This document shows positions 1 to 38,276 of a stretch of 38,276 bases of DNA, piece after piece. This DNA comes from an uncultured Lachnospiraceae bacterium. Lineage in GTDB: Bacteria; Bacillota; Clostridia; Lachnospirales; Lachnospiraceae. A program made the position numbers and the translations under genes. The stretch lies in the NCBI GenBank assembly GCA_902473545.1, contig CABRSG010000001.1, positions 1 to 38,276 on the forward strand. The letters run 5' to 3'. The notes below the pieces were generated by a model. The model searched no databases and was not told the DNA's origin. It saw only the letters and a program-made list of their open reading frames with translations. The number at the start of each line of letters is the position of its first letter. Positions within the stretch are counted from its first letter, which is position 1.

Positions 1-737
1 CCGCTCTCGTCCGTGAACGCAAATTCCTCTTCATCAGAACCGAGCGCCTCGATCAGACTCTCACGGAATTCATTGCTCACGTTTACATTTCCGCTCTTCG
101 ACTGGATAACATAGCGGCTGCACACAGCCACCGATTCGCCGTTCCGGGAGACAAGCCCTTCCTCACTCACCTCATAATCCTGTCCGTCTGCGGTAAACTC
201 TCCGCCGCCCTTCGAAAGCGCAAACAGCGCGCCGTACTGGAATTCCGGCGAGAAGGTCGTGCTGCTGCTCTCCGCGCTTACAATGTCGAGGTAAGCTGCG
301 CCGATCACCTTGTCACCGTCTTTGATGGAATAAAGCCCGTCGCTTTCCTTCACAACATCATAGGTGCCGGTTCCTGCAGTGATGGAATCCTTCTCCTGCT
401 GGATCGCAAGTACCGTCATCGCCTGCGCCACAGTGCCGTAAGCCTCATCAAGCTGAAGGTAACGGAATTCTTTGTTCTCCGTCACTCCCACATACTCTTT
501 CTTAATATATTCCCGGCGATAGAATACCTCATCCTGCCCGTAGGGGCTGATCAGCCCGCCGATAAAGGAAAACACAAACATAAGTATCAGAATAACCATA
601 CCGGTCACGGCAAGACGGTTGCGGAAAAAGCGCTTCGCCACCATCGCTCCCGGGGACAGCACTTTCACGCGGCGGTCGTCATTTAAGGAATATTGTTCCT
701 CGCCGCCTGCATTTGTATTCTTCATTTCTTCAGACAT
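1..737 (-). CDS. oppC: Oligopeptide ABC transporter permease OppC-like, 3' end outside window
   Basis: Read manually (absent from ORF track): ATG at 737 after GGGGGAG RBS gives MSEEMK...LSPGAMVAKRFFRNRLAVTGMVILILMFVFSFIGGLISPY, the OppC N-terminal signature; frame stays open to the window edge; follows oppB. Confidence 0.85.
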   Translation of the reverse strand, partial: MSEEMKNTNAGGEEQYSLNDDRRVKVLSPGAMVAKRFFRNRLAVTGMVILILMFVFSFIGGLISPYGQDEVFYRREYIKKEYVGVTENKEFRYLQLDEAYGTVAQAMTVLAIQQEKDSITAGTGTYDVVKESDGLYSIKDGDKVIGAAYLDIVSAESSSTTFSPEFQYGALFALSKGGGEFTADGQDYEVSEEGLVSRNGESVAVCSRYVIQSKSGNVNVSNEFRESLIEALGSDEEEFAFTDES

Positions 738-751
738 ACTGCTCCCCCTTT

Positions 752-1738
752 CTACGAAATGCGCACGCGCGGGTCAACCACAGCGTACATGATATCTGCC
801 AGCAGGTTGCTCACCAGCGTCAAAATTGCCATAAACGTCAGATAAAACATAGAAAACGGAATATCTCCGGCAATCATTGCCTGGTAAGAGGTATATCCAA
901 TGCCCGGAATCGCGAACAGCGTCTCCGTGATAAGCGCGCCGGAGAACAGTCCCGGCAGGGAATTTCCAATGATCGTTACCAGAGGGATCAGCGTGTTGCG
1001 GAACGCATGATGGTAGATAACCTTGCTCTCGCTGAGACCTTTTGCGCGTGCGGTACGGATGTAGTCGGCATTTAAGACCTCCAGCATATTCGTTCTGGTG
1101 TAGCGCATCAGCGAACCGACGCTGATTACCACCAGCGTGACGATTGGAAGCACAAGATGGTGCGCCATATCAAGAATACGCCCAAACGAATCCAGGTTAT
1201 TATAATTGCGTCCCGTCAGACCAATCAGGTCAAACCAGCCGAGTTTTACGGAAAATACAAGTTTAAGCAGGCTGGCAAAGAAGAAGGTCGGCAGAGAGAT
1301 CCCGGCAAGCGCGAACACCGTGATCGCGTAGTCCGCCTTGGAATACTGCTTTGTCGCCGCGATAATGCCGAGCGGGATTGCAATAATCAGCTCCAGGATC
1401 AGCGCGATAGCGCCCATCACAAAGGAAACGCCGATTACCTTCTGAAACTGCTCCACAACCGGAACGGTGAATTTCCAGCTATCGCCGAAGTTGCCGCGAA
1501 GCATTTCGCCGAGCTGCATGAAAAAGCCCGGAATGATGCCGACGTCCATATGGTACTGGGCATTTAACTGCGCCAGCCATTCCTGGTAGCTTTTCGAGCC
1601 GGGCTGCTGGCTGAGCTGCATCGCCATCGTTTCTACATAGGAAGCAGGGAGGCAGCGCATCAGTGTGTAAATAATGAAACAGACAAAAAACAGAATAACG
1701 ACTGAGAGTGCCAGACGCTTCGTAATATATTTACGCAT
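752..1738 (-). CDS. oppB: Oligopeptide ABC transporter permease OppB-like
   Basis: MRKYITKRL start, GNFGDS, EVLNADYIRTARAKGL (EAA loop), HAFRN, terminal DPRVR. Confidence 0.93.
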   Translation of the reverse strand: MRKYITKRLALSVVILFFVCFIIYTLMRCLPASYVETMAMQLSQQPGSKSYQEWLAQLNAQYHMDVGIIPGFFMQLGEMLRGNFGDSWKFTVPVVEQFQKVIGVSFVMGAIALILELIIAIPLGIIAATKQYSKADYAITVFALAGISLPTFFFASLLKLVFSVKLGWFDLIGLTGRNYNNLDSFGRILDMAHHLVLPIVTLVVISVGSLMRYTRTNMLEVLNADYIRTARAKGLSESKVIYHHAFRNTLIPLVTIIGNSLPGLFSGALITETLFAIPGIGYTSYQAMIAGDIPFSMFYLTFMAILTLVSNLLADIMYAVVDPRVRIS

Positions 1739-1772
1739 TCATTTTCCTCCTTTATTTATACAGTAAAAAAGC

Positions 1773-1830
1773 TCTGCATATAAGACAGACGTTTGCATCC
1801 CACAATCCAAGCGACTGCCTTATATGCAGA
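1773..1830. other. Long intergenic inverted repeat between oppA and oppB
   Basis: Arms tctgcatataagacagacg (1773-1791) and cgactgccttatatgcaga (1812-1830), 17 of 19 complementary. Confidence 0.7.
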
Positions 1831-1864
1831 ACAGCAAAAAATGCATATAGGCAATTAAAATCTA

Positions 1865-1888
1865 CTCTGCGGCGGAAACGCCGCAGAG
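1865..1888. other. Perfect GC-rich stem-loop downstream of oppA (likely mRNA stabiliser or attenuator)
   Basis: ctctgcggcg-gaaa-cgccgcagag, 10-bp perfect stem. Confidence 0.7.
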
Positions 1889-1926
1889 CAACCCTCATAA
1901 TTTCAGGGATTCAATTTTAAGTGTCT

Positions 1927-4236
1927 TTAGTTAAGCTCCATCTTCTCGATATCGTTGTACCATAACCAGTAGGTTGTGATATCCGGAGTAACGGTATCCA
2001 TGTTTACACGCTCCGTAGAGAAGATCAGGCAGTTCTGACGCTGGTAAACCGGAACCTCAGTCGCCCAGTCTACGATTCTGTCCAGACACTCTTTGTAGAT
2101 GATCTTACGGTATGCCTGGTCGGTGGACTGACGCGCAGCCAGGATCAGCGCGTCAAGCTCTGCATCCTCGATAGCGTAGTAGTTGTTGCTGCCGCCCGGG
2201 TTCTTTCCGCCGTTTGCAACGTCGGAGTAGTAGATCTGGTACATATCCGGATCTGCCGTTGCCTGCCATGCCATTGTCCACATTTCTGCGGTTCCTGCAT
2301 CCAGGTTGTTTCCGATGGTAACTGTACCGTCGGAGAGATCGGTAACGATCAGGTTGAAGCCGATGGTTGCCAGTGCATCCTTTGCCAGTGTAAGGATCAT
2401 GAAGTTCGGGTGATCGCCGATGCCGCTGCCCGGGATCATGATTTCATATTCCAGAGACGCGCCTTCCGGAGCCGCTGTCAGCTTGCCGTCCTCTACGGTG
2501 TAACCTGCCGCCTCAAAGAAGCCAAGCGCCGCCTGCAGAGCTGCCGCATACTTCTCGTCCTCTGTCATATCGTCTGTGTAGATCGGATTACCGTTTACGT
2601 CTGTAGAGAATGCGATCTTGTAGCCCTCGTCGGTAACACGCGGTGCTGCCCAGGAGGTATCGGAGATCGGGTAGTTGATCACGTTTGCCCACTCGCCGTA
2701 GTAGGAATCCATAGCCACGTCGCGGTATACGGACAGAACAGTTGCAATACCCTTACGCAGATTCTTGGAAGCGTCGGAACCCGGTTCGCCGCCAACGCAT
2801 ACGTTCTTCGCATTGATACCGATGTAGCCGTATCCAAGGTTTGCCACGGTCTTGATGGTGATCACGTCGCCGTCAAAGTCCTCGCTGCCGCCGTTCAGTG
2901 CGGTCATCTCATCGATCGTGTCAAGGCTGAAGGACGGACTTGCAATATCCAGTGTGCCCGCGCCTACGCCGCTTGCTTTATCTGCTTCCTGTACGAACTG
3001 GAAGTTGATGTATTCGATCTTCGGCTCGCCCTTGTAGTACAGCGGATTTGCCTTTACGGTTGCAACGCCGTTCTCATAGCTTTCGAAAGTGTACGGACCA
3101 GCGCCCAGCGGCTGTGTCGTGTGAGACTTCACGCCGGAGAGGTCGCCCTTCGGGAAACCGAAGTTGTTGTTGTCAACGTCAAATGCTTCTTTATCGCCAT
3201 AGTAATGAAGCGGAGCGATGAGGGAGGTTAACTGGTAGATCGCCGTAGCGTCAACAGAGGTTGTGGTGATCGTCATCGTATAATCGCCGGTCTTCTTGAT
3301 GCCGGTGATGGACGGAGCGGATTCGCCTGTCTCCACACCAATGCTGTATGCGTCGTAGTCTTCCATCAGGTCCTGAAGCGTAGCGTCTGCCTTTTCTGTG
3401 TCAGACATTGCAAGATAGTCGCCCTCATAAGCCTCTGCCATAGCCTTGAAGAAGTCTGCGGCTGTTGCGCCTTCATCCAGTGTGTAGCCCCAGTTTGCCG
3501 CACATGCTGCAACAGAGTCGCCCTCTGCGTTGTAGCCTGCTGCGATCACATAGTCTACGATAGACTGTGCAAACGCCTCACCTGCCTGGTTCAGATCTGC
3601 CCAGAATGCAGTCTGTGTAGCCTCATCCCAGTATGTGAAATCGGTATTTTCCTCACCGGCTGCTGTCAGCAGGCTGAACAGGGATTCCATACCGCTGCGG
3701 TACTCGGTCATGCCCTCGATCGGAAGTGCAAACACGGTGCTGTTTCCGTCGTAGGTCGGGTCGCAGTATACATAAAGTGAGAAGATCGCGTCGTCAATGG
3801 TCATCGGCTCGCCGTCGGACCATACAAGGTCGTCTCTCATCGTGATATTATAATCTACCGTTCCATCTTCATTTTCCACGATCTCGCAGTCTGCGATTCC
3901 GTAGTAGGTGTAATCCGTGCCGTTGTACTCACGTGTTTCACCCTCGATACCGTTCAGGATAACCGCACCCTCACGGTCTGCCTCCAGAAGGAACGGGAAC
4001 AGCATTCTTACAACGTCCTCATCGGGCACTGCAGTGTAGAAGAACGGAGAAAACTTTCCGTCCATAGCATCTTCGCCGTATACCAGCGTGTTTGCCGCTT
4101 TCTCAGCAGCTTCAGTAGCTTCACTTACCGCTTCGGTAGCAGCTTCTATGGTTTCTTCAGCAAATACACTTGCCACGGAACCAAAGCACATACCTGCCGT
4201 CAGTGTAAGCGCTAACAGTTTCTTAACATTAAACAT
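1927..4236 (-). CDS. oppA: Oligopeptide/peptide ABC transporter substrate-binding protein (family 5)
   Basis: Signal peptide, FSPFF, WSDGEPMTIDD, PLGAGPY, VPVYQR motifs; first gene of the opp cluster. Confidence 0.88.
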   Translation of the reverse strand: MFNVKKLLALTLTAGMCFGSVASVFAEETIEAATEAVSEATEAAEKAANTLVYGEDAMDGKFSPFFYTAVPDEDVVRMLFPFLLEADREGAVILNGIEGETREYNGTDYTYYGIADCEIVENEDGTVDYNITMRDDLVWSDGEPMTIDDAIFSLYVYCDPTYDGNSTVFALPIEGMTEYRSGMESLFSLLTAAGEENTDFTYWDEATQTAFWADLNQAGEAFAQSIVDYVIAAGYNAEGDSVAACAANWGYTLDEGATAADFFKAMAEAYEGDYLAMSDTEKADATLQDLMEDYDAYSIGVETGESAPSITGIKKTGDYTMTITTTSVDATAIYQLTSLIAPLHYYGDKEAFDVDNNNFGFPKGDLSGVKSHTTQPLGAGPYTFESYENGVATVKANPLYYKGEPKIEYINFQFVQEADKASGVGAGTLDIASPSFSLDTIDEMTALNGGSEDFDGDVITIKTVANLGYGYIGINAKNVCVGGEPGSDASKNLRKGIATVLSVYRDVAMDSYYGEWANVINYPISDTSWAAPRVTDEGYKIAFSTDVNGNPIYTDDMTEDEKYAAALQAALGFFEAAGYTVEDGKLTAAPEGASLEYEIMIPGSGIGDHPNFMILTLAKDALATIGFNLIVTDLSDGTVTIGNNLDAGTAEMWTMAWQATADPDMYQIYYSDVANGGKNPGGSNNYYAIEDAELDALILAARQSTDQAYRKIIYKECLDRIVDWATEVPVYQRQNCLIFSTERVNMDTVTPDITTYWLWYNDIEKMELN

Positions 4237-4267
4237 ACATTATATCCTCCTTGTGTGTATTTGAAAC

Positions 4268-4840
4268 TTACTTGCAATTATACTGTTTTTTAGACAAATT
4301 GTCAATTGGCGATACCTGTAAAAACCAATTTTTAGAAAATCTGTATACCCACAGCGCACAAAGGCACGCCATTGTCTCCAAAACAAGAAATAGTACCGCC
4401 ATGCCAGCCGCACTTTCTGTGCCATTTCGCACAAGATAGATCATTTCACCCAGCATATTCACCCCCGCAAAGGATGCCGTAAGCTGCGATCGCATCGGAA
4501 TTTTCTTCACCGCCGCTTCATATTGATATTCTCGCAGAGAATTTCCCGCCGAAAGCAGCGCAAACAGCGCCGTCCCCAGGCTCGCCGCCGCCACCACCTG
4601 CGCCGCGTACGGCAGCAGCACGTAAAAGCAATTCGCCATGCCCGGCGCCGGGATGCAGCCGTTTGTGATCATCGCCGCCATCATCACCGCCCAGACCGCA
4701 CCCAGCCTTATCGCCGCCGTCTTCCATTTTATATTCGCTTCATCAAACACATATTGCTTTCCGGTATAGATATATTCCCCTTTTTCATTCTTTTTAAACG
4801 CGTCCAGATGGGCGCGGCGTCCTTTTTTCCTTCCCGCCAT
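4268..4840 (-). CDS. Hypothetical membrane protein (about 4 TM segments)
   Basis: 190-aa ORF with AAAGG RBS and hydrophobic segments; co-oriented 32 bp upstream of oppA. Confidence 0.7.
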   Translation of the reverse strand: MAGRKKGRRAHLDAFKKNEKGEYIYTGKQYVFDEANIKWKTAAIRLGAVWAVMMAAMITNGCIPAPGMANCFYVLLPYAAQVVAAASLGTALFALLSAGNSLREYQYEAAVKKIPMRSQLTASFAGVNMLGEMIYLVRNGTESAAGMAVLFLVLETMACLCALWVYRFSKNWFLQVSPIDNLSKKQYNCK

Positions 4841-4914
4841 TTTTCGTTTCCTTTCTCTGAAAGCGCAGTTTCCCGCGCCGCTTTCCGTGGTTTGCAGAAG
4901 CTTTTTACGTACAT

Positions 4915-4971
4915 TTATATCATCTTCTTACGGTCTTTGCAGCGAGTGCAAAGACCTGTCTGAACTGTTAC
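4915..4971 (-). repeat. Dispersed palindromic REP-like repeat, family A, copy 1
   Basis: Core 4925-4971 matches the reverse complement of 35264-35310 at 41/47; internal perfect hairpin ggtctttgca-gcgag-tgcaaagacc; begins GTAAC on minus strand. Confidence 0.85.
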
Positions 4972-5017
4972 CATTTATTTCGTTGTAATGTAAGAACCAT
5001 ATCCTATAATAAAGCCC

Positions 5018-5045
5018 TTGTCAATCGGAAAATTTCTGGTATACT
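5018..5045 (+). promoter_or_regulatory. Putative sigmaA promoter of typA
   Basis: TTGTCA-16-TATACT with extended TG; overlapping TTGACA on the minus strand could serve the divergent gene. Confidence 0.55.
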
Positions 5046-5142
5046 ATATGAAGCGATGCCAGGAAGTATAAAACACGCAGAAATCCGAAAGCATCACTTG
5101 TTCAAATCATTCAGGAAGCTATATTAGGAAAGAGGGAAACAT

Positions 5143-6975
5143 ATGAATCAGGAAAAAATCCGCAACATCGCCATCATTGCCCATGTCGACCACGGAAAAA
5201 CAACACTGGTGGACGAGCTGCTGAAACAAAGCGGCGTATTCCGCGAAAACCAGGCGGTTGCCGAGCGCGTCATGGACTCCAACGACATCGAGCGCGAGCG
5301 CGGCATCACGATTCTTTCAAAAAATACCGCCGTATATTACAAAGACTACAAAATCAACATCGTAGACACCCCGGGGCACGCCGATTTCGGCGGCGAGGTG
5401 GAACGCGTTCTGAAAATGGTGGACGGCGTTATCCTCGTCGTTGACGCCTTCGAAGGCTCCATGCCGCAGACAAAATTCGTGCTGCGCAAGGCGCTGGATC
5501 TCGATCTTCCGGTCATCGTCTGTATCAATAAGATCGACCGTCCGGAGGCAAGACCTGCCGAGGTTATTGACGAGATTCTGGAGCTGTTCATCGACCTGGA
5601 CGCCTCCGACGAGCAGCTTGACTGTCCGTTTATCTACGCCTCCGCAAAAGCGGGCTACGCCGTGCTGGAGTTATCCGACGAGCACCGCGACATGACACCG
5701 CTTTTTGAGACGATCATCAACTATATCCCGGCTCCGAAGGGCAACCCGGACGCGCCGCTGCAGGTGCTTATCAGCACCATCGACTACAACGAATACGTCG
5801 GTCGTATCGGCGTCGGCAAGGTGGACAACGGTTCCATCCGCGTCAACCAGGATGTTGTGCTGGTAAACCATCACGAGCCGGACAAGCAGAAAAAAGTAAA
5901 AATCAGCAAGCTCTACGAGTTTGACGGTCTGAACAAGGTGGACGTAAACGAGGCGGGCACCGGCTCCATCGTTGCCATCTCGGGCATTGCCGACCTTCAT
6001 ATCGGCGATACGCTCTGCTCTCCGGAGCATGTGGAGTCCATCCCGTTCCAGAAGATTTCCGAACCGACCATCGCCATGCACTTTATGGTAAACGACAGCC
6101 CGCTCGCCGGGCAGGAGGGCAAATTTGTGACCTCCCGCCATCTGCGCGACCGCCTGTTCCGCGAGCTTAACACAGATGTCAGCCTGCGTGTGGAGGAAAC
6201 CGAGGAGACCGAGTGCTACAAGGTATCCGGGCGCGGCGAGCTGCATCTTTCTGTTCTGATCGAGAATATGCGCCGCGAGGGTTACGAATTTGCAGTGAGC
6301 AAGGCGGAAGTGTTATATAAGCAGGACGAGCGCGGCAAAAAACTGGAGCCGATGGAAATTGCATATGTCGACGTTCCCGAGGAATTTTCCGGTACCGTTA
6401 TCAATAAGCTGAGCAGCCGCAAAGGTGAGCTGCAGGGCATGAGCCAGGGAAGCGGCGGCTACACCCGTCTGGAGTTTTCCATCCCGGCGCGCGGTCTGAT
6501 CGGCTACAGGGGCGAATTCCTCACCGACACCAAAGGAAACGGTATCCTGAACACCACCTACGACGGCTACGGTCCCTACAAGGGAGATATCCAGTACCGC
6601 AAGCAGGGTTCTCTGATCGCCTTTGAATCCGGCGAGTCCGTCACCTACGGTCTGTTCGCCGCCCAGGAACGCGGCACCCTCTTTATCGGACCTGGCGAAA
6701 AGGTGTACTCCGGCATGGTCATCGGACAGAACGGCAAGACCGACGACATCGAGCTGAACGTCTGCAAGACCAAGCATCTGACAAATACCCGCGCCTCCGG
6801 CTCCGACGACGCCCTCAAGCTGACGCCGCCGCGCGTCCTCAGCCTTGAGCAGGCGCTGGAGTTCATCGACACCGACGAGCTTCTGGAGGTTACTCCGAAG
6901 AGCCTGCGCATCCGCAAGAAGATCCTTGATCCGACCATGCGCAAGAGAGCGGCATTTAAGAAAAACAATCAATAA
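5143..6975 (+). CDS. typA: Translational GTPase TypA/BipA
   Basis: [61 protein letters not shown]. Confidence 0.98.
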
Positions 6976-7022
6976 TAACAGAAGAACAGCGGCACATCAC
7001 TGCCGCTGTTCTTCTGTTATTA
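6973..7022. terminator. Bidirectional terminator-like hairpin between convergent typA and LacI genes
   Basis: Perfect 22-bp stem taataacagaagaacagcggca / tgccgctgttcttctgttatta with 6-nt loop. Confidence 0.8.
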
Positions 7023-7052
7023 ATCGACTGAAAATCCTGCAGAAATAATTTA

Positions 7053-8084
7053 TTATTCCCTTGATGGCGCAAAACCAATGGTTCCCCCCTCAAATAGCTC
7101 CACCGGCAGAATCTCTTTTCTGACCGGAAGCGAAGGATCCTGCAGGCGGGTGAGCAACAGACGGGTAGCGGCAATTCCCAGGCTGTTCTCCGGTTTGCTG
7201 GAGATACTGGAGAGCTGCATCAGATACGGAATGCTGGCTGTCAGATTATCAAACCCGATAATCGACACGTCTCCCGGAATACGGATCTTTCTGCTTCTCA
7301 GACAATTCATGGCGTGATACGCCATCTGGTCGTTGAAAGAAAATATCGCCGTATAATCCGCCGGGAATATCAGCTCATGTACCCGGTTCTCTTCTACCGC
7401 CGCCAGAAATTCCGCCGACGGAATAATCCGGATATTTCCCTCCGGAATACAGGCATCGCGCAGCGCCGCCAGCAATCCCTCTTCCCGCAAAGGCTGGGCG
7501 CCGTTATCAAGCGCTCCCGCCAGATAAAGAATTTTCCTGTGCCCGTAATCCGTCAGAATTTTTCCGGCAAGATAACCGCCCGCATAATCGTCGCAGCACA
7601 CGCTGTCCACCGGCATATCCGGCAGGTCGCGCCCTACCAGGATAATCGGCGTGTGCACCTGCAGGCTGCGCAGCACCATCTGCTGGTCATACATCAGCGG
7701 GAAAAAGAGAATTCCATCCACATAATGGGAAAGCGCCGTATCCAGAATCTCCATATTTGAATTCCCGTCTTTGTCCGTACACAAAATGATGACATTATAG
7801 CCCTGTGTTTTCAGCAATTCGTTTACCTGTGCAATAATTTCTGTGTAATATTGGTTCTTAATATCGTCAATGATAATGGCAATCAGATTGCTTCTTCTTT
7901 TTCTGAGAGAAGACGCAAGATTATTCCGAATATAGCCCAGCTCGTTCGCCGTATCCCGCACCTTCTGACTCGTCTCTTCTGAAAGACGCATATCTCCGCG
8001 GAGCACGCGGGACACCGTATTGATAGAAACCCCGCAGGCATCTGCAATATCCTTTAACGTAACACGATGATTTGCGCTCTGCAT
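7053..8084 (-). CDS. LacI-family transcriptional regulator (divergent from arabinoside locus)
   Basis: VTLKDIADACGVSINTVSRVL HTH, YIRNNLASSLR hinge, IPGDVSIIGFDN. Confidence 0.93.
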   Translation of the reverse strand: MQSANHRVTLKDIADACGVSINTVSRVLRGDMRLSEETSQKVRDTANELGYIRNNLASSLRKRRSNLIAIIIDDIKNQYYTEIIAQVNELLKTQGYNVIILCTDKDGNSNMEILDTALSHYVDGILFFPLMYDQQMVLRSLQVHTPIILVGRDLPDMPVDSVCCDDYAGGYLAGKILTDYGHRKILYLAGALDNGAQPLREEGLLAALRDACIPEGNIRIIPSAEFLAAVEENRVHELIFPADYTAIFSFNDQMAYHAMNCLRSRKIRIPGDVSIIGFDNLTASIPYLMQLSSISSKPENSLGIAATRLLLTRLQDPSLPVRKEILPVELFEGGTIGFAPSRE

Positions 8085-8352
8085 AAAAACTCCTTCTCTT
8101 TCTCATATTCCAGGCGTCGAACTCTTTAATTAAAGACAAAAGATGCCTTACGGCTCCCAGGGCCATTCATCCGCCATCGCGCAGGCACGACGTGGATTCA
8201 GGCCTTATGCCCCTGGCATTATTATCATATCATATCCCCCGCGGATATTGAACAGATATTTTTCTGCGCTATTTTTGCACAACACTTTATACAAAAACAC
8301 CATATTGTTTTTGTTGAATATGTTAAAACGACCAAAATATTTAAATTTAATC

Positions 8353-8381
8353 TTGACAAATTGTAAGAATAACGTTAACCT
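8353..8381 (+). promoter_or_regulatory. Putative sigmaA promoter of the sugar operon with overlapping LacI-type palindrome
   Basis: TTGACA(8353)-17-TAACCT; palindrome TAACGTTA at 8370-8377 with the central CG typical of LacI operators. Confidence 0.55.
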
Positions 8382-8423
8382 AAATACAACAAATACAATT
8401 TTCTACAAGAAAGGAGTACATTT

Positions 8424-9746
8424 ATGAACAAAAAATTAGTTACAGGCGCACTTGCTGCGGCAACAGCACTCACGATGGCTTTCGGCGGCACTGCGCTGGC
8501 GGAGGACGGATCCACCCAGGGAACCAACACTTTTGTGGACGGTGGAACAGACATGGAATTCTGGACCTTCCAGGAACTTCACGTAGCATTCTGGACCTCT
8601 ATGGCAGATGTATGGAATGAGCAGAATCCCGACAGACCGATCAACCTTACCGTTACCACAGGCGAATCCCATTCCCTGCACAGCAAGCTGCTGATCGCGT
8701 GCCAGGCAGGCGATGGTGCACCGGACATGGCAGATATCGAAATCGGCTACTACGGTTCCTTCCTGAAAGACGGTTATCTGGTTCCGATCAACGATGCTGT
8801 AGAACCTTACCAGGATGACGTTGTTATGTCACGTGTCACTATGTACGGTGATAAAGAAGGCAACTACTACGGCGTAGATTTCCACCTTGGTGCTACCGTT
8901 ACTTACTACAACATGGACATCATGAACGAAGCAGGCATCGACCCGGCTGACATCGTAACATGGGATGATTATGTAGAAGCAGGCAGAACTGTTCTGGAAA
9001 AGACAGGCAAGCCGATGTGTGCAGTAGAGACCTCAGACCTCTTCCTCCCGCAGTGTATGCTTCTTGAAAAAGGCGTACAGTACGTGGATGCAGATGGAAA
9101 TCCGCAGATTGCAACAGACGAACACGCTGAAGTTATCAATTACATCAGATCCATGCTTAACGAAGGCATCTGCATTATCGCACCGGGCGGCGGATTCCAC
9201 ACAGAAGAGTGGTATGGCTACCTCAATGGCGGCAACGTTGCATCTATTACAATGCCGCTGTGGTACATGGGACGTTTCACCGACTATTGCTCAGATCTGA
9301 ATCAGAAGATGGGTATCTACCCGATTCCGGTATGGAACGAGGGCGATACACGTGAAGTTCTTCAGGGCGGTACCGGAACATCCGTTATCAAAGGCACAGA
9401 AAACGAGCAGCTTGCAAAAGACTTCATCGCATTTGCGAAGCTCTCCGCAGAAGGCTGTACATATGAATGGGAAGAGCTTGGATTTGACCCGATCCGTACC
9501 GAACTCTGGGATGACCCGGCTATCACGGAAAACACGGACAACAAGTTCCTGTCCTACTTCCTCACAAATCCGTTTGATATTCTGAAAGCAAACGGAACGG
9601 ATATTACGGCACCGGATATCTCTGGTTCCTATTCCGCTACATACAGCACTCTGGTATCCACAACCTATTCAAATGCATTTGAATTCTCTGTAGATCAGGA
9701 TGCAACTGAACTGCTTCAGGGTGAACAGGATAGTGTTATTTACTAA
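8424..9746 (+). CDS. Sugar ABC transporter substrate-binding protein (AraN-like, arabino-oligosaccharides)
   Basis: Signal peptide, FWTFQELH, GAPDMADIE, GVDFHLGATVTYYN, MPLWYMGRF, GFDPIR; context of GH51 genes. Confidence 0.88.
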   Translation: MNKKLVTGALAAATALTMAFGGTALAEDGSTQGTNTFVDGGTDMEFWTFQELHVAFWTSMADVWNEQNPDRPINLTVTTGESHSLHSKLLIACQAGDGAPDMADIEIGYYGSFLKDGYLVPINDAVEPYQDDVVMSRVTMYGDKEGNYYGVDFHLGATVTYYNMDIMNEAGIDPADIVTWDDYVEAGRTVLEKTGKPMCAVETSDLFLPQCMLLEKGVQYVDADGNPQIATDEHAEVINYIRSMLNEGICIIAPGGGFHTEEWYGYLNGGNVASITMPLWYMGRFTDYCSDLNQKMGIYPIPVWNEGDTREVLQGGTGTSVIKGTENEQLAKDFIAFAKLSAEGCTYEWEELGFDPIRTELWDDPAITENTDNKFLSYFLTNPFDILKANGTDITAPDISGSYSATYSTLVSTTYSNAFEFSVDQDATELLQGEQDSVIY

Positions 9747-9788
9747 ATCTTTACGGATTTTCTAAATGAAACGCATATACCAAAACAG

Positions 9789-9822
9789 GGGTGTCGTAGG
9801 CAGAGCCTGCGGCACCCTTTTT
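9789..9822 (+). terminator. Stem-loop with short U-tract after the SBP gene (partial terminator or stabiliser)
   Basis: gggtgtcgtaggc-aga-gcctgcggcaccc followed by ttttt. Confidence 0.7.
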
Positions 9823-9842
9823 AGAAACGGGAGGAGCATAGA

Positions 9843-10754
9843 ATGAAAAGCGAAAAGAAAAGCTTATTAAAAAAATTCCTGTATTCGCAAAAAGTGGCGC
9901 CATACGTATTTGTCGCACCGTTTATTATTACATTTCTGGTATTTTTTGCCTATTCCATTGTGAACATGGTAATCATGAGCTTCCAGAATGTTGCTGGTGC
10001 TAATTCCACTTTTGTCGGATTAAAGAATTATTCGATCGTATCAAATGCCGTATTTATAAAGAGTCTGAAAAACAGTATCTTCTACACCATTGTCTCCTGC
10101 GCGCTGATGATCCCGATCCCGATGGTGCTTGCCATCCTTCTGAACAGCAAGCATATGCGCTGCAAGAGTACCTTCCGCAGTATCCTGTTCATTCCGGCTC
10201 TGACCTCAGTCGTTGTGGCAGGTGTTGTGTTCCGTCTGATGTTCGGAGAACTGGAAGGCTCCTTTATGAACCAGGTAATGTCTGTTTTCGGCGTTGGTCC
10301 GCTGGTATGGCTGCGTCAGCCTGTAACAGTATGGTTCACACTGTTCTTCCTCTGTCTGTGGAGATGGACCGGTGTAAACATGATGTACTATCTGTCCGGA
10401 CTTCAGCAGATCCCCCAGGATCTTTATGAATCCGCTTCCATTGACGGAGCATCCGCACTGCAGCAGATGCGTTTTATCACCATACCGCTCCTGAAACCAA
10501 CCACGATCTACGTGCTTACAATTTCCATTTTCGGCGGCATGGCAATGTTCTCCGAGAGCTACATGATCTTCAACGGAAACAAGTCTCCAAACAACGTAGG
10601 AACTACGCTCGTTGGTATGCTTTACCGTATGGGCTTCGAACAGAACCAGCTTGGCATCGCAAGCGCGATCGGCGTAATTTTCCTGTTAATCGTACTGATC
10701 GTCAATCTGTTCCAGCTCCGTCTCAACGGCACGTTCGGAAAGAAAGGAGAGTAA
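9843..10754 (+). CDS. Carbohydrate ABC transporter permease (AraP-like)
   Basis: APYVFVAPF, FVGLKNY, LYESASIDGAS EAA motif. Confidence 0.92.
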   Translation: MKSEKKSLLKKFLYSQKVAPYVFVAPFIITFLVFFAYSIVNMVIMSFQNVAGANSTFVGLKNYSIVSNAVFIKSLKNSIFYTIVSCALMIPIPMVLAILLNSKHMRCKSTFRSILFIPALTSVVVAGVVFRLMFGELEGSFMNQVMSVFGVGPLVWLRQPVTVWFTLFFLCLWRWTGVNMMYYLSGLQQIPQDLYESASIDGASALQQMRFITIPLLKPTTIYVLTISIFGGMAMFSESYMIFNGNKSPNNVGTTLVGMLYRMGFEQNQLGIASAIGVIFLLIVLIVNLFQLRLNGTFGKKGE

Positions 10755-10758
10755 GACT

Positions 10759-11601
10759 ATGTCAATGAAGAGAAAAACACAAATCTGTTCCATCCTGCTA
10801 ATTGTATTGTTTGTAATAATCGCAGTGATCACGCTTCTTCCGCTTATGCTGCTTGCAGTGTCTTCCCTGCGTCCGGGTTCGGATCTGATGCGTTACGGAC
10901 TGAACTTTTCTATTGACTGGTCAAGCGCCAATTTTGATGAATACAAAATGCTGTTCAGCGGAGCCAACAACTACTTTACCTGGTACCGAAACAGTCTTGT
11001 CATCACGGTGGTGCAGGTGGCTCTCGCCCTGTTCCTCAGCGCATGCGTAGGCTACGGTTTCGCAATGTACAACTTTAAGTTTAAAAATACGCTCTTTTTA
11101 TGCGTGCTGCTTGTAATGATGGTTCCGAACGAAGTAATCCTTCTTCCGCTGTACCGTCTTGTACAGAAAATGGGTCTTATGAACAGTATGTGGGGCATTA
11201 TTCTTCCGTATATTGTTGTACCGATGCTGGTATTCTTTTTCCGTCAGTATCTGTCCGGCATCCCGCGCGATTTTCTCGACGCAGCGCGTGTAGACGGCTG
11301 TACGGAGTACGGAATTTTCTTTAAGATCATGGTTCCGCTCATGAAACCCTCCTTCGCGGCAATGGGAATCTATCAGGGCATGCAGAGCTGGAATAATTTC
11401 CTCTGGCCCATGATCGTTATCAATGATATTAACAAGATCACGCTTCCGGTCGGTCTGCAGAGCCTGCTTTCCCCGTATGGAAACAATTACGATATCCTGA
11501 TCGCCGGTTCCTGCTTCGCCATCATACCGATCCTGATTCTGTTTATCTGCTTCCAGCGTTACTTTATCGAAGGTATGACCGCGGGCGGCGTAAAAGGATA
11601 A
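10759..11601 (+). CDS. Carbohydrate ABC transporter permease (AraQ-like)
   Basis: FLDAARVDGC EAA motif, WNNFLWP, FQRYFIEGMTAGGVKG. Confidence 0.92.
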   Translation: MSMKRKTQICSILLIVLFVIIAVITLLPLMLLAVSSLRPGSDLMRYGLNFSIDWSSANFDEYKMLFSGANNYFTWYRNSLVITVVQVALALFLSACVGYGFAMYNFKFKNTLFLCVLLVMMVPNEVILLPLYRLVQKMGLMNSMWGIILPYIVVPMLVFFFRQYLSGIPRDFLDAARVDGCTEYGIFFKIMVPLMKPSFAAMGIYQGMQSWNNFLWPMIVINDINKITLPVGLQSLLSPYGNNYDILIAGSCFAIIPILILFICFQRYFIEGMTAGGVKG

Positions 11602-11633
11602 GCAATGATACCCGATTGAAAGGAGACTGGATC

Positions 11634-13142
11634 ATGAGTGACAGCATGTTGAAATTATACGGAACCCGCCAGCGGGTGACCGGCAGACGCGATCCCATGA
11701 TTTACGGACACTTTATCGAGCATTTTCACCGTCAGATTTACGGCGGCGTGTATGACCCCGGCAATCCGCTCTCCGATGAGGACGGCTTCCGCCTGGACGT
11801 CATCGACGCCATGCGGAAAATAAAGGTACCCATTCTGCGCTGGCCAGGCGGCTGCTTTGTCTCCTCCTACCACTGGAAGGACGCCGTCGGCGAAAACCGC
11901 AGTCCCATGTTTGACAAAGCATGGCGCGTGGAAGATCCAAATACCTTTGGAACTGATGAATATATCCGTCTCTGCCGCAAAATCGGCTGCGAACCGTATA
12001 TCTGCACAAACGCCGGTACCGGTACCGCCGAGGAAATGAGCGATTGGGTAGAATACTGCAATCTGGAAAACGAGGGGCAGTATGCAAAATGGCGGATTCA
12101 AAATGGTTTCCAGCAGCCTCATAAGGTGCGCTACTGGAGCATCGGCAACGAAAACTACGGCTTCTGGGAGATCGGCGCCAAAACAGCCGGCGAATGGGGA
12201 CATCTCGTCTGCGAAACCGCCAAAATGATAAAGCATGTGGACCCGGACACCGAGCTGACAGCGGCGGCGCTCACGGACTTAAATTGGAACGTCCGTCTGC
12301 TGGAGAGCAGCGGACAGTTTCTGGACTGGATCTCCATCCACGAATACTGGGATGCCATCCAGCAGACGAACGATTATGCGGACTACGGGGCAGTCTGCGC
12401 ATACACAAACAATATAGACCATTCTATCCGGGAGGTGCACGGTCTGCTCACAGCTATGAAGCTGGATAAGAAAATCCGCATCGCGTTTGACGAGTGGAAC
12501 TTGCGCGGCTGGTACCATCCCAACGTGCATACCATCGAGCAGGGCCGCACGAAAGAGGATTATCTTTACCCGCGTGATAAAAACGATGACAACAGCAGGT
12601 ATACGATGGCGGACGCGGTGTTTACCGCCTGCTTCCTGAACGCCTGCAACCGACACTGCGATATTGTGGGAATGGCAAACTTTGCGCCCATTGTGAACAC
12701 CCGGGGCTGTATTTTCACGTATCCAGAGGGCATCGTACTGCGCACGACCTACCATGTATTCGACCTCTATGTAAATTATCTGGGCGACACGGTGCTGGAC
12801 GGCTGGAGCACGGATATGCCGCGTATAACCGTCCGCGATAAGCAGGGCAATACGCAGGAGACGGATGTCTGCGATTTCGCAGTAACCTGCTTTTCCGACC
12901 GGGAGGGGCTGGCAGTAGCGCTTGTAAATAAAGATCCGACAAACGAACAGCCGGTACAGCTTATGCTGGAGGCAGCCGGAGAAGCCGTACTTTACTATAT
13001 TGCAGGTGAAAGCACAGATGCTTATAATGATATCAGGCACACGGAAGTAGAAATCCAGAGAGAGTCTCTTGGAAGCTATACTCCCGGCATGACGATCCGG
13101 CTGGGGCCCCATATGGTCGGAGTTTTACAGATTGGACTATAA
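11634..13142 (+). CDS. Alpha-L-arabinofuranosidase, GH51 (divergent paralog)
   Basis: IYGHFIEH, LRWPGGCF, WSIGNE (acid/base Glu), AFDEWN (nucleophile); start moved to ATG 11634 after AAAGGAGA. Confidence 0.9.
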   Translation: MSDSMLKLYGTRQRVTGRRDPMIYGHFIEHFHRQIYGGVYDPGNPLSDEDGFRLDVIDAMRKIKVPILRWPGGCFVSSYHWKDAVGENRSPMFDKAWRVEDPNTFGTDEYIRLCRKIGCEPYICTNAGTGTAEEMSDWVEYCNLENEGQYAKWRIQNGFQQPHKVRYWSIGNENYGFWEIGAKTAGEWGHLVCETAKMIKHVDPDTELTAAALTDLNWNVRLLESSGQFLDWISIHEYWDAIQQTNDYADYGAVCAYTNNIDHSIREVHGLLTAMKLDKKIRIAFDEWNLRGWYHPNVHTIEQGRTKEDYLYPRDKNDDNSRYTMADAVFTACFLNACNRHCDIVGMANFAPIVNTRGCIFTYPEGIVLRTTYHVFDLYVNYLGDTVLDGWSTDMPRITVRDKQGNTQETDVCDFAVTCFSDREGLAVALVNKDPTNEQPVQLMLEAAGEAVLYYIAGESTDAYNDIRHTEVEIQRESLGSYTPGMTIRLGPHMVGVLQIGL

Positions 13143-13159
13143 CAAGCATAAAGGAGTAG

Positions 13160-14692
<1,533 letters not shown>

Positions 14693-14731
14693 AAAAATTT
14701 TATTCATGAATGGATACGAAAGGAGCAAATT

Positions 14732-15811
14732 ATGGGAAATTTACCAAAAACCATGAAAGCACTGGTCGCTTACGGTCCAGGCGATTACCGTCTTGAGGCA
14801 GAACATCCGGTACCGGTATGCGGGCCGGACGATATCATCATTAAAACGGAAGGCTGCGGCGTCTGCGTCAGTGATGTAAAATGCTATCACGGAGCCGGCA
14901 GATACTGGGGAAGCGAGACAGAAAAGGCATGGGTGGAACCGCCTTTCATTCCCGGACATGAATTTCTCGGTTTTGTAGCGGAAATCGGAGAAAATGTAAA
15001 GGGCTTTGAAATCGGCGACCGCATCACTGCCGACCAGATACTGCCCTGTGGAGAATGCCGGTTCTGCAAAAACGGCAGATACTGGATGTGTCAGCCGCAC
15101 AAAATGTTCGGCTATCAGAATACAAACGACGGCGGTATGGCAGAATATGTACGCTATCCGAAAACAGCCGTAATCTCCAGGGTTCCAAAGGAGCTTCCGC
15201 GGGAAAAAGCCCTGCTTATCGAGCCGTATGCCTGCTCCAAGCACGCGGTAGACCGCGCAGGCGTCACGAATGAGGATATTCTCGTTATCGCCGGAGCCGG
15301 TACCCTCGGACTTGGCATGATTACCTACGCACGCATGAAAAATCCGGCAAAACTGATCGTTGTGGATATGATCGATGAGCGTCTGGAAAAAGCAAAAGAT
15401 TTCGGGGCGGATATCGTAATCAACCCCTCCAAAGAAGATGCCATTGCCAGAATCATGGAATTAACCGAAGGCTACGGCTGTGACATCTATATTGAAGCAA
15501 CCGGTCATCCCTCCAGTGTAAAACAAGGTCTTGCAATGGTGCGCAAGCTTGGCACGTTTGTGGAATTCGGCGTGTTCGCGCAGGAAACAAGCGTCGACTG
15601 GTCCGTAATCGGCGACGGCAAGGAGCTGAATGTACTCGGCTCCCACATCAGTCCCTACTGCTATCCCTTCGTCATTGAGCACATGGCAGATGGAAGCCTG
15701 AAAACAGATGGCCTGATAAAACGCACCTTCCCCATCGAAAAATGGGAAGAAGCCTTCGAATACGCCAGCGGCAAATATGGCGACTTCAAGGTTGCGATTA
15801 CATTTGACTGA
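14732..15811 (+). CDS. Zn-dependent polyol/alcohol dehydrogenase (MDR family, erythritol/L-threitol dehydrogenase-like)
   Basis: CGVCVSD, PGHEF catalytic Zn motif, CGECRFC...C structural Zn motif, GAGTLG Rossmann motif. Confidence 0.85.
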   Translation: MGNLPKTMKALVAYGPGDYRLEAEHPVPVCGPDDIIIKTEGCGVCVSDVKCYHGAGRYWGSETEKAWVEPPFIPGHEFLGFVAEIGENVKGFEIGDRITADQILPCGECRFCKNGRYWMCQPHKMFGYQNTNDGGMAEYVRYPKTAVISRVPKELPREKALLIEPYACSKHAVDRAGVTNEDILVIAGAGTLGLGMITYARMKNPAKLIVVDMIDERLEKAKDFGADIVINPSKEDAIARIMELTEGYGCDIYIEATGHPSSVKQGLAMVRKLGTFVEFGVFAQETSVDWSVIGDGKELNVLGSHISPYCYPFVIEHMADGSLKTDGLIKRTFPIEKWEEAFEYASGKYGDFKVAITFD

Positions 15812-15835
15812 TACAATGCACACGTGAATAAACAG

Positions 15836-15885
15836 GCAGGGCTGCTGCACTAAAGACTGGCAGATCTTCAGCGCGGCAGCCCTGC
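15836..15885 (+). terminator. Long hairpin at the end of the sugar operon
   Basis: gcagggctgctgc...gcggcagccctgc arms; no clear U-tract. Confidence 0.5.
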
Positions 15886-16031
15886 TCTGCATATATGCTT
15901 CCGTTACCTGCCCGGCAGCGGTCCTGTTCTGTATATTTTTCGTCCCTCGTTCAATGCATTCAGAGTATCTCCGTGAAGGGGCTTTTTCAGGTATTTGTCC
16001 TGATTTATACAATAATGATATATGATGATGT

Positions 16032-16490
16032 GGGTGTCGAAAGTACGACAGCATCAAGTTTCGTTGCATTCGCCTCAAACTTTGATCCATCGATATACAG
16101 ATGTTGGAAATCCACACCGTCTGCTTTTCCGATATATTCCATGACTGCTTTGAAGATATTCTGCACGGATTCTTATAATTCCTCATTGATAAAGTAACTG
16201 AAAGCACAGTAAGCAGGCGTCTCACAATCCATCAGATACATGTATCGTATATTTGTTTTACAGCGGTCTTCTAATTTTCTCAGGGATGCGTGTATCCTGT
16301 GTCCATGAAACCGAATAAGACTGTCTTTAGCATGTTGACACGATTATATCCTGGCCTGCCAGGCTTGCGGTATGGTTCAGGCTTCAGATACTTTGCTATT
16401 TCGATCTCCTCCAATTTTTTTCCTGAATTATTCCGCAAAATAAAAGAGCTGTGAAATTTGGAGTTTTTCAATTTCTTTTTTCACAGCCCC
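16032..16490 (-). mobile_element. Decayed IS1182-family element (transposase pseudogene fragment)
   Basis: Minus-strand reading GRPGYNRVNMLKTVLFGFMDTGY / frameshift near 16290 / ASLRKLEDRCKTNIRYMYLMD...FINEEL, stop at 16173-16175, then ...DFQHLYIDGSKFEANA, truncated near 16065; putative end GGGGCTGTGAAAAAA at 16490; left boundary uncertain. Confidence 0.8.
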
Positions 16491-16527
16491 AACTTTAAAA
16501 TGATTTTACAATTATTTTTTGGAATGC

Positions 16528-17229
16528 TTAATCCAGCTCGCGGATGAAGCCGCACACCAGACGGACGCTGTGCTCCACCGCCATTTTTTCAAAGGTTTCG
16601 TAGTCCATGTTTGCGCTGTCGTCCGCTTTGTCGGAGATGGCGCGGATAATCACAAACGGAATATTATTCAGATACGCGGTATGCGCGATCGCAGCACCCT
16701 CCATTTCCGTGCAGTATCCGCCGAAGGTTTCCGCGAGCCGGTCTTTCGTCGGTCTGTCGCAGATAAACTGGTCACCGCTCACGATCCTGCCCTCAAATAC
16801 ATGGATGTCCGGATTTACGCGCTGGCAGACTTCTTTTGCAATCTTCCGCAGGTTTGCATCCGCTTTAAAGGAAAATACTTCCATCTGCGGCACCTGACCT
16901 GCCGGATAGCCAAAACCAGTCGCGTCCATGTCATGATGCAGCACGTCCGTGGAAATCACAACGTCTCCGATATTGATCTCCGATTTCAGAGAGCCGGCGA
17001 TTCCTGTATTAATAATAACGTCAACTTTAAATTCATCTTTCAGAATCTGCGCGCAGACCGCCGCGTTCACCTTTCCGATACCGCTCCTTACCACGACCAC
17101 CGAATGATCCTCCAGAATACCCTCCAGAAAATTCATCTTTGCGCGCGTCACCATGCGCTGCTGCCACATCGTCGCTTTAAGCTGCGCGACCTCTACTTCC
17201 ATTGCCCCGATAATACCTATTTTCTTCAT
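16528..17229 (-). CDS. mtnN: 5'-methylthioadenosine/S-adenosylhomocysteine nucleosidase
   Basis: MKKIGIIGAMEVE, SGIGKVNAA, INTGIAG, SGDQFI, EMEGAAIAH, IRAISDKAD; start at ATG 17229. Confidence 0.96.
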   Translation of the reverse strand: MKKIGIIGAMEVEVAQLKATMWQQRMVTRAKMNFLEGILEDHSVVVVRSGIGKVNAAVCAQILKDEFKVDVIINTGIAGSLKSEINIGDVVISTDVLHHDMDATGFGYPAGQVPQMEVFSFKADANLRKIAKEVCQRVNPDIHVFEGRIVSGDQFICDRPTKDRLAETFGGYCTEMEGAAIAHTAYLNNIPFVIIRAISDKADDSANMDYETFEKMAVEHSVRLVCGFIRELD

Positions 17230-17338
17230 AATATAATACCTGTATCCCCTTCCTGATGCTGCCATCCCTTATAAATAGTATAAATAAGATTTCCGGAAAT
17301 AGCAACAAAAATATTTTTATTTTATCAATCACAAACTA

Positions 17339-17367
17339 TTGACATATGTTCTCAAATCATATATAAT
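17339..17367 (+). promoter_or_regulatory. Consensus sigmaA promoter
   Basis: TTGACA(17339-17344)-17 bp-TATAAT(17362-17367); predicted start about 17374. Confidence 0.9.
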
Positions 17368-17374
17368 ACAGTCA

Positions 17375-17591
17375 TTCTAAACATCTAAGGTCCGCCGGTT
17401 CGGCATGAAACCCCTGAATACGGGCTAAAAACTGCATAGCGCATGGTCTGAACGGATCAGATTCCTCTCGCGCCTTATCAAACGGTCTGCACGGCAGCTC
17501 CGCTTTCTTTCCTTATGGGGATACTGGCTCTTTGCGCCGCTTAATCCCAAAGCCTTTGTGCAGGCTGCCCGGCGGGTTCTTCGGTTTAGAA
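17375..17591 (+). ncRNA. Candidate structured ncRNA or leader RNA of unknown family (~217 nt)
   Basis: Begins at the predicted TSS; ends pair (ttctaaac/gtttagaa; ccgccgg/ccggcgg); nested helices cggc/gccg, cccc/gggg, ctgc/gcag; hairpins tctga/tcaga and agcct/aggct; GC-rich between AT-rich flanks. Confidence 0.65.
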
Positions 17592-17618
17592 AAAATATTA
17601 AGAAAAGAGGTGAGTATT

Positions 17619-17789
17619 ATGAGACATTTTTTTACGCGGCTTTACGAAGAAGAAGACGGTATCAGCACCGTGGAAATCATTCTGATCATCGTGGTTCTTA
17701 TCGGTCTGGTTATCATCTTCAAAAGTCAGCTTACCAGTCTGGTAAACAACATCTTTAAAAAAATTGTCAGTCAGAGCAACAGTATTTAA
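17619..17789 (+). CDS. flp: Flp1-like type IVb (Tad) major pilin
   Basis: 56 aa from ATG 17619 after GAGGTG; EEEDG|ISTVE prepilin cleavage site with E5, then a hydrophobic helix. Confidence 0.9.
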   Translation: MRHFFTRLYEEEDGISTVEIILIIVVLIGLVIIFKSQLTSLVNNIFKKIVSQSNSI

Positions 17790-17801
17790 CGGAGGTACGA
17801 C

Positions 17802-19322
17802 ATGAAACGGTGTTACGGAAAGGGGACAATCTCAGTTTTTCTCAGTCTCGTAAGCGTCCTGTTTTTGTCCCTTCTCTGTACTGCCGAGGAGTCGGCAAGA
17901 ATAGAAGGGTGCAGGGCAAAGGCAGCGGCTGCGCTGGATATGGGAATGTTTTCAGTGATGGGCGAATTTGAGCGCGAATTGCTGGAGCGCTATGATGTAT
18001 TTTTTCTGGACGGCGCCGCCGGAAGCGATTCCTTTAACCAGGATCAGCTCAATCAGACGCTGCAGGATTATATGACATACAACGTTTCTCCGAATAAAGG
18101 ACTTCTCCTCAGCCGCTTCGATATATTTAGTCAAAATATGACTAAATCGAGCATCACGGGAACAATGCGTGCAACCGACGAAAAAGGCGCTGCCTTTTAT
18201 CAACAGGCTGTCGGCTTTATGCGCGAAAATCTCGGAACAGAGTTTATCAGTATCTGGCTGGAGAGAATGAAAGACGGACAGCAGCTCGAAAAGGCGGAGG
18301 AAATTTACAAGAGCAGGGACGAAAGCATTTCCGAGAGCCTGAAGCAGATGGAGGAAGCTCAGAAACAGCTTGAAGCACAGACGGAAGTACAGGAGGGCGA
18401 AACGCAGCCGGAAACCGAAGCACTTCCGGCCGTCCCGGAGTCGCAAAATCCGCTGAATATTATCCGGAAGTTAAAAAAAGAGGGTATTCTCGGGCTGGTG
18501 TTAAAGGATAAAAGCATAGTCTCGCAAAAGTCTCTCTCCTCCTCTGTTCCCTCTAAAAGGACGAACCAGAAAGGAAACCTGCCGGTTGAAAAAGAATACA
18601 GCGGTCTTACCGCCGACCTGCTGTTCCAGCAGTACCTGTTCGAGCGCTTCAGCCTGTTTACTGACAGGGATAAAGAGGGCGTGCTGGATTATGAGCTGGA
18701 ATATATCCTGTGCGGGAAAAGCAGTGATGAGAAAAATTTAAAAACAGTCGTCACACGTCTGCTACTTTTGCGGGAAGGCGCCAATTTTCTCTTTCTTTCC
18801 AATGATGCCGCCAGTATGGAGGCTGCCAATGCGTTTGCCGCGCTGCTTGTCGGCGCTGTGCCGATTCCAGGCATCGTCACCGTGACTGCCTATGCTCTTT
18901 TGCTGGCGTGGGCGTATGCGGAAAGTCTGCTGGATGTGCGTGAGCTGCTTGCAGGCGGAAAGGTACCGGTACTGAAATCCTCCGAAACCTGGCGGCTCTC
19001 GCTTACTTCTGTTCCAAATCTTTTACAGATTCTGGAACAGACGGACGGTTCTTCGCAAAACGGGCTCAGCTACGCCGCCTATCTGCAGATTCTATTTACA
19101 CTGGGCGGAACCGGCAAGTATCCAATGCGTGCGTTGGATCTGATCGAGAGCTACATGAAGTCCCGCCCGGCGACTGCCGCCTTCCGCGCGGATCACGCCA
19201 TCAAGATACAGGCGGAGGCGGATTTTAATATACCGCCGTTGTTTCTGCGCGTATCCAGCGCCTTTTTAAAAACCGGAACAGCAGAAACCGACTACCATAT
19301 TTCGGGAAGCTTTGCATACTGA
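17802..19322 (+). CDS. DUF5702-type / TadG-like pilus-associated protein
   Basis: KG|TISVFLSL pilin-like N-terminus, LDYELEYILCGKSSDEKNL, LLREGANF, WAYAES..DV..LL.GGKVP; directly after flp. Confidence 0.75.
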   Translation: MKRCYGKGTISVFLSLVSVLFLSLLCTAEESARIEGCRAKAAAALDMGMFSVMGEFERELLERYDVFFLDGAAGSDSFNQDQLNQTLQDYMTYNVSPNKGLLLSRFDIFSQNMTKSSITGTMRATDEKGAAFYQQAVGFMRENLGTEFISIWLERMKDGQQLEKAEEIYKSRDESISESLKQMEEAQKQLEAQTEVQEGETQPETEALPAVPESQNPLNIIRKLKKEGILGLVLKDKSIVSQKSLSSSVPSKRTNQKGNLPVEKEYSGLTADLLFQQYLFERFSLFTDRDKEGVLDYELEYILCGKSSDEKNLKTVVTRLLLLREGANFLFLSNDAASMEAANAFAALLVGAVPIPGIVTVTAYALLLAWAYAESLLDVRELLAGGKVPVLKSSETWRLSLTSVPNLLQILEQTDGSSQNGLSYAAYLQILFTLGGTGKYPMRALDLIESYMKSRPATAAFRADHAIKIQAEADFNIPPLFLRVSSAFLKTGTAETDYHISGSFAY

Positions 19323-19344
19323 CGTAACAAGGAGGTGTCTGAAA

Positions 19345-20349
19345 ATGCTCTTTCCGCATAGGATATTTTCTACCATAAAACAAATGCATAAAAACTACAG
19401 AAAGGATTTGGATTCTCTCCCGGCAGGAGCTTTTCCCAGATTGTCCGAGCGCGAAAGGGCATTTTCGGACGTCTCCGAAGATTGCAAAAAGGCGCTTTCC
19501 GATGCATCCCAAGGTTCCAAAAAGGCATTTTCCGATGCATCCCGAAATTCCAAAAAGGCGCTTTCCAGTGCATCCGCAAGCATGACGCTCGAAGCAGCCT
19601 GTGTACTCCCATGGTTTCTGTTCGCGTTGCTGGCTGTTATGCAGTTTTTCAAGATTATCATGGTTTCCAGCGCCGTTCTTGCCGGAATGCAGGACACGGC
19701 GAAGGATATGGCGGCTTACGCCTACATCCGTGAACTGGGCGTATCCGCAGGAGACGGCGTCGCAGCCGACCTTCTGACCGGAGGATTATCTGCGGCTTAT
19801 GCAAAAGGAAACATCGAACGCAAAGCTTCTTTTTCTGAAAATGACGGTACGCTTCATTTTTGGAAATCTTCCTTTATGAAGAATGACATCATCGATATTG
19901 CCGTCACCTACAGCGCCGGAAATACTTACACACTGCTTCCCATCCCACCCGTCAAATCCGCTCTCCGCGCGCGTGTACGGGCGTGGACCGGAAGGGATGG
20001 AAACGGAAGCTCCGGTTCCGACAGCGGCTCCGGTGAGGAAACCAAAGAGGAAACTGTCATCGTGACGGCAACCGGACATGTTTATCATAAAGATGAAAAC
20101 TGCACGCACATCAAGCTTTCCATACGCAGTGTGAGCAGGGATTCCGTGCGCAGTCTTCGGAACAAATCGGGCGCAAAATATACCGCCTGCGAGCGCTGCC
20201 GCGGCGGCGGATCAAATGTATTTATCACGGACTACGGAACGCACTATCATTCCTCGCTTAGCTGCAGCGGTCTGAAGCGGACGCTGACACGCGTTCCCCT
20301 GTCGGAGCTGGGAGGATGGAGGGCATGTTCAAAATGCGGTGGATCTTGA
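19345..20349 (+). CDS. TadE-like minor pilin with two C-terminal His/Cys metal-binding repeats
   Basis: ATG 19345 after AGGAGG; A|SMTLEAACVLP plus TM; RAWTG; VTATGHVYH...C...CERC and ITDYGTHYH...C...CSKC. Confidence 0.78.
   Translation: MLFPHRIFSTIKQMHKNYRKDLDSLPAGAFPRLSERERAFSDVSEDCKKALSDASQGSKKAFSDASRNSKKALSSASASMTLEAACVLPWFLFALLAVMQFFKIIMVSSAVLAGMQDTAKDMAAYAYIRELGVSAGDGVAADLLTGGLSAAYAKGNIERKASFSENDGTLHFWKSSFMKNDIIDIAVTYSAGNTYTLLPIPPVKSALRARVRAWTGRDGNGSSGSDSGSGEETKEETVIVTATGHVYHKDENCTHIKLSIRSVSRDSVRSLRNKSGAKYTACERCRGGGSNVFITDYGTHYHSSLSCSGLKRTLTRVPLSELGGWRACSKCGGS
19453..19581 (+). repeat. 33-bp in-frame tandem repeat, about 4 copies (KKA[L/F]SDAS...)
   Basis: Units start at 19453, 19486, 19519, 19552. 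Confidence 0.9.
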
Positions 20350-20834
20350 AAATCATTTTGCTGATATACCTGGCGGCGGCCGCTGCCCGGGATATACGGA
20401 ACAGGCTGGTCGCACTGCACCCGGCGCTTATCATTGCCCTGCTCGGCGCAATGCTGCAGCTGGCGCCTACGCTCTGTGCCGGGAGCCCTGATGCAGGCTC
20501 TTTATACGGCGCGTTCCCGACAGATACAGCAGGAAGGATATTCAGAATGCTTCTATCCTGCCTCACCGGAACCCTGCCCGGCATCTTTTTGCTGACCGTA
20601 GGCTGGTCTACCAGGCAGCAGGTCGGTTACGGAGACGGCATCGTTCTGCTTGTCATAGGGATCTATCTGGGATTTTCCGCCAGCCTGAGCATCCTTCTGA
20701 CCGCTCTGCTACTCATTGCTCCGGTTTCTCTGTTTTATATCGTGTGCAGAAAAGCAGGGCGCAAAAAGCAGCTTCCGTTTGTTCCTTTTTTGTTTGCCGG
20801 ATATCTGCTGTGGCTCGCCGCGGAAATTTCCTGA
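20325..20834 (+). CDS. Prepilin peptidase, A24 family (TadV/CpaA-like)
   Basis: First Asp in AARDIR, GYGDG catalytic motif, LPFVPFL; start uncertain (20316/20325/20334). Confidence 0.85.
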   Translation: MFKMRWILKIILLIYLAAAAARDIRNRLVALHPALIIALLGAMLQLAPTLCAGSPDAGSLYGAFPTDTAGRIFRMLLSCLTGTLPGIFLLTVGWSTRQQVGYGDGIVLLVIGIYLGFSASLSILLTALLLIAPVSLFYIVCRKAGRKKQLPFVPFLFAGYLLWLAAEIS

Positions 20835-20976
20835 CGCCGTTTCTTTGGATAGCAGCTTCTCCGCCGCGCAGGCCGATATATACAACAGCATTTATGCAAT
20901 ATGTACAGCACCATTTATTCCCGCGAGCAACGAGCCAGGCGGATGTGCCCGTGCATCCATTTGGCAACTGCCGCAA

Positions 20977-21053
20977 GGATCAAATACCACGCCCCTTGGG
21001 GCGGAATGAACAAGCCAGGTCATGCCCCGCAACCTGCTGCGGGGTATTGGACT
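20977..21053 (+). repeat. Dispersed ~78-bp two-hairpin element, family B, copy 1
   Basis: 62 of 79 aligned columns identical to 24397-24475; hairpins cgccc-cttg-gggcg and ccccgca...tgcgggg; terminal inverted repeats. Confidence 0.85.
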
Positions 21054-21078
21054 ACAAAACAACGAAAAGAGGTCTTTC

Positions 21079-21540
21079 ATGAAGATATTAAAACATACTA
21101 CGGTTTCCGGAAGCCATACTATTGAAGCTTCTCTTTTGATGAGCATCCTTCTTCCGCTTCTGGTTGGAATTATTTATATGGGCTTTTTTCTGCATGACCG
21201 CAGCTTTCTGCAGTGCGCGGCACACGAAGCTGCCTCCTATGCCAGCCTGCACGCCGACGACAAAAATGCGGATGTTTCAGCAGCCGCTCAAAAGCTGATA
21301 ACAGGCAGAACACTCGGTACGTCAGACATTTCCGCAAACGCTGCGGCAAGCGCGCGCCAGATTCAGGTAACGTATAACGGCACATTTTCTTTTCCAGGTC
21401 TTTCCGTTCCCTTCTTTGGCCAGTCCGCAGCGACTGTCAGATCCGGCGTCACGCTGAATCTGGAGCGTCCCTCCCGGCGCATACAGAAAATCCGCGGCAC
21501 TTCAAAGGTGATCAACGCTCTCAGGAGGAATAGAGAATGA
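21079..21540 (+). CDS. TadE-family minor pilin
   Basis: ATG 21079 after AAGAGG; G|SHTIEASLLM plus TM, LHDR...AAHEAA TadE pattern. Confidence 0.82.
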   Translation: MKILKHTTVSGSHTIEASLLMSILLPLLVGIIYMGFFLHDRSFLQCAAHEAASYASLHADDKNADVSAAAQKLITGRTLGTSDISANAAASARQIQVTYNGTFSFPGLSVPFFGQSAATVRSGVTLNLERPSRRIQKIRGTSKVINALRRNRE

Positions 21541-23327
21541 ACATTTCATACAAACACGACATGACGCACAATTATATGGTTCCGGATTTGACCGACGGCA
21601 TCTGTGAGGATGACTACCGCATTCATATGCTGATGGAAAATCACATCCGCGGTCTGCTTCCCTGCAGTCTGAAAAAAATTAACTGCCGCAGTCATTTTTT
21701 CTACGATATTACCTCACGTCAGTCTATGGAACATATTTATAACAGCCGCTTTCTGAATACTGCGGACATCCGCACGCTTCTGCGCGGTCTGTACCGCGCC
21801 TTAAAAGAAGTAAAAAAATATCTTCTGGACGTCGACCGGATTGTGCTGCAGCCGGATATGATCTATATGGATATCGAATCAAGGGAGCCGTTTTTCTGCT
21901 ACCTTCCAGGATACCAAAACGATCTGCTGCAGTCTTTCCGGGAGCTTACCGCTTATCTGCTGGAACATCTGGATCAGACGGACAATTCCGCTGTGCTGCT
22001 CGGATACGAAATCTACCGGAAAGCACGCATTGAAAACTACAGCCTGGAACGGCTGCTCCAGGAAGCAGGTCGGCCGGAAGCTGACAACACCTTGCGTCAG
22101 AATTGCCGCTCAGACACCACACCGCACAAATATAATGCCAAACCGCCTTACCAGGCCTCCGAATCCCGTAAATATCATGTTAATACGCCTTACCAGGTCT
22201 CCGAATCCCGTGAATATGATGTCGATACTCCTTCCACTCCCTATGCTACCATAGCAGAGCACAGCGAAGCGTTCCCTGTATCTCCCTCTGACTCTCCCAA
22301 AAAGAAGCAGGCGGCAAAAAAGACCACAGCGTCGAAAAAAGAAAAGTCCAAGAAAAGGGCTCCAGGGAAAAGCCCGTCTGCAAACGGGAATGCCTCTAAC
22401 CGTATTTTCCTTGTTGTCTGCTTTATTTTCTCTATTTTTCTTGCATTGATTGCCATGTGGCTCTGGAAGCTGGACACCACTCAGATCGGCGGTATTATAT
22501 TCCTGCTGATCGGGCTTTTGGCTTATGGTCTTTCACTGGAAAGCAAAAAGAAAAAGGGAGAAGAAAAGCATGAGGATACCTCCCTCTCCGATGCAATGGA
22601 AGATTTTCAGGAGGAGCCTTACCATGAGGAAGTCCTTCCCTCCAAAGAAAGCAAGCCGGCACGGGGAAGCTCCCGGAAAAAAAGCTCTGCCCGTACACAT
22701 GACGAACCTCCTGCGTATTATGAAGCCTCCCATGTATCCGAACCTGTGGCACGCTATGAAGCCTCCCATATATCCAAACCTGCGGCACGCTATGAAACCT
22801 CTCAATTATCCGAACCTGCGGCACGCTATGAAGCCTCTCATTTATCCGAACCTGCGGCACGCTATAAAACCTCCCATGTATCCGAACCTGTGGCACACTA
22901 TGAAACCTCCCATGTATCTGAATCTCCTGCATATCGGTATCATACAGATTGTATGCAAATGGACAACGGAAAAAAACATCGGCTTGGCGACACTGGTGTG
23001 CTTTACGAGGAAAACGGCGATTACGACCCTCACCTTGTTCTGATCAGCATGGATCCCCGCCGCAGGGATAGCATTGTCCTGGAGGATGACTGTTATATTA
23101 TCGGAAAGCTTTCTTCAGAATCCGATATTGTGCTGGAGCATTCTTCTGTGAGCCGCATTCATGCTAAAATCGAGCGATATGCAAACGACTATTACCTCTG
23201 CGATATGAACTCTACAAACGGCACTTTTTTAAATGGCCAGCGGCTTTCCATCAAAGATCCTGTTAAAATCCAGCCCAATGACGAAATAGCGTTTGCACGG
23301 GTGCGCTTCCGCGTGGGGATATGCTAG
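21537..23327 (+). CDS. DUF6382-type N-terminal domain, 2 TM, repeat linker and C-terminal FHA domain protein
   Basis: YRIHMLMENHIRGLLPC...FFYDITSRQS N-domain; FHA motifs IIGK, SVSRIHA, DMNSTNGTFLNG; ATGA overlap with tadE. Confidence 0.85.
   Translation: MNISYKHDMTHNYMVPDLTDGICEDDYRIHMLMENHIRGLLPCSLKKINCRSHFFYDITSRQSMEHIYNSRFLNTADIRTLLRGLYRALKEVKKYLLDVDRIVLQPDMIYMDIESREPFFCYLPGYQNDLLQSFRELTAYLLEHLDQTDNSAVLLGYEIYRKARIENYSLERLLQEAGRPEADNTLRQNCRSDTTPHKYNAKPPYQASESRKYHVNTPYQVSESREYDVDTPSTPYATIAEHSEAFPVSPSDSPKKKQAAKKTTASKKEKSKKRAPGKSPSANGNASNRIFLVVCFIFSIFLALIAMWLWKLDTTQIGGIIFLLIGLLAYGLSLESKKKKGEEKHEDTSLSDAMEDFQEEPYHEEVLPSKESKPARGSSRKKSSARTHDEPPAYYEASHVSEPVARYEASHISKPAARYETSQLSEPAARYEASHLSEPAARYKTSHVSEPVAHYETSHVSESPAYRYHTDCMQMDNGKKHRLGDTGVLYEENGDYDPHLVLISMDPRRRDSIVLEDDCYIIGKLSSESDIVLEHSSVSRIHAKIERYANDYYLCDMNSTNGTFLNGQRLSIKDPVKIQPNDEIAFARVRFRVGIC
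22128..22235 (+). repeat. 42-bp in-frame tandem repeat, about 2.5 copies
   Basis: KYNAKPPYQASESR / KYHVNTPYQVSESR / EYDVDTP; units at 22128, 22170, 22212. Confidence 0.85.
22704..22934 (+). repeat. 36-bp in-frame tandem repeat, 6 copies plus a partial (YEASHVSEPVAR)
   Basis: Units at 22719, 22755, 22791, 22827, 22863, 22899. Confidence 0.95.
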
Positions 23328-23402
23328 AAAAACTCTTTTGACTGTTTCCAAAAAACTATTTTGTCTCATTGGACATCTGGAAATTTTTCCCGTTGGGCAA
23401 TT

Positions 23403-23443
23403 CGAGGATGCTCTTCCTGCACTGATACAAAAGAGCATCCTCG
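23403..23443. terminator. Hairpin between convergent FHA and DMT genes
   Basis: Perfect 13-bp arms cgaggatgctctt / aagagcatcctcg. Confidence 0.65.
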
Positions 23444-23467
23444 TTCATATTCTTACAGACGGATTAT

Positions 23468-24334
23468 TCACACGTCCCGCTTCCGGTTATACAGGAACAT
23501 AAAGAAGGACGCCGCAATAATCAGTCCATACCCGACAAAGCTGTACGCATCCGGGACTTCTCCAAATATCAGAAAGCCCAGAATCGTCGCAAAAATAATC
23601 TGCGAATAATCGTAAATTGAAATTTTCCTTGCCGGCGCATAAGTATATGCGGCTGTAATCGAAAACTGACCGCCAGCGGCAAATAATCCGGCAAGCAGAA
23701 GCGTTCCAATCTGCATTGCACTCATAGGCACAAAGTTTAATGCCATCCAGGGGATAACACACAGACAGGAAAACAGGGAAAAATAAAATACAATAACCGG
23801 CCCCTTTAAGCCCTGCGTACCCAGCTTTCGCACCATGGTATATGCAATTCCGGCCCCAAGACCGCCGCACACCCCGACCATTGCAGGAATGAACGCCGCA
23901 TTCTGGAATCCCGGTTTTACAATAAACAAACAGCCCACAAACGCAAGCGCCACACAGGCAGCCTGAATATGCGTTATTTTCTCTTTCAGCAGAAAAAATG
24001 AAAACAAAATTGCAAAAAACGGAGACAGCTTATTTAAAATAGAAGCATCCGCCACCATCAAGTGATCCACAGCATAAAAATTGCAGAGGATCCCTGCCGT
24101 ACCAAACACGCACCGCATTGCCAGCGGAATACAGCACTCTCTGTCAATCTTCAGCGATGTATGGTTTTTCGCGATCACAATCCCCGCAAATACTGCCGCC
24201 ACAAAATTGCGGAAAAAGCTCTTCTGTACAAACGGCAGATCCCCGGATAACCGTACACATACATTCATACACGCAAAACAAAACGCCGACAAAATAATCA
24301 TCAGCATTCCACGTACATAATTTTCTTTATTCAC
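23468..24334 (-). CDS. DMT/EamA-family transporter
   Basis: About 10 TM segments in two EamA halves, FFLLKEKI, IFGEVPD; GTG start after GGAGG. Confidence 0.9.
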   Translation of the reverse strand: MNKENYVRGMLMIILSAFCFACMNVCVRLSGDLPFVQKSFFRNFVAAVFAGIVIAKNHTSLKIDRECCIPLAMRCVFGTAGILCNFYAVDHLMVADASILNKLSPFFAILFSFFLLKEKITHIQAACVALAFVGCLFIVKPGFQNAAFIPAMVGVCGGLGAGIAYTMVRKLGTQGLKGPVIVFYFSLFSCLCVIPWMALNFVPMSAMQIGTLLLAGLFAAGGQFSITAAYTYAPARKISIYDYSQIIFATILGFLIFGEVPDAYSFVGYGLIIAASFFMFLYNRKRDV

Positions 24335-24396
24335 AGCTCATTCCTCCCGTTGCCCTGTCATATCTGCATCCGCTTTCGCTGGCCTTTTTCCCGCCA

Positions 24397-24475
24397 GGGT
24401 CAAATCCCCCGCCCCCTTGGAGCGTGAAAGAACAAACCAGCTCATGCCCCGAAGCTTACTGCAGTGGATTTGACT
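24397..24475 (+). repeat. Dispersed ~78-bp element, family B, copy 2 (overlaps ycaQ stop codon)
   Basis: Perfect 9-bp terminal inverted repeat gtcaaatcc/ggatttgac; homologous to 20977-21053. Confidence 0.85.
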
Positions 24476-25673
24476 TATCCTGCCTGGCAACATTCCCGCA
24501 TTCATTGAAGCGCGCAAAACGCCTCATACATTTATCAACTGCAGCCGCCAATGTTTTATTCTGCTTTACGCCATCCTCATACCAGATATTTTTCACGATC
24601 AGCGTATCCGTCTTTTTGTCTGCTGCTATCTCCGCCCTTCCCGCAAATTTATCTCCATAGATCACAGGCAGCACATAAAAACCATATTTCCGCTTTTCGG
24701 CAGGCGTATAGATTTCCCAGGTATAATCAAAGCCAAACAATGCCTTTATCAGCTTCCGATCCCACATCATACAGTCCAGCGGGGCGAGAAGCTCACAGCG
24801 CGGAGCATATGATGCCTTCTGCCGCACGATATCCAGCAGCGGCAGGTCCTCGCTTCTGCAATATAAAATATTTTTGATCCCCTCCGCCTTTACTTCTGCA
24901 ATTTTTTCTTCCTCCAATAGCCGCCGGAATATTTCATCGCGCTGCGGCGCTTTCAGATTCCAGATATTCAGCCAGGCATCCGACGGACGGTTCCACAAAA
25001 GCCCAACCGCTCCAATGCGGCGCAGCACACGCCATTTTTGATGTGCAAATTCCTCCGGCAGCGGATCATCCGCATTCAGAATATCGGATGAAATATGTTT
25101 TTCCGCAAGATCGTAGGTTTTCCGCGAACCGTTTTTACTGTAGATAACCAATTCTCCGGTGGAGTATAACTGCTCCAGAACTGCCCGCGCGGCGTTCGTC
25201 TGCCCACCCCAGTTTCCGCTCCAGTGGATATGAGAATGCCAGAACATAGTACCGGAAACCGGCAGTGTATCGGAGCTGACCGGTCCGTTTTGCGCTATGT
25301 AGTCCAGCGTCTTTCGTTCCAGCTCCGCCAGACCTTCAAAGCTGCGTCCGCCCTCTCTTGCTGCCTGCCGGTATCTCAAAAAATACGGAAAATCCTCTGT
25401 CAGAATAATCGACAAATTTTTATCGGGATAGTCCAACAGCGCCCGATCCTTATATAAAAGCTCATAAAGCGTCTGCTTGCGAAATCCCTTCACTCTGGAC
25501 TGCAGCGTAAGCTCCGCGTTTTTACCGCAGACATCCACCGGATCAAACTGGATGCAGCCCGCCTGTCTGATAAAATCCAGCGCTCCCTCTTTCCCGGAAA
25601 ATTTATAGCTGCCAAGCAGTCCGTGCTTTAATAACAAAAACTGCCGCGCCTGTAAATTCGATAATGTTACCAT
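24456..25673 (-). CDS. ycaQ: YcaQ/AlkZ-family (HTH_42) interstrand-crosslink repair DNA glycosylase
   Basis: IQFDP (QxD catalytic motif), LQSRV, LLAPLD..MWDR, EIYTP..KRKYGFYVLP. Confidence 0.85.
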   Translation of the reverse strand: MVTLSNLQARQFLLLKHGLLGSYKFSGKEGALDFIRQAGCIQFDPVDVCGKNAELTLQSRVKGFRKQTLYELLYKDRALLDYPDKNLSIILTEDFPYFLRYRQAAREGGRSFEGLAELERKTLDYIAQNGPVSSDTLPVSGTMFWHSHIHWSGNWGGQTNAARAVLEQLYSTGELVIYSKNGSRKTYDLAEKHISSDILNADDPLPEEFAHQKWRVLRRIGAVGLLWNRPSDAWLNIWNLKAPQRDEIFRRLLEEEKIAEVKAEGIKNILYCRSEDLPLLDIVRQKASYAPRCELLAPLDCMMWDRKLIKALFGFDYTWEIYTPAEKRKYGFYVLPVIYGDKFAGRAEIAADKKTDTLIVKNIWYEDGVKQNKTLAAAVDKCMRRFARFNECGNVARQDKSNPLQ

Positions 25674-25703
25674 CGCTCATCCTCGCCTTATATACCGTTT
25701 TCC

Positions 25704-25814
25704 GTTTGCACAGTCCCCCGATCAGGTTCTTTTCTTTCCTGTTACGCAGTTCCCTCAATCAGCTTCTTTTGCTTCCTGTTACGCAGTTCCCTCAACCAGG
25801 TTCTTGCGCTTCCA
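25704..25814. repeat. 37-bp tandem triplication of the MATE gene 3' end
   Basis: Units 25704-25740, 25741-25777, 25778-25814; the last contains the MATE stop codon. Confidence 0.85.
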
Positions 25815-27140
25815 GTTTCCTGTGCGGTACCAGAAATAGGAGATCAGGAAATTAACCAGCCAGCCCAGCGGAACGGCGTACCAGATAACCTCGATTCCAA
25901 AAACCGGAGAACCGAGCTGAGCAACCATTACACGAATACACAAATTAATCAGATTCGCAGCCATATATACCTTCACATCTCCGGAAGCGCGGAGAATACC
26001 GTCGGTAGTCGCCTTCATGCCAAGAAATGCAAAGAACCATCCGACGAAACGAAAATAAGCCGCTCCCGTAGAAAACGCAACCGGCGACACACTTTCTTTT
26101 ACAAAGATCGAAACGATCGGACGGTAAAAAAGCTGTGAAACGATAATCAACACCGCCCCAAAGCCAACCACAATTTTTGCCGCCGCATGATAGCCTTCAA
26201 CCACCCGCTTATGCCGCTTTGCCCCCAGATTCTGCGCAGCAAAGGTAGACATTGCGTTTCCGGTGGCGATCATCGGAACAATGCACAGGGACTCCAGACG
26301 CATCCCGGCAGAATATCCGGCGAGCGCAGAAGAGCCAAACTGATTCACCGCCGACTGTGTGAGCAGCATTCCAATGCTGACAATCGACTGCTGCACGATA
26401 GAGGGTATTGCGATCTTCACACCATTTGAAAACATTCCGGTATCAAATGCCGCCGGGCTGGTATCCGATTTGTAATTCTTCAGCAAACGCATCAGAATAA
26501 CAAAGGAAATTACAGAGGAAACGCCCTGCGCGATTACCGTGGCAATCGCCACTCCGGCAACTCCCAGACGGAACCCATTTACCATCCAGAGATCCAGCGC
26601 GATATTCAAAAGCGATGAAAAAATCAGCAGCGCCAGCGGAATATTTGACCGCCCAAGTGCATTAAAATCCGCCGAAAGCACGTTGTACATAAACATAAAC
26701 GGCAGGCCGATAAAATAAATCTGCAGGTACAGCACGGCGTCGTCGTATATATTTTCCGGCGTGCCAAGCACCCTGAGAATATGCGGATTGCAGAAGAATC
26801 CAAACGCTGCCAGCAAAATACTGAACACACCGAACGTAACCAGAAACGTATAAATTGCTGTTTTCATTTCCCGGTATTTTTCTGCTCCGAGGTACTGACT
26901 TGCCAGCACCGAGGCGCCGATTCCTCCGCCGATCGCTATCATGATAAAAACCGTCGTGAAGGAGTACGACGCTCCTACCGCCGCAAGCGCATCTTCACCA
27001 ACATAATTACCCACGATTATGGAATCCGCCATGTTGTAAAACTGCTGGAACAGATTTCCGATAATCATGGGTAATGCAAATACAAACAAGGATTTCCCCG
27101 GATTCCCATGAATCAGATCCAGATTCTTTCCCAAAAGCAT
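25779..27140 (-). CDS. MATE-family efflux transporter
   Basis: FALPMIIGNLFQQFYNMADSIIVG..VGEDALAAVG, AQNLGA, WYRTGNWK; likely start ATG 27140. Confidence 0.93.
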   Translation of the reverse strand: MLLGKNLDLIHGNPGKSLFVFALPMIIGNLFQQFYNMADSIIVGNYVGEDALAAVGASYSFTTVFIMIAIGGGIGASVLASQYLGAEKYREMKTAIYTFLVTFGVFSILLAAFGFFCNPHILRVLGTPENIYDDAVLYLQIYFIGLPFMFMYNVLSADFNALGRSNIPLALLIFSSLLNIALDLWMVNGFRLGVAGVAIATVIAQGVSSVISFVILMRLLKNYKSDTSPAAFDTGMFSNGVKIAIPSIVQQSIVSIGMLLTQSAVNQFGSSALAGYSAGMRLESLCIVPMIATGNAMSTFAAQNLGAKRHKRVVEGYHAAAKIVVGFGAVLIIVSQLFYRPIVSIFVKESVSPVAFSTGAAYFRFVGWFFAFLGMKATTDGILRASGDVKVYMAANLINLCIRVMVAQLGSPVFGIEVIWYAVPLGWLVNFLISYFWYRTGNWKRKNLVEGTA

Positions 27141-27216
27141 TCCCTTCTTTCTGCAGTTCAACCTGCATTTCTTATTTTAGCAAAGAAGGAAATTGAATAC
27201 AAGGGGGAACCCTTAT

Positions 27217-27981
27217 TTAAAATTCTGCGGCTGCCCTGTCCGCACGGAGCGCAGCAGGATTATAATACTTCTTATAATCAGCAAACATCAGATATTCCGG
27301 TTCTTCGTCCTCCGTCACATCCGGTATCCGCTTGCCGTTCGTATAAAAGCGGTTGTCAATATTGTCATCATTGGTAGCGGACACTTCAAACAAAATCACA
27401 TCGCCAGTGCCGGGAACCCCCTGCCACTGGTGATATTGCCCCGGTGCAATGGAAATAGACTGACCGGGCTTCAAAATAATCTTTCCGCCTGCGGGAACCG
27501 TCACTTTTTTCCCATCTATCACGGTATGCACCTCTGTATCGGCAAACTTTCCCGGTGTGTTTGTCCGCCCTCCCTTAACGTCAGCAAAATCCTCATCGGT
27601 GCAATTATATACCGTAATTTCCAGATTTCCTCCTCCGCGATTAATAATATCCTCCCGTTTGTACCAATGATAATGAAAAGGAAGGATCTGTCCGTCTCTC
27701 ACAAAAAGAATCTTCTCCGCATAATTTTTCGGATACTTTTCCGGAAAATGATAATTTCCGTTCCGAAATGTAAATACAGAAAGTCCCGTCTTTTCAAAAT
27801 CCCCATACCCGAAATCGGTAACATCCCATCCAAGCATATTATCTATGATTTCCGCTTCGCTCTCATCTACTGTCCGCCAATGTTCCGGCGTATAATAGGC
27901 AAAAGGCGGTAGCGGAAATTTGTTTTCCCGCAAGACTCTCATCACATAAAGAATTGCTGCATTTATTTCTGATCGTTTCAT
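27217..27981 (-). CDS. D-lyxose/D-mannose family sugar isomerase (cupin)
   Basis: MKRSEIN, LGWDVTDFG, FTFRNG, YAEK, PFHYHWYKREDIINRGGG, EVSATNDD..DNRF. Confidence 0.9.
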   Translation of the reverse strand: MKRSEINAAILYVMRVLRENKFPLPPFAYYTPEHWRTVDESEAEIIDNMLGWDVTDFGYGDFEKTGLSVFTFRNGNYHFPEKYPKNYAEKILFVRDGQILPFHYHWYKREDIINRGGGNLEITVYNCTDEDFADVKGGRTNTPGKFADTEVHTVIDGKKVTVPAGGKIILKPGQSISIAPGQYHQWQGVPGTGDVILFEVSATNDDNIDNRFYTNGKRIPDVTEDEEPEYLMFADYKKYYNPAALRADRAAAEF

Positions 27982-28080
27982 GTCATCCCTCTTTTTCCAA
28001 ATTTCCATATCTTTTGAAGCACAAAGCGTCCGTCCAGCCAAAGCATCCGAATTACGGATGCCTTGATGGACATTATTCTT

Positions 28081-30594
28081 TTACCAACTTACCGCAGAAA
28101 CTGCAAGCGCAGCATCTTTTGCGTTCTTTACCGTAAACGTTTTTTCTTCACCCGGAAGGAGATCAAAATAATTATCCGAACATTTCCAATTCCCGTCCAC
28201 ATGTACTGCATGGGCAAATGTATCGCAGGAAACTTTTACAATGCGATCCTCGCCTTCCTGCCGATCCTCCACACAGATTACGTTTGCTTTCGGAACAGTA
28301 AGGTTTCTCATATCGTCCATGCGCAGCCACGCGTTCGCAATCTCCGGCGCATCCACATAGAGAACCATCGTTCCTTTTTTGTAATCCTTTTGCGGCAGCC
28401 TTTCACGCAGAAGATAACGTCTCTCTCCGGCTTCTATATGGAGCGAAATGTCGCGCAGCTCCTGTTCCTTTCCGTCGAAAGAAACCCAGCCAAAGCGTCC
28501 CGTCACATCTAACGCCTCCGGAAGATCATTCACTCCCTGCAGAATGACCTCTTCATCCTCCACCCGCATCGCAAATCTGCGGTGAGCAAGGCTTCTTTTC
28601 ACTGCGTAAAACGGAATCTTCCTCCTCAGATAATAATCAATGATCGTCCAGCCGACTTCTCCCCACGCATCATTATACATCCAGATCAGCCCGCCGTAGC
28701 AATGCTCCTTGAATTTCATAGATTCCAGGGAATAACCGTACATCAGACCATGAACCAGACCGCCATAGGTAATGTAATCCTCCAGGCTCAGCTCATCAGC
28801 ATGATCCACATAGTTTTTCTCAATCGCTGTATGTACCGTCCCTTTTTCAAAGACATTACTGTGCCACCACCAAAGCTTGCTGCTGCGATCCAGCGGCTTT
28901 CCATCCATATATTCCTCGATCGTTTCCCGGCAGCACGGTCCTACATATCCATATTCGGATACAAATTTCGCCCCGATTTTGTCGTAATCCTTTGCCTCGA
29001 TACGCTCTTCCATCTTCTGGCTCATAAAAGCACAATTCCAGTGATGGATATCCCCCAGGGAATTGTCGTTTGGACGTTCTCCGCCGTATGGCGAGCTGTT
29101 CCAGTAAGCAACCGACGGGCAGTTGGCATGGATGATTTCCTTTGCCAGTATATTCATGAGTGACATTCCGTAAGCATGCTCATAAGAAAACTCGATTCCC
29201 CACCTCGGATTATCCAGATGGTTAAACAGCCAGTGAACCTCATTGGACCCGCAGAAAAGTGCAAGGCTGCAATGGTTTCTCAGACGTTTTGTCTGATAAT
29301 CAAATTCTCTGCGTATTTCCTCACGGAACTGTTGCCGGTGATCCGGAAGCGTTGCGCACGCAAACATGAAATCATGCCACAGCATAATACCCTTTTCATC
29401 GCAGAGCTCATAGAATAAATCTCTCTCATACAGGCCGCCGCCCCAGATACGCAGCATATTGAAGTTCGCCTCAACAGCCTCGTCAATCAGTACACGATAT
29501 TTTTCACCTGTCACACGCGCGTAAATAAAATCATTCGGTATCCAGTTTCCGCCCTTGCAGAATACCTTTTTCCCATTTACAAGAAATTCAAACTTCCGGT
29601 CTTCTCCGCTGATGACGGACGTATCTATGCTGATTGTGCGGATACCATAACGCATTTTATGCCAGTGCTCTGTCGCACCATTGCAGGAAGCTTCCACTTC
29701 CACATCGTACAGCGGCTGGCTGCCATATCCGTTCGGCCACCAGAGCTGCGCATTTTCAATCACAGCTTCTTCCTCTATGTAATTATAGCCGGAGGTCAGA
29801 AGTACATCGCTGCAGCTTCTTTCGTAAACCGTTTTACCCTCATAGGAAATCCGGATTTTATAGGCGCCGGTTCTTGAGCTGATAAAGCCAAGATTTTCGA
29901 TATTAAGCATTATTTTCAGCTTTGCTGTCTCCGCCGCCTCCACGGTCTGCACATACACCTCTCTGAGTGCAATCTGCCGGTGTCCTTCCAGTCTGGCGCT
30001 GCCGGTAATCCCGCAGCTCACAACCTTTGGTCCCCAGTCCCAGCCTACCGTATACTGCGGTCTTCTTACAAATGCACGTCTCTTATCGCTGCGGTATTTG
30101 CCTCCGTTGTCATATTCTGTACACACAGCATAATTCAGCTCCGCAAGGTCTTTATCCGTCACTTCTTCCAGCCCGGTCGTCACACGGACAAGAATGGTAT
30201 TGATTCCTTCCACCAGCAGATCTTTGATGTCATACACAAACGGATAATGCACGCTGACATGTGTCTCAATATAATTTCCGTTTACAAAAATATCCGTTCT
30301 GGAATCCAGTCCTTCCAGGATAAGCTGGATAATGTCATCATCAAAGTCCACCTCTGCGCTGTCAAATTCCTTTTTAAACCACCATGCTCTTTTTTCAATC
30401 CATTCGGATTCAAAGCAGTAATCGGCTTTCAGCGGTTCCTTGATTACCCCGTTCTCCAGCAGCGGCATTCTGACATCCGCCGGAAGGCTGCAGTCATACC
30501 AGCCCTCTTTCTGTGCAAGCACCGAAGCCCACTGATTTTTGTCCACATCCAGGCGGCTTTCATGAAGCTGCCATCCACTATTTAAGTTTACCAT
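28081..30594 (-). CDS. Beta-mannosidase, GH2
   Basis: GWDWGP, KGGNWIP, NMLRIWGGG, WHDFMFAC, CGSNE, FVSEYG; start ATG 30594 after GGAGG. Confidence 0.88.
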   Translation of the reverse strand: MVNLNSGWQLHESRLDVDKNQWASVLAQKEGWYDCSLPADVRMPLLENGVIKEPLKADYCFESEWIEKRAWWFKKEFDSAEVDFDDDIIQLILEGLDSRTDIFVNGNYIETHVSVHYPFVYDIKDLLVEGINTILVRVTTGLEEVTDKDLAELNYAVCTEYDNGGKYRSDKRRAFVRRPQYTVGWDWGPKVVSCGITGSARLEGHRQIALREVYVQTVEAAETAKLKIMLNIENLGFISSRTGAYKIRISYEGKTVYERSCSDVLLTSGYNYIEEEAVIENAQLWWPNGYGSQPLYDVEVEASCNGATEHWHKMRYGIRTISIDTSVISGEDRKFEFLVNGKKVFCKGGNWIPNDFIYARVTGEKYRVLIDEAVEANFNMLRIWGGGLYERDLFYELCDEKGIMLWHDFMFACATLPDHRQQFREEIRREFDYQTKRLRNHCSLALFCGSNEVHWLFNHLDNPRWGIEFSYEHAYGMSLMNILAKEIIHANCPSVAYWNSSPYGGERPNDNSLGDIHHWNCAFMSQKMEERIEAKDYDKIGAKFVSEYGYVGPCCRETIEEYMDGKPLDRSSKLWWWHSNVFEKGTVHTAIEKNYVDHADELSLEDYITYGGLVHGLMYGYSLESMKFKEHCYGGLIWMYNDAWGEVGWTIIDYYLRRKIPFYAVKRSLAHRRFAMRVEDEEVILQGVNDLPEALDVTGRFGWVSFDGKEQELRDISLHIEAGERRYLLRERLPQKDYKKGTMVLYVDAPEIANAWLRMDDMRNLTVPKANVICVEDRQEGEDRIVKVSCDTFAHAVHVDGNWKCSDNYFDLLPGEEKTFTVKNAKDAALAVSAVSW

Positions 30595-30619
30595 CGTTTC
30601 CTCCATTCTCCGGCACCGC

Positions 30620-30745
30620 ACAACGCCGACAGATAATTATGTCCCACATTTTCTGCGCAATGCCAGCAGATATTTTTGTTCCCCATCTTTAATGCAATGC
30701 CGGCAGATACTTATGTCCCGAATCTTTGTGCAATGCCGGCAGTCA
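30620..30745. repeat. Intergenic degenerate 36-37-bp tandem repeat, about 3.4 copies
   Basis: Core gcaatgccggcagata at 30620, 30657, 30694, 30730. Confidence 0.85.
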
Positions 30746-30755
30746 TTTTTCTTCT

Positions 30756-31583
30756 TTAGCCCTTTACCGCACCGGCTACCATACCTTCAATAATACGTTT
30801 GCTGAAGATAAAATACAAAATCATAACCGGAAGCATCGTCACCATAATTCCCGCCATCATTCTCGGATAATCGACGGTGTAGGCTCCCTTAAACATTGTC
30901 AGACCTACCGGCACCGTGCGGAGGCTGTCGTTATTTACAAGTATCAGTGCAAAAGTAAACTCATTCCACACCGCGAAAAACTGGATGATTGCAACCGTTG
31001 CCAGTATCGGGGAGGCAAGCGGAAATACAATCTGGAACAGTGTTCTGGTAAAGCTACACCCGTCAATGGCTGCCGCCTCCTCCAGCTCACCCGGAATAGA
31101 GGAAATATAGCTTTCAATCAGCATAATCGAAATCGGCAGTCCGAATCCGATATACGGAATCAGCAGAGTGTACCAGTGGTTGGTCAGTCCCACTCCGTTT
31201 AACTGGATATACATCGGCACCAGCAACGCGTGTATGGGAATCAGCATACCCATGATAAAATAGTTATAAATCGCTCCTCTGCCGCGGAACTTGTACCGTG
31301 ACAGCACATAGCCTGCAAGAAATGCAATAATAATGATAACCGCCACTGCCAGCAGGGTATTTCTTGCACTGTTCAGCATATACTTCAACATGGATGTGGA
31401 AGTAAATACGCTGATATAGTTTGTAAGATTGAGCGCTTCCGGCAGTGCAACAGAGCTCTGCATAAACTCCGCCTGGGTTTTAAAAGAGGAATAGAAAATC
31501 CAGACAATCGGAAACACACAGGTAAACGAAAAAATAATAAAAATCAGATTGCAGAGCACTCTCCCTATTTTTTTCCCTATCAT
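30756..31583 (-). CDS. Carbohydrate ABC transporter permease
   Basis: ELEEAAAIDGC EAA motif, WNEF, IIEGMVAGAVKG; start ATG 31583 overlapping the upstream stop. Confidence 0.92.
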   Translation of the reverse strand: MIGKKIGRVLCNLIFIIFSFTCVFPIVWIFYSSFKTQAEFMQSSVALPEALNLTNYISVFTSTSMLKYMLNSARNTLLAVAVIIIIAFLAGYVLSRYKFRGRGAIYNYFIMGMLIPIHALLVPMYIQLNGVGLTNHWYTLLIPYIGFGLPISIMLIESYISSIPGELEEAAAIDGCSFTRTLFQIVFPLASPILATVAIIQFFAVWNEFTFALILVNNDSLRTVPVGLTMFKGAYTVDYPRMMAGIMVTMLPVMILYFIFSKRIIEGMVAGAVKG

Positions 31584-32485
31584 CAGAAATCCTTCTCCTT
31601 TCTCCACGGACGGTTAATCAGAAGGCGGCTGCCGCCTGTAATCGCAAGGCTCAGAATCAGAATAGCGATTGACATTGCGCTGGCATAACCAAACTGATTC
31701 TTTACAAAGGTGGTCTTATACACCTGCAGCGCCATTACCATAGAGCTTGTTCCCGGTCCGCCGTTTGTCATTACATAAATATGGTCGAAAATCTTCATGT
31801 TTCCGGCAATACACAGCATGACCGCCACACCAATGGAATTTTTGATAATCGGCAGCGTGATTTTTAGCGCTCTCTGCACGCCGCCCGCGCCGTCAAGCTC
31901 CGCCATTTCATAGATGGATGGGTCAATCGAGCTCATTGCCGCCATGATGATAACCATGTAGTATCCGATATACTGCCAGATCAGCGGAATACATACTACA
32001 CCGATGATGGTGTTCGGATTGTTAAGCCACGCCTGCGCCCAGTTATCCATTCCCAAAGCGCGAAGTATGACATTGATGAGACCGTAATCATAGTTAAAAA
32101 TAAAGGACCATGTAAAGCCTACCACTACCGCGGATAACGTCGACGGGAAATAGGCTACTACCCTGTGCAGCTTTTTCAGCTTAATAAAGCGGGAGGAGAG
32201 CATCGCGGAGAAAATAAAGGCGATGCCAATCTGCCCGATTACACAGATCACCGTAATCTTTATGTTGTTCAGAAATGCCGCCCAGAAGTTTTTGTCCTTC
32301 AGGAGCATCTGATAATTTTTCAGCCCGATATATTTCATATTCGGTCCGCCGGACCAGTTAAAAAAGCTGTAGCGGACTGCGTCAATAATCGGAACAACCA
32401 CCACATAGGTATATATGGCGAGTGCTGGAAGCAGACACAAAAAGATTGCCAGTCTGGTTCCGCGTTTATCTGCGATTTTTTTCAC
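31583..32485 (-). CDS. Carbohydrate ABC transporter permease
   Basis: YIGLKNY, IYEMAELDGA, MTNGGPG, FGYASA; GTG start 32485 after GGAGGTG. Confidence 0.92.
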   Translation of the reverse strand: MKKIADKRGTRLAIFLCLLPALAIYTYVVVVPIIDAVRYSFFNWSGGPNMKYIGLKNYQMLLKDKNFWAAFLNNIKITVICVIGQIGIAFIFSAMLSSRFIKLKKLHRVVAYFPSTLSAVVVGFTWSFIFNYDYGLINVILRALGMDNWAQAWLNNPNTIIGVVCIPLIWQYIGYYMVIIMAAMSSIDPSIYEMAELDGAGGVQRALKITLPIIKNSIGVAVMLCIAGNMKIFDHIYVMTNGGPGTSSMVMALQVYKTTFVKNQFGYASAMSIAILILSLAITGGSRLLINRPWRKEKDF

Positions 32486-32503
32486 ATCTACACCTCCATA
32501 CAG

Positions 32504-32528
32504 GGAATGGCAGGCTGCCTGCCATTCC
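32504..32528. other. Perfect stem-loop between SBP and permease genes
   Basis: ggaatggcagg-ctg-cctgccattcc. Confidence 0.7.
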
Positions 32529-32601
32529 TTCTGTTCATTCCGTCCCCGATATGGCGGATTGCTCCGGATATCTGAAACTGTCAAAGCACTGTTTTTATCC
32601 C

Positions 32602-33902
32602 TTACTGCGCCATTTCGTACTCAAACTGAATGTTCTCTGCAAGCTCCTCCGGTGTCATTTCTCCAATCAGGAGAGACTGCAGACCGGTATTCATGGTTTC
32701 AATCAATGCCGCATCCATCATCGCATCATAAATCGGAACAACAGTCGTTGTTTTCATCAGCTCGTTGTAGTCGTTAAAGAGCGCCGGTACACCGGAAGCA
32801 TCATAGGTCGGATTCGCCCATGCGGTAATAATACCTGCTGAAGCGGAAACATCTGCCTGATGCTCGTCACTGACATATTTTAAGAGGTCCATAATAAGCT
32901 CTGTCTTTGTTTCATCCATTTCGTTGCTGCTCACAGAGAAGAACCATGCCGGTCCGCCGGATACTGTGTTAGCGTCTCCCTTGCCACCTTCTACAGAAGG
33001 AAGAGGTGCAAGCTTTGTCGCTGCCTTTACATCGTCCGGAGCCGAAGAATCCACCGTTGCAAAGAACCAGGTACCTGTAACAATCGTTGCCGCTTTCTTA
33101 TTAAAGTACACGGTATCTTCCTCTACATCGTCCAGAGAATTGATATCTTCATTAAATGCGCCCACCTGCGCCAGCTCCTGGAAACAGGTAAGCGCAGCTA
33201 CAAATTCCTCATCCGTGAAAGCGGCGCCCTCTCCGTTTATAATCGAATTCGTCCATTCCGTTCCGGTAAAACGATCGCCCAGCGTGCTCAGCCAGTTGGA
33301 CTCTGCCGGCCAGTTTGCCTTATTTCCCATTACAAACGGGGTAATACCGGCTTCCTTAAACTTCTCTACCGCGTCCAGAAGCTCTGTCCAGGTAGACGGA
33401 AATTCTTCATAACCAATCTCCGCCCATAAATCGGAATTGTAGAAAACCAGTCCGGTTGCAAGGCTTTCACGCGGTACGCCGTAAATCTTTCCATCATAAG
33501 TTGCCGCATCAAATCCGCCTTCGATGTATCCGGGTCTGCATCCAGAACATCTGTAATGTCCTTTACCCAGCCATTCTCTGCAAAATTTTTCGTCCAGGAA
33601 CCCTTCAGCATAAACATATCCGGCATATCGCCCGCCGCGCCGAGAGACGTAATCTTTGTCTGATAATCCGTCTGGTTCATACTCTCCAGACTGATTTCCA
33701 CCTCCGGATGCGCCTCCGCCCACTCATCAAGCGCTGCATAAAAGCCCGTATCAAGACCTCCGATGCCAACATTTGCTCTTTCCAGATCGCACAGGATGGA
33801 AATCGTTACCTTTCCGGAATCCTCCGCCTGCACTGCTGCCGGGAATATGGATACACCTGTCAACGCTGCCGCCAGTACCATTGAAACCATTTTCTTATTC
33901 AT
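32602..33902 (-). pseudogene. Sugar ABC substrate-binding protein interrupted by a frameshift near 33530
   Basis: Frame 1 MNKKMVS...AAGDMPDMF...DVLDADP; frame 2 continues YIEGGFDAATYDGKIYGVP...MTPEELAENIQ; junction CCG-GA-TAC. Confidence 0.85.
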
Positions 33903-33919
33903 CTTTCGTCCTCCTTTTT

Positions 33920-33937
33920 TGATAAAACGTTTTATCA
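33920..33937. promoter_or_regulatory. LacI-type operator
   Basis: Perfect 18-bp palindrome TGATAAAACGTTTTATCA between promoter and RBS of the SBP gene. Confidence 0.85.
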
Positions 33938-33951
33938 TGTCTGATACCTAG

Positions 33952-33980
33952 ATTATATTCTCATCATTGTTTATTGTCAA
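33952..33980 (-). promoter_or_regulatory. Consensus sigmaA promoter of the beta-mannoside operon
   Basis: Minus strand TTGACA(33980-33975)-17-TATAAT(33957-33952). Confidence 0.85.
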
Positions 33981-34073
33981 CAACTTTTTTTGATATTTTT
34001 GCCTTTTTATAAGCTTTTTGTTAATACTCTACAAAATCCGGCGTCCATTTTTGTGTCATATTACCCATCAATG

Positions 34074-34089
34074 GATTTAACGTTTTATC
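34074..34089. promoter_or_regulatory. Second, degenerate LacI operator (probable autoregulation or looping site)
   Basis: GATTTAACGTTTTATC, 14/16 to the main operator core, upstream of the LacI gene. Confidence 0.65.
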
Positions 34090-34185
34090 TTGAAATTTTA
34101 TTGCACGGATGATAAAATATCTTATAGGATGGGATATTTTACTTTCCTGCATCCTATAAAAACTTATCCGTGGGAGGTTTTTGCC

Positions 34186-35211
34186 ATGTCCGCAACCTTA
34201 AAAGATATTGCCAGAGAGACGAATCTCTCTGTCACCACAGTTTCGCTTGTACTAAATAAAAAGCCATGCCGCGTATCCGATGCCACCCGTGAGCTGATTC
34301 TGAAAACGGCTGAGAAGATGAATTACTACCCAAATCAGCTTGCTGTCGGGCTGGTAAAACAGCAGAGCAACACCATCGGGCTTATCATCCCGGATATCAG
34401 CAACCATTTTTATTCCAATCTGGCGCTCGGTATGGACGCAGAAATGAACAACCATAATAAGAATATTATTCTGCTGAATACCGACTTTGACGCAGAGAAG
34501 CTGGTGCGCGGCATCAATGTTTTAAAATCCAGAGGTGTCGATGCCATTATTCTTACCGCCGCCTCTCTGAGTCCGAAAAATCTGTCCCTTTATTCTGATT
34601 TGCTCAGCAATGTCAGGGTACCGGTTGTGACCGTTGACCATTATTATCCGGAGCTGCACTGCAGCGCCGTACAGCTCAACAACCGTAAGGGAGCTTATAT
34701 CGCCGTAAAGCACCTAATTGACTACGGGCATACCGACATCGCCTGCATTACGGGACCGAAGCACTCTACGGTAACGCTGGAACGTCTGGAAGGCTACCGG
34801 CTTGCCATGAAGGAAGCCGGACTCTCTCTTCCCGAAAAATATATGTTCTGCGGCAATTACCGTCAGGAGGGCGGCGCCAGAGCCGCGGAGGAAATCCTTC
34901 GCTCTACAAAAGCAACCGCCATTTTTGCATTTAATGACGTCATGGCTCTGGGCGCCTGCCAGACGTTAAAGGAACATGCCGTCTCTATCCCCGATGATAT
35001 ATCCATCGTCGGCTTCGATAATATCGACTTTTCCGGTATGCTTGCGGTGCCCCTGACTACGGTAAACCAGCCCGCTTACGAAATCGGGCAGGAGGCTGCC
35101 CGGCAGGCGCTTCTGGAAATTGAGCATCCGGATATTGAAAAGCGCACCATTACCTTTGAGCCGCATCTGATCATTCGCAGCAGTACAAAGCCGAGGGCTT
35201 CCAAAAACTGA
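34186..35211 (+). CDS. LacI/PurR-family transcriptional regulator
   Basis: ATLKDIARETNLSVTTVSLVLN, YYPNQLAVGL, IPDDISIVGFDN, PLTTV; ATG 34186 after GGAGG. Confidence 0.94.
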   Translation: MSATLKDIARETNLSVTTVSLVLNKKPCRVSDATRELILKTAEKMNYYPNQLAVGLVKQQSNTIGLIIPDISNHFYSNLALGMDAEMNNHNKNIILLNTDFDAEKLVRGINVLKSRGVDAIILTAASLSPKNLSLYSDLLSNVRVPVVTVDHYYPELHCSAVQLNNRKGAYIAVKHLIDYGHTDIACITGPKHSTVTLERLEGYRLAMKEAGLSLPEKYMFCGNYRQEGGARAAEEILRSTKATAIFAFNDVMALGACQTLKEHAVSIPDDISIVGFDNIDFSGMLAVPLTTVNQPAYEIGQEAARQALLEIEHPDIEKRTITFEPHLIIRSSTKPRASKN

Positions 35212-35263
35212 CACGCGCCATAATTTTCTCCGGGAAATCCGACCAGGACATGGCGGGTTTAAA

Positions 35264-35320
35264 GTAACCGTCCAGACAGGTTTTTGTACCCGCTGCAAAG
35301 ACTGTAAGAAAACGATACAA
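35264..35320 (+). repeat. Dispersed palindromic REP-like repeat, family A, copy 2 (immediately after the tadC stop)
   Basis: gtaaccgtccagacaggtttttgtacccgctgcaaagactgtaagaa; inverted relative to the copy at 4915-4971. Confidence 0.85.
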
Positions 35321-35323
35321 CGG

Positions 35324-36805
35324 TTAAAATGACATCACCGCCGGCGCCATCAATATCACCAGTACCACCAGAAGCATCAGTATCATCGGCAGGACAAGCT
35401 TTGTGCCGGCTTCCTCGCCAAGCTTGCGTGCCATCTGGCTGCGTTCTTCCATGGAAAATGCCGCTTCCTCCTGCAGAAGCTTTGCAAGTCCCTGCGAACC
35501 CTTCTGCAGATTTGCGGAAAGCATAGTGCCAAGCTTGTTGTAGCTGCCGACTCCGCAGCGTCTGCCGAAATTTTCGTAGGAACGCGCCTCCGGCACGCCG
35601 CTCTGCATCTCATAGTAGGATGTAAGCATTTCTTCATAGGCATAATGGACATCCTTTGTTTCACAGTTCCGATATTCGAGTGCGATTTTAAAAAAGGCAT
35701 TCTGCATGGTAAGTCCGGCATTCAGAAGCATACTTAATTTAAAAAGCAGGTCCGGATAATCCATCAGCATCTGTCGCCGCCGCTGCTCCTGCGCCTTCTG
35801 ACGCTCCTGATTTTGGGCAATCCAGGCGCAGACCGCCGCCAGAAGGGTAAGCCCCAGACAAATTGCTGCAGTATTCGTCTCCTTTGCCGCCCAGATGATC
35901 TTTTTTCCATCCAGTTCCTCCGGCAGGTGCAGAGTCGCTTCCTCTGCGCTCTGCTCATCTGCCTTTTCCACTTCGCTCTGCAGAGCACGCCGCAATTTTT
36001 CCTCGTCACTGTACAAGGGCGGATAAAGCTGTAACGCACATTCATAAATAGCCGCCCGCCCGTCGCAGTCCAGAAGCGCTTTTAACTGCAGAAGCGCTCC
36101 CTCCTCCGGCAGGTCTTCCGTTACATTTCCATCCGCATCCAGCAAATCCATCGGATCCTGTATCCATTGGATACTGACAACGCCGTCAAGAACTTCGGAA
36201 GGCAAAACGACACGCCCGCGCACCTCATCGACGGAAGCATTGTCTCCCAGAATAATCCGGTCAATTTCTTCGATTGCCTGTTCCAGCAATTCTTGTTTTT
36301 CTTCTTCCGTATAGCGGCGCTTACTTACTGTAACCTCCAGTTGCTCCGTCTGTGCGCTCTCACCGATCTGCGCCTGCAGTTCCCACGACCAGGCATCCTG
36401 CCCGTCCGTCGGTCTTGGCAGCTCATAGCCGCTCTCCAAAACAGACTGTCCTGCCAGCGCTGCCTGCAGCAGAAGGCTCAGCCCGCTTCCAAGAAATAAC
36501 ACCAGAAGCACACGGGCAAGGCGGGCGGTCTCAAACACGATCGGGGCAGATGTCTGAACCGTCCCTTTTTCCCCGATCGGCATCCATGCTTTATCGCAGC
36601 CCGCACGCTCGCCGGATGTTCTCTTGTCAAATATTCTCTTCCCGGCATGTCCGCGCTTCCCCTGTTCCAGTATCAGTAAATAATATGCCGCCTTATAAAA
36701 GGCTGCCTGTCCCTTCGGTGGAGAAATATCCTCCGGCAGACTGACCACTGCCGAAAGACACAGCAGCGCTGCCATCCCGATTAAAATTATGAAGCATACC
36801 ACCAT
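35324..36805 (-). CDS. tadC: TadC-like pilus platform protein (T2SSF family) with large extracytoplasmic domain
   Basis: DYPDLLFKLSMLLNAGLT, YENFGRRC, LSANLQKGS, GEEAGTKLVLPM. Confidence 0.85.
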   Translation of the reverse strand: MVVCFIILIGMAALLCLSAVVSLPEDISPPKGQAAFYKAAYYLLILEQGKRGHAGKRIFDKRTSGERAGCDKAWMPIGEKGTVQTSAPIVFETARLARVLLVLFLGSGLSLLLQAALAGQSVLESGYELPRPTDGQDAWSWELQAQIGESAQTEQLEVTVSKRRYTEEEKQELLEQAIEEIDRIILGDNASVDEVRGRVVLPSEVLDGVVSIQWIQDPMDLLDADGNVTEDLPEEGALLQLKALLDCDGRAAIYECALQLYPPLYSDEEKLRRALQSEVEKADEQSAEEATLHLPEELDGKKIIWAAKETNTAAICLGLTLLAAVCAWIAQNQERQKAQEQRRRQMLMDYPDLLFKLSMLLNAGLTMQNAFFKIALEYRNCETKDVHYAYEEMLTSYYEMQSGVPEARSYENFGRRCGVGSYNKLGTMLSANLQKGSQGLAKLLQEEAAFSMEERSQMARKLGEEAGTKLVLPMILMLLVVLVILMAPAVMSF

Positions 36806-36809
36806 ACTG

Positions 36810-36862
36810 CTATTCTCCTATACTATTCTCCTATATGATTCTTCTATACTCTGCTTCCTACA
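36810..36862. repeat. 13-bp tandem repeat (2 exact, 2 degenerate) spanning the tadB-tadC gap and containing the RBS
   Basis: ctattctcctata at 36810 and 36823, tgattcttctata at 36836, ctctgcttcctaca at 36849. Confidence 0.75.
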
Positions 36863-37595
36863 CTTCGATGCTCACAATCTTTCTGCCCCAGAGCCACGCC
36901 AGAAAGTAGACCAGCAGGCATACACTCATGATCATGATTCCCGCCGGATTATGATACATGACATCCAGAAATCCCGGAGAAACCATCTGCACATAGATGA
37001 GGATCATACACGGAACAATGCTCATAATGTTCTGTTCCAGCCGTTTTGCTGAAAGACAGGTGTTAATCTCCCGGCGCGTCTCCTCCTTCTGTGACATGCA
37101 CTGGACGGTATTTCGTATAATGGCGATCAGATTTCCGCCCGTCCTTTTCGCCGCCGAAAAGATATCGGCAAAATTTCGGATATCTTCAATGCCGCTGCGC
37201 ACTGCCAGCGCGCCAAGCAGCTGTTCCAGGCTGCGGTTCATGCCAAGCTGGACGACAATATAGCGGAATTCCCGGATAATTAAGGCATCCTCGTCGTATA
37301 GCTGCCGCAGCTCCCGCAATGCTTCCGTGAAGGCATTTTCCACCGAACAGCCCGCCGAGAGTGCAACCGAAACCGACTGCATTCCGGCCAGAAACTGCGC
37401 GGACAGCTCCTGCTGCCGCTTTTTGATACAGCTTTCACGGCGGATTTTCAGAAAAACTTTAAACAACGGAAGGCAGAGTGCAAATGCGATCAGCGAGCGG
37501 TAAAACAGATAACTGACGATTGCCGCCAGCAGCAGAAATATCCCCAGATTCTCCGCCATTTCTTTTTTAGAAAATTTATATTCCCGGTAATCCAT
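36858..37595 (-). CDS. tadB: TadB-like pilus platform protein (T2SSF family)
   Basis: LSAGCSVENAF, RSGIEDIRNFA, KRTGGNL, terminal KIVSIEV. Confidence 0.88.
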   Translation of the reverse strand: MDYREYKFSKKEMAENLGIFLLLAAIVSYLFYRSLIAFALCLPLFKVFLKIRRESCIKKRQQELSAQFLAGMQSVSVALSAGCSVENAFTEALRELRQLYDEDALIIREFRYIVVQLGMNRSLEQLLGALAVRSGIEDIRNFADIFSAAKRTGGNLIAIIRNTVQCMSQKEETRREINTCLSAKRLEQNIMSIVPCMILIYVQMVSPGFLDVMYHNPAGIMIMSVCLLVYFLAWLWGRKIVSIEV

Positions 37596-38276
37596 CTAAT
37601 AAAATCCTGCTCTTTCCAGTTTCTTTCTCTGCTGAAGCTCGCCTTTTTTCACAAGGCTCCCTTCCAGCTTGTCACTCCGTCTCCTGCCTTCCTCAAATTC
37701 AAACAGCGTGTGCGTCAGTATTTCCTCCGTCTCATAGCGGTAGCCGATGATTTCAATAATCTCCAGTACCTTCCTGCTCTTATCACGCATTCTCCCGAGA
37801 TGCACCATGATATCAAGCCCGGAGGCAATCTGCCGCCGGACGGCGGAGACAGGCAGCTCAATACCCATCAGTACCATCGTCTCCAATCGCGCAAGCATAT
37901 CGCGGGGACTATTCCCGTGTCCGGTAGAAAGGCTTCCGTCGTGCCCGTTGTTCATCGCCTGGATCATATCGATCGTCTCCTCCCCGCGCACTTCGCCTAC
38001 GATAACCCTATCCGGCCGCATACGTAAACTCGCACGGATGAGGTCGCGGATGGTGATGGCGTGCTCGCCCTGGGTATTTTCCCTGCGCGCCTCAAGCCGG
38101 ACGAGGTTGGAAACCCCCTGTATCTGCAGTTCCGCGTTGTCCTCAATAGTGATGATGCGCTCATCCTTTGGAATAAAATCTGACAGCGCATTTAAAAACG
38201 TGGTCTTGCCGGAGCCGGTGCCTCCGCTGATGAAAATATTGTATCCGGCGATTACCAGCCTGCGCAGAAACTGTAC
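37596..38276 (-). CDS. tadA: TadA/CpaF pilus assembly ATPase, 5' end outside window
   Basis: Frame open to the window edge: ISGGTGSGKTT Walker A, TIEDNAEL, SLRMRPDRVIVGEVRG Walker B, GHDGSLSTGH. Confidence 0.95.
   Translation of the reverse strand, partial: VQFLRRLVIAGYNIFISGGTGSGKTTFLNALSDFIPKDERIITIEDNAELQIQGVSNLVRLEARRENTQGEHAITIRDLIRASLRMRPDRVIVGEVRGEETIDMIQAMNNGHDGSLSTGHGNSPRDMLARLETMVLMGIELPVSAVRRQIASGLDIMVHLGRMRDKSRKVLEIIEIIGYRYETEEILTHTLFEFEEGRRRSDKLEGSLVKKGELQQRKKLERAGFY

Follow-up and report, generated by a model that had tools for sequence, protein, structure and literature searches.

The flp leader of an uncultured Lachnospiraceae bacterium as the probable carrier of a small genus-specific Tad promoter-leader module

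Described leaders of pilin genes and the architecture of the flp locus

In Clostridia, c-di-GMP riboswitches (GEMM-I and c-di-GMP-II) precede type IV pilin genes, as in the case of pilA1 of Clostridioides difficile, and 5'-terminal stem-loops acting as mRNA stabilisers are known in Firmicutes, for example in the aprE and ermC leaders of Bacillus subtilis. As to the Flp pili of gut Lachnospiraceae, the part of the literature covered by our searches contains no published regulatory element.

The stretch of DNA analysed here (hereafter the window; 38,276 nt) carries at 17619..17789, on the + strand, a flp gene coding for a Flp1-like pilin of 56 aa (Pfam PF16982, E 3.7e-24). According to the Pfam families detected, this gene heads a + strand unit reaching position 23327, composed of flp, a DUF5702 gene, a gene for an unassigned 345-aa protein, an A24 peptidase gene, a TadE-like gene and a DUF6382/FHA gene. 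The divergent neighbour, an MTA/SAH-nucleosidase-like gene (PNP_UDP_1, PF01048, E 3.5e-59), occupies 16528..17232 on the - strand and lies outside the leader element. It has a promoter-like site of its own, TTGCTA-17-TATACT, at 17277..17305 (- strand, 9/12 match), and the block around this site is conserved in the window's own genome (G000, a 2.67-Mb assembly that is 70% complete) and in three relatives, G015, G010 and G020, in which the nucleosidase gene likewise adjoins the leader. The short ORFs at 16005-16471 (- strand), considered as a possible IS transposase, matched 0 Pfam families, and this identity was not supported.

The region ahead of flp opens with a promoter of the sigma-70/sigma-A type at 17339..17367 (+ strand), which fits the consensus at 12/12 positions (TTGACA at 17339-17344, a 17-nt spacer and TATAAT at 17362-17367), exactly as the first-pass annotation of this DNA had it. 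In addition to the two hexamers, the spacer and an upstream ACTA are conserved. The 2.67-Mb assembly contains 33 TTGACA-N17-TATAAT sites, so that a perfect promoter is not unique to this locus. We infer a transcription start at A17374. The lack of a terminator ahead of flp, also proposed in that annotation, was confirmed, nothing terminator-like being present on the + strand between 16400 and 18400; the flp Shine-Dalgarno sequence, AGAGGTG at 17606..17612 (+ strand), is unpaired in the minimum free energy (MFE) fold of the leader. The reading that we favour, to which we assign a probability of roughly 60%, is that 17374-17618 represents the 5' untranslated leader of the flp operon mRNA, running into flp without an intervening terminator and bearing a small genus-specific Tad promoter-leader module, and that it is neither a separate RNA gene nor an aptamer of 217 nt.

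Like the c-di-GMP riboswitches, the leader is long, belongs to a clostridial genome and immediately precedes a pilin gene. It differs from them in having no Rfam match (E<=10), no terminator, no platform sequestering the Shine-Dalgarno sequence and no core conserved across relatives. Specifically, a scan with Rfam 15 gave 0 matches at the gathering score over the whole window and 0 matches even at E<=10 over 17230-17700, with c-di-GMP-I/II, 6S, raiA, T-box and SAM included, which bears out the earlier impression that motifs of known families are missing. As for the two parts of a riboswitch, we found in the leader no aptamer core conserved with covariation across diverse organisms, and no expression platform, considering that the + strand has no terminator and that the Shine-Dalgarno sequence is free in the MFE fold.

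Folding and conservation along the leader

The first-pass annotation had described the region as a structured RNA of about 217 nt, either an abundant non-coding RNA or a riboswitch-like leader; a new RNA class or riboswitch of this size controlling Tad pili in gut Clostridia would be notable if true. The complementary segments listed in support are all found at the positions given, namely ttctaaac (17375-17382) with gtttagaa (17584-17591), ccgccgg (17392-17398) with ccggcgg (17569-17575), cccc (17411) with gggg (17517), ctgc (17432) with gcag (17494) and gggat (17518) with atccc (17544), as are the hairpins tctga-acgga-tcaga and agcct-ttgtgc-aggct. Moreover, the MFE fold of 17374-17618 contains both outer helices, that is, the first two of these pairings.

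The stability of the fold equals that of shuffled sequences: the MFE of the leader is -69.8 kcal/mol, compared to -69.77 +/- 4.5 in 200 shuffles (z = -0.01), and a second run of 200 shuffles on the same G000 leader gave z = -0.15. The leaders of the relatives showed fold z-scores of -1.9, -2.7, -0.6 and -1.9. When the 245-nt leader was dinucleotide-shuffled 2000 times, 30% of the shuffles contained a perfect inverted repeat of 8 bp or longer, and 31% contained at least three 7-mer pairs. The sole unusual feature is an 8-mer within the first 12 nt having a downstream complement, which occurs in 1.35% of shuffles in what is a post-hoc test. The 217-nt structured RNA does not stand as one unit, being no more stable than shuffles (z about 0) and not conserved as a whole, and its structure is not above chance.

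An abundant stand-alone RNA of about 217 nt, released by processing and leaving read-through into flp as a by-product, would agree with the perfect promoter and with the helix 17375-17382/17584-17591, which closes the 5' and 3' ends. We consider it extremely improbable: there is no terminator, the closing 8-bp helix is present only in G000 and in its 91%-identical relative, and the region matches no family, exists in one copy and is not conserved as a unit.

To measure constraint, we took G000 as reference and the identity at 4-fold degenerate sites of the flanking DUF5702 and nucleosidase genes as neutral yardstick. In the comparison with G015, in which the 4-fold sites are 0.86-0.88 identical, 42/45 positions are kept in the promoter, 37/41 in leader nt 1-42 and 57/59 in nt 43-101. 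With G010 (4-fold sites 0.55-0.58) the corresponding values are 41/45 (0.91), 35/42 (0.83) and 42/59 (0.71), and with G020 (0.57-0.58) they are 41/45 (0.91), 36/42 (0.86) and 38/59 (0.64). G018 is the fourth relative carrying the leader; here the yardstick drops to 0.31, and identity is 35/45 (0.78) in the promoter, 27/47 (0.57) in nt 1-42 and 17/59 (0.29) in nt 43-101. The latter segment is therefore near the neutral level, and somewhat above it in the comparison with G010 (0.71 against 0.57). From about nt 100 onwards, no alignment with the window is possible for G010, G020 and G018, and the leaders of the five genomes measure 245, 307, 263, 197 and 161 nt.

As judged from these alignments, clear purifying selection appears only on the promoter and on leader nt 1-42, and the remaining 200 nt or so are best read as a weakly constrained spacer. 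The proposal of a riboswitch-like leader was not supported: the fold has no excess stability, only nt 1-42 lie clearly above synonymous-site conservation, and in G010, G020 and G018 the last two-thirds of the leader have been replaced or fail to align. The evidence points to an ordinary, young and lineage-specific 5' UTR.

Some structure may nevertheless be maintained within the distal spacer. RNAalifold placed two local hairpins, shared with the three closest relatives only, at 17416..17473 (+ strand): P2, a CCC/GGG stem at about 17411-17424, and P3, in which GCGC (17439-17442) pairs with GCGC (17470-17473) and encloses UCUGA (17447-17451) paired with UCAGA (17457-17461). On the four closest leaders, the same program kept P2 and P3 together with a small promoter-proximal hairpin (hairpin 2, described below), and P3 shows a few two-sided changes, from A-U to C-G and from G-C to A-U. 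When the chosen structure was evaluated on all five leaders, 93% of the cells could pair, and 5 pairs had two-sided changes, a value reached by 4/500 shuffles; this count refers to a structure derived from the same sequences and to an alignment in which the G018 row is poorly aligned.

Downstream of P3, the segment 17474..17568 (+ strand) is variable, being shared only with G015 and unalignable with G010, G020 and G018. It is followed at 17569..17591 (+ strand) by the 3' strand of the long-range helices seen in the MFE fold, where CCGGCGG pairs with 17392-17398 and GUUUAGAA with 17375-17382. The outermost 8-bp helix exists only in G000 and G015, and of the whole distal leader, only the sequence CCGGYG... 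of the 3' strand can still be recognised in G010 and G020. Considering the duplex between nt 1-30 and downstream sequence, the fraction of shuffles at least as stable was 0.026 for G000, 0.000 for G015, 0.028 for G020, 0.31 for G010 and 0.68 for G018; the long-range helix rests on these per-sequence duplex energies, as MAFFT leaves the 3' strands of four leaders out of register.

These pairings are the ground for a second alternative, a cis-regulatory RNA switch in which CCGCCGG (17392-17398) would sit either in the local hairpin or in the long-range helix with 17569-17575, a ligand, a protein or temperature choosing between the two and setting in this way the stability or the translation of the flp mRNA. 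The two pairings are in fact mutually exclusive, the long-range duplex beats shuffles in 3/5 leaders with its 3' strand retained in G010 and G020, P3 has compensatory changes, and no known family claims the leader. On the other hand, besides the lack of excess folding stability, the enclosed domain varies so much in sequence and in length (161-307 nt) that no aptamer-like conserved core can be defined, the unpaired Shine-Dalgarno sequence and the lack of a terminator leave nothing to serve as expression platform, and G018 is devoid of the long-range pairing (0.68). Pairing of the conserved AUCU region with the Shine-Dalgarno sequence, which might have provided an anti-Shine-Dalgarno device, was no better than in shuffles in 19/19 leaders (fractions 0.13-0.94). 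All together, we regard a switch as unlikely. Under the favoured reading of an ordinary 5' UTR, P2, P3 and the helix between the 5' end and 17569-17591 may help to protect the 5' end in this species and in its nearest relative.

A coding function of the leader was also considered and rejected. The sole ATG-initiated ORF of the conserved part, consisting of 7 codons and located at GGCATGAAA, has no ATG in G015, and an in-frame extension of flp from a TTG codon at 17532 is broken in G015 by a 56-nt insertion.

A promoter-leader module common to flp and to Tad operon heads

The constrained 5' part of the leader, nt 1-42, maps to 17374..17415 on the + strand and consists of an ATTCT box, an AUCU motif, a hairpin formed by GCCG (17394-17397) and CGGC (17401-17404), which reads GCCG-GUU-CGGC, an A-rich stretch and an ACCCC tail. 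A comparable arrangement was found at the head of the Tad operon (A24 peptidase-tadZ-cpaF-tadB-tadC) of the same genus. In 17/21 genomes the A24 gene is preceded by a 12/12 promoter that has the flank ACTATTGACA and a similar spacer end (CATAT.ATATATAAT), and three more of the 21 operon heads have an 11/12 promoter. The leader motif itself occurs at 14/21 of the operon heads examined, with its elements in the following order: hairpin 1 (of the ACUUACC-AAUUCU-GAUAAGU type), AUCU, hairpin 2 (GUCG-UAU-CGAC) and an AUUCC-like tail. A scan of the operon-head leaders with Rfam gave two sub-threshold chance matches only, neither of which is on the leader strand.

Leader nt 1-42 of the window align with these Tad-head leaders of the genus (alignment A3), the two having in common the ACTATTGACA flank, the -10 context CATATATAAT, the ATTCT box, AUCU and a hairpin of 4-5 bp with a 3-nt loop. 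The window thus shows the whole combination that defines the genus-specific module, namely, upstream of a Tad gene, a consensus promoter with the ACTATTGACA flank and then, in the next 45 nt or so, ATTCT, AUCU and a hairpin of 4-5 bp. The flp-type copies depart from the operon-head copies in several respects. They start at ATTCT (+1) and so are without the 5' half of hairpin 1, they have C-G in hairpin 2 in place of the U-A of the operon heads, and they carry 120-260 nt of extra leader downstream of the module, which the operon-head copies do not have. In the window, moreover, the operon-head spacer AACATAT is not kept at the flp promoter, and the tail is ACCCC as opposed to AUUCC-like. Conversely, the operon heads of G000, G015, G010 and G020 keep the promoter and have a leader of only about 20 nt. 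The comparison shows, at the level of sequence, that the constrained part of the flp promoter and leader is a paralogue of the Tad operon-head promoter-leader. As far as the literature that we searched shows, this module is defined here and does not belong to a published family.

As regards the nature of the small hairpin, its stem occurs in the variants GUCG/CGAC, GCCG/CGGC and GGCG/CGCC; one pair of hairpin 2 is UA in 10, CG in 6 and GC in 1 of 18 sequences. The two paralogous leaders of G018 differ by a compensated pair (GUCG/CGAC versus GCCG/CGGC), which argues for an RNA stem and not for one protein reading fixed bases. This bears on a third alternative, namely that the small palindromes downstream of the promoter are a DNA-level operator, at which a transcription factor would repress or activate the two Tad units. 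Compatible with an operator are the palindromes ACTTA-N-TAAGT and TGTCG-N3-CGACA at the operon heads and GCCG-N3-CGGC in the window, the position of short inverted repeats from about +1 to +35, which is typical of repressors, the conservation of the promoter spacer and flanks, unusual for a plain sigma-A promoter, and the weakness of the covariation support for RNA pairing. A base-specific factor, however, would not tolerate the paired substitutions listed above, which keep complementarity even between the two G018 copies; furthermore, pairs of the G-U type are seen on the sense strand alone (hairpin 1 of G016), and the flp-type leaders lack the first palindrome. An operator of this kind appears to us improbable.

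As the module comprises about 14 distinct sequences, many of them closely related, the statistics of covariation are weak; when restricted to the 9 operon-head leaders, the signal is not significant, 47-55 of 500 shuffles attaining the observed value. The 50-nt modules are also thermodynamically weak, with a mean z of -0.65 over 18 sequences and values about 0 or positive for the flp-type leaders. A covariance model, R1, built from alignment A3, scored 34.8 bits at 17363-17431, the window sequence having been in the model seed, and matched 18/24 genomes of the genus, largely by construction. One new site was retrieved, in G017, 4.6 kb upstream of flp, together with two borderline extra matches in G016.

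Returning to the reading of the region as a 5' UTR with a promoter-leader module, the module would provide strong and co-ordinated transcription of both Tad units, and the small 5'-proximal hairpin would work in the RNA, most likely by determining how stable the mRNA is or by serving as the site for a binding factor. We hold such a role, co-ordinated transcription of the split halves plus a hairpin working at the RNA level as stabiliser or binding site, to be somewhat more probable than not, the stability function being suggested by architecture only. In this respect, the leaders recall the aprE/ermC-type stabilisers in having a strong promoter, a predicted helix within a nucleotide or two of the inferred +1, no terminator and a free Shine-Dalgarno sequence. 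Hairpin 1 of the operon heads has its first base about 7 nt downstream of the -10 box, at or next to the inferred +1; in the window, nt 2-9 pair with 17584-17591. The predicted folds of G000 and G015 have a helix that begins within about 4 nt of the inferred 5' end; among the modules, such a helix starts at +1 in 3/18 (G016A, G002A and G022A) and at +2 in two or three more. At variance with the described stabilisers, the 5' end is unpaired in the predicted folds of G010, G020 and G018, and the helices are weak; since the aprE/ermC type is an architecture and not a sequence family, membership in it is not scorable.

A bolder interpretation would see in the module of about 45 nt a previously undescribed cis-regulatory RNA element of Tad operons, read by a dedicated factor or signal and duplicated for co-regulation when the locus was split, with the 3' strand 17569-17591 turning the flp hairpin into a two-state switch; we judge it unlikely. 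A genus-restricted leader motif of Tad operon heads could in any case be a handle on Flp pilus regulation in abundant gut Lachnospiraceae.

Distribution of the leader and the split Tad locus

In a DNA search of 61 genomes, only four carried the promoter and leader, namely G015 (91% identity over query positions 1-258), G010, G020 and G018, and three further matches covered only the ribosome binding site and the start of flp. By blastn, the leader is present in 5/24 genomes of the genus (G000 and the same four relatives). The flp gene is found in 23/24 genomes of the genus and in 190/201 of the family. The first-pass annotation had proposed a search for homologues across the Lachnospiraceae; model R1 of the 5' module, a weak model applied with strict filters, matched nothing in the 150 further genera of the family that were scanned.

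With respect to the gene with which the homologues travel, that annotation had left the choice between flp and the nucleosidase gene (mtnN). The association is with Tad genes: in G018 the promoter-leader precedes flp, and no mtnN-like ORF was found next to it, and the module occurs at most Tad operon heads of the genus. Of the earlier suggestion that the leader controls, or was captured by, the Tad pilin operon, what stands is an unannotated leader that runs into flp and is tied to Tad genes, and what is not supported is a conserved 217-nt RNA or aptamer.

The gene order around flp differs between genomes with and without the leader. Of the 23 genomes of the genus with a flp gene, 18 have this gene 23-223 nt downstream of a tadC-like ORF ending in ...LVVLVIL.VPA...F*, and in these 18 no promoter match of at least 10/12 was found within 600 nt, except for one of 10/12 in G005. 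Similarly, of 21 flp loci of other genera, one of them with no more than 17 nt available upstream, 0/21 had a 12/12 promoter within 500 nt and one had a 10/12 match; at most of these loci a co-directional ORF ends just upstream. In G000, G015, G010, G020 and G018, instead, the Tad locus is split, the A24-tadZ operon head being 20-39 kb from flp; the A24 head of G000 is on a short contig, C309.

The split is directly visible in the window, where cpaF, tadB and tadC occupy 35324-38276 on the - strand, convergent with the flp unit, which has its own promoter. Specifically, the tadC-like gene maps to 35324-36805 and the tadB-like gene to 36858-37595, both with a T2SSF domain, and a cpaF-type ATPase gene with a T2SSE domain, cut by the window end, to 37596-38276. 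The C-terminus of the tadC product of the window (...LPMILMLLVVLVILMAPAVMSF*) matches that of the gene directly preceding flp in the 18/23 genomes mentioned above. The leader is thus restricted to genomes in which flp is separated from tadC.

These observations are consistent with a scenario in which the Tad locus was rearranged in five of the 24 genomes of the genus searched. After the rearrangement flp, no longer behind tadC, would have needed its own promoter, and the flp promoter with its first 42 or so transcribed bases would be a copy or a relative of the Tad operon-head promoter-leader. The order of these events we infer from gene order only. If so, the locus would represent a clean natural operon split, in which the orphaned half gained a copy of the operon's own promoter-leader.

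The possibility that the leader is a relic of the 3' end of tadC was considered separately and rejected. A blastx comparison of the five upstream regions with 18 TadC C-terminal fragments gave nothing below E 0.18, and at the DNA level blastn-short against the tadC-flp junctions returned chance words of 9-13 nt only.

Within its own genome the leader is present in a single copy, no second one being detected either by DNA search or by nhmmer with a profile of the five leaders. Pattern scans yielded no new variants: the scan of metagenome contigs returned 1 stretch, identical to a leader already known, and the scan of genome contigs returned 5 stretches, of which 3 had a flp leader and 2 were unrelated promoters, one preceding a tRNA gene and the other a gene that looks ArsR-like.

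The two halves of the Tad locus in the window

In the window, a block of tadC-like, tadB-like and cpaF-type ATPase genes lies on the minus strand at positions 35324–38276, about 12 kb from the end of the Flp1-like pilin (flp) unit (17619–23327, plus strand). The block and the flp unit are convergent, and the window thus contains the two halves of a Tad locus that has been split. The region separating them is occupied by a sugar-utilisation block, comprising genes for a LacI regulator, an ABC transporter, a GH2 protein and MatE, AlkZ-like and EamA proteins.

A different arrangement was observed in G012, another genome of the same genus, in which the head of the operon starting with the A24 peptidase gene and flp lie on the same strand of contig C23, separated by about 24 kb. 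Despite this distance, a tadC-like ORF still directly precedes flp. This layout suggests that the Tad locus of G012 underwent a separate rearrangement or insertion, unlike the one in the window.

Promoters of the Tad machinery operon

In the genome of the window, the head of the Tad machinery operon maps to a separate contig (C309:2660–2934), which ends before the A24 peptidase gene is complete and so includes just the start of that gene. This operon head carries its own promoter, with 12 of 12 consensus positions matched and a –10 context, ATCATATATAATACA, that matches the flp promoter, followed by a leader of just about 20 nt. Across the genus, the Tad operon-head promoters (loci L081–L095) keep the spacer AACATAT(C/T)ATA immediately 5' of TATAAT. 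Plain sigma-A promoters do not usually show such conservation, which could reflect an overlapping site recognised by a regulator or by a second sigma factor.

In genome G018, two copies of the promoter-leader module, consisting of the promoter and the first part of the leader, were found, one before flp and the other before A24-tadZ (L021/L053; contig C72, about 14948–15135). The two copies differ in the small hairpin, where one base pair has undergone a compensated change.

Two unrelated MAG records (L012, 4307–4335; L014, 5234–5262) also contain this promoter pattern on its own, complete with the TCTCAAAT spacer, with no leader homology at either site. As judged by eye, one precedes a tRNA gene and the other a gene for an ArsR-like regulator.

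Other regions of the window

In the stretch of about 700 nt (15812–16527) that separates the nucleosidase gene from the alcohol-dehydrogenase-like gene, all ORFs are short or unassigned. A possible resemblance of two minus-strand fragments in this interval to an IS transposase found no support, as neither gave a Pfam match. Inside the flp unit, a 345-aa protein (19312–20349, plus strand), assigned to no Pfam family, shows 'KKA(F/L)SDAS' repeat units near the N-terminus and a C-terminal part rich in Cys and His.
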